A stretch of DNA of 39,639 bases from a virus. Taxonomy: Duplodnaviria; Caudoviricetes. The stretch spans positions 1 to 39,639 of IMG/VR virus record IMGVR_UViG_3300011417_000016. One strand, written 5' to 3'. Shown piece by piece: positions 1 through 39,639 of the stretch. The position numbers and the translations under genes are program-made. The notes under the pieces were generated by a model. The model did no database searches. It was given only the letters and a program-made list of their open reading frames with translations, and had not been told where the DNA came from. How positions within the stretch are numbered: the stretch's first letter is position 1; every line of letters starts with the position of its first letter.

Positions 1-123
1 ACCATGTACTGTTGGCTGATCCACTCCTTGGCCGAGCGGAAGGGCATCGGGTCGGGTTTCGAGTCGTAGTCGCCGGCGAGGACCTCGGCCGCGGCCTTCG
101 CCCGCAGATCTCCGTTCGGGATG
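1..123. repeat. Terminal direct repeat (circular assembly overlap), left copy
   Basis: 1-123 is identical to 39517-39639; the ParB reading frame continues across the join. Confidence 0.97.
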
Positions 124-839
124 CGGGCGATCAGCTCGGCGGTCGCCTTGGGCAGCCGGCCTTCCTCCATGGCCTTCTTCGCCTCTTTGGGCAACTCGGC
201 CAGCTTGAGCACGCCGTAGACGTATGTTTTCGCCTTGCCCACCTTGCGGGCGACGTCCTCCACGGTGAAACCGTGATCATCGAGCAGCCGGCGGTAGCCC
301 GCGGCCTCCTCGAGCGGCTTGAGCCCCGCGCGCTGCAGTGTGCTGATGAGCTGGATCTCGATCACCTGAAGATCGCTGAGGGCCCGGATTTTGCATTCGA
401 GCGTTCGCAGCTCGGCAAGCTTGGCGGCCCGGTAACGGCGCTCCCCGTCGACGATCTCGTAGGCCTCGGCGTCCAACGGCAGCTTCTCGGCACGAAGGAG
501 CGACGGTGGGGCGGGGCGCACCAAGAGCGGCACGGCCACGCCCACCGAGCGCATGCTTTCGGCGAGCTCGGCCAGGCCGTCCTCGTCGAAGTGCTTGCGG
601 GGATTTGTCGGGCTGGGGATGAGCTTCTGAAGTGGCATCAGCGGTCGAAGCTCGCCATCCTGGTCCGGTGGCGGCGTAGCACGCGACTGGAACGCGAAGC
701 CCGCCGGCGTCGAGGTGGACGTCAAGCAGGGCGGCGTGTCGCCGTTGGCAACCAGTGGCGCCCTGCGCCGTTCGGCCATCTCGGCCGCGGCCGCTTCGAC
801 GCCGGCACGCCGGCTGCGTTTCATGGTTGCGGTGGTCAT
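1..839 (-). CDS. parB: ParB/Spo0J-like protein, N-terminal part (continues across the junction to 38484; 623 aa total)
   Basis: Manual translation from ATG 839 gives LIPSPTNPRKHFDEDGLAELAESM...YEIVDGERRYRAAKLA (ParB CTPase motif) and an HTH (FTVEDVARKVGKAKTYV); ATGA overlap with the upstream stop. Confidence 0.9.
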   Translation of the reverse strand, partial: MTTATMKRSRRAGVEAAAAEMAERRRAPLVANGDTPPCLTSTSTPAGFAFQSRATPPPDQDGELRPLMPLQKLIPSPTNPRKHFDEDGLAELAESMRSVGVAVPLLVRPAPPSLLRAEKLPLDAEAYEIVDGERRYRAAKLAELRTLECKIRALSDLQVIEIQLISTLQRAGLKPLEEAAGYRRLLDDHGFTVEDVARKVGKAKTYVYGVLKLAELPKEAKKAMEEGRLPKATAELIARIPNGDLRAKAAAEVLAGDYDSKPDPMPFRSAKEWISQQYM

Positions 840-1069
840 TGGGTTGCCTCCTCGGGTCGCTCGTAGAGATGCACGTACACGCCGCGGCCGTCCGGCGGGG
901 CCTCGCGCATGACCAGGATCGCCTCGATCGCGCGGATGTGGTTGAGCAGGTGCAGGGGCAGCTTGAGGACGGCGTCGTTGCAGATGGCGTCCTTGCAGAC
1001 CAGGCGGGTCTGGTACCGCGGCCGGCCGCAGAGCACGCAGCCATGGAGCGATGGGTTCCTGGTCGGCAT
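836..1069 (-). CDS. Small Zn-finger-like hypothetical protein
   Basis: CxxC and CxxxxC motifs; coupled to parB. Confidence 0.6.
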   Translation of the reverse strand: MPTRNPSLHGCVLCGRPRYQTRLVCKDAICNDAVLKLPLHLLNHIRAIEAILVMREAPPDGRGVYVHLYERPEEATQ

Positions 1070-1070
1070 G

Positions 1071-1286
1071 TCACACCTCCCTCGGCCACTCGAGGATGGC
1101 CAGCACCTTCAGCAGGCACGCCGCGTCGATGCGTCCGCCGGCGACGAGCTCGGCGACCTCCATCACGCGGTCGGGGTTGAGGCCCAGCTCGCGCACGCCC
1201 AGCGCGAGGACCTGGCCGCACTCCCGCGAAAGTCGGTAGCGGCGGCACAGGCAGTCGACGTCGATCCACAACGCGGCCTGCGGCAT
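1071..1286 (-). CDS. Small protein paralogous to the C-terminal domain of the replication initiator
   Basis: Ungapped 13/44 identity with the Rep C-terminal segment; preceded by the (GA)n tract. Confidence 0.65.
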   Translation of the reverse strand: MPQAALWIDVDCLCRRYRLSRECGQVLALGVRELGLNPDRVMEVAELVAGGRIDAACLLKVLAILEWPREV

Positions 1287-1291
1287 GACGC

Positions 1292-1322
<31 letters not shown>

Positions 1323-1332
1323 GCCGTCGTCG

Positions 1333-2418
1333 TCATCGGCTTGCTCCTCCGTGCCTCGTTCCCGCGTCCCGCCTTGGCGTGACCCAGGTCAGCCCGTGCT
1401 GCGTGAAGCTGTTGGCGACCTGGCCGATGAAGTAGCGCCAGCGCCGCCCGACAATCTTGCCCGCCTTCGCGGTGCGGTTGAGGTCCTTCAGCACGCGCTG
1501 CAGGGCGTCGGTCGGATAGTCCCCACGCACGACCGCCCATGCGACTTGGGCGGCACACTCGGGCCACAGCCCAGGGTCGGCGACGCGCTCCTCGATCCAC
1601 TGCGAGAGCTGCTCGACCTGCTTGAGGTCGCCGACTTCCGTCGACCGCTTGCTTTCGAGTGCCTGGACCAGCGCGTCCGCCAGCGGCCGCTCGGGCGGCC
1701 CCGGGTCGGCGCCGGGCGAGTCGCGCATCTTCTGCCGCAGGAACTCGACCTCGCGCTGATGCTGCTCATCCGCGGATCGTGCACCAGATCCGCGATCCCC
1801 TAACCTCCGACCTCCCGAAGGCGCGCAAATCGAACCTCCGACCTCCGACCTCCCTAGACCTCTAACCTCCAAAGAGGTTGGAGGTTTATAAGGGGCCCCA
1901 CGCAAATCGGCGGATCGCGCGCCAGTTACGGGATCTGGCGCCACATCCGCCGGCGGATCTGGTGCACGATCCGCCGACGGGGCGCTGCCAGCGTGGACCG
2001 GTAACGTGTACGGTGCTTCGTGCGGATCCTCCGCCGCGGATGCGGGCGACGCCAGGCCAGGCAAGTCTGGCTGCTCGTCACCCCGGGCGGGCCCACGTCG
2101 AGCCCGCGCGACGCTCGAAGGATCCTGGAGAGACACCTTCCACCGGCTACCCTGACGATCGACCTTGTCAATGAGCCCCTCGATCACGAGGGCTTCGAGG
2201 GCTCGCGTCGCGGAGCGGTCACTTGTGCCGATGACATCCCCGAGCCAGCTTGCCGAGATCGAGATGGTCGTCCCGAATCGGCCCCCGGAAGTCTGGTAGA
2301 GGATCTGCCACACCAGCTTCGCCGGCTCTCGAATCCGCCAGCACATCACCGCCCGCCAGGCCGGCGTCTCCATGCACTGAAACGCGTGCACCCGCAGTGC
2401 TGGCGCCGGACCATCCAT
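1333..2418 (-). CDS. Phage replication initiator-like protein (N-terminal wHTH, internal origin)
   Basis: HTH segment SWLGDVIGTSDRSATRALEALVIEGLI; low-complexity linker containing iterons; position in the early operon. Confidence 0.75.
   Translation of the reverse strand: MDGPAPALRVHAFQCMETPAWRAVMCWRIREPAKLVWQILYQTSGGRFGTTISISASWLGDVIGTSDRSATRALEALVIEGLIDKVDRQGSRWKVSLQDPSSVARARRGPARGDEQPDLPGLASPASAAEDPHEAPYTLPVHAGSAPSADRAPDPPADVAPDPVTGARSADLRGAPYKPPTSLEVRGLGRSEVGGSICAPSGGRRLGDRGSGARSADEQHQREVEFLRQKMRDSPGADPGPPERPLADALVQALESKRSTEVGDLKQVEQLSQWIEERVADPGLWPECAAQVAWAVVRGDYPTDALQRVLKDLNRTAKAGKIVGRRWRYFIGQVANSFTQHGLTWVTPRRDAGTRHGGASR
1772..1974. other. Putative replication origin: 22-bp palindromic iterons plus ACCTCC repeats
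   Basis: Perfect 22-bp inverted repeat 1772-1793/1953-1974; degenerate copies at about 1910 and 1929; AACCTCCGACCTCC at 1802 and 1833; lambda-O-like location inside the initiator gene. Confidence 0.7.
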
Positions 2419-2430
2419 GCCCCCCCCCCA

Positions 2431-2712
2431 CTAGTGAAATTGGTTCTGGCGACGCATCGATCGCGCCCTTCTAATCTCCGGCCCCTGGCCGGCAGGTCGC
2501 TCGGCGAAGCAGAGCGGCACCAACCGCGTCATGCACGCCCAGCACAACAGCCTCAACTCCTCGTCCGGATGCTTCCATTGCAGCCGCCGCCGGCGGGCAC
2601 ACTTCGGGCACCACTTCCAGCGGTAGGCGGGCGGGTCCCTCGGCTTCCAGTAGCGCGGCCGACGTCGGCCGCGGAGACGCTTGAGCCATGGGGGGGGGGC
2701 GTTCGAAGGCAT
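2431..2712 (-). CDS. Zn-ribbon hypothetical protein
   Basis: CPKC...CWAC; TGA-ATG adjacent to the upstream gene. Confidence 0.55.
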   Translation of the reverse strand: MPSNAPPPWLKRLRGRRRPRYWKPRDPPAYRWKWCPKCARRRRLQWKHPDEELRLLCWACMTRLVPLCFAERPAGQGPEIRRARSMRRQNQFH

Positions 2713-3054
2713 TCATCTCCCCAGCTTCGGCTCAGCGAGCAGATCGGCCGGGATCGCCGTGCCGTGTTTGCGCATGACGTTGACAAGCGCCTCGCGAACA
2801 ATTGCCTGCAGCTCCGGCGTGCAGTGGGCCATCGCGTCCGACCAGGTCGGCCAGCGCCCGTGTTCGGCGTAGAACCGGTACTGGTAGTACAGCGACTCCT
2901 GGTTGTGCGGCTGGTCCCACGGATGATCGACTGCGCAGACCTGGCACACGTCGCCCGCCGGCGGCAGGAGCGTCATGGCGTTGCGCCGCTCCTCGACGAC
3001 TTCGCCGGTCTCGATGTCGACCACTTGCACAGTGCCGAGTTTCTTGATGGTCAT
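2713..3054 (-). CDS. Phage hypothetical protein (Cys/His metal-binding)
   Basis: CQVCAVDH...PHN...GRWPTWSDAMAHC; high GC3; coupled. Confidence 0.75.
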   Translation of the reverse strand: MTIKKLGTVQVVDIETGEVVEERRNAMTLLPPAGDVCQVCAVDHPWDQPHNQESLYYQYRFYAEHGRWPTWSDAMAHCTPELQAIVREALVNVMRKHGTAIPADLLAEPKLGR

Positions 3055-3257
3055 GGTTCACCTGGCGCGACGATGGTCTCTGGGTCCGGCATCCTCAACA
3101 CCTGCTCGGCTCGGACGAAGATGGTCGCCGGCTTGCCCTTCTTGCGGGCGGGAGCGAGCATCTCGACCTCGATCAGGTCAAACGTCCGCCGGCTGCCGAG
3201 CTGGATCACGCGGCAGGGAAGCAGCACCTTGTCGCCGACGGCCAGATTCTTGCTCAT
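3051..3257 (-). CDS. Small beta-barrel-like protein, GDxVxxPC family copy 1
   Basis: MSKNLAVGDKVLLPCRVI...AEQVLRMPD; ATGA overlap at 3254-3257. Confidence 0.7.
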   Translation of the reverse strand: MSKNLAVGDKVLLPCRVIQLGSRRTFDLIEVEMLAPARKKGKPATIFVRAEQVLRMPDPETIVAPGEP

Positions 3258-3478
3258 CGAGGAGCCTCCTGGGGCGCCGCCTCGGCCGGCAGCACGACCG
3301 TGTCCTTCTCGTCGCAGCGATCGTGCTTCGCGGCCGTGAAGCAGTTGAGGCAGAGCTGCCGGCCGCAGTCGCACATGATCGGGTCGGGCACGATCGCCGG
3401 GCAGTCGGCACACTTCACGCCGGCGTAGCCCGCCTTGGTCCAAAAGCCCACGATCCAGCTACAGGTAAACCACTTCAT
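3254..3478 (-). CDS. Cys-rich Zn-finger protein
   Basis: CADC...CDCGRQLCLNC; SD AAGGAGG. Confidence 0.7.
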   Translation of the reverse strand: MKWFTCSWIVGFWTKAGYAGVKCADCPAIVPDPIMCDCGRQLCLNCFTAAKHDRCDEKDTVVLPAEAAPQEAPR

Positions 3479-3504
3479 TGCCGTCCTCCTTCAGGCGAAA
3501 GAAA

Positions 3505-3574
3505 CTGCGGGCCACGGACTCGAACCAGAGAAGCCAGGTCGCTGCCAACCCAGCTCGGCACCTGCCGCCCGCAG
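3505..3574 (-). ncRNA. tRNA-like structured element (degenerate or pseudo-tRNA)
   Basis: 8-bp closing stem CTGCGGGC/GCCCGCAG, GGTTCGAGTCC T-loop, 11-bp central hairpin with a 4-nt loop; no canonical anticodon loop. Confidence 0.45.
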
Positions 3575-3689
3575 AAAGCCGGCGAGCGACCCAACGCACG
3601 CTCGCCGGCGCCTCGATGTCTGGAGGCATCGAGGCCCTGCTGACCGCCGGCTGGGGGTTTACGGCCAGCCGGACGCTCGGAGTCGCGTG

Positions 3690-4046
3690 TTAGGCGTCCG
3701 AGCAGTCCACCGCGTCGGCAGGTACGGGTTGCCTGGCCCGCATCGAATCGGCGAGCCAGTCCTGAACGATCAGCGAGGTCAGCGTCCAGTGCTCTGGCCG
3801 CTCCAGGTGGGCGATGACCTCGCGCTTGAAGCGCTGGTAATAACGCTCGGCCGTCTCCCGGTCGGTCTCCTCCAGGAGGATCGCCAGGGCGAGCTGGGCC
3901 GGGCCGCTGCCCTGGTAGCCCCACTCGAAGCCGGTCGGGCTGTGGTTGCGGACGGCGAGCGAGTACTTCGGATCGAAGGGCTCGCCGTTCCTGGTGACCG
4001 TGGCGATGCCGTCGATGCGCACGCCGCGGTAGATGTTGTGACTCAC
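3690..4046 (-). CDS. DUF6166-like protein
   Basis: Motif NHSPTGFEWGYQGSGPAQLALAIL. Confidence 0.75.
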   Translation of the reverse strand: MSHNIYRGVRIDGIATVTRNGEPFDPKYSLAVRNHSPTGFEWGYQGSGPAQLALAILLEETDRETAERYYQRFKREVIAHLERPEHWTLTSLIVQDWLADSMRARQPVPADAVDCSDA

Positions 4047-4086
4047 GCTGCACCTGCCTTTCGTCTGAGGGTGCCGATCGATCCAA

Positions 4087-4159
4087 TGCCGCCGGCGGGA
4101 TTCGAACCCGCGACCTCCGCGTTATGAGCGCGGCGAGCCGGCCACTGCTCTACGGCGGA
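4087..4159 (-). tRNA. tRNA with CAT anticodon (Met; initiator-like features), no encoded CCA
   Basis: Cloverleaf TCCGCCG-TA-GAGC..GCTC-G-CCGCG-CT CAT AA-CGCGG-AGGTC-GCGGG TTCGAAT CCCGC-CGGCGGC-A. Confidence 0.9.
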
Positions 4160-4296
4160 CAAAGGGCCGGCGACGGTCTGCATCTCGACTCCCAGGCCGT
4201 CGCCGGCGATGTGCTAGATCCCCTGCACCTCCTTTCGCGCTGACCCATCCTTGAGCGACCTGCGGGCGTCCTGCCTCGCGCTGGCGGGGCTGGACT

Positions 4297-4500
4297 TCAT
4301 GAACCGGCGGCCCCGGACACACGCTCCACCTGCTTGGCGTTGAGCGTGATCGTGGTCTTGGTGTTGTTGCCCGGCATCTCCTCGACCGTTTCGACGGTCA
4401 CGTTGCAGAAGCCGGTGCTGGCCTGGATGTCGGTGACCTTGCAAGGGACGTTGACGACGTCCCCGGCGCTCAACAGAACTCCCTTCCGATCGTGCGGCAT
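4297..4500 (-). CDS. Small beta-barrel-like protein, GDxVxxPC family copy 2
   Basis: DRKGVLLSAGDVVNVPCKV...AKQVERV; SD AAGGAGG. Confidence 0.8.
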   Translation of the reverse strand: MPHDRKGVLLSAGDVVNVPCKVTDIQASTGFCNVTVETVEEMPGNNTKTTITLNAKQVERVSGAAGS

Positions 4501-4534
4501 GGAAACCTCCTTGGTTACGGGCGACGTTGTTGCT

Positions 4535-4771
4535 TCAGGCTCGGCCGTTCAGCCGGAACTTCTCGACGATGCGATCGGCGGTCTCGTCCGGCACGCGCAG
4601 GACCTGGTCGGCGTCGAAGCCCAGGAACTTCCCCGAGCCGTGGTCGCTCGCCGTGCCCAGCACTTCGAGGCTCAGGTTGCGATCGGCGGCCCCGAAGACG
4701 GCCAGCACCTTGCAGGGGACGTACACGATGTCGCCCTGGCGGATCTCTTGTCCCTTGAAGTCGCGTGCCAT
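4535..4771 (-). CDS. Small beta-barrel-like protein, GDxVxxPC family copy 3
   Basis: DFKGQEIRQGDIVYVPCKV...ADQVLRVPD; start reassigned to ATG 4771. Confidence 0.8.
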   Translation of the reverse strand: MARDFKGQEIRQGDIVYVPCKVLAVFGAADRNLSLEVLGTASDHGSGKFLGFDADQVLRVPDETADRIVEKFRLNGRA

Positions 4772-4773
4772 GG

Positions 4774-4947
4774 TCAGGCCCTCCGCTGCTCGATCGTGGC
4801 CACACGCAGAGTCGCAGCCTTCTGCCGCTGCTTGTCGCGGTGCTTCTGCTGACATTCGTCGCGCAGCCACGCGTACTGCTGGCGCGGCCGACCGCACCAG
4901 GCGCAGTTCCCGTCGCGGACCCGCTGATAGTCGGACCGTCCGCTCAT
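4774..4947 (-). CDS. Small hypothetical protein (57 aa, CAWC)
   Basis: Manual translation MSGRSDYQRVRDGNCAWCGRPR...; ATGA-coupled to csrA; fills an operon gap. Confidence 0.55.
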   Translation of the reverse strand: MSGRSDYQRVRDGNCAWCGRPRQQYAWLRDECQQKHRDKQRQKAATLRVATIEQRRA

Positions 4948-5171
4948 CCCGCCAGCCCTCCGTCGCTCGGCCCGGCGGCTGCCGTGGCCGGCTCGCGGCG
5001 GGCCGCGTCCGCCTGCCGCCGGTGATGGACTTCCTCGCGATCCACGACGATGGTCTTGGGCGCCTCGATGCCCAGCCGGACCTTGCCGCCGCGGCGAGTC
5101 CCCAGGAACACCACGCGGACGTTGCCGCCGATCATGAGGGCCTCGCCTTCCTTGCGCGTCACGACGATCAT
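4944..5171 (-). CDS. csrA: Carbon storage regulator CsrA/RsmA
   Basis: MIVVTRKEGEALMIGGNVRVVFLG...VRLGIEAPKTIVVDREEV; SD AAGGAGG. Confidence 0.92.
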   Translation of the reverse strand: MIVVTRKEGEALMIGGNVRVVFLGTRRGGKVRLGIEAPKTIVVDREEVHHRRQADAARREPATAAAGPSDGGLAG

Positions 5172-5193
5172 CGATCCTCCTTGTGCCGGAAGC

Positions 5194-5412
5194 TCAGGCT
5201 TCCATTCCTTCGACCAGGTGTCCAAACTCCGCCTCCAGGGCGAGCAGCTCGTCGCTGATGTGGCCGGCGCCGGTGTGCAGGTTGGCCACCTGCACGCGCA
5301 GCTCGGCCAGCCGGCCGGCGAGCTCCTGCAGCTTCTCCTCGGTCCGCGTGGGCGATGCCAGCTCCAGCTCCGGTTCCGCCGCAAACATCAGGGTGCTCGG
5401 TCGCGTGCTCAT
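5194..5412 (-). CDS. Coiled-coil hypothetical protein
   Basis: Heptad pattern EEKLQELAGRLAELRVQVANL; high GC3. Confidence 0.6.
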   Translation of the reverse strand: MSTRPSTLMFAAEPELELASPTRTEEKLQELAGRLAELRVQVANLHTGAGHISDELLALEAEFGHLVEGMEA

Positions 5413-5434
5413 GGTGCTGCTCCGTGTTGACCTC

Positions 5435-5656
5435 TCAAATCTCGACGCACTCCTTGCAGTACGGCCGGCCGGCGATCCGCCGGTAGATCGGCTCCAGGCA
5501 CAGATCCTTCTGGCCCGGCGACAGCCCCGCGTAGAACGCGGCCATCGATTCCCCGAGCAGCTCCTTGCTGCAGCCGGCACAGTTGACGAGCTTCACGTCG
5601 TCGATCACCAGGCCGGCGCCGGAGACCACGCGGTAGAACTCCATCTTGCTGGGCAT
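5435..5656 (-). CDS. Zn-finger hypothetical protein
   Basis: CAGC...RPYCKEC. Confidence 0.65.
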   Translation of the reverse strand: MPSKMEFYRVVSGAGLVIDDVKLVNCAGCSKELLGESMAAFYAGLSPGQKDLCLEPIYRRIAGRPYCKECVEI

Positions 5657-5658
5657 GA

Positions 5659-5850
5659 TCACTTCGTACCGCGGCTGGGCCGCGGCCCCTTGCGCGTGAG
5701 GTAGATGCCGCGGGCCTGGGCCACGACCAGGCCGCAACGCAGCCGGAGCGGCCGCGGCGACTGGGCGCGCCGCTGCTCGGCCTCCTGGCGCTTGAGGTCG
5801 ATCGAGGCGCTCAGCAACTGGGCCAGGCCCGTCGGCTCGTTGGTTTGCAT
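5659..5850 (-). CDS. Hypothetical protein
   Basis: SD GAGGAG; operon continuity. Confidence 0.55.
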   Translation of the reverse strand: MQTNEPTGLAQLLSASIDLKRQEAEQRRAQSPRPLRLRCGLVVAQARGIYLTRKGPRPSRGTK

Positions 5851-5856
5851 GACTCC

Positions 5857-6015
5857 TCACTTCCGCAGGGCCCGGCGACCTGCCCCGGTGAAATGGAACC
5901 CGAAGCTCTGGCGCTCCTTGCTCATTCGGCAGTAGCGCCGTACCGTTTTCGACTCCGTCCGCCGTGCGCGGATCCTGTCAGTCAGTGCTGCCTTCAAGCC
6001 GCTCTTGAGTCCCAT
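5857..6015 (-). CDS. Small basic protein, first gene of the early operon (52 aa)
   Basis: MGLKSGLKAALTDRIRARR...; SD GGGAGG; not in the ORF track. Confidence 0.45.
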   Translation of the reverse strand: MGLKSGLKAALTDRIRARRTESKTVRRYCRMSKERQSFGFHFTGAGRRALRK

Positions 6016-6083
6016 CGATCGACCTCCCGTTGACCGCGGCCGCCAACCTGGCTAAACCCTGTGCGCCCTCCCCATGTCGTTCC

Positions 6084-6113
6084 TTGACGCCCAGCAGGCC
6101 CCGCGCCTATGAT
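6084..6113 (+). promoter_or_regulatory. Sigma70-like integrase promoter
   Basis: TTGACG-18-TATGAT, followed by a hairpin at 6129-6159; second candidate TTGACC-17-TAAACC at 6030-6058. Confidence 0.6.
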
Positions 6114-6225
6114 GCCCGAAGGAAAAAGACCGAGCGGGCTCGACTAAAGCCCGCCCGGTACGCAAGCAGGCATCCGGTTTCCGGCTTGGGCGCTGTGGAA
6201 CCAACCGAACCCGGAGGCCTGCATC

Positions 6226-7212
6226 ATGAGCGCCCAGTCCAGCATCCTGCCGCTTTCGAGCGGCACCCTCAGCGTCGCCGACGTCGTCGAACGCCGGCTC
6301 GATTACCTCGAACTCCGCCACCGCATCGGCAAGCTCGGCGACGCCAACCTGGCCCGCCACCGCCGCTACCTGCTCGACTTCAGCCACGCCAGCAGCCCCC
6401 GGGCCGCGTCGAGTCTCCACCAGGAGGACCTGCTCCGCTGGCTGGAGGACCATCCGCACTGGCAGGCGCATTCGCAGATCATCAAGGTGCTGTCGATCGT
6501 GATCGCCTGCTTCAAGTGGGCGGCAGACGAGGGCATCCTGGCCAAGAGCCCGTTGCGCTGGCCAAAGGACCTGGAGCTGGAGTCGAAGCCGCGGCCGCCG
6601 CTCGAGCCCGAGGAGTACCGCCGGCTCATGCACCGGGCCCGGCACCGTCCCCACAACCTGCACCGCTGGCGCGCCCCGGTGGGCAGCCTGCCGCTCCGCT
6701 TCGCCTGCTGTTTCCTGTGGCGAACCGGGGCGCGCCCCACGGAGATGCGCCGGGCCAAGTGGCTCCAGGTGGACTGGACCAACGGCGTCATCACCCAAAT
6801 CGGCAAGACCACGAAGAAGACCAAGGAGCTGCGCCTGATCGCCCTCGACGATCGCGTGCTCCGGCTCCTCGCGTGGATCCACCGCCGCCGGCAGCCGCCG
6901 GCCGACGAGCACATCTTTTTGAATGGGACCTGGGAGCCGTGGTCGGCCGACGGCTGGTCGGGTCACTTCCGCAAGTGGGCCGACCGGGCCGGGCTGCCCA
7001 AGGCCAAGACCTCGTACTGCCTGCGGCACGGGTTCTGTGTGGAGCTGCTCGAGCGCGGCGCCTCGAACAAGCAGGCCGCGGACCTGCTCGGGCACAAGAC
7101 CACGCACATGGTCGATACCGTCTACGGTTCGCACACGCGCGAGCGGGTGAAGCACCTCCGCGGCGTCTTGCAGCAGGTCAGGCGGCAGAAGCTGCTCTTC
7201 GAGCGGGAGTGA
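6226..7212 (+). CDS. int: Tyrosine recombinase / phage integrase
   Basis: TGAR (Arg-I), K, YCLRHGF (Arg-II), LLGH, catalytic Tyr in DTVYG; SD GGAGG. Confidence 0.93.
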   Translation: MSAQSSILPLSSGTLSVADVVERRLDYLELRHRIGKLGDANLARHRRYLLDFSHASSPRAASSLHQEDLLRWLEDHPHWQAHSQIIKVLSIVIACFKWAADEGILAKSPLRWPKDLELESKPRPPLEPEEYRRLMHRARHRPHNLHRWRAPVGSLPLRFACCFLWRTGARPTEMRRAKWLQVDWTNGVITQIGKTTKKTKELRLIALDDRVLRLLAWIHRRRQPPADEHIFLNGTWEPWSADGWSGHFRKWADRAGLPKAKTSYCLRHGFCVELLERGASNKQAADLLGHKTTHMVDTVYGSHTRERVKHLRGVLQQVRRQKLLFERE

Positions 7213-7369
7213 AGGCGGGGATGATGGGTAAGCGGGGGCCTGGTCGGTTTCCCATGTGGGCCGCCCGCAGAGGGGCTGTCGCGCTACGTTGTCGCCGGCC
7301 AGGCCCAGAGAGCTTTGGTTCGGGGCGTGAGAAGTTGGATGGGGGGTCGGAGTCTTGATTGGGCCTCGG

Positions 7370-7414
7370 ACCCCCACCCAGCGAAAGACAGGGGTTCGAG
7401 TCCCCTTGGGGGTA
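7370..7414 (+). other. Putative attP core: 3' half of a tRNA (Glu-like)
   Basis: AGAC-AGGGG TTCGAGT CCCCT-TGGGGGT-A, whose T-stem equals that of E. coli tRNA-Glu; about 170 bp downstream of int. Confidence 0.75.
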
Positions 7415-7970
7415 GTGGAGAGCGTAGCCCGGTGCGCTCGAGGGTGGGCCGATGTCGGTCGATCCCCCCCAGGGTGAATAGGCGAGGGATTCTGGGGCTC
7501 CTTCGTCCCCACACCTCGAGGCACCAGGTCTAGGAGAGGGGTGAGGGAGCAGGGGAGAGGGTCGCCAGGCTCCGCCTTCGCAAGCGGGCAGGAGTCAGGC
7601 CCGTCCACCACGAGGGTGCGGCGGAGCCCGGCGGCAAAGTTAGAGTCAGGAGCCCCACCCGCAGGGGTTGGCTCTGCGGGCCGTTCGGCGGCGCGTCCGC
7701 TTGCGGGGGCTCCGGCCTCTCGCAGGAGAGGTCTTCCGGTCTTCCCCGCCGACCCATCGGCCGTGAGGATGCGGCGGAGGTTGATGCCGGCAAAAGTGTG
7801 ACCCAGCTTCGCAGGCTGGGCCATGGTTGAATCGAGCTGCCGGTCCATCGATGCGACTCCTCGGTTGGGCGGAGAGGCATCTTAGGCGCGGCGGCCTGGC
7901 GTCGTCAAGTAATTTCCTAAATAATTCCTCAAAGACTTGAATTCGAGAGCAGGAACACGGAGAATCATCG

Positions 7971-8195
7971 ATGAAGCCGACTGTTGCCCCGCCAGGAGTC
8001 AAAACCTTGGACGGCCTCTACATCGACATCCCCGCACCGCTCCGTCGCCTCGTAGCCGAAACGGCGAACAAGGAAGGGGTCAATCTGAACGTCTTCGTTG
8101 CCAGGGTGCTTGCCGCGCACTTCGGCAAACCCGAGCTCGGCATCATTACCACACGCGCGGGGCGCAAGCCGAAAGAGTTCGCCGAAGCCAAGTAG
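7971..8195 (+). CDS. Ribbon-helix-helix DNA-binding protein (HicB/Arc/CopG-like), candidate repressor
   Basis: LYIDIPAPLRRLVAETANKEGVNLNVFVARVL; AT-rich upstream region; has its own terminator. Confidence 0.75.
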   Translation: MKPTVAPPGVKTLDGLYIDIPAPLRRLVAETANKEGVNLNVFVARVLAAHFGKPELGIITTRAGRKPKEFAEAK

Positions 8196-8216
8196 CTCAC
8201 GCCGTAAAAGACTTCC

Positions 8217-8247
8217 ACGGCCGGCGCCCACCGGCCGTTTTTCATTT
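8217..8247 (+). terminator. Intrinsic terminator
   Basis: ACGGCCGG-cgccca-CCGGCCGT-TTTTcattt. Confidence 0.75.
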
Positions 8248-8371
8248 GCACCCTGGCCCCCTCCACTCCACAATGCGGGGAATTCTCAGGAGGGCCGGCT
8301 CGCTACCGGCCAAGCGTCCGCCGGCGGCGCTGTAGCCTGCACCCGCAGCACGCCGCCCGCGGGCGACCTGG

Positions 8372-8659
8372 TCAGCCCGAGGGTGCAGCCATGTCGAAGC
8401 GCACGCGCGCTGGTGCCGCGGCCGCGACGTGGATCGTGTAGACCCGCACCTTGGGATTCGCCAGCAGGCTCAACCAGTGGCCGGACCGGAAGTAGTAGTC
8501 GCGGCGCAGCACGGCGTCCGAGAACTCGCGGATGGCTGGCTCGTCGGCGGCACCACAGTGGTGCAACGTGATGCACGGCTCCTCGGCGGGACGTGCTGCG
8601 GGGCCGGCCGGCGGCCGGCGTGTGGGCGGCGTGGTCGTGGCTGGGCGGAAGTGCGCCAT
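8372..8659 (-). CDS. Hypothetical protein
   Basis: Protein-like core (EPAIREFSDAVLRRDYYFRSGHWLSLL); start uncertain. Confidence 0.35.
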   Translation of the reverse strand: MAHFRPATTTPPTRRPPAGPAARPAEEPCITLHHCGAADEPAIREFSDAVLRRDYYFRSGHWLSLLANPKVRVYTIHVAAAAPARVRFDMAAPSG

Positions 8660-8710
8660 GGTCTGGCCCTCGCGTGTCGCGGGGGACTATGGCCGGAAGG
8701 CACGCGCGGG

Positions 8711-9109
8711 TCAAGAGAAGAGTTTCGTCAGCAGCCAGGTGAGGACCGTGCTGATGGCCGTCGCGATGGTCGCGGCCACGCAGTTTTCGTTCCAGGTCCA
8801 ACGCCACCACCAGGGGCAAGCGAGGCGGGCACCCTCAGCCCGCCCGGCCTCGGTCAGTGCGATGAACCCGGACGCGCGAGGCTGGGAGAGGAGGTCGACA
8901 TTCCCCGCGCTATCGGGCAATGCGCTTGCCGTGATCCAGCCCCTGGCAAGGAGGTAGTGGGCTGCGCAACGCAGGGTACAGGGAAACAGGCGCGGACACA
9001 GGTGATCCAGCGGCCACGGTGCACCAGTCGTGCCGTCCGTCTGGCGCCAGAGATCGAGCAGGAGCTGGTTGCAGTGCTCGAGTCGCAGCGGCGGCAGGAT
9101 CGGTTTCAT
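8711..9109 (-). CDS. wHTH-like protein with C-terminal transmembrane helix (moron-like)
   Basis: YLLARGWI...IALTEAGR wHTH signature; C-terminal hydrophobic helix; extended -10 TGgTATACT 8 nt before the ATG. Confidence 0.6.
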   Translation of the reverse strand: MKPILPPLRLEHCNQLLLDLWRQTDGTTGAPWPLDHLCPRLFPCTLRCAAHYLLARGWITASALPDSAGNVDLLSQPRASGFIALTEAGRAEGARLACPWWWRWTWNENCVAATIATAISTVLTWLLTKLFS

Positions 9110-9169
9110 GGGCGGAGAGTATACCAGCTTGGCAGTACAGGCGCCTGCACTCGCGGCTAAGATGGGAGG

Positions 9170-9385
9170 ATGAGCCAGCAAGTTCCCGACTGCCAGCGTT
9201 GCCGGCGACCCGTCGAGCTGCCCGAGCTGCAGGAAGTCGAGCTGTGGGCGTGGGGGGAGCGGCAGGGGAAGCTGCTCACCTGCCTGTGCCTGGAGTGCCG
9301 CGGCCTCGTCGAGGCCGGGCTCTATGGCGTGTTCGTGCCGGCCGCCGGCGAGAAGCTGGATCAATCTAGTCGACCAGGTGAGTAG
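9170..9385 (+). CDS. Small Zn-ribbon protein
   Basis: CQRC...CLEC; TAAGAT and GGAGG directly before the ATG. Confidence 0.6.
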   Translation: MSQQVPDCQRCRRPVELPELQEVELWAWGERQGKLLTCLCLECRGLVEAGLYGVFVPAAGEKLDQSSRPGE

Positions 9386-9407
9386 AACCGATGCCGGCGA
9401 CCTAGGT

Positions 9408-9500
9408 TTGACTACGGCCGCCGGGTTCTGATAATGCCGGTGGAGACCCTAGGTCGATCTACAAGGAAGCCCCGCAGGGCGAAGCCTGCCGGGGCTTCTT
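9408..9500 (+). promoter_or_regulatory. Promoter and leader hairpin upstream of the sce7726-like gene
   Basis: TTGACT-16-GATAAT; hairpin GAAGCCCCG...CGGGGCTTC-TT at about 9466-9500. Confidence 0.5.
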
Positions 9501-9524
9501 CCCAGCTGAGATGGGCTCGACTGC

Positions 9525-10199
9525 ATGCGCGAGCTTGATATCCGCAAGGCCCTGCGCGACTTCCTCGTGGCCAGTCACGCCATCGACCAGGACACCCTCG
9601 TCGTCGATGAGCTGGGTCTCTGCCAAGGCGATGCCCGGGTCGATCTCGCCGTCATCAATGGCGCACTAAACGGCTACGAGATCAAGAGCGACCGCGACAC
9701 GCTGGACCGACTCCCTCGGCAGCGCGACTTCTATAGCCAGTGCTTCGAGCGGATGACGATCGTCGTCGGCCGCAAGCACATCCAGGCAGCACGTCGAGCC
9801 GTGCCCGCGTGGTGGGGCATCGTCGAAGCCGCCGACTGCAACGGCCAGGTTGTGCTAACCTCTATCCGGACCGCCAAGCCGAACCGAGCAATTCACCCCG
9901 AGGCCCTGGTCAAGTTCCTTTGGAAGAATGAACTCATCGCGGCCCTCCGCGAAGTCGGCGTGACCGGTGAGCTCAGGCACGACACGCGGCTTGAACTGCG
10001 CGCGAGGCTCACTGCAGCCGCTCCGGCCGGCGAGCTTCCCCGGCTCGTTCGCCTGCAGATCAAAGCGCGGGGTGAGTGGCGATCCCGTCCTTCACCGTTT
10101 CGAGGTGGTGGTTCACGCCGATCTTCCGCCAAGTCTCAGCGTTCCCAGGCGAACCTCCGGTGGTTGCTTTCGTGTGGATCTCAGCATCCCCAGCGCTGA
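9525..10199 (+). CDS. sce7726-family protein (PD-(D/E)XK nuclease-like)
   Basis: DELGLCQGDARVDLAVINGALNGYEIKSDRDTLDRLPRQ...PAWWGI. Confidence 0.85.
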   Translation: MRELDIRKALRDFLVASHAIDQDTLVVDELGLCQGDARVDLAVINGALNGYEIKSDRDTLDRLPRQRDFYSQCFERMTIVVGRKHIQAARRAVPAWWGIVEAADCNGQVVLTSIRTAKPNRAIHPEALVKFLWKNELIAALREVGVTGELRHDTRLELRARLTAAAPAGELPRLVRLQIKARGEWRSRPSPFRGGGSRRSSAKSQRSQANLRWLLSCGSQHPQR

Positions 10200-10500
10200 A
10201 TCCCTGACCGCGGTATTCCGGCCTGCCCACCAAATCCCGGCAGATCGAGATGAACTGACCATAACCGGCGGCGTGCGTGAACACATTGTGCCCCTTCCAA
10301 ATCAGGAACGCGTCCGGTGTGGTGTACCTGATCTGGGCGAGGATCGTTGCGCGACCGGTGGGCGGGAGGTCGGTGTGAGAAATGGCATAGTCCCCATAGG
10401 CCGGCAGCCGGGCCGGCTTCCGGCTCCGAGTGAAGAGACCTAGCCAGCCCAGCCAGTCGCAGCGCGCCGAGAGGCTCCAGCCCTTAGCGAGCGGTGCACG
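10060..10500 (-). pseudogene. C-terminal fragment of a Beta-family (sce7725-like) protein
   Basis: RCDWLGW...YGDYAISH...IRYT...GNAETWRKIGVNHHL; N-terminal part is absent and replaced by late-operon DNA. Confidence 0.7.
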
Positions 10501-10572
10501 ATGAATTCTTCGGGCGGAGTTTCTGCAAGTCAAGTTCGGCCAGCGCCAGCTGCAAACGATTCCAGGAGTGGC

Positions 10573-10731
10573 TCAGTTTCCCGGCGGTGGCGGCGGAGGC
10601 GTCTGAGACGCTTTCGCGTAGCGGACGATCGCGAGCGCCAGGTCAATCTCCGGCTTGGGGTCCGGCTTGATCTGGGCGATCGTCAGCAGCCCCTCGGCCG
10701 TCTCCAGGAGCGCGGTCAGTGTCAGGTTCAT
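10573..10731 (-). CDS. Small hypothetical protein, last gene of the late operon
   Basis: MNLTLTALLETAEGLL...; SD AAGGAAG/GGAGG. Confidence 0.5.
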   Translation of the reverse strand: MNLTLTALLETAEGLLTIAQIKPDPKPEIDLALAIVRYAKASQTPPPPPPGN

Positions 10732-10774
10732 TGCTTCCTTCCCTCCTGTGGTTTCCCGCCCGCATGTTGGGTTC

Positions 10775-11353
10775 CTACTTCCTCCGCAGCACGAACTCAA
10801 TCGCGGCTTCGGTCACCGGGTTCAAGGTCTGATCGACGCCGGCGGGCAGCGGCAGGTAGGTGGCCTCGAGCTTCTCGACCCGCAGCGGCTCGGCCAGGTC
10901 GTTGACGCCGGCGAGCAGCTCGAAGACGTTGATCGACGCCGGCGACCAGCTCGCCCTCTTCGACAGCGTGAACGTGTGCTTGTGGTCCCGGTTGAACCGC
11001 GGCGGCCACTTGCCCTGCTCGTAGAGGTCCTCGTCCGGAATGAGCACGACCAGGTGTCCGCCCGGTGTCACCACCTGACACCACCGCCGCAGGGCCACGT
11101 GCGGGTAGTAGAGATGCTCGAGGCAGTGCGACGAGTGCAGCCAGTCGAAGGCCCCGCATCGGATGCCGCGCAGGGCCTGGGCGTCGCCCTGCTTGCGGTC
11201 CCATCCCTTCACCGTGCCCATCCCGGGGAACAGGTGCCGCCACTGGCCGAGGCTGTCATGCCCGCAGCCCACGTCGATGCCGGCGCCCGCGAACCAGCGC
11301 ACGTAGGACACATCCCGCAGCCGACGGGCAATTGATTTACTCGTCTCGTTCAT
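10775..11353 (-). CDS. Class I SAM-dependent methyltransferase
   Basis: GIDVGCG motif I; FDWLHSSHCLEH; VTPGGHLVV. Confidence 0.88.
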   Translation of the reverse strand: MNETSKSIARRLRDVSYVRWFAGAGIDVGCGHDSLGQWRHLFPGMGTVKGWDRKQGDAQALRGIRCGAFDWLHSSHCLEHLYYPHVALRRWCQVVTPGGHLVVLIPDEDLYEQGKWPPRFNRDHKHTFTLSKRASWSPASINVFELLAGVNDLAEPLRVEKLEATYLPLPAGVDQTLNPVTEAAIEFVLRRK

Positions 11354-11412
11354 CCTTCTCTTCCCCTCATGGGCGATCGGGTTTACGCATCTGGTTAACG
11401 ACTTCCTCCCGG

Positions 11413-12150
11413 TCACTCGACGGCGAAGTCCGCCGGCGGCACGTGGTTGTACCAGGCGTCCGGCCTGGCGAAGTGCGTCCCCTGGTGGGCAGGCTCCTTG
11501 ACCTGCTGAACCTCGATGACGCAGGGGACCTTGAGCCCCTCGGCGATCGCCCGCGGGGAGCTCTGGTTGCCGACGAAGAGCCGGCAGCCGGCAATGACGC
11601 GGGCCACGTCGAGCAGGGTCGGCGTCGGCACGATCGCCACGTGGCCGACATTCGCTTCGAAGTCTGCGTGCTCCTCGTGAGTCCCGACAAAGCCGGCCCG
11701 CTTCCCGAAGCGGGCATGGAGTTCGCGCCAGGGGAAGCGTGAGTTGCGGTACCGCTGGGAGCGCGCGAACACCACGGGCGCCATGGCGTTCGGCTCGACC
11801 TGCAGCCAGCGGCCCGGCGGGCTGGCGGCGGCCAGGTCTCCCGAGTAAGGGGTGGCCAGCCAGTGGGCGTGCTGATCGGCGATGTTGAACCCATGCCGCC
11901 AGAAGCGGCGCTGGCCCACGTCGATGCGTACGCCCAGCGGCCGCTCGCGCCATTCCGCGCGGGCGATGTAGGACTGGGCCCGCAAGAGCGGCAGGATGTC
12001 CTCGGCGTGCTCCGCGCTCATGCGCACCCGCGTGTCGCCGGCGGGGCAGAGGTAGAACGTACACGGCGTGGCCGCCTCGTCGCACAGGAACTTGGTGGCC
12101 ATCAAGCTGTAGACGATGTCGCCGTAGTCGCCGTGGTGGCTGAAGATCAT
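11413..12150 (-). CDS. GT-B glycosyltransferase, GT9 (heptosyltransferase)-like
   Basis: N-terminal GDYGDIV; C-terminal LLDVARVIAGCRLFVGNQSSPRAIAEGLKVP. Confidence 0.8.
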   Translation of the reverse strand: MIFSHHGDYGDIVYSLMATKFLCDEAATPCTFYLCPAGDTRVRMSAEHAEDILPLLRAQSYIARAEWRERPLGVRIDVGQRRFWRHGFNIADQHAHWLATPYSGDLAAASPPGRWLQVEPNAMAPVVFARSQRYRNSRFPWRELHARFGKRAGFVGTHEEHADFEANVGHVAIVPTPTLLDVARVIAGCRLFVGNQSSPRAIAEGLKVPCVIEVQQVKEPAHQGTHFARPDAWYNHVPPADFAVE

Positions 12151-13157
12151 TGCCGTGCCCCCTGCCAAAACCTGGTTGCCTCGGTGCGGTTGACGATGTC
12201 CGATCGGCCGGCGCCCTGCCCGCACAGCAAAGGGTCGGGGCTGTAGACGCGGTGCGCCTCCTGCCAGCGACCGAAGCTGTGATCGATGTGCGTCCGGCTC
12301 TCAGCCCACAACGCGTACAGGGCCCGCATGACGTCGCGGCCCCGCACCACATAGGCGTGGGTGCGCTGGGCATAGACCACGCGGCGGACGCCGTCGGCGA
12401 TCGCCGGGGCCTTGGCCTGGTGTTCGCAGCCCAGCATGAGCCCCTGCCAGTCGCGCGGGACGCGGGCCAGGAACACATCGAGTCTGGCCGCGAACTCGGG
12501 CAGGAACACGCAGTCGTCTTCGAAGACCGTCAGCGTCTCGATGCCGTCGCGGAGAGCATCCTCGAGCACGCGCAGGTGTGATTGCCGGCAACCCCAGGCC
12601 CCGACGCCGCCACGCCAGTTGCCGGGGTGGGGCGAGAGCTGGCCGTCGATCGCCGGCACGCGCTCGATCTGGTCCCAGAGTGGAGACTGTAGGCCTGTTG
12701 TGGCCACAGTGAATTCCTGCAGCCGGTCGGGCCGGCGATCGAGGTTGATCACGACGGCCCGCTTGACGCCGAACTCGGCCGGCGTCGCCGGCGGTACTTC
12801 GCCCGGCGCGGGCAAAGGCGGCGGCGGATGTGGTTCACGCGTCCGGCAGCCGCGGCAGCGGGCCACGCCGTCGAGCTTCTTCGACAGCGTGCATTCGCCG
12901 TGCACGGCGCAGGCGAACACGCTCAGCTCGACGCCTCCGGTGCAGCTCGGGCACTCCTGCTTCCGCACCTCGGGCCCGCGATGAATGCACGGGAGCTGCT
13001 CGGCGACCTGGTCCCCGCCGATCCCGGACCACTTGTCCCACAGCCGGCGGTAGCGGCGGCCGAGGCGGTTGTCCATCTGGGACAGCGCCCGCTCGCGCAG
13101 CAGATGCGGCCGCTGGTGGCGGGCGCAAAAGTCGTGCTCGTCGAGTTGGCAGATCAT
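12147..13157 (-). CDS. Glycosyltransferase family 25 with N-terminal Cys-rich domain
   Basis: VVINLDRRPDRL...VPAIDG...GCRQSH...VFEDD...THAYVV; Cys-rich N-terminal region. Confidence 0.85.
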   Translation of the reverse strand: MICQLDEHDFCARHQRPHLLRERALSQMDNRLGRRYRRLWDKWSGIGGDQVAEQLPCIHRGPEVRKQECPSCTGGVELSVFACAVHGECTLSKKLDGVARCRGCRTREPHPPPPLPAPGEVPPATPAEFGVKRAVVINLDRRPDRLQEFTVATTGLQSPLWDQIERVPAIDGQLSPHPGNWRGGVGAWGCRQSHLRVLEDALRDGIETLTVFEDDCVFLPEFAARLDVFLARVPRDWQGLMLGCEHQAKAPAIADGVRRVVYAQRTHAYVVRGRDVMRALYALWAESRTHIDHSFGRWQEAHRVYSPDPLLCGQGAGRSDIVNRTEATRFWQGARQ

Positions 13158-14743
13158 TCGGTCACCAGGACGCTGATGGATGAGCCGGGCGGACAGGAAC
13201 CCAGGCCGCTGAAGGTGGTCATGTTCGTGCAAAAGGAGATTGGGTCACAACTGCATGCTCCGCACAGGCCGGTGTTGGCGAAGCCCGCGATGGAAATGAT
13301 GAACCCGTTGCAGGAGCCGCCGGTGCAGCAGAACTGAACGCTGACGCTCTGCCCGCACAGCGTCACAGTGCCCAGCCAGCAATTGCTGCCGTTCCATGTG
13401 AGCACTCCCGAAGCTGTCGCGTCTCCGGTTATCGAGACGTGCAGCGTCTCCGGTATCTCGTTCGGGCAGCAGCTCGTGACTCCGCCGCCGCCGCCGCCCC
13501 CGCCGCCTCCGCCCCCGCCGCCCGAGATGCAGTCGCACGTGCCCAGCGTGAAGGGCCCATCCCGGCAGATCAGCTCGCCGCAGACGTAGGTGTCGTAGTA
13601 CTCGCTGATCGTCGAGCCCGAGGCGGTCAGCGAGGTGAAGCTGCCGTGCAGGCCGCGGCACTCGACGATGTAGAGCGCTTGGCACTCGCGGCCGTGGGTG
13701 CCGCCCGAGCCCTCGAGCGTGGGCGGGCCGTCGTCATCGTCATCGTCGCGTTCAGCCTTGATCGGCGGGATGATGCTGTGGTAGACCGCGTTGAAGCGCA
13801 TGCCCACGAACAGCTTCTTGCCGCAGGTGGCCGCGACGTAGACGCGGTCCTTCATCGTGTTCTTCCAGGAGCACGTATCGATGTCGAACTCCTGGATGTT
13901 CCCCTCGAAGATGTGCAGCTTCTCGGAGTCGCAGATCGTGCAGTCGTCCTCCTCCTCGCCCGAGCCCGACCCGGAACCCGTGGGGCAGTAGACGCCGAGC
14001 TCCGCCTGGATGAGGATCTGCCGGACCGGATTGCTGGCATTGACCCCGTAGACCGGCGACGTCTGGACATAGGAGTTGCACGGCCCGTCGATCGGGTAGG
14101 CGATGGCGGTGGGGCCTTCCGGCCACTCATCGGAGAGGCGCTGGGCGAAGTAGCGCTTCCCCACCAAGAGCGGCTGGCCTTCAAGGTCGATGACCCCGAC
14201 GCAGGCGCCGTCGACCCACCGGTCGCAGTCGCGATCCCACGTCTGCAGTTGGCCGATGTGCATCCAGGAGAGGCAGGGCTGATCTTCGCCGGACCCAGCC
14301 GCCCCGGATCCCGTGCAGGTGGTGAGCGGGCCCATGGCGCTCGCCTTCTGGTAGATCTTCACGATCACCCGCTCGCCGGCGACCGTCACAGCGGGGGCGA
14401 ACACCAGCTTGCCGTCACTGTGTGTGGCGATGCAGCGCGCGAGATAATCCCGGCCTACATCGAGCTGGTCGCCGTTCCAGTCCTTGAGCCAGCACGCGTT
14501 CAGGTCGCCGTCGGCGTTCGTGGAGACGTCGTAGGATTTGATCCGGCCCGGGGCCCAGTCCGAAAAGGGTGCCCCCCCGGAGCCGACGGCCCCGGTGCAT
14601 TCGACGAGATGGACCAGCGGCGTCTTGTGCGCAGCGCGGCCCGGCCGCCGGCCGTCGCCGGCGGCCATGCCCTCCACTTCGCGGACGACGGCGCTGATGC
14701 GCGTGGCGTCCGCCTGTGTTGGCAGCCAGACTTCCTCGGGCAT
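13154..14743 (-). CDS. Cys-rich tail-tip/receptor-binding candidate with three internal repeats and a Gly14 linker
   Basis: Position after the tape measure; repeated motif G-x-[IL]-x-x-[YWF]-D...G-x-x-L-x-V-G-x-x-[YF]-x-A. Confidence 0.6.
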   Translation of the reverse strand: MPEEVWLPTQADATRISAVVREVEGMAAGDGRRPGRAAHKTPLVHLVECTGAVGSGGAPFSDWAPGRIKSYDVSTNADGDLNACWLKDWNGDQLDVGRDYLARCIATHSDGKLVFAPAVTVAGERVIVKIYQKASAMGPLTTCTGSGAAGSGEDQPCLSWMHIGQLQTWDRDCDRWVDGACVGVIDLEGQPLLVGKRYFAQRLSDEWPEGPTAIAYPIDGPCNSYVQTSPVYGVNASNPVRQILIQAELGVYCPTGSGSGSGEEEDDCTICDSEKLHIFEGNIQEFDIDTCSWKNTMKDRVYVAATCGKKLFVGMRFNAVYHSIIPPIKAERDDDDDDGPPTLEGSGGTHGRECQALYIVECRGLHGSFTSLTASGSTISEYYDTYVCGELICRDGPFTLGTCDCISGGGGGGGGGGGGGGVTSCCPNEIPETLHVSITGDATASGVLTWNGSNCWLGTVTLCGQSVSVQFCCTGGSCNGFIISIAGFANTGLCGACSCDPISFCTNMTTFSGLGSCPPGSSISVLVTE

Positions 14744-14762
14744 CCCTGCCCCCTTGCCCCTG

Positions 14763-15143
14763 CTAGTCGTTGAAGACGCGGATGCGGACCTTGCAGTCTG
14801 CGGTGTCGGCCTTCCACCGGATCGTGATGCCCGGTTCGAGACGCAGAACGTGACGGTCTCCAGGCTTCAACCGGTGATAAGGAACCATGACGCCACCCGA
14901 CTTGGGGCCGATCCGCACGAAGTTGGTCGGGTCCAGGTTGTGGATCGAGCACCAGCCCAGCGTGGCGATGTCCGCGGCGATAGGCAGGTCCTCCTCTGCG
15001 GCCTGACCGACCACCACGACCTTGTCGTCGATGACCTGGAGGCTCTGGGTTTCGCTCTTCTCGAGCACCTGATCGGGACTGTCGAGCTTGGTGCTCGTGT
15101 CCTTGATCGAGAGCGCGGTGGTAACCTTGATCGTTGCGGCCAT
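14763..15143 (-). CDS. Putative minor tail protein (beta-rich)
   Basis: SD AAAGGAGG; tail-module position; IHNLDPTNFVRIG. Confidence 0.65.
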   Translation of the reverse strand: MAATIKVTTALSIKDTSTKLDSPDQVLEKSETQSLQVIDDKVVVVGQAAEEDLPIAADIATLGWCSIHNLDPTNFVRIGPKSGGVMVPYHRLKPGDRHVLRLEPGITIRWKADTADCKVRIRVFND

Positions 15144-15156
15144 CCGTGGCCTCCTT

Positions 15157-16134
15157 TCATTGCTCGAAGCCCATGATCTCCAGCAGGGGCGAGAGCGCCA
15201 CCTGGGCACGCGTCTGGAACCGGCAGTAGATGAGCGGCGTGGTGCCCGAGGCGACGAGCTTGCGGCCCATCAGGTCGAGCGGGTGCGGCCGGGAGAGCTG
15301 GGCGCCGTTGCCGTCGGTGATCTCCTCGTAGTTACCGGTGCCCAGATTGAGCCCGCGGTAGCCCGCGTTCATCGGTTCGTAAAAGAAACCGTCCTCGCTG
15401 AACAGGAGCTTCAGGGTGACGCGCTTGAACTTCACATTGCTCCGCTTCTCGTTGCCCCAGGTGAGCGCCGCCGGCCGCACGTGGTGCGGTGGATAGTCGA
15501 GGATGTAGTCGCTGTTGGTCTTGCGCCGGTACTGGCGCCGGAGCCCCTGCAACTCCGTGACGGTGAGCTGCAGGTTCTTGGTGATCGTCAGCACGTCGAT
15601 CTCGTGGTCCTCGGTGGGCGGCGGATCGAAGGCGTCGTACGCCGTGTTGACGACCGGGATCCGCTGGCCATCGCCCCCGAGCAGCGTGCCGGGAATGGGG
15701 TCGCGCGGGAAATTGCCCCCCACGCTGAACACTTCGAAGAGCTCGCGGGCGTAGGCCCACTCCAGTGCCTTCTGCACGATGTCGGAATCGCCGGTGATGA
15801 CGGCCGGCTCGAGCAGCGGGTTCTCGCCGGGCGTATCCTTGTCGCTCTGGTGGGTCGAGTAGTCGAGAATGGCTTCCAGGACCCGGGGGTTCTGCGGGTC
15901 ATTGACCACCCGCCGGCGGACGCACAGGGAGTCGCGGTCTTCCTCGTCGAAGGTCCTGTAGAAGTCCCCCTTCTTGGGTAGATCGGGGTGACTCAGCACC
16001 GCCTTCGCGCCGTCCTTGCCGGTGTCGCTCTGGGCCCGGAAGGAGCGTATGTAATCCTTGCGGTTCTCCTCCTCCTCGTCGGAGCCGGCGCGGCCGTGCC
16101 AGGTTTCTTTGATCAGGACGATGGCCATGCTCAC
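15157..16134 (-). CDS. Putative distal tail protein
   Basis: Directly follows the tape measure; strong coding bias. Confidence 0.65.
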   Translation of the reverse strand: MSMAIVLIKETWHGRAGSDEEEENRKDYIRSFRAQSDTGKDGAKAVLSHPDLPKKGDFYRTFDEEDRDSLCVRRRVVNDPQNPRVLEAILDYSTHQSDKDTPGENPLLEPAVITGDSDIVQKALEWAYARELFEVFSVGGNFPRDPIPGTLLGGDGQRIPVVNTAYDAFDPPPTEDHEIDVLTITKNLQLTVTELQGLRRQYRRKTNSDYILDYPPHHVRPAALTWGNEKRSNVKFKRVTLKLLFSEDGFFYEPMNAGYRGLNLGTGNYEEITDGNGAQLSRPHPLDLMGRKLVASGTTPLIYCRFQTRAQVALSPLLEIMGFEQ

Positions 16135-17594
16135 TCCGGAATCGTCTGGGTCTTCATGCTCGGCAGCCGTTCCCGCAGCACCTTGAAGATGTCGTCGCCG
16201 TTGCGGCGGGTCTGCTCCTGCTTGATTTCGAGGATCTTCACCGCCCGCTCGAAGCGGCTGGCGATGTCGTTGCGCTCCCGGGACTGGGCGGAGAACTGGT
16301 TAGCCGCGCTGACCGCCTCGGCCGAGCCGCGCACCATGCCTTCCGGCAAGCGGCGCGAGCCAGGCTCGCCGGCGGCCGCGATGAGGTCCTCCGCCAACCT
16401 GGCGGTCTGTCGCTTCACAAGCTCGGGGTCGAGGCTCATCTCCGTGAGCTGCAGGTTGGCCAGCTCCTGCTGGAACTTCTCCAGCGGGGTGCGCGTGTCG
16501 TCGAAGATGCGCTGCGCCAGTTGGGCCTCTTCCTGCAACCTTGACAGGCGCTGCTTTTCCACCTCGGCGAGCCGCTTCTGTTCCTCCCGTTGCTGGATCA
16601 GTCCGGCAACCCGTTGTTCGTTGGCGTAGCTGGCCCCGCGCTGGGCCAGCTCCCAGAGCTTGGCCTGGTCGGCGCTCATGCCCTCCGTGGCGATCTGCTT
16701 GCGGAGCTCGGCCTCGAAGTCGGCGACGTCCTTGGTCAGCTTCTCGTGCCACTTCTCCAGCTTCTCAAGTGCGGCCATCTCGAGCGCTTTGCCGAGGGGC
16801 GCCTCCGCCTCGTCGGGTTTCGTTTTGTACTGCCAGAAGGGCCCCTTGCCGCCCTCCATCTTGTTGATCTGCTCGAGGACTTTGTTCAGCACGGGGACGA
16901 CGCTGGTGCTGAGGTTGTCCTTGAACTGGGTCCACGTCGCGCTCAGGCGCTTGACGTTCTTGTCCGCTTCGCCGGCACGCTGGAAGGCCTCGGCCGTGAT
17001 GTTCACTTCCTGCCCCAGCTTGCGGATGCCGTCGGCGCCCTGGTTGATGAACGGCATCAGTTCGCTTACGCCCTTGCCAAAGATGTTCTTCGCCAGGGCG
17101 GCCCGTTGGTAGGAATTCTGCACCCGCGACAGTGCCTCCGCGGTCTGCAGGAAACCCCCGGTGACGCCCTTCCCGGCGAGATCCTGGGCGCTCAGCCCAA
17201 GGCGGGAGAAAGTGCGCTGCATCTCGGCGTTGCCCATCGAGGCCTCGCCGACGTTGTCGATGTACTTCTCGAGCCCCTTGACCAAGCTGTCGAACGAGGC
17301 GTCCGACAGCTCGGCGGCGTGCTTGAGACGGTAGAGGGAGACCGCGGACATGTTCAGACGCTCGGCCGCGTCGCCAATGTCGTCGAGCCGTTCGATGGAC
17401 TCAATGAACTGATGCAGGGCCAGGCCGCCCGTCGCCATCGCGGCCCCCACTGCGACCATGGGCGTGGCAAAACTGCTCAGCTTATTGAGCTTGCTCTGGA
17501 ACCCCGCCACCTGCGCAGCCCCGCTCGACAGGCCGCTCGACAGCCCCTGGGCGTTCGCCACCAGCTTCACCGCCAGCGTCCCGATGCTCGCCAT
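16131..17594 (-). CDS. Tail tape measure protein
   Basis: MASIGTLAVKLVAN start; helical Ala-rich sequence; IFGKG...LMPFIN motif; follows the TAC genes. Confidence 0.88.
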   Translation of the reverse strand: MASIGTLAVKLVANAQGLSSGLSSGAAQVAGFQSKLNKLSSFATPMVAVGAAMATGGLALHQFIESIERLDDIGDAAERLNMSAVSLYRLKHAAELSDASFDSLVKGLEKYIDNVGEASMGNAEMQRTFSRLGLSAQDLAGKGVTGGFLQTAEALSRVQNSYQRAALAKNIFGKGVSELMPFINQGADGIRKLGQEVNITAEAFQRAGEADKNVKRLSATWTQFKDNLSTSVVPVLNKVLEQINKMEGGKGPFWQYKTKPDEAEAPLGKALEMAALEKLEKWHEKLTKDVADFEAELRKQIATEGMSADQAKLWELAQRGASYANEQRVAGLIQQREEQKRLAEVEKQRLSRLQEEAQLAQRIFDDTRTPLEKFQQELANLQLTEMSLDPELVKRQTARLAEDLIAAAGEPGSRRLPEGMVRGSAEAVSAANQFSAQSRERNDIASRFERAVKILEIKQEQTRRNGDDIFKVLRERLPSMKTQTIPE

Positions 17595-17934
17595 CCGTGA
17601 CCTCTCCTCCGAGTGCCATCACCCAGAGCTTGCCCAGGAACACCTGGTGCTCGTCGTCGGTCTGCTGCTTGCGCTTGCCGGCCAGGTGCGGGAAGTACTC
17701 GCCGAGTTCGATCTTGCCGCCACCCTTCTGCCACGGCAGGAGACTGGTGTGGCCGGAGTAGAGGGCGCGCATGTCATCGCGCTCCGGGCCCCAGGGCATC
17801 AGCTTGAACATGGCCTGCCACTCGCGCCACTTCGTGGCCCCGATCGAATCGAGCATGGCGTCCGGGTCAGCCCAGCCGAGCTGCCAGGCTAAGAGGTAGG
17901 CGATGAGTCGCCGGGGCCGGCGTCGGAGTTTTTT
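17482..17934 (-). CDS. Tail assembly chaperone -1 frameshift extension (gpT-like)
   Basis: -1 frame LAWQLG..DPDAMLDSIGATKWREWQAMF..PWGPERDD reached via A AAA AAC. Confidence 0.75.
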   Translation of the reverse strand, partial: KKLRRRPRRLIAYLLAWQLGWADPDAMLDSIGATKWREWQAMFKLMPWGPERDDMRALYSGHTSLLPWQKGGGKIELGEYFPHLAGKRKQQTDDEHQVFLGKLWVMALGGEVTDGEHRDAGGEAGGERPGAVERPVERGCAGGGVPEQAQ

Positions 17935-18296
17935 GCGACGTCCTCCAGGTCCTGGTTCTTCCTCCCGTTCAGCCGTTCGGCGACCTCGTAGACGCGATCG
18001 AGGGCCCGCCCGCCGGCGTCGCGGCTCATCCAGGAGACGTCCGCATCGGTGAAGAGGCGAATCCCCTCCGGGTCTCGAATCGCCAGCACGCACAAGCGCG
18101 CCCGGGTGTCAGCAAGGCTGAGCTTCACCTTGCCGCGCTTCTGCAGCAGGCGCGATTCCTCGAACTTGTCGAGCTCGCCGGCCGGGATCTCCCAGACGAG
18201 GACGGTACCGCCCCACTCTGGGACCTCGACTTTCTCGCGGGCCAGGCTGTCCTTGTTGCAGCGCTGCTTGATTTGCTGAGCGGTCAACAGATCCAT
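17889..18296 (-). CDS. Tail assembly chaperone (gpG-like)
   Basis: EKVEVPEWGGTVLV...RARLCVLAIRDPEGIRLF. Confidence 0.82.
   Translation of the reverse strand: MDLLTAQQIKQRCNKDSLAREKVEVPEWGGTVLVWEIPAGELDKFEESRLLQKRGKVKLSLADTRARLCVLAIRDPEGIRLFTDADVSWMSRDAGGRALDRVYEVAERLNGRKNQDLEDVAKNSDAGPGDSSPTS
17928..17934 (-). other. Programmed -1 ribosomal frameshift heptamer A AAA AAC
   Basis: GCA AAA AAC near the 3' end of the TAC gene, in the classic G/GT position. Confidence 0.8.
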
Positions 18297-18340
18297 GGCG
18301 AAGCGACCTCCATGTCGAGACGGGCAACCCAGGCAGCGGC

Positions 18341-18679
18341 TCAAGTGCCGAGCTTGAGGGCCGCGATGAAAACGCTGGTGACTCCTGAGTAGCCCACGTT
18401 CATGTTGCCCTGGGAATCGTTGTAAGTTCCCTGCGGGAACGGACCGATCAGCTTGCGCTCGCCGGCGGCGATGCTGACCGTGCGATCGGTAACCGGCTGA
18501 CCGTCGACCGTGCTTTGAATGTCGAGGGTCAGCGTGATGCCGCCGCCCCCGCCGTTGTGCACATAGATGAACTCGTTCCCGGTGTTCGGGAGCTTGTCGC
18601 CGGCCACGTCGGCGGGCTGGTCGGCCGCGACGAGCTCGATGCCGGCCCGGTTGATGGTCTGGACGCTGAGCGTCGCCAT
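18341..18679 (-). CDS. Putative tail-associated structural protein
   Basis: MATLSVQTI...GDKLPNTGNEFIYVHNG...LIGPFP; between tail tube and TAC. Confidence 0.7.
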   Translation of the reverse strand: MATLSVQTINRAGIELVAADQPADVAGDKLPNTGNEFIYVHNGGGGGITLTLDIQSTVDGQPVTDRTVSIAAGERKLIGPFPQGTYNDSQGNMNVGYSGVTSVFIAALKLGT

Positions 18680-18742
18680 GGTCCTTCCTCCTGCAAGGCC
18701 CGGGCCCGCGTGCCGCCGCGGAGCTGCGGGCGGAACCGCGGA

Positions 18743-19177
18743 CTAGCTGCCCGGGGTAAAGGTGGGCAAGCCGCTGAGCTTGATCAACGCCGGCATCCGG
18801 TAGCTGTCGTCGGACTCGGCCTGGGCTTCAGAGATGCCGAGCTTCTTCAGGTGGCCGCGGGCCTCGATCTTCGCCGGCGTCGTCTGCCCGGTGGCCAGCG
18901 GCAGCTCGACGCGCCACCAGAGCTTGTTGCCGTCCTTGAAGAGCGTGCGGGCCGTGCTGAACTGGGCCTGGTCGAAGAGCAGCTCGAAAGGCATTTCGCC
19001 GGCCTTGATCCACGACGCGATGAATTCCTCGGCGAAGTCGTCGGACTCGAGGTGCGTGACGCTCGACTCGCTGCGCTCCATGTCGGAGGGAGTGACCAGC
19101 CGCAGGCTGGAGAACTTGGTGTAGGCGGCGCCGTCGGTGGAGTAGTAGAGCTTCGACTTGTAAGGGTGCAGGGGCAT
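18743..19177 (-). CDS. Major tail tube protein
   Basis: VTHLESDDFAEEFIASWIKAGEMPFE...IKLSGLPTF. Confidence 0.8.
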   Translation of the reverse strand: MPLHPYKSKLYYSTDGAAYTKFSSLRLVTPSDMERSESSVTHLESDDFAEEFIASWIKAGEMPFELLFDQAQFSTARTLFKDGNKLWWRVELPLATGQTTPAKIEARGHLKKLGISEAQAESDDSYRMPALIKLSGLPTFTPGS

Positions 19178-19201
19178 GGGGATTCCTTTCCGTTACGCCG
19201 C

Positions 19202-19411
19202 TCAGTCCTGATGGGCCGCAAGAATCTGGTCAGCGACCGTCCGCGGCGTTGTATCGAGGACCATCACCTTGGTGCCGTCGTCAAAGAGAAGCACGGCGAC
19301 CGGCACATCCGGCTCGCCGCGCAGGTCGCGGGTCCGCTCCCGCACCGCGCAGAGGCTCAGAGGATCGACGAGGATGCGTTCGCCATCGCGGGCCACGGTG
19401 AAGGCGATCAT
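19202..19411 (-). CDS. Hypothetical protein
   Basis: ATGA-coupled; coding bias. Confidence 0.55.
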   Translation of the reverse strand: MIAFTVARDGERILVDPLSLCAVRERTRDLRGEPDVPVAVLLFDDGTKVMVLDTTPRTVADQILAAHQD

Positions 19412-19818
19412 GGCTCCGGCCTCTCGTAGATCATGCGGATCTCGATCAGCACAAACGGGTCGCCTGTCTCGTCCGCGAACTCATCCTCCTCGAAGTCGAC
19501 GCTGTCGTCGTCCACGAAGCAGGCTTGCACGCGTACGCCGGCGGCCGTGCCTTGCCAGCCGTCCAACTCCTCAATGGCCAGGTCGGCGAGCGCCTCCGCC
19601 TGCTCGTCGTCCTTGCCGTAGCACCACACCTGGTGGCGAGCGACCTTGGTGGTCGAGGGCCCCTCCAGGTGCAGCTCCGCCCGGTTGCCGACCCGGCGAT
19701 GCACGATGTAGGGCGGGTCCTCCTTCTGACCGGCCCGGCGTTTCCGGACCCGCTGGCCCACCAGGCCCGCGATCGCTGTGTTCGCCAGGAGAATGGCCCG
19801 CAGGGCTTTGCCGCTCAT
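19408..19818 (-). CDS. Tail terminator / completion protein (DUF3168-like)
   Basis: PPYIVHRRV...QVWCYG...AEALADLAIEELDGW. Confidence 0.8.
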   Translation of the reverse strand: MSGKALRAILLANTAIAGLVGQRVRKRRAGQKEDPPYIVHRRVGNRAELHLEGPSTTKVARHQVWCYGKDDEQAEALADLAIEELDGWQGTAAGVRVQACFVDDDSVDFEEDEFADETGDPFVLIEIRMIYERPEP

Positions 19819-20504
19819 GCGCCGCTCCTGGCTTTGGCCGCCTCCCGCGCGAGCCCCTCGGTCACCTTCTGCCGGAAGATCGCCGCCGACTGGCCCTTGG
19901 TCTGCTCGGCCGAGGACCTGATGATGCGAAAGGCACGGTAGCCCGGGTGCATTCCACCCTTTTGTTTCGCCTGCCGGCCGAGCCGGGCTTTCGCCCGGTC
20001 GAGCGAGCGTTGCTTCGACGCGATCCGTGAGATCGAGTCTCCCCGGAACACACTGCGGAGGAGGCTGTCCTTGGCCCGCTGAATGCCCTGGGCCGCTCGA
20101 TCTCGGTGGTCCTTTCGCAAGAGCTTCGAGCCCTTGCCGGTCGCGTGCGGCCGGACGGCGTCTTCGAGCAGGTGACTGTACATGGTCGGGTCGACAGGTA
20201 TCGGCTTCTTCCTCCCGGGTCGCTTCCAGAAGATCTTCATCCTGCGAGCCGCCCCCACCATGGCGACGACGGTCGCGGTCTTGTCGTAGTACCTGATCTT
20301 TCGCCGCAGAGCCCGGGCGTACTGGCCGCTGCGTCGATGCTTCATTAGCTTTCGCTCGACCGCTTTCAGCACCGGCCTGCTCGCAGCGGAGGCCGCCTGG
20401 AAAAGCACGCGCCGGCGGATGCCTGTGTCCAGTTTCTTCAATGCCCTCATAACCTCCGGGACGCCTTCGACCCTGGCGGCGACCGCGAATGCCTGCTGGA
20501 CCAC
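19815..20504 (-). CDS. HK97 gp10-like tail-completion protein
   Basis: VEGVPEVMRALKKL...YSHLLE...HPG. Confidence 0.7.
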   Translation of the reverse strand: MVQQAFAVAARVEGVPEVMRALKKLDTGIRRRVLFQAASAASRPVLKAVERKLMKHRRSGQYARALRRKIRYYDKTATVVAMVGAARRMKIFWKRPGRKKPIPVDPTMYSHLLEDAVRPHATGKGSKLLRKDHRDRAAQGIQRAKDSLLRSVFRGDSISRIASKQRSLDRAKARLGRQAKQKGGMHPGYRAFRIIRSSAEQTKGQSAAIFRQKVTEGLAREAAKARSGA

Positions 20505-20505
20505 G

Positions 20506-20826
20506 TCAGGACTTCTCCTTGCAAATCACCACGTGCTCGACCTTGCGGCCATCTGGGTTCGTGATCGAATCGATGTAGAGCAGCCGCTCGCCGAACTTGT
20601 AGCGCTGGGTCTGCTTGAGGTCGGTTCGAAACCGGTGCTTCACCCGGCAGATCCGCCGGGCCTGGACCTGCTGGGCCTGGAACAGCTCGCCGCCCTCGAG
20701 ATCTTCGACCTCGGCCCAAAAGCGGGCCACCGGGTTCCAGCCGTCCTCGATGACCGCCCCCTCGGGCGATTCATGGGTGACCGCCTCCTGCAGTTCCACG
20801 CGGTGTCGCATCCTGCCGATCTGCAT
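20506..20826 (-). CDS. Head closure / head-tail adaptor (SPP1 gp16-like)
   Basis: IGRMRHRVELQ...WAEVEDLEGGELFQAQQVQ. Confidence 0.88.
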   Translation of the reverse strand: MQIGRMRHRVELQEAVTHESPEGAVIEDGWNPVARFWAEVEDLEGGELFQAQQVQARRICRVKHRFRTDLKQTQRYKFGERLLYIDSITNPDGRKVEHVVICKEKS

Positions 20827-20829
20827 GGG

Positions 20830-21105
20830 TCACTTCTGCTCGGGGACCAGGCTTACCTGGCACTTCGCCAGCGAGAGGTACGGCGACTGCCCGGTCTCCG
20901 GCGTGGGGACCTCCAGCCGCAGGCTGACGCTCGTTTCGTAGAGGCCGGTTATCCGGCAGGGCACCCACACCAGGTCGCCGACCTGCAGCCCGTTGCCGCC
21001 CCGGTCCACGTGCCGCGGCTTCGCCGGCGGGCTGGCCGGGATCGCCGGCGCGGCCTTCTCGACCGGCTTCTCCGCGGGCTTGGCGTCGCTCTTCACCTCA
21101 GCCAT
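20830..21105 (-). CDS. Small beta-barrel-like protein, GDxVxxPC family copy 4
   Basis: DRGGNGLQVGDLVWVPCRI...CQVSLVPE; SD AAGGAG. Confidence 0.7.
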   Translation of the reverse strand: MAEVKSDAKPAEKPVEKAAPAIPASPPAKPRHVDRGGNGLQVGDLVWVPCRITGLYETSVSLRLEVPTPETGQSPYLSLAKCQVSLVPEQK

Positions 21106-21163
21106 GACGTCTCCTTCGGATGTACGCGCGCCTGTACTGCCGGGCCGCCGCCGCCCGCAGGCC

Positions 21164-21421
21164 TTACGCCTGCGAAACCTCGACCTCGAAGCGATTGCAG
21201 CCGGCCGGCGTGAACACCTTGATCTTGTGGGCGAACCGATCGGTGATCGTGAAGCCCTGGCCGGCCCCGAGCTCCAGCTTCTTGCCGACGCCCAGCTTGT
21301 CGATCAGTTCGTTCAGGAGGCCGTCCGCTTCCGCGTAGGCCTGCTTGCCGCGATCTCGCGCGGCCAGGTACTGCCGGGCCTTGAGGCGGAGCGTCGCGGC
21401 GTCGACCTTTTTCCTGGGCAT
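21164..21421 (-). CDS. Hypothetical protein
   Basis: SD AAGGAG; coding bias. Confidence 0.6.
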   Translation of the reverse strand: MPRKKVDAATLRLKARQYLAARDRGKQAYAEADGLLNELIDKLGVGKKLELGAGQGFTITDRFAHKIKVFTPAGCNRFEVEVSQA

Positions 21422-21583
21422 CAGCTTCTCCTTCGTCGGGTCGCCGGCCGCCGCCGGCGTGCGGGCAGCAGCCGGCAGAAGCGAGCGATGCGTTCCTTGT
21501 CTCGCAGGCCTTCCGCAAACAGCCGCCCGTCAGCCTTCAGCACGATCGGCGGCGGGCCTCCCACCAGCAGCGGCACCCTGGGG

Positions 21584-22219
21584 CTACCCATAGAAGCCAT
21601 ACCCTTCGCACTGCAGCAGGCTGGTCACTGCGAGGCCGAGCTCGGTGGCGATCGTGCCGGTGACCCAGGCCTCCCGGTTCACGTACCAGTGGCCGAGCAC
21701 CATGAGGATCGCCTGCTTCACGGTCCGCGGCACGGCGTCCGCATTCGCGTAGCCGGCCGTGAAACGGATCGTGATGGGCCACGGTCGGTCGGCCTGCAGG
21801 GCCGGCCAGCTCTTGCCCGGGGCCCGCTCGATCCAGCCCGGCTGCCGCCACGGCAGCCACACCTGGTACGTCGCGGCGTCGAGCGTCTGCTGCGCCCCGC
21901 CCGAGTCCCAGTACTTGACCGAGCCCACCGACGCGAGCGGCGGCCGCGGCAGCTTCAGCGTCTCCCACCAGCACCGCACCGGCACGTCGAACGTCGCGGG
22001 GAGGAACTGGCGGTGGCCGTCGATCTCCTGCTCGCAGAAGGTCGTGGCCGCGGCCAACTGCTCATTGATGAGATCGTCGTCGTCGGCGACCTCGACCTTC
22101 AGATGGGCCTTGGCCCTGGGCAGCGTGGTCACCAGGCCCGCCGGCGGCGTCACCAGAATCAGCGGCCCCAGCAGCGTGGGCAGAAACAGCGGCTGTCGGG
22201 GTTCCAGAGTCGGGTGCAT
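21584..22219 (-). CDS. Head-tail connector (gp6/gp15-like)
   Basis: TLPRAKAHLKV..DDDLI...LPRPPLASV...VKQAILMVLGHWYVNRE. Confidence 0.9.
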   Translation of the reverse strand: MHPTLEPRQPLFLPTLLGPLILVTPPAGLVTTLPRAKAHLKVEVADDDDLINEQLAAATTFCEQEIDGHRQFLPATFDVPVRCWWETLKLPRPPLASVGSVKYWDSGGAQQTLDAATYQVWLPWRQPGWIERAPGKSWPALQADRPWPITIRFTAGYANADAVPRTVKQAILMVLGHWYVNREAWVTGTIATELGLAVTSLLQCEGYGFYG

Positions 22220-22361
22220 CCTTGCCTCGGTGCCAAGCGGCGATGCCGCGTCTCACGAGCTCGACGGCCACGCCGTAGTCGAGCCCGCTGTCCACTACGC
22301 CCGGCTGCCGGCCGCGCCAGAACTGACGGAACCGGACCGCCTGGGCTGTTGCCGCTGCCAT
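22062..22361 (-). CDS. Small head-module hypothetical protein
   Basis: SD GAGGAG; GVAVELVRRGIA motif; 3' part overlaps the connector gene. Confidence 0.45.
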   Translation of the reverse strand: MAAATAQAVRFRQFWRGRQPGVVDSGLDYGVAVELVRRGIAAWHRGKDAPDSGTPTAAVSAHAAGAADSGDAAGGPGDHAAQGQGPSEGRGRRRRRSHQ

Positions 22362-22404
22362 GCGAACACTCCTCGTCGATGCGTTGGGGTCGCCAGCCGC
22401 GCGG

Positions 22405-22860
22405 CTACACCCGCATGCGCTGGGAGTAGCCCGCCTCGGCCGCCGTGCGCGGGGCGTCCTTCGAACGCCAGAGCCGGGTCACGATGACGATGAACGTGCC
22501 GGCGGCGCCGTCGCCGACCGTGGCCGAGACGTCCAGGTAGCGCTTCCGCCCCCGCAGATCGAGGAAGAAGGAGAAGATCTTGTTGTCGTCCGTCGCGCTC
22601 GGCAGCGTGGACGCCGACCCGGTGTCGTTGTTGTCGGTGCCGAAGCGGGTGCCCACGATGTCCGCGAAACCCGACCCGGAAACGTCGGATTCCTGCACCT
22701 TGAGCACGGTCATGGCGATATCGAGGGCGCCGAGAAAGACCTCGATCTGGGCGTAGTCGTAGCCCAGGCGGTCGATCTCCGCCGTGACCACCGCGGCGTT
22801 GTCGATGATCGCCGCCGGCGGCGTGGTGAGCAGGACTTTGCAATCGTCTGGAGGAATCAC
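22405..22860 (-). CDS. Capsid decoration/cement-like protein
   Basis: Beta-rich; KVQESD...GRKRYLDVSATVG; directly after the MCP. Confidence 0.7.
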   Translation of the reverse strand: MIPPDDCKVLLTTPPAAIIDNAAVVTAEIDRLGYDYAQIEVFLGALDIAMTVLKVQESDVSGSGFADIVGTRFGTDNNDTGSASTLPSATDDNKIFSFFLDLRGRKRYLDVSATVGDGAAGTFIVIVTRLWRSKDAPRTAAEAGYSQRMRV

Positions 22861-22911
22861 GGGCTGGTCTCCTTGAGGCCCCGCCGGCGGGCGGGCTGCC
22901 GGTTATGAACT

Positions 22912-22945
22912 GCCGCCGCGGATCCGCGTGCGGATCCGCGGCGGC
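22912..22945. repeat. Palindrome containing GCGGATC-N8-GATCCGC (22918-22939)
   Basis: GCCGCCGCGGATCCGC-GT-GCGGATCCGCGGCGGC between the MCP and decoration genes. Confidence 0.85.
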
Positions 22946-22962
22946 GATCAGGTCAGGATCGA

Positions 22963-24426
22963 CTACGGGCCGGTCTGCAGGCCGACGATCGGGCCCGGAT
23001 CGGTGCTGCTGCCGACGTCGTGGCAGTTGATGTCGAAGCGCTCCGAGCCGCGGACCGCGATCTGGCCGCGTTCAAACACGTTCTCGCCGCCAACCGTGGC
23101 GTGCTCGCTGAAGGCGATCTCTTCCTGCTGGCGGTCGCCGAAGGCGGCGCCGAGCTTGTAGGCGCCGAGCGTGCAGCTCACCGTGGCCACGGCGGTCACT
23201 TTGGGGAACACCTGGGAGAAGTTGACCGGGTAGCCCTTGAAGAGCGGCCGGGCCCGCTGGCCCTGCCGGATCTCGTAGGCCGGCACGCCGCCGGCGGCCT
23301 GGACGAGCTTCTCCATCACCTCGTAGTAGAACGTGCGGTGGCAAAGCCACGAGGCCTCGGGCGTGTCCGCGAACTCGGGCAGCTTGCCCACGACTTTGTC
23401 GAAGTCGGCCAGGACCAGGGCGGCCCAGGTGTTGCCCGTGCCCTGGATGACCAGGCCGGCGGAGTCGGTGCCGGCGGCGTCGAGGTTCTGGAGCTTGTGG
23501 CGGATGCCCTGGATGCCGCCGTAGGTCGAGGTGCCGTCGCCGTTGAAGCCGCACTGGTCCTCCTTCTCGGAGAACGCGTAGACGATCTCGCCGATGAGGG
23601 TGTCGCCCCAGTTGATCACCGAGTCGGCGTTGACCTGTCGGGAGATCCTCGTGAGGGCGACGAGGTCCCGGGCGACCAGGCGGACCTGGTCCCAGGTCAT
23701 GTTGGACTCAGTGGCGGCTTGATTCTCGCCCACGAAGTAGGCCGTCAGCCCGCCCGTGCGGCGCGGGTCGGTCTTCGTGTCCGAGATCATGGGCTCGCGG
23801 CGGAAGAGCATCCGGACCTTGCCGAACGTCTCGCGCAGCACAATGATGTCGCGGCCGAACTCCTCGGGGATGAGGTATTGAGCGCCGCTGCTGTCGTTGG
23901 AGCCGACGGCCCCCATGTGGCGGTCGACGAACTCGACAGCCTCGCGGAAGTTGTAGCGCCCCGGCATCTGCCGGCTGAGCGTGGCCATGGCCCACATACC
24001 AAACCGGTAGGCCCGCTCCTCGGCGTTATGGCCGTCGCGCTCGCCCCGGAAGTGCTGCAGGTTCCCGGCCCAGCGGCTGGCCGCGGCGGGGATGGTGATG
24101 CGGGTGCGCTCAGCCGGGACGTCCGCGCGGTTGGCCTGGTCCGGATCGGTCAGGCGGTTCTGGCCCGGGTTCACCGTGCGGCGCTCGCGTTCCTCGCGCG
24201 CCTTCTTGGCCGCGGCCGCCTCCGCCTCGAGCTTGGTCCGCTCTTCCTCGCGGGCGATGCGGTTCTTTTCCTTGTCGATGGCGGCCACGGTCTTGGCCCG
24301 CTCCGCGACCAGGCGGTCGTGCTCGGCCTTCTGCTCGGCCGACAGCTCGTCGTGGGCCAGGAGGGCATCGAGCTTGGTGTCGATGTCCTTGAGCGCGGCC
24401 AGCATTTCTTCCAGTGTCTTCTTCAC
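22963..24426 (-). CDS. Major capsid protein, HK97 fold, with N-terminal coiled-coil scaffold (delta) domain
   Basis: GAQYLIPEEF...AYFVGEN...FNGDGT...FERGQIAVRGSERFD; GTG start with SD AGGAGAGG. Confidence 0.93.
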   Translation of the reverse strand: MKKTLEEMLAALKDIDTKLDALLAHDELSAEQKAEHDRLVAERAKTVAAIDKEKNRIAREEERTKLEAEAAAAKKAREERERRTVNPGQNRLTDPDQANRADVPAERTRITIPAAASRWAGNLQHFRGERDGHNAEERAYRFGMWAMATLSRQMPGRYNFREAVEFVDRHMGAVGSNDSSGAQYLIPEEFGRDIIVLRETFGKVRMLFRREPMISDTKTDPRRTGGLTAYFVGENQAATESNMTWDQVRLVARDLVALTRISRQVNADSVINWGDTLIGEIVYAFSEKEDQCGFNGDGTSTYGGIQGIRHKLQNLDAAGTDSAGLVIQGTGNTWAALVLADFDKVVGKLPEFADTPEASWLCHRTFYYEVMEKLVQAAGGVPAYEIRQGQRARPLFKGYPVNFSQVFPKVTAVATVSCTLGAYKLGAAFGDRQQEEIAFSEHATVGGENVFERGQIAVRGSERFDINCHDVGSSTDPGPIVGLQTGP

Positions 24427-24720
24427 GGGCCCTCTCCTGGGGATGGGCCGGTGGAGGGGCGCGCACAATTAGCGCAGCGTGGCCACCGGCAAGCCTTCTT
24501 GCCCGCAGCTCCCACGTGCGCAACGGCGTAGGGGGGAGGCTCGCTGCCGCGTATACGGAGCAAGCAACGGCTTGCCTGGCGCCCGCGACGGCGTGCGAAT
24601 CGAAATGTCAGCACGCCACGATGCCAAGTCCCTGGGATTGTGCAAGAGCAGTTTTTGCCGACGGCCGGCCCGCCGCGGGATCCGGCGGCGGTCGATCGCC
24701 ATCACCAGCCGGCGGATCAT

Positions 24721-24803
24721 GCGGCATCAGCTGGCGGCGCGTGATCCGGCGGCGACTCCAGGAGGGCCCCGCCGCGGGATCATGCGCCGCCAGCTGATGC
24801 CGC
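24721..24803. repeat. 34-bp inverted repeat (2 mismatches, 15-nt loop) over the methylase stop codon
   Basis: 24721-24754 vs 24770-24803. Confidence 0.9.
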
Positions 24804-25616
24804 TGGATTGATCGGCCCTCGAGAAACAAACGCCTCCGCCAGAATGGCCTGGCGTTCCAAGTCGGGGAGGCGCTGCAGGCCGGCCGCCCAGGTCCGGACC
24901 TTCCGGGCGATCCGCTCGCGCTCCCGCTTCTCGTCGCCGAGGTAGCGGTAGTCGTGCAGCTCGGCCGGCTCGGGATAGTTCATCCACAGGAACTCCCGGG
25001 CCACCCGGTTTCCCCTGGTGACCGCGTTGAACGAAATCGACCGCCACTTCTGCAGGGCCGCGGCATAGAGCGGCGACCAGTAGCCGGAGATCGCCACCGG
25101 GCAGGGGAGCTGGTTGGCGACGTCGAGCAGCTCCTCGTGCTGCTCGGGGGTCATTTCGTAGCGGTACAGCTTGCGACGCGAACGGCGCGTGGAAAGCAGG
25201 TAGGGCGGATCGAAGTAGACGAACCAGCGGGATCCCGCCGCACGATCGTGCGACGCCGGATCCGCGGGCGGTCGGCCGACGCCGACGCATCCCGCGACCG
25301 CAGCTGCGGTCGCATGATCCGTCGGCTTCTCCCGGGCTACGCGGTAGAGGGCAAACGTGTGCTTGAGCCACTCGATGCCACAGCAGCAGTACACCTCGAC
25401 CTGATGGTCACCGCCGCCAGATGCTGCGTCCTCGCCGGCGAATCGGGCCGCGACCGCGGCGTCGATCTCGACGCCGATCGTCCGTGCGGCTGGACGCTTC
25501 CTGCGCAGGACCGCCCCGTCGCCGAGGCACGGCTCGACGTAGACGTCGTGCGGCGGGATCTGGTTGATGATCCGCTGGTAGACTCCGGCGCCAGCCTTTC
25601 CGCCTGGATAACCCAT
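24780..25616 (-). CDS. DNA adenine methyltransferase (Dam/D12 class)
   Basis: YPGGK, YVEPCLGDG (motif I), FVYFDPPY (motif IV), AISGY, EFLWMNY. Confidence 0.9.
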   Translation of the reverse strand: MGYPGGKAGAGVYQRIINQIPPHDVYVEPCLGDGAVLRRKRPAARTIGVEIDAAVAARFAGEDAASGGGDHQVEVYCCCGIEWLKHTFALYRVAREKPTDHATAAAVAGCVGVGRPPADPASHDRAAGSRWFVYFDPPYLLSTRRSRRKLYRYEMTPEQHEELLDVANQLPCPVAISGYWSPLYAAALQKWRSISFNAVTRGNRVAREFLWMNYPEPAELHDYRYLGDEKRERERIARKVRTWAAGLQRLPDLERQAILAEAFVSRGPINPAASAGGA

Positions 25617-25709
25617 CGCTGCGACCTCTGCCGTCCACGGCCGCTCAAAACGTCGGCCCGTCGGCATGGTCGCACAATCCTGCGGCGGCGTCAAGCGCCC
25701 CCGGTTCGA

Positions 25710-26027
25710 TTACGGGCCCGGCGGAGGAGGCGCCGGCTCGATGCGGTGGAAGCCAATGCCGTCGTGCTCGGGGATGACCTCGTCGGCGGCGACCATCCGC
25801 CAGCTCGGATGCGCCAGCACCACGCAGAAAGTGTTGCGAACCCAGTCGTAGTAGGACCAGCAGAGCTGGGCATCTTGAGGCACCGGTTCACTCACGACTT
25901 CGTAGGTGCCCGACAGGAAGTTAACGAGCAGGTCGGGAGCGAAGCACACCCGCCGCAGCCGGCCGGCCGGGTGCGCGTTGGGGAACTTCACGCTCACGTA
26001 GCCCAGAGAATTTGGCACGCTCGCCAT
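25710..26027 (-). CDS. Hypothetical protein
   Basis: TAATG coupling to the protease gene. Confidence 0.6.
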   Translation of the reverse strand: MASVPNSLGYVSVKFPNAHPAGRLRRVCFAPDLLVNFLSGTYEVVSEPVPQDAQLCWSYYDWVRNTFCVVLAHPSWRMVAADEVIPEHDGIGFHRIEPAPPPPGP

Positions 26028-26941
26028 TACCCCTCCCGGGCAAATGCCCGCTGGCGTTTCCGGTGTTCGTGGCGGAGGCGCAGGACCTCGACGCGGGCCT
26101 CACGCGCCGCGCTGGCGGCGGCGCTGCCGCCGGCGAGCTTCTCCAGGACCTGCGTCAGGCTGGCGACGCGGTCCACCATCTTGGCGGCCAGGGCCCGTTC
26201 CGCCATCACGGTGCGGCCCTGGCCGAACTCGTCGCGGACCTTCTGGGCACTCACACCGCGGTTGCGAGCGACGGCCTTCACGAACTTCGTGTAGCACTCG
26301 TCGCAGCCCTCCTGCAAGTGATCGCGCGCGGCCGTGCTGAGCGGCTCCCAGGGGTTGATGTCGGCTTTGTATTTCCCGGCCCGCACCATGGTCACCTTGA
26401 TGCCCGCTTCGTCGAGGGCCTTCGAGTACTCGATGTGTGCCGACCAGACGCCGACCGAGCCGACCTCGCCGCCGGGGGTCACAAAGAGCAGGGTCGCCGA
26501 AGAACCAATCCAGTAGCCGGCGCTGAGCGCCTCGCTGTTGGCGATGCCGTAGATGGGCTTCACCTTCCTCGCGTCGTAGAGCACCTCGCCGAACTCCTCG
26601 ACGCCGTAGGAGCTGCCCCCCGGCGAGTCGATATCGAGCACGATCGCGTCCACTTCCTTGGCGTTCAGGAGGTCACGGACGCGCTGCTCGCCCAGGTCGG
26701 TGCTGAAGCCGCCGCCGTAGTAGCCGTAGGCAGAGGTGCGTTGCTCGATGATGCCGTAGATGGGCAGGATGCCGATGCGGCCGCTGACCCGGCGCAGCGC
26801 CTTGGCCTGGGCCTGGCGCGCCTCCTCGAGCTGGGCGGCCGTCGGCCAGGGCCGCGTCGCCTGTCGGGCGATCATGAGCTCGACCCGTTCCGGTGGCATG
26901 AGCCACATCGACAGCGCGTTGCTGATGGCCTTGTCGCTCAT
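26027..26941 (-). CDS. Prohead maturation protease, S49 (SppA/ClpP-like)
   Basis: IVLDIDSPGGS...ALSAGYWIGS...EVGSVGV...AGKYKAD. Confidence 0.92.
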   Translation of the reverse strand: MSDKAISNALSMWLMPPERVELMIARQATRPWPTAAQLEEARQAQAKALRRVSGRIGILPIYGIIEQRTSAYGYYGGGFSTDLGEQRVRDLLNAKEVDAIVLDIDSPGGSSYGVEEFGEVLYDARKVKPIYGIANSEALSAGYWIGSSATLLFVTPGGEVGSVGVWSAHIEYSKALDEAGIKVTMVRAGKYKADINPWEPLSTAARDHLQEGCDECYTKFVKAVARNRGVSAQKVRDEFGQGRTVMAERALAAKMVDRVASLTQVLEKLAGGSAAASAAREARVEVLRLRHEHRKRQRAFAREG

Positions 26942-28701
26942 CGGGAGTCTCCTTTCAGGATCAGGCCGGCCTCGCGTTGGGCGCGTTCGCTCGGCCAGGA
27001 ATCCAGGCGCGCCAGGAACTGGCTGCGCGTCTCGCGGTTGAAGGCCTCGACCAGCTCCGCCCTGGAGCTGGCGATCACCCGGTCCGCCAGCGTGCCGGCG
27101 TCGACCGCGCTGCCCGCACAGCGGAGGACCTCGGCCGCGGGCTGGAGCGCCCGAGCCAGCGCGTCACGGTGCCGAGGATAGAAGTCGCGCATCCAGCCTT
27201 CCACGTCACTGCCGCCGACCAGGGCCCGCTTGGCCGCGTTGGCTTCCTTCGTGAACATCCGCCCCAGCGCGTCTGCCAGCACCTTCTCGCCGGCGGCACG
27301 CCAACCGTCCGCGGATCCGGTGTCAGATCCGCGGCCCGCCTTCCTGCGCTCCAGCTCGCCCAGGTGCTGGCGGAGGGCTTGCCGCTCGGCCTTCTTCATG
27401 CGTTGCCGCATCCAGGCATCGAACTCCGCGGCGTTGTCGCCCGGCGCCCCGCTCTGGTCGCTGCCCGGGCCGCGGCCCGGTTCGTCGTAACCGAGGGCCG
27501 CCTGCTCGGCCGTGGTCATGTTGAGGGGCACGTAGTGGACGTCGCCGGCGGGCCCGATGCCGTTGAGGTTCTCCAGGCGCCGGCATTCGTTGATCGACAG
27601 GAGGCCGATCATGATCGCCGTCCGGTAGCTGGTCATGCGGCTGCCGATGTCGCCCCGGAGGAGGGCGGCGAAGTTGTGCTCGAAATACAGCTCGTTCCGT
27701 TCCTCGGGCGCGAGCAGCTTCATGTTCAGGGCTTCTTCCCAGCGCCGCACCCAGGGGAAGAAGCTGTAGATGATGAGCTCCAGGCCCTGTTGCTCGATGT
27801 TGTTATTGGTGCTCCGGTCGAGATCTGCGAGCACGTGGGGCGGCAGCCGGTACCAGCGGGCGATCTCCGTCACGTTGTACTTGCGGTTCTGGATGAACTG
27901 GGCGTCGAGGTTCGAGAAATTGAGCTTCTCGATCTTGGACTCGATCGGCAGGATGGCCAGGTTCTCGCCGTCGGGGTGGCCGTGGATGTCCTTCCACTCC
28001 TGGCGAAAGTTCTTGCGGGCATCCTGGTCCCGCATGCCCGGCCCGTGCACCACCAGCGAGGGCATGTTGCCAGAGCCAAACTGCTTTCCCCCGTGCCGCT
28101 CGGTGCCGATCCCGAAGCCGATGCACTCGCGGGCGTAGCTCACCACACCCTTGCCCCAGACGCCGTCCTCGGTCAGGCAGCCCGGGATGTGGAGCACCTC
28201 CTCGGCCCGCATGGCGACCTGCCTGCCGTCGTTGTTGCGGACGAGATAGCCGTAGCCGGGGCGGTTGTCGGCCGGCCGCACGGGCTGCACCCGGCTGGGG
28301 TGGATGGGATACAGGCCGAGGATCCGGCTCCGGTAGTCGCCGAAACGCTCCCGCTCGATCTCGCCGAAGCCGTTGCCCCAGTTGACCTGGTGCATGGTGC
28401 GGCCTTCGCGGAAGGCCATCGAGCCCATGCCGTGGTTGGGGAACGACTTCACCAGCTCGAAGCGGTAGTCGTCACTGGCGAGCGTGCGTTCGTTGTTCGG
28501 TAGCCGGCGATACATGGCGATCGGCAGCCCGGCCACAGTTTCGCAGATGATCCGGGTGGCACACCAGACCGCGGCGTAGGTGAGGGCAATGTCCTCGTCC
28601 ACGACAACTCCGGCCTGCGTGCGCGAGCGGCGCGTGGGCCAGCCCGACGAGTCATACGCAGCGGCCAGCCGGCCGGGCGGACCAAACAGGAGTTCAAGCA
28701 T
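26938..28701 (-). CDS. Portal protein, HK97 family, with a long C-terminal extension
   Basis: AVWCATRIICETVAGLP...EEVLHI...EIARWYRLPPH...NECRRLENL. Confidence 0.93.
   Translation of the reverse strand: MLELLFGPPGRLAAAYDSSGWPTRRSRTQAGVVVDEDIALTYAAVWCATRIICETVAGLPIAMYRRLPNNERTLASDDYRFELVKSFPNHGMGSMAFREGRTMHQVNWGNGFGEIERERFGDYRSRILGLYPIHPSRVQPVRPADNRPGYGYLVRNNDGRQVAMRAEEVLHIPGCLTEDGVWGKGVVSYARECIGFGIGTERHGGKQFGSGNMPSLVVHGPGMRDQDARKNFRQEWKDIHGHPDGENLAILPIESKIEKLNFSNLDAQFIQNRKYNVTEIARWYRLPPHVLADLDRSTNNNIEQQGLELIIYSFFPWVRRWEEALNMKLLAPEERNELYFEHNFAALLRGDIGSRMTSYRTAIMIGLLSINECRRLENLNGIGPAGDVHYVPLNMTTAEQAALGYDEPGRGPGSDQSGAPGDNAAEFDAWMRQRMKKAERQALRQHLGELERRKAGRGSDTGSADGWRAAGEKVLADALGRMFTKEANAAKRALVGGSDVEGWMRDFYPRHRDALARALQPAAEVLRCAGSAVDAGTLADRVIASSRAELVEAFNRETRSQFLARLDSWPSERAQREAGLILKGDSR
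27311..27332. repeat. GCGGATC-N8-GATCCGC palindrome copy inside the portal gene
   Basis: GCGGATC CGGTGTCA GATCCGC. Confidence 0.85.
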
Positions 28702-28912
28702 CGCGGGTTCCTCCTCGCAGGTGAGTCCACGCCAGGCAGGCGAACACGAGGGCGCCGGGCACGATCAGGGCCAGGGACGGCCGCTCCAGCCAGAGGCCGC
28801 CGGCGATCGCGGCCACGGCCAGCGTGGCCGCGCCGCTCCGGACCTGGCGGCCACAGAAGAGCCGCGCGCGGGCGACAGGGACCTTCAGCCGGTAGACGAG
28901 CCTGCGCAGCAT
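28694..28912 (-). CDS. Small membrane protein between terL and portal
   Basis: Two short hydrophobic segments; position is common in HK97-like phages. Confidence 0.65.
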   Translation of the reverse strand: MLRRLVYRLKVPVARARLFCGRQVRSGAATLAVAAIAGGLWLERPSLALIVPGALVFACLAWTHLRGGTRDA

Positions 28913-28914
28913 GG

Positions 28915-30702
28915 TCAGTTCCTCAAGCATCCGGGGCGGTACCAGTCGTCCTTGTCCTTGAACTGCCGGGCCATCTCCAGGGCCATGATGCCGGCGACGA
29001 GGCCGTCGATCGTCTTGATGTCGCCATGCTTGGGTTTCACCGGGCGCTTGTTGGCGTTGACGTCCGTCTTCACGCGGACGTTGCCGGCCTGCCAACTGAA
29101 GAGGCCGTTGTCGGGGTGGTGCATCGTGCCGTCGATGACCAGGGCCTCGTACTCGTCGGTCGGGGCAGCGAAGTCGGTGATGGTCTGGTTGAAGGCCACC
29201 ACCTCGTCGAGGTGGTAGGCATGATCCTCCTCGATCAGACGCTGGATGAGCTGCTCGGCGTAGACGTCGTCGTAGGCCAGCTTCCGCAGGCGGTAGAGCT
29301 TCTTGATCTCGATCAGCTTGCGGCGGATGAAGGAGTAGTCGGTGGTGTCGCCGTCGGTCAGGGTGCAGAAGCCCTGGGCCTCCCACTCGAGGTAGCGGAC
29401 CTTGTCCCGCAAGGCCTCCGCCCGTCGGCGGGGGAGCCAGTACCAGACGAGCTGCTTGAAGGCCTCGGCGTCCTCGGGGAACGTGAGCACAAGCGCGCAG
29501 GTGTCCCGCACTCGGGCCAGGTCCAGCCCCCCGAAGCAGACGCGCCCGAGCAGGTCCTCGGGGGAGTACACGCGCCTGCACTTCTCCCAGTCGCCGGCCC
29601 GGAGCCAGGGAGTGGCCGTCCTGGTCCAAATGTCCAGCCGGTACATCTTGAAACGGGCCAGCTCGACGAGCGACACCCGGGAGCTGTGATAGTCCGCGAG
29701 GAATTCTTCCTCTCGGACTGTGTGCCCCCAGGCCGGATTGGCGAGCCTGCCCCACTTGACCGGGTCGGCGGCCAGGTCCTCATCGCTCAGATCCTGGGGC
29801 GCGGCGTAGCACACGAAGAAGTGCTGCTCATCGACGACCTCGCCTTTCTCCACCTGCAGGCCATAGTCCCAGCGCTCCTTGCCGTAGCTCTCGGGATCGT
29901 CGCCGGCCGTCGACACCTCGATGTGCAGGGGTTCGCTCCGCGAGATGCCGGCGCGGGAGATGCGGCCAATGAACTCCCGATCGACGACGTGCGTTTCGTC
30001 GATGAGGATCGAGCCGTTCAGGCCCTCCTTGGCCTTCTGCGTTTTCGTGTCGCCCGAGCTGATCGGTTTGAGCCGAGACCGGGAGGGCTCGTGGGTGATC
30101 TGCATCAGGCTCAAGTTGACCGTGCACTCGGCCTGGAGCTCCTGGGACTGGTTGACCATCTCGACGGTGTGCTTGCCGACCGCTTCGCGGGCCTGGGAAC
30201 CGTCCTTGGCGCCGATGTAGGCGTTCTGACCAGCCTCGCCGTCGCCGGCGATCAGGTACAATCCCCACGCGGCCAGCGTCGGCGACTTCTTATTCTTCTT
30301 TGGCATCCAGGCGGAGGCCTTGCGGAAGCGGCGGATGTTCCGGCCGAAGTCGTCGGACCACTTCTGCCAGCCGAAGATCCGCATCGTCACGTCGTACTGC
30401 CAGTCGATCGCGTGCCCTTTGCGAACGCACTCGGCGTGCCGGCGTGCCCGCTCGACGGCCGTCGCTTTGGCTGCCTCATCCCAGACGTCGTGGCATGGCA
30501 GCTTGTAGTCGCACTGGTGGCAGCCGCGCAGGATGAGCGGCTCGCCGGCGTGCTCTCCCTCGTAGAGTCGGCAGAAGCGTTCGATCCACCACACCACAAA
30601 GCCGCCGACCTCGGGCGCGAACCAGCAGCCGTGCTCGGCAGCCTTCTGGTCCGAGGCGTTGCGTATCCACGCTTTGGTGATGGCGTTGATTTGCTTGGGC
30701 AT
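28915..30702 (-). CDS. terL: Terminase large subunit
   Basis: Walker A-like PKKNKKS; Walker B ILIDETH; STAG; CFGGLDLA nuclease motif; IDGLVA. Confidence 0.93.
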   Translation of the reverse strand: MPKQINAITKAWIRNASDQKAAEHGCWFAPEVGGFVVWWIERFCRLYEGEHAGEPLILRGCHQCDYKLPCHDVWDEAAKATAVERARRHAECVRKGHAIDWQYDVTMRIFGWQKWSDDFGRNIRRFRKASAWMPKKNKKSPTLAAWGLYLIAGDGEAGQNAYIGAKDGSQAREAVGKHTVEMVNQSQELQAECTVNLSLMQITHEPSRSRLKPISSGDTKTQKAKEGLNGSILIDETHVVDREFIGRISRAGISRSEPLHIEVSTAGDDPESYGKERWDYGLQVEKGEVVDEQHFFVCYAAPQDLSDEDLAADPVKWGRLANPAWGHTVREEEFLADYHSSRVSLVELARFKMYRLDIWTRTATPWLRAGDWEKCRRVYSPEDLLGRVCFGGLDLARVRDTCALVLTFPEDAEAFKQLVWYWLPRRRAEALRDKVRYLEWEAQGFCTLTDGDTTDYSFIRRKLIEIKKLYRLRKLAYDDVYAEQLIQRLIEEDHAYHLDEVVAFNQTITDFAAPTDEYEALVIDGTMHHPDNGLFSWQAGNVRVKTDVNANKRPVKPKHGDIKTIDGLVAGIMALEMARQFKDKDDWYRPGCLRN

Positions 30703-31160
30703 CAGTTCCGCTTCCGTGCGGGGACTCCACTTCCTTGCGGCTTCTTCGGCGCGGGCACGTCCACCTGGGCGGTCGGCGTAAATCCGAACTGCTGGCCGAG
30801 GCGCGTCACCCGATCGAAGGCCCGATTGCGAATCGACACGAGCGGGTGCTGCACCAGGTTGCCTTTGTCCGTCGTGGCGGTCAGGCCTTCCTTCTGGAGC
30901 TGCAGCGCGCAGTCGACGAACTCGCCCCACGCCTCGCAGTACATGATCAGCGCCACCTGGTAGTCGCGCGACCAGAGCCCTTTCTCGGTGAGCAACACCG
31001 CCTGGCGGTCCCACTCAGCGCGAGCTTCTCCCTTGAGGAGGCCGGGGCATACCGGCTTGTCGGTCGCCGGCGGAGGAGGCGGAGGCTTCTTCTTCGCCCG
31101 CCAGCTCCCCTTGAACTCTGCCTTGGCCTTCGTGTGCGGCCGCGGTCCGCGCTTGCCCAC
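30702..31160 (-). CDS. terS: Terminase small subunit, P27 family
   Basis: MGKRGPRP...EARAEW...YCEAW...QHPLV...FGFTP. Confidence 0.9.
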   Translation of the reverse strand: MGKRGPRPHTKAKAEFKGSWRAKKKPPPPPPATDKPVCPGLLKGEARAEWDRQAVLLTEKGLWSRDYQVALIMYCEAWGEFVDCALQLQKEGLTATTDKGNLVQHPLVSIRNRAFDRVTRLGQQFGFTPTAQVDVPAPKKPQGSGVPARKRN

Positions 31161-31167
31161 GGCGACC

Positions 31168-31407
31168 TCACCGTCTCGGAGCTGGCGCGTCCGGCCCGGG
31201 CGTCGCGCTGTTGTTCAGCACAATCTGCGAGTCGCCGACGCGCTCGAGGCGTTGCAGGTCGAACCATTGTGACTCGCCGGGCGTGCCGTCCTCTTTGACG
31301 GACGGCGCGAGCAACGCCTGGTTGCAGCCGCTGATGTACACGACCATCCCGGTCACAACACCGGTGAAGCCGGTGACCAGGTCGCGTGCCTTCTGCCCGA
31401 GTTCCAT
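31168..31407 (-). CDS. Small SH3-like phage protein
   Basis: MELGQKARDLVTGFTGVVTG..YISGC...QWFD. Confidence 0.75.
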   Translation of the reverse strand: MELGQKARDLVTGFTGVVTGMVVYISGCNQALLAPSVKEDGTPGESQWFDLQRLERVGDSQIVLNNSATPGPDAPAPRR

Positions 31408-31429
31408 ACCCCCCCCCCTCCCAAAACCG

Positions 31430-31505
31430 GTGAAAAAATCTGCGCGCGGGGCCGAACGGTCCCCTCGCTCCAGGCCCAAGGATCGAGACCCCCCTCCCCT
31501 ATACA
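31430..31505 (-). other. Candidate cos/packaging site
   Basis: Non-coding region between the HNH block and terS; G-tract, GGGGACCGTTCGGCCCC dyad and ATTTTTT tract, as in HNH-associated cos phages. Confidence 0.5.
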
Positions 31506-31563
31506 CCGGGCCGGCATATAGAACACGAATCCTATTAGCAAACAGGATGAGAGAGGTCGCAAA

Positions 31564-31815
31564 TCAATGAAAGCAGCAGCCGTGATGCTCCTGTTCCTCC
31601 ATCGCTGCGAGCAGCGGCTGCTCCGCCGTGCGCCGCGCGAACTCGAACAGGCGCTCGAGTGACACCTCGTACTTCGTGTGCGAGCCCTTGGCCCAGACCG
31701 TCAACCGTTTCCCGGTCAGCAGCAGCATGATCGGCTTGCCGCCGTGCCGCGCGTCCTCAGCGGGCACGTTGACCAGGGCCTGTCGAACCACTCGCCTGCG
31801 TAGGTGCGTTGCCAT
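31564..31815 (-). CDS. Hypothetical protein
   Basis: SD GAGGAGAGG. Confidence 0.55.
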   Translation of the reverse strand: MATHLRRRVVRQALVNVPAEDARHGGKPIMLLLTGKRLTVWAKGSHTKYEVSLERLFEFARRTAEQPLLAAMEEQEHHGCCFH

Positions 31816-32131
31816 GATCGCCTCTCCTCGAGCGGCCGAAGCCGCCGTCTTCCGTTGCGGTCTTCACGTCGTGATGGCGCTTGCACAGCCCCTGCCAGTT
31901 AGTCTCGTCCCAGAACAGCTCCTCGTCACCGCGATGCGGGACGATGTGGTCAACGATGACAGCAGGCTTCAGGTCACCACCTTTCAGACACTCGACACAC
32001 AACGGGTGCTCACGCAGGTAAGCCTTGCTCGCCTGGCGCCAGCGGTAGCTGTAGCCTCGCGCCGCCGCACTGGGCCGACGATCGGCAACGACCCGAGGAC
32101 GCCGGCGATAGGTGGATGGGCGCGTCGGCAT
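31757..32131 (-). CDS. HNH endonuclease (terminase-associated, HK97 gp74-like)
   Basis: HPLCVEC...VDHIVPHRGD..LFWDETNWQGLCKRHHDVKT. Confidence 0.93.
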   Translation of the reverse strand: MPTRPSTYRRRPRVVADRRPSAAARGYSYRWRQASKAYLREHPLCVECLKGGDLKPAVIVDHIVPHRGDEELFWDETNWQGLCKRHHDVKTATEDGGFGRSRRGDHGNAPTQASGSTGPGQRAR

Positions 32132-32133
32132 GG

Positions 32134-32559
32134 TCAGGGCTTCTTGCCCTGGCCGTCCCAGGGTTTGGCGTGGCCGGCGCCGATCATCTCCACGCTGACC
32201 AGCTTCTTGTTGTCCGTCTCGAAGTCAGCCAGCGCCCGGCCGTATTTGTCGAGGCCCTTCAGGTGGGCGCGCCGCACGGTGCCCGGCCTGACCATGGCGA
32301 TCAGCGCCTTCGTCGCATCCGGGCCGCCGGGCTCAGTGCGCTCCCGCGCGTTGATCCCGTACACGCGACAGGACTCGGGCACGATGTAGCCGATCTCGAT
32401 GGTGTCGCCGTCGATGACCCGCAGGATGAGCACGTCGGCTTCGCCGCTCCGCGGCGGAAAGGACGCGAACCGCGGCGGTTCACCCAGGAGCCTGCCCGCC
32501 ACAATTCCCAGGCAGAGGGCCAGGCAAACCACCAGAACGATCGTCGTGAGGAAACGCAT
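32134..32559 (-). CDS. Thermonuclease (SNase) family protein with N-terminal membrane anchor/signal
   Basis: RVIDGDTI...RVYGINARE...DKYGRALA...GHAKPWDG. Confidence 0.88.
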   Translation of the reverse strand: MRFLTTIVLVVCLALCLGIVAGRLLGEPPRFASFPPRSGEADVLILRVIDGDTIEIGYIVPESCRVYGINARERTEPGGPDATKALIAMVRPGTVRRAHLKGLDKYGRALADFETDNKKLVSVEMIGAGHAKPWDGQGKKP

Positions 32560-32636
32560 CAACCAACCTCCGAGGGGAGAGAGTTCCCGGCCAGGGCGGA
32601 CGTGGCCCTGGCCGGGTGACCCACACAGAAACGTCG

Positions 32637-33494
32637 CTACTGCGGCGGCCCCTGTGGATTGACGAAAGCCCCTGTGGCCCCCGCTGGGTTCGCCGGCGTG
32701 CTATCGGCTCCGGTTCCACCGGCCTGCGTCTCGGCCCCGACGGGATATCGCCGCGCGAACGCCATGGCGCTGGTGGCGGTGATGCCGCGGATCGCCCGCA
32801 GATCGTTTTCCGTCGGCGTCCAGCCCGCGTCGTGGCGCTCTTCGGTGGTCTCGTGACTGATGGCCCACTTGAGCGGGTTGAAGGTTTTCCAGTCGTCCTC
32901 CGGGATCACCAGGTCCGCCTCGTTGGCCTTGTCGCGGCTGTACCCGAAGTACTTGGTGGCCATGTGGAACAGGATCCGGCGGACGTACTGGCCGATGTCG
33001 GCCGCGAAGAGCTGGGTCACCTCGATGGCCTTGTCCGCCTCGCTGTGCTGCATGGCCTCGGTCAGGCAGCGCAGGCACAAGTCACACCACTCGGCCAGGT
33101 CCTGGTTCCGAATGGCGTCGCCAAAGAAGGGCACCGGGTAGAGGATGAACTCCTTGCGGAAGCGGCCCGAGTGTTTGGGCTGCATCTGGTTTTCGTGCTC
33201 GGGGATGGCGCGGTCGAGGAGCCGTTTGCGACCGAGCGTGCAGAGCTGGTAGACGTCCCAGCAGGTTTGCTTGCTCACCGGCCGAACGAAGTCCTTGTCC
33301 TCGCGGTGCATGATGTCGAACAGGGCCCGGCCGATCGTGTTCACGAATCCCCATACCGTGCCGTTCACACACCACACCTTGCCGCCTGGGTTGGCAACGC
33401 CGTAGCCGGCGGCGCCCCAGCGGCCGTTGTAATACCACAGCGGCTCATCGGTGCCGAACGGTTCGCTCGTGACTGTTTTGGTCTCGTCGGGCAT
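32637..33494 (-). CDS. Hypothetical protein (285 aa)
   Basis: SD AAGGAGG; strong coding bias; no motif recognised. Confidence 0.8.
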   Translation of the reverse strand: MPDETKTVTSEPFGTDEPLWYYNGRWGAAGYGVANPGGKVWCVNGTVWGFVNTIGRALFDIMHREDKDFVRPVSKQTCWDVYQLCTLGRKRLLDRAIPEHENQMQPKHSGRFRKEFILYPVPFFGDAIRNQDLAEWCDLCLRCLTEAMQHSEADKAIEVTQLFAADIGQYVRRILFHMATKYFGYSRDKANEADLVIPEDDWKTFNPLKWAISHETTEERHDAGWTPTENDLRAIRGITATSAMAFARRYPVGAETQAGGTGADSTPANPAGATGAFVNPQGPPQ

Positions 33495-33504
33495 GGGGCC
33501 TCCT

Positions 33505-34932
33505 TCAGGACGCAGGTTGTGGCTGGCCGCTCATGATCTGCGTGGCCAGGTCGTTGACGAATTTGATGGTGTTGATGCTGCCGGGGTATTTGTCCGCACA
33601 GACAGCGAGTGCGTGCCTGAGTGCCTGAGCTTCGTGGTTGGACTCCTCATAGGGGACGAAGCTCTGTTGAGTCCTGATGACCTGCTCGGGCTGTTCCGGC
33701 GTCGTGACGACGACTCGCTCAGGAGGCGGGCTCGGCGGCTGCCGGTTCAGGAGCGTCGCCAGTGCAGCCTCGATTTGCGCGAGCCGACGGGCCAGGCGGC
33801 TGTCCGCCTGCGTCCCACCGTTCGGTGCCGGAAACGGCGGCGCTGCGGGAGGCGTGGCGCCTGCGGCTGGCGGTGGCTGCGGGGCCGCACCGCCCCTGGC
33901 GGCTCGACGCAAACGCAGGAGGCCCCGTAGACCCCAGATGCCCAGCCCGATCACCCCGCCGACAGGTCCGCCGATCGCGCCTGCGGCAATAGGGCCGAGC
34001 CAGCTTGCGTAGGGCTCAACGCGCTCGGCGATGTCGAGGGCGCGGCCCAGCTTCGAATCGTCGGCCGGCTTACCATCCTTCCCATCCACCCCGTCGCGGC
34101 CGTCTTTGCCATCGCGGCCAGGAGCTGGTGACCACGGTGCTTGCGGTGCAGGCCCAGGAACTGGGGGCTTATCCCCCCCGTTCTGAGGGGGGGCAGGGCG
34201 ACGCTGGAACCATCGCTCGCAGACGCGCTCATAAAACGCCACGGTCCGCTCGTACGACGTCGCCAGGGTGCGCTTGTCGTCGGTGCGGCTGTGCAGGACG
34301 CTGACGAGCTCGCCGCGGAGGTTGAAGATGCCGCCGCCGCTGTCGCCGCTGCGGGCTTCCGTCGAAATCCAAAGCGTGCCAGCGTTGAGGACTGCCGTTC
34401 CCTGCCCCACGTCCATGACGCGATTCGTTGCCGCCGGATAGCCGACCTTCAGGACCTCTTCGAGCGGCTTGGGTGCAACCGCAGCGACCTGAACGGTGGG
34501 CACGCGTAGCGCTTCGCCAACCTTGGCGGCAATCTCCACGGCTGCCAGATCATGGCCGAACTTGTCGGTGCCCAGGACGGCGCCGGTGAACTTCTGGCCG
34601 TCCGGGAAAATGACGGCCATCGTCTGGTGGCCAGCGGCGACGTGCTGGCAGGTCAGGATCAAGGCGTGCCGTTCGTCGGCCCAGACGCACGTCCCGGAGC
34701 CGCCAGAGCGATCGCCGTCAACCTTCACGCTGGCCGCGCACGCGACCTTCGCCTCGGCGGTCCGCGGTGCCGGCCGCGCGTAGGACGGCGGGCGAGCGGC
34801 TGAGCTTGGCGGCAGTGGATAGCTGCGATCGAAGGGCGCACGGCCCTCTGGGGGGCAGGTCAGTCAGCCAGGCCGCTGCGCATAGGCCGCGGCCGGCATG
34901 ATCAACAGCAGCAGAAAGGCAAAGCGTTTCAC
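33505..34932 (-). CDS. Secreted trypsin-like serine protease with collagen-like repeat and TM helix; in-frame TGA at codon 23 (candidate Sec/readthrough)
   Basis: SD GGAGG plus GTG 34932; signal peptide MKRFAFLLLLIMPAAAYA; triad LTCQH / HDLA / GDSGG; GRDGKDGRDGVDGKDG. Confidence 0.8.
34823..34866 (-). other. In-frame UGA and candidate bacterial SECIS hairpin
   Basis: UGA-CUGAC-CUGC-CCCCCA-GAGGGC-CGUGC-GCCCUU-CGAUC-GCAG. Confidence 0.5.
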
Positions 34933-35034
34933 TGGGCGGACCTCCGGGACATGCCGCATGCAAGGTCGTAGCCCCGCCCGCTCCGCCCGTCGTTCCCACG
35001 CGGATTGGGCAGGGCTGACCCCATGTTCCAGCCC

Positions 35035-35604
35035 TCAATTCGGGATCGAGCTGTAAAGGCACTGCCACGCAGTGCAGTGCCGGCAAAAGTCGTCGATGTC
35101 GTCGGGAGCCAGCGATTGCCACGGCGCCCCGAACATCTGGCGGCGGAGCACGGTGTCGTAGGCCCAGCCCCAATACTGCGAGCACACAAACCACGGGAGC
35201 TGTCCCAGGCCCTCGGTGAACCAGGTCGTCCGCCGGCCGCGGCGAAGCATGGTGGCCACCGCGTCGGCCGCGAACAGGGGCAGCTTCAGCGGGGCATACC
35301 ACCGGCCGAAGCACTCCATGGCCTTGAGGGCGATCCGCCGCCGCTCGCCGTCGGTCAGGTACACGTTCCGCCAGACCACGACGGGCGTGCCGGCGTAGGC
35401 GCTCAGCGGCGTACGCTTGATGCGCCAGCGCGACTCCAGGACCTCCGGCACAGGCGACAAGGCGCCCAGGCTGCCGGCGATGTGGTTCACACGGCAGTCC
35501 CCGCTCATGAGGACGCCAGTGGCCCGGATGAGACGGCCGCAGCGGCCATCCGTGCGCACGCCGACGATGTCGGCGGGCCAGAGCTCCGGGAAAGCGTTCC
35601 GCAC
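35035..35604 (-). CDS. Permuted papain-like NlpC/P60 (YiiX/YebB-like) amidase
   Basis: LWPADIV...VNHIA (His)...FGRWY...WFVCSQY (Cys)...LAPDD. Confidence 0.75.
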   Translation of the reverse strand: MRNAFPELWPADIVGVRTDGRCGRLIRATGVLMSGDCRVNHIAGSLGALSPVPEVLESRWRIKRTPLSAYAGTPVVVWRNVYLTDGERRRIALKAMECFGRWYAPLKLPLFAADAVATMLRRGRRTTWFTEGLGQLPWFVCSQYWGWAYDTVLRRQMFGAPWQSLAPDDIDDFCRHCTAWQCLYSSIPN

Positions 35605-35834
35605 TACGCGCCCTCCGGACGGTAGAGGCGGAGGCGCTGGATGTCCTCGCGCAGCGTCTTGTGGTGTTCGGCAGCCTGCCGGCGATCCGCTTCACGCTCT
35701 TCACGGTGGACGCGCAGGATGCGAGTGATCTGGCTGACGAACACCTTGAGCGTGTAGAAGTGCAGCACGGCGAGGACGGCCAAGGCTGCCCCGGCGATGC
35801 CGTACTGGAGGAGGGATTCGAGGATGGGGCTCAT
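35604..35834 (-). CDS. Holin-like membrane protein
   Basis: LLQYGIAGAALAVLAVL TM followed by a charged coiled-coil; first late gene. Confidence 0.6.
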   Translation of the reverse strand: MSPILESLLQYGIAGAALAVLAVLHFYTLKVFVSQITRILRVHREEREADRRQAAEHHKTLREDIQRLRLYRPEGA

Positions 35835-35940
35835 GGGCGTCCTGCCGGCAAGTGAGGTGAGGTGCTCGCGCCGGCCAGGTTTTGTCCGCGTCCCTGCGGA
35901 CCCGACCGGCGACGGCCTCGTGCCGTCGAGCACTCGTCGC

Positions 35941-35969
35941 ACCATAGACCGGCGCGCCGGCGAGAGCAA
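35941..35969 (-). promoter_or_regulatory. Candidate late promoter
   Basis: TTGCTC-17-TATGGT in the intergenic region upstream of the holin-like gene. Confidence 0.55.
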
Positions 35970-36051
35970 CCCGAAATTCCGATAAACAAGGGAGACACTG
36001 GAGCGCCGAAGATCCGGGATCGGCCGCACAAAACCCGCGGCTTGGCGAACT

Positions 36052-36465
36052 TCACGCGCCGGTCCGTGCCTCGAGTGCGGCTTGGTTCAGGAACCGGGCC
36101 AGCGACCAGGCCTTCAGCTCGGCGCGGGTGCCCTCAGCCACGCGCTGACAGACGAATTCGAGCGCTCGGTCCTCGGCGGCGTCGACGGACGCCACCGCAC
36201 CCAGGATTGGCCCTTCGACGGCCTCGACGATGTCCAGCATGGAGATGCTCTCCGGCCGCCGGGCCAGGCAGTAGCCGCCCCTCGGGCCCTTGACGCTGCG
36301 CAGGATCCCGGCCGCGGCCAGGGGTCGGAGGACCTTGCGGAGGTAGCGATCGGGGATCTTCCGGGCGCGGGCGATGACGTGCGAAGAGCAACGCTGGCCG
36401 CGGGGCTCGCCGGCCAGATGGGCGCAAGCCGCGGTCGCGTACTGGCAACTCCGGTTCAACCTCAT
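36052..36465 (-). CDS. Rrf2-family transcriptional regulator
   Basis: IPDRYLRKVL...GILRSVKGPRGGYCLARRPESISMLDIVEAVEGP. Confidence 0.92.
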   Translation of the reverse strand: MRLNRSCQYATAACAHLAGEPRGQRCSSHVIARARKIPDRYLRKVLRPLAAAGILRSVKGPRGGYCLARRPESISMLDIVEAVEGPILGAVASVDAAEDRALEFVCQRVAEGTRAELKAWSLARFLNQAALEARTGA

Positions 36466-36917
36466 TCAGGATCCTCGGCGGGCTTGGGCAGGAGCACCGC
36501 GGCGAAGTCGGCGCCGCTGGTCAGCCTCTCCATCTGCGGCTTGGCGATCTCGTAGAGCGTGCCGCCCTGGGGCAGCTCGAGGAACGCGAAGAGGGCTTCC
36601 TCGGGCGTCCAGAACACCGTGGCGATTTCAAGCTGCGACTTCACGAAGTAGTAAACAGCCCGCTTGATCTGCAGCAGCAGCTCGTGCTCCTTGACGTCGG
36701 CAACGTCGAGGGTCTCCAGGCCGATCCGGTAGGTTTTGTCCCGGAGCACGAATCGCAGCATGAACGCAGGCCGGCGATTGGGGCCCGCGCACTGGGTCAT
36801 CTGGATGTTCTTGACCCGGTAACGCGCCAGGAGCTGCTGGATGGCCCCCTCGGGATTCGAGGCTTCGGACTTCGCGTAGGGCGTCTTGCGCCACTCGGTT
36901 CGGCTGAGACGAGGCAT
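36462..36917 (-). CDS. Phage hypothetical protein
   Basis: IQQLLARY...VKSQLE...EEALFAFLELPQGGTLYE; SD GGAGG. Confidence 0.75.
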   Translation of the reverse strand: MPRLSRTEWRKTPYAKSEASNPEGAIQQLLARYRVKNIQMTQCAGPNRRPAFMLRFVLRDKTYRIGLETLDVADVKEHELLLQIKRAVYYFVKSQLEIATVFWTPEEALFAFLELPQGGTLYEIAKPQMERLTSGADFAAVLLPKPAEDPE

Positions 36918-36947
36918 CGCGGGGGCTCCTCCACCACCAGCCGACGG

Positions 36948-37883
36948 TTAGAGAATGTCCTTCGTGTCGAAGAACCACGCGATGAGGAACGAGAGGACCT
37001 TGGGTCGCTCCCAGCGATGGGCTCCTGGCCGGCGGAGCATCACGCGCCCCACCACCATCGGGTCCCCGCGCGGCGGCTGGCTCGCGCCGGCGAACGTGTC
37101 CTGGGCGGCGCCGTCGCGGATGAGGACGATCTGATCGAAGATCTTCAGGTCGATCGCCCGGGCGGTGCGCTGCACCACGCTCGGCTTGAGGAACTCGACG
37201 GGGAGGGCGATCTGCTCGTCGAAGCCGCTGACGACGATGTCCTGCCGATCCGATCCCGCTCTGGGTTGGTGCTCATGCTCCGGCATCGGCGCGACGTACC
37301 GCCCCTCGCCTGGCGGCAGCGCCGGGTCCGGCAGCACCGGCGACGGGTCCGCGCTTCTGTTGACGTCCCAGATGTACTGTCGCCCGGCGGGCCGCGCGCG
37401 GGCCGTACGCACCGCGATCACGTGGCCGGGCAAGGTGGGCACCATCACGAAGCCCGCGGCCAGCGCCTCGCGGACCTTCTGCAGATACACCACGCGCCGC
37501 TCCGCGATCGCCGCCAGCCTCCGCCCTGATTCCTTGAGCTGGTCGCGTGCCTGGGTCACTAGCGCCTTGGCGGTCGCGGAGTTGAGCTCCTGGTCGATCT
37601 GCAGCTCCGCCGGCTCGACGGCCGCGGCGGCGCGTTCACGCTCGGCCTGCAGGATCTTCTCGTCCAGCCGCGCGATCAGCGCCTCCTGGGCCCGGACGAG
37701 CTCCTGGGGGTCCGAGGCGATCACGACCAGGTCCTCGTTTTCCAGGCGCCGCTCCTGGACCTCGCCTTTGCCGGCGTCGCGCGGTCGCTTCCCGCAATGC
37801 GGACACGGCAGCCGTCGGTCTGGTGGCCGTTGCTTGGCACAGACGGCGCAGGCGATCGTAGGGGAAGTGGTTGCCACGTTCAT
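36948..37883 (-). CDS. Hypothetical protein, N-terminal Zn-ribbon plus coiled coil
   Basis: CAVC...CPHC; SD GGGAGG; high GC3. Confidence 0.75.
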   Translation of the reverse strand: MNVATTSPTIACAVCAKQRPPDRRLPCPHCGKRPRDAGKGEVQERRLENEDLVVIASDPQELVRAQEALIARLDEKILQAERERAAAAVEPAELQIDQELNSATAKALVTQARDQLKESGRRLAAIAERRVVYLQKVREALAAGFVMVPTLPGHVIAVRTARARPAGRQYIWDVNRSADPSPVLPDPALPPGEGRYVAPMPEHEHQPRAGSDRQDIVVSGFDEQIALPVEFLKPSVVQRTARAIDLKIFDQIVLIRDGAAQDTFAGASQPPRGDPMVVGRVMLRRPGAHRWERPKVLSFLIAWFFDTKDIL

Positions 37884-37899
37884 GGTGATCCTCCCGGTT

Positions 37900-38269
37900 C
37901 TAGCGCCACGGCAGCTCGCGATCAAGCTCGCCGATTCCTTCCTTGCGGGATTGGGCCTGCGCCTCTTCGAGGCTTGCCAGCGGGCCCATCTCCTTGAGCA
38001 TGGCTCGCCACCGCCGGCTGCGCTTCAGGCGGTTGAGCTCCCCCGATTCCGGCTCGGGCTCGGGCTTGCTGGTCCATGTGCTGGTCCTCCTGGGATGGCT
38101 GCCCCCCCCCCAATGGAGGGGTGGCCTTGCCTTGTGCCTGGATCTCTCCCCACGTCGTGTCGCCGGCGTCGACCAGGAACTGCCACTCCTCAAAGCACTT
38201 CCGGCAGCAGCCCCATTTCTGAGGCTCAGCCCGGTGACACGTCAGACAGGCGGTTGCTTGCGAAATCAT
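37900..38269 (-). CDS. Zn-finger protein apparently frameshifted at or near a G10 tract
   Basis: CLTC...CRKC N-terminus; after G10 (38102-38111) the high-GC3 frame is a different one, ending at 37900. Confidence 0.45.
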
Positions 38270-38487
38270 GTGCCATCTCCGGTGGGCGATAGCTCCAGGA
38301 CCTGGCCGAGCACGTCTCGCAGCGACTCGGCCGCCTCGGTCGTGATCAGCAGACGCAGGTGTTTGTTCCGCGGCTCGGTATGCAGGAGCACGTCGAGCTC
38401 GACGGCACCCAGGCGGCGATCGCCGTCGGTGACCCCGCTCGCCTGGACGTCCTGAATCGTCGCCAGGAATGGCCGGGCGCGCTTCAT
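38266..38487 (-). CDS. Hypothetical protein
   Basis: ATGA-coupled to parB; SD GGAGG. Confidence 0.6.
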   Translation of the reverse strand: MKRARPFLATIQDVQASGVTDGDRRLGAVELDVLLHTEPRNKHLRLLITTEAAESLRDVLGQVLELSPTGDGT

Positions 38488-39516
38488 GCGTCGTCCTCCA
38501 CGTCGCTGTGCTCCCAGTCGATTTCCGGGTGCGCCTTCCGCAGCTTGGCCCGGGCCGACTTGCCGCGGGCGGGTGAGACGGCGGCGGACTTTCCCGCGCG
38601 CACCTCCCGCTCGATCTTCTTGCCATCGATGCCCAGACCCTCCAGGAGCGACTTGCCCGTGGAGCGGTCGGCGGGGAACTGAGACGTGTTGTTGCGCGTG
38701 GCGACCAGCTCGGCCATGAAGCCGATGCACTGTGCAGCCGACAGGCCGGCGATGTGCTTCTTGATCGCCGTCTGCCGGCTCGTGTGAGTCTTGCCCTCCA
38801 GCCCGCGCCGCTTCAACACGTGATTGGAGATGACGGCCCAGACCTCGTCGCAGGCGCCGACGGCCAGGCAGCGCAGGAAGTTCGCGTCGAGGCCGGTCCA
38901 GCCCGACGCCAGCCGCTCCGCCTTCTCCACGACCTGGGCAATCAGGCGACGGCTGACCTCGTTCTTGACGCGGTTCTCTTTCGCCTCCTTCGCCCGGCGC
39001 TTTTTCTCCGCGGCCGAGGTCGCCCATTGGTTCCGGGCCGGTCCCCGGCTGTCGACGCCGATCTTGTGATGCTTGCGGGCGAGCTCCGCAGCCACCTTGC
39101 CTGGCGCCAGGAGGTGAATTTCACCGACCTTGTCCTGCGCGGCGACCAGGTCACCCTTGGCGATGTGCGGCTCGACCAGCTCCTTCCAGCTTCGCCCCTG
39201 GCGATCCTCCCAGCACTGCTCCTTCAGGTCGACGTATGGCGAGCCGTGGGCCAGGGTGGTGCCGTTGTACGGGAAGAGCTTGCTCGACTCCGAGTCGCTC
39301 AGCAGCTTGATGCCCTCCTCCTCGACGCGCTTGCGCATCCGCTGGTGGTGGGCGGCGAGCTTGCGCTGGTAGCAGCCGGGGTCAGTACAGACGTCTGCAC
39401 GTCCGTCCGGGTAGAGCTCCCGGTTGTTGCCGGTCAGCTTGGGGCACGCACTGCAAGGGCCCGCCTCCGGCAGCAGCTCGGCATCCTTGCGGTTGAACGG
39501 GGCGCTCTTGAGCTCG
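38484..39516 (-). CDS. parB: ParB-like protein, C-terminal part with Cys cluster (GPCSACPK...CTDPGCY)
   Basis: In frame with 1-839 across the circular join. Confidence 0.88.
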
Positions 39517-39639
39517 ACCATGTACTGTTGGCTGATCCACTCCTTGGCCGAGCGGAAGGGCATCGGGTCGGGTTTCGAGTCGTAGTCGCCGGCGAGGACC
39601 TCGGCCGCGGCCTTCGCCCGCAGATCTCCGTTCGGGATG
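39517..39639. repeat. Terminal direct repeat (circular assembly overlap), right copy
   Basis: Identical to 1-123. Confidence 0.97.

Follow-up and report, generated by a model that had tools for sequence, protein, structure and literature searches.

Is the lone in-frame TGA in a protease gene of this virus a stop, a lesion or a codon for selenocysteine (Sec, U)? The window, by which I mean the whole virus record of 39,639 bases that was analysed, has direct terminal repeats and a G+C content of 67%, with terminase, portal, head protease, major head and tape-measure genes on its minus strand, and the protease gene lies in a late-gene, co-oriented block. The first-pass annotation had extended this gene 68 codons ahead of the called start at 34728, and the sequence bears this out in full: a Shine-Dalgarno GGAGG (34941..34945, minus strand, like every feature of this gene given below) stands 8 nt before a GTG (34930-34932), from which a frame of 475 codons (33505..34932) runs to a terminal TGA at 33505-33507, and the inner starts at 34728 and 34620 are both without a Shine-Dalgarno. 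The gene reads, in order, signal peptide, U-x-x-C tip, Pro-rich linker, trypsin-like protease, G-x-D repeats, hydrophobic helix pair and helical tail, an architecture common to its homologues. The predicted signal peptide, judged by eye, covers residues 1-18 (34879..34932) with cleavage after AYA, and directly after the cleavage site the tip reads Q-R-P-G-stop-L-T-C-P-P. The sole interruption is the TGA at 34864..34866 (codon 23, the predicted Sec), three codons before its partner Cys26 (34855..34857) in a U-L-T-C motif that appears as U-P-T-C and U-R-N-C in homologues. The observation itself, an in-frame TGA with an upstream coding frame and a hairpin, is confirmed.

The same TGA stands at codon 23, with no differing letter and no sense allele, in all five runs that cover the site (X2, X3, X4, X6 and X9), eight of the 13 public runs that contain the stretch having been compared (X5, X7 and X8 do not reach the codon); the comparison is of contigs, not reads, contigs drop rare variants, and X2 and X3 are possible sources of the record. 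No RNA run is listed among these public runs. Elsewhere in the genome TGA is an ordinary stop, as had been claimed: it ends at least 31 plausible genes, including portal, terminase and the protease gene itself, so the window uses the standard genetic code, and a stop-codon-recoded phage, with TGA inside many genes and unused as a stop, is excluded. Genome-wide reassignment of TGA in phage or host has next to no probability, since the terminal TGAs also abut the next starts and the single tRNA encoded in the window is a tRNA-Met (CAT, 4087-4159), which is the only match in an Rfam scan of the window. The 39,639-base record holds no selA, selB or tRNA-Sec, again as first described, and no sigma-70 promoter-like site was found in the window between 32000 and 37000.

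By its sequence the product is a trypsin-like serine peptidase with a His-Asp-Ser triad: the Trypsin_2 domain (PF13365, 34303..34701) scores 59.5 bits against a cut-off of 27.6, and H97, D128 and S198 are intact and invariant in homologue alignment A1. In the structure model a trypsin fold is predicted with confidence over about residues 59-243, the tip is disordered (residues 19-51 mostly at pLDDT <50), and the best PDB matches are DegS protease domains (E 2e-13). The protein is alike to the HtrA/DegS periplasmic proteases in protease fold, triad and exported location (predicted for the window protein), but an identity as HtrA, DegP or DegS was rejected, as there is no PDZ domain, the scores fall far below the NCBIfam cut-offs, and a Pro-rich, collagen-like, hydrophobic tail stands instead. 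Short collagen-like G-x-D repeats lie at approximately 34060..34122, and a Gly-rich hydrophobic segment followed by basic residues, a possible membrane anchor according to sequence, homologues and model, at approximately 33925..34000. A thioredoxin-fold selenoprotein with UxxC at the start of a helix was considered and set aside, the window protein having no thioredoxin match in Pfam and its tip residues being disordered.

Is the TGA shared by relatives? Viral, metagenome and genome contigs were scanned with degenerate patterns, and together with genome searches this gave 227 loci after 13 duplicates, a SelD set and a direct-motif set had been dropped, and 166 of these have a near-full domain; the counts are a sample, because the metagenome scan covered 7 of its 64 parts. 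Seven of the 166 read signal peptide, TGA, domain: two IMG/VR records (L011 and L084) and five metagenome contigs of phage or other origin (L132, L154, L157, L184 and L192). In 81 others the signal peptide is intact, in 76 the N-terminus is long and open or the contig ends there, two are unclassified, and in none of the 166 does TAA or TAG occupy the TGA position. The motif is U-P-T-C in four of the seven, U-R-N-C in one, U-x4-C in L154 and U without a Cys in L157. Four of these, L011, L132, L184 and L192, belong together at 66-93% identity, and with the window there are about five TGA lineages, whose protease domains are 33-50% identical to one another. What aligns with the TGA elsewhere is Cys: the orthologues L067 and L095 have TGC (C-P-T-C) where L011, at 71% identity, has TGA (U-P-T-C), and a Trp or Arg pattern was not seen at this position among the homologues. 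The window protein itself has no close Cys orthologue, the match being at the level of the motif, at about 34-39% domain identity.

Other searches came back empty: no relative was found in viral contigs with the window protein as query, in the genome search with alignment A3, or, as a close relative, among cultured phages and plasmids, and a direct U-x-x-C-P...G-Q DNA pattern run over viral contigs gave 40 loci; two of these had been found before, and none of the others has a trypsin domain. Among the homologues are proteins that fuse a thioredoxin to the trypsin domain (L035, P0098 and many of the loci within L096-L213); they are common in the metagenome scan, and one viral contig has one.

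A hydrophobic segment precedes the protease domain in 114 of 158 near-full-domain database homologues, and 71 of these 114 carry at least two Cys in the linker, 40 of them as C-x4-C. The typical tip is Q-C-P-G-G-x-C-P directly after the cleavage site; C-x4-C is the common spacing, C-x2-C occurs in only three homologues, and 31 of the 114 have no linker Cys. The upstream frame, to judge from these sequences, belongs to the protease gene, and a Cys-pair motif in most relatives suggests a chemical job for the residue itself. The remaining 44 of the 158 are without a signal peptide, several of them on contigs of 13-161 kb, and they include P0021 (the closest relative), P0022, P0023, P0025, P0033, P0039, P0045 and P0072. 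Such signal-less entries are probably further hidden TGA forms. The two that were compared at the DNA level, P0030 and P0060, correspond to L157 and L154, both TGA forms. Signal-less entries make up 22 of 40 entries within the subtree spanning the TGA forms against 22 of 118 outside it (Fisher p 3e-5), an enrichment that is a lead only, because support for the subtree is 0.46, kin are non-independent and some entries will be contig ends; the tree position of the window protein is as weakly supported (0.46).

Does the RNA carry a signal for Sec? The first-pass annotation had described a two-tier hairpin with a CGUGC loop starting 21 nt after the UGA, and it folds as claimed (34823..34858, including a weak 4-bp lower stem), being present in the minimum-energy fold and lost from the centroid of a 77-nt fold. 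Its upper stem-loop (34832..34848) has 6 bp, a C-G closing pair and a 5-nt loop whose second and third bases are G and U, and this upper part is common to the homologues; the lower stem CUGC/GCAG is not evidently shared. In all eight TGA loci (the window and the seven) a C-G-closed stem carries a loop of 4-5 nt that begins 19-25 nt after the UGA and has G as its second base. The first loop base is C in the window and A in the others, matching stem positions hold G-C, C-G, U-A and A-U pairs, and the hairpin encodes different residues, namely G-Q in most loci, G-R in the window and F-Q in L154. In an independent set, planctomycete SelD genes mostly have a C-G-closed AGGU loop 31 nt after the UGA. 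The Cys form L067 keeps a remnant hairpin, and remnant SECIS hairpins in Cys forms have been described for other families (PMC1794560).

The hairpin stands above chance because it is conserved in homologues; fold energy does not lift it, the window hairpin being no more stable than dinucleotide shuffles (z -0.73 to +1.43). A loose SECIS rule was discarded as uninformative, as it passes 759 of the 875 TGA triplets in the window. A stricter rule, written after both the phage and the host sets had been seen, passes all eight phage-type loci, 11 of 16 Sec-SelD genes (the 16 of 26 that were located by script) and the Cys orthologue L067, against a background of 98 of 875 window TGAs (11%), two of 31 terminal TGAs and two of 16 Cys homologues of the C-x4-C type. 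When the window is shuffled synonymously, 3.45% of the shuffles pass this rule and 1.15% yield an equally stable hairpin, and in six of seven homologues 27-51% pass, because Gly-Gln or similar codons supply the motif. Covariation, which the first-pass annotation had named as a test of the hairpin, was not significant: pair counts on six hairpins failed to beat column shuffles (77/500 and 138/500), though sliding the stem register lowered pairing from 83% to 33-61%. The pair table of the hairpins was anchored by hand, MAFFT having misaligned these short elements. A covariance model of six homologue hairpins returned 47 matches at E<=10, from which the hairpins of the window and L154 are absent.

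Who would supply the Sec? I infer from the genomes of relatives that the host belongs to the Planctomycetota. The sole genome-contig pattern match is a Planctomycetota MAG, and protease relatives are also located in genomes of this phylum; in searches that covered Planctomycetota as the only phylum, the capsid finds 35-41% matches in 4 of 401 genomes (24-31% in cultured phages) and a 285-aa partner gene of the protease is present in 5 of 401. The Sec trait looks very widespread here, to go by its genes: selA is over the cut-off in 290 of the 401 genomes, and among chosen selA-positive genomes selD was found in 40 of 40, selB in 19 of 20 and tRNA-Sec in 19 of 20. Nine Planctomycetota genomes with related prophage genes gave selB in none and one marginal tRNA-Sec match, which counts against Sec decoding in the window; the proteases observed in these genomes have either Cys or no motif, as would suit Cys forms living in hosts that do not use Sec. 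No tRNA-Sec is present in the three viral records G431-G433, and family-level genome searches around G100 (one genome) and G332 (four genomes) found nothing.

A class-level search gave 30 loci, one of which (L323, in genome G592) reads C-x5-TGA, with the stop at the second Cys of the motif (L323:1405-1407; G592:C59). Its hairpin has 7 bp and a loop starting GGUC 21 nt after the TGA, 1.35% of shuffles are as stable, and G592 carries selA, selB and tRNA-Sec. L323 is a trypsin-like paralogue in a context that does not look like phage, and a candidate new cellular selenoprotein of the Planctomycetota; if the candidate is genuine, Sec and Cys have been exchanged in this motif a second time, at a separate position.

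What, then, happens at the UGA? Most likely this is a conserved recoding site for selenocysteine in a bacterial-type selenoprotein carried by phages, and I consider it very probable that a Sec-using planctomycete host inserts Sec there, since the recurrent TGA in the family, the Cys orthologue, the SelD-like hairpins and the L323/G592 case all make host-dependent insertion likely; the site-specific, host-reliant recoding first proposed has gained ground through the conserved TGAs and hairpins, the Cys orthologues and the spread of Sec machinery in the phylum. That Sec decoding further provides a working U/C motif in an exported protease, its role in lysis apart, is probable as well. A nonsense mutation in a pseudogene, or a true start at the inner GTG 34728 or ATG 34620 that gives a cytoplasmic protease, is very improbable: the same stop, always TGA, recurs in five lineages at 33-50% identity, x-T/N-C-P is conserved after it in most of them, the triad is intact, five runs show no sense allele and the inner starts have no Shine-Dalgarno, although database gene calls do begin there (P0016, P0002) and the ordinary stops of the genome are often TGA. 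Leaky read-through by a near-cognate tRNA for Trp or Cys, as known for the Q-beta coat UGA, would require no selenium, with the hairpin either stimulating it or arising from codon choice. In E. coli UGA-C stops translation weakly, and C follows seven of the eight phage-type TGAs against eight of 31 terminal TGAs in the window, but the Pro, Leu and Arg codons that come next also dictate this C; and while the non-significant covariation suits leakiness, the alignment of Cys rather than Trp with the TGA, the lack of TAG or TAA cases and the likeness of the loops to host SelD SECIS elements speak against it and leave it improbable. Sec could also be inserted with the residue itself mattering little, the UGA then limiting the amount of protease or tying it to host selenium, in the manner of the selenium- or redox-responsive switch proposed in the first-pass annotation; L157, which keeps TGA and hairpin but has no partner Cys, the 31 of 114 homologues without a linker Cys and the disordered tip all agree with such a throttle. 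It is nevertheless rather unlikely, because a pure throttle needs no placement at Cys positions, and the TGA sits at those of a widespread Cys-pair motif (the first in phages, the second in L323).

If Sec insertion with a working U/C motif is taken as the preferred reading, the following course can be imagined. Translation would begin at GTG 34932, and the SelB-Sec-tRNA of the host, bound at the hairpin, would decode codon 23 as Sec, whereas termination at the UGA would leave only a 22-residue peptide. Export and cleavage after Ala18 would leave U on a flexible, Pro-rich arm, five residues in from the new N-terminus, and the hydrophobic segment near residues 311-336 may anchor the enzyme. The U/C tip might then exchange with disulfides of Cys-rich wall proteins, tethering the enzyme or loosening cross-links, before the protease cuts the wall at lysis together with holin-like and C92-like neighbours. 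The YTV wall proteins are disulfide-cross-linked. Planctomycetia walls contain these Cys-rich YTV proteins (PMC8567305, PMC12673574), and an attack on the wall by a redox-tipped protease is favoured on account of such walls, the lysis-like neighbours and the thioredoxin-trypsin fusions among homologues; I would still give this attack on a disulfide-linked protein wall during lysis somewhat less than an even chance.

The neighbourhood is a candidate lysis-like cassette, with the holin and C92 labels given by shape, position and leads. Upstream on the same strand lies a gene with a permuted papain-like (Peptidase_C92-like) lead and candidate His and Cys motifs (35035..35604), whose protein cluster has PF05708 in 12% of members (score 0.95) and which has no Pfam or PHROG match of its own; next to it (35604..35834, minus strand) is a small membrane protein with one helix, whose likeness to a holin lies only in shape and position and which has no significant family match in Pfam or PHROG. 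On the other side, the 285-aa conserved partner gene of no known family (32637..33494, minus strand) has its AGGAGG overlapping the protease stop, and it directly follows the protease in 12 matches (11 distinct loci) and in three more. The protease, with Sec inserted, might instead act at the surface or in the periplasm in lysogeny, superinfection exclusion or entry, a possible though doubtful role to which the cellular paralogues outside a phage context (L323), a collagen-like stalk and membrane segment suited to surface display, and holin and amidase labels that are leads only would lend themselves; the location in a late block of co-oriented genes next to a small membrane protein in the window, with such one-helix genes also near L011, L067, L084 and L154, and the conserved partner adjoining the protease in many prophage loci point away from it. 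The fullest version of the lysis reading, in which a phage family borrows the Sec machinery of its hosts for a wall-opening lysis protease, release depends on selenium, Sec has entered the motif at least twice and at either Cys, and many members are mis-annotated as signal-less, is as a whole rather doubtful.

How does this compare with what is known? The gene is alike to E. coli in-ORF SECIS genes of the fdhF type in its in-frame UGA, 3' hairpin with an early loop G, Cys homologues and U-x-x-C, and unlike them in being phage-borne without sel genes and in having its predicted Sec within a short, disordered stretch behind a signal peptide, with no thioredoxin or oxidoreductase fold. The mechanism of such bacterial genes is summarised in PMC9312934 and PMC1794560, and the former gives the Sec/Cys homologue pair as a criterion for selenoproteins in the field. 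The trypsin-like serine protease selenoproteins of the GOS data share the trypsin fold and a predicted Sec replacing Cys, but their Sec lies within a COG5640 domain after the catalytic Ser motif (PMC2398784), whereas the window protein has its predicted Sec about 40 residues before a Trypsin_2-type domain; membership of that family was rejected, as the Sec is outside and ahead of the protease domain. The GOS putative secreted serine protease MucD (C-x-x-U) is alike in having a signal peptide and then a Sec/Cys redox motif and unlike in its thioredoxin-like C-x-x-U domain, its listed sequences being without a trypsin domain (PMC2398784); PMC9312934 lists it as a PDZ/Thioredoxin_7 protein, and the main text of PMC2398784 does not mention phage. 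Among viruses, the glutathione peroxidases of the poxviruses molluscum contagiosum virus and fowlpox virus are likewise virus-encoded and use host Sec machinery, but these are eukaryotic viruses with captured host genes and a eukaryotic SECIS (PMC8310308).

These peroxidases are the viral selenoproteins found in print, which makes a phage-carried case, if the prediction is right, new as far as found: no described phage selenoprotein or protease family of this kind turned up in a literature search with subscription journals mostly outside it, and the words phage, protease and trypsin are absent from the main texts of a 2026 review (PMC13188914) and of deep-Sep (PMC12013277), whose supplements may list such proteins. 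Most metalloprotein and selenoprotein families have no or very few viral sequences in GOS (PMC9402790), a statement that leaves room for a few viral selenoproteins. Should the reading hold, phages would use the 21st amino acid of their host in a late gene, Sec would occupy the free N-terminal tip of a protein that is no oxidoreductase, the yield of phage in sediments and groundwater could be influenced by a trace element, and there would be a reason why many database relatives seem to be without a signal peptide, together with a testable way to study how the protein-rich envelope of planctomycetes is broken by phages. The GOS_A selenoprotein, for its part, resembles an HGGxSTG-type protein, which I take to be a type found in prophages, and in that case the literature may already contain phage selenoproteins that went unrecognised.

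A few further genes of the window deserve mention. Near the protease block, at 36052-36465, is an Rrf2-family regulator (PF02082, E 1e-27), a family whose proteins are often redox or Fe-S sensors, and a CsrA-family translational regulator (PF02599, E 3e-15) is encoded at 4944-5168. Frames at 10060-13232, after the tail genes, have glycosyltransferase family 25, methyltransferase and Beta-protein matches, and a D12-class adenine methyltransferase-like gene (24780-25694) lies between the head protease and major head genes.
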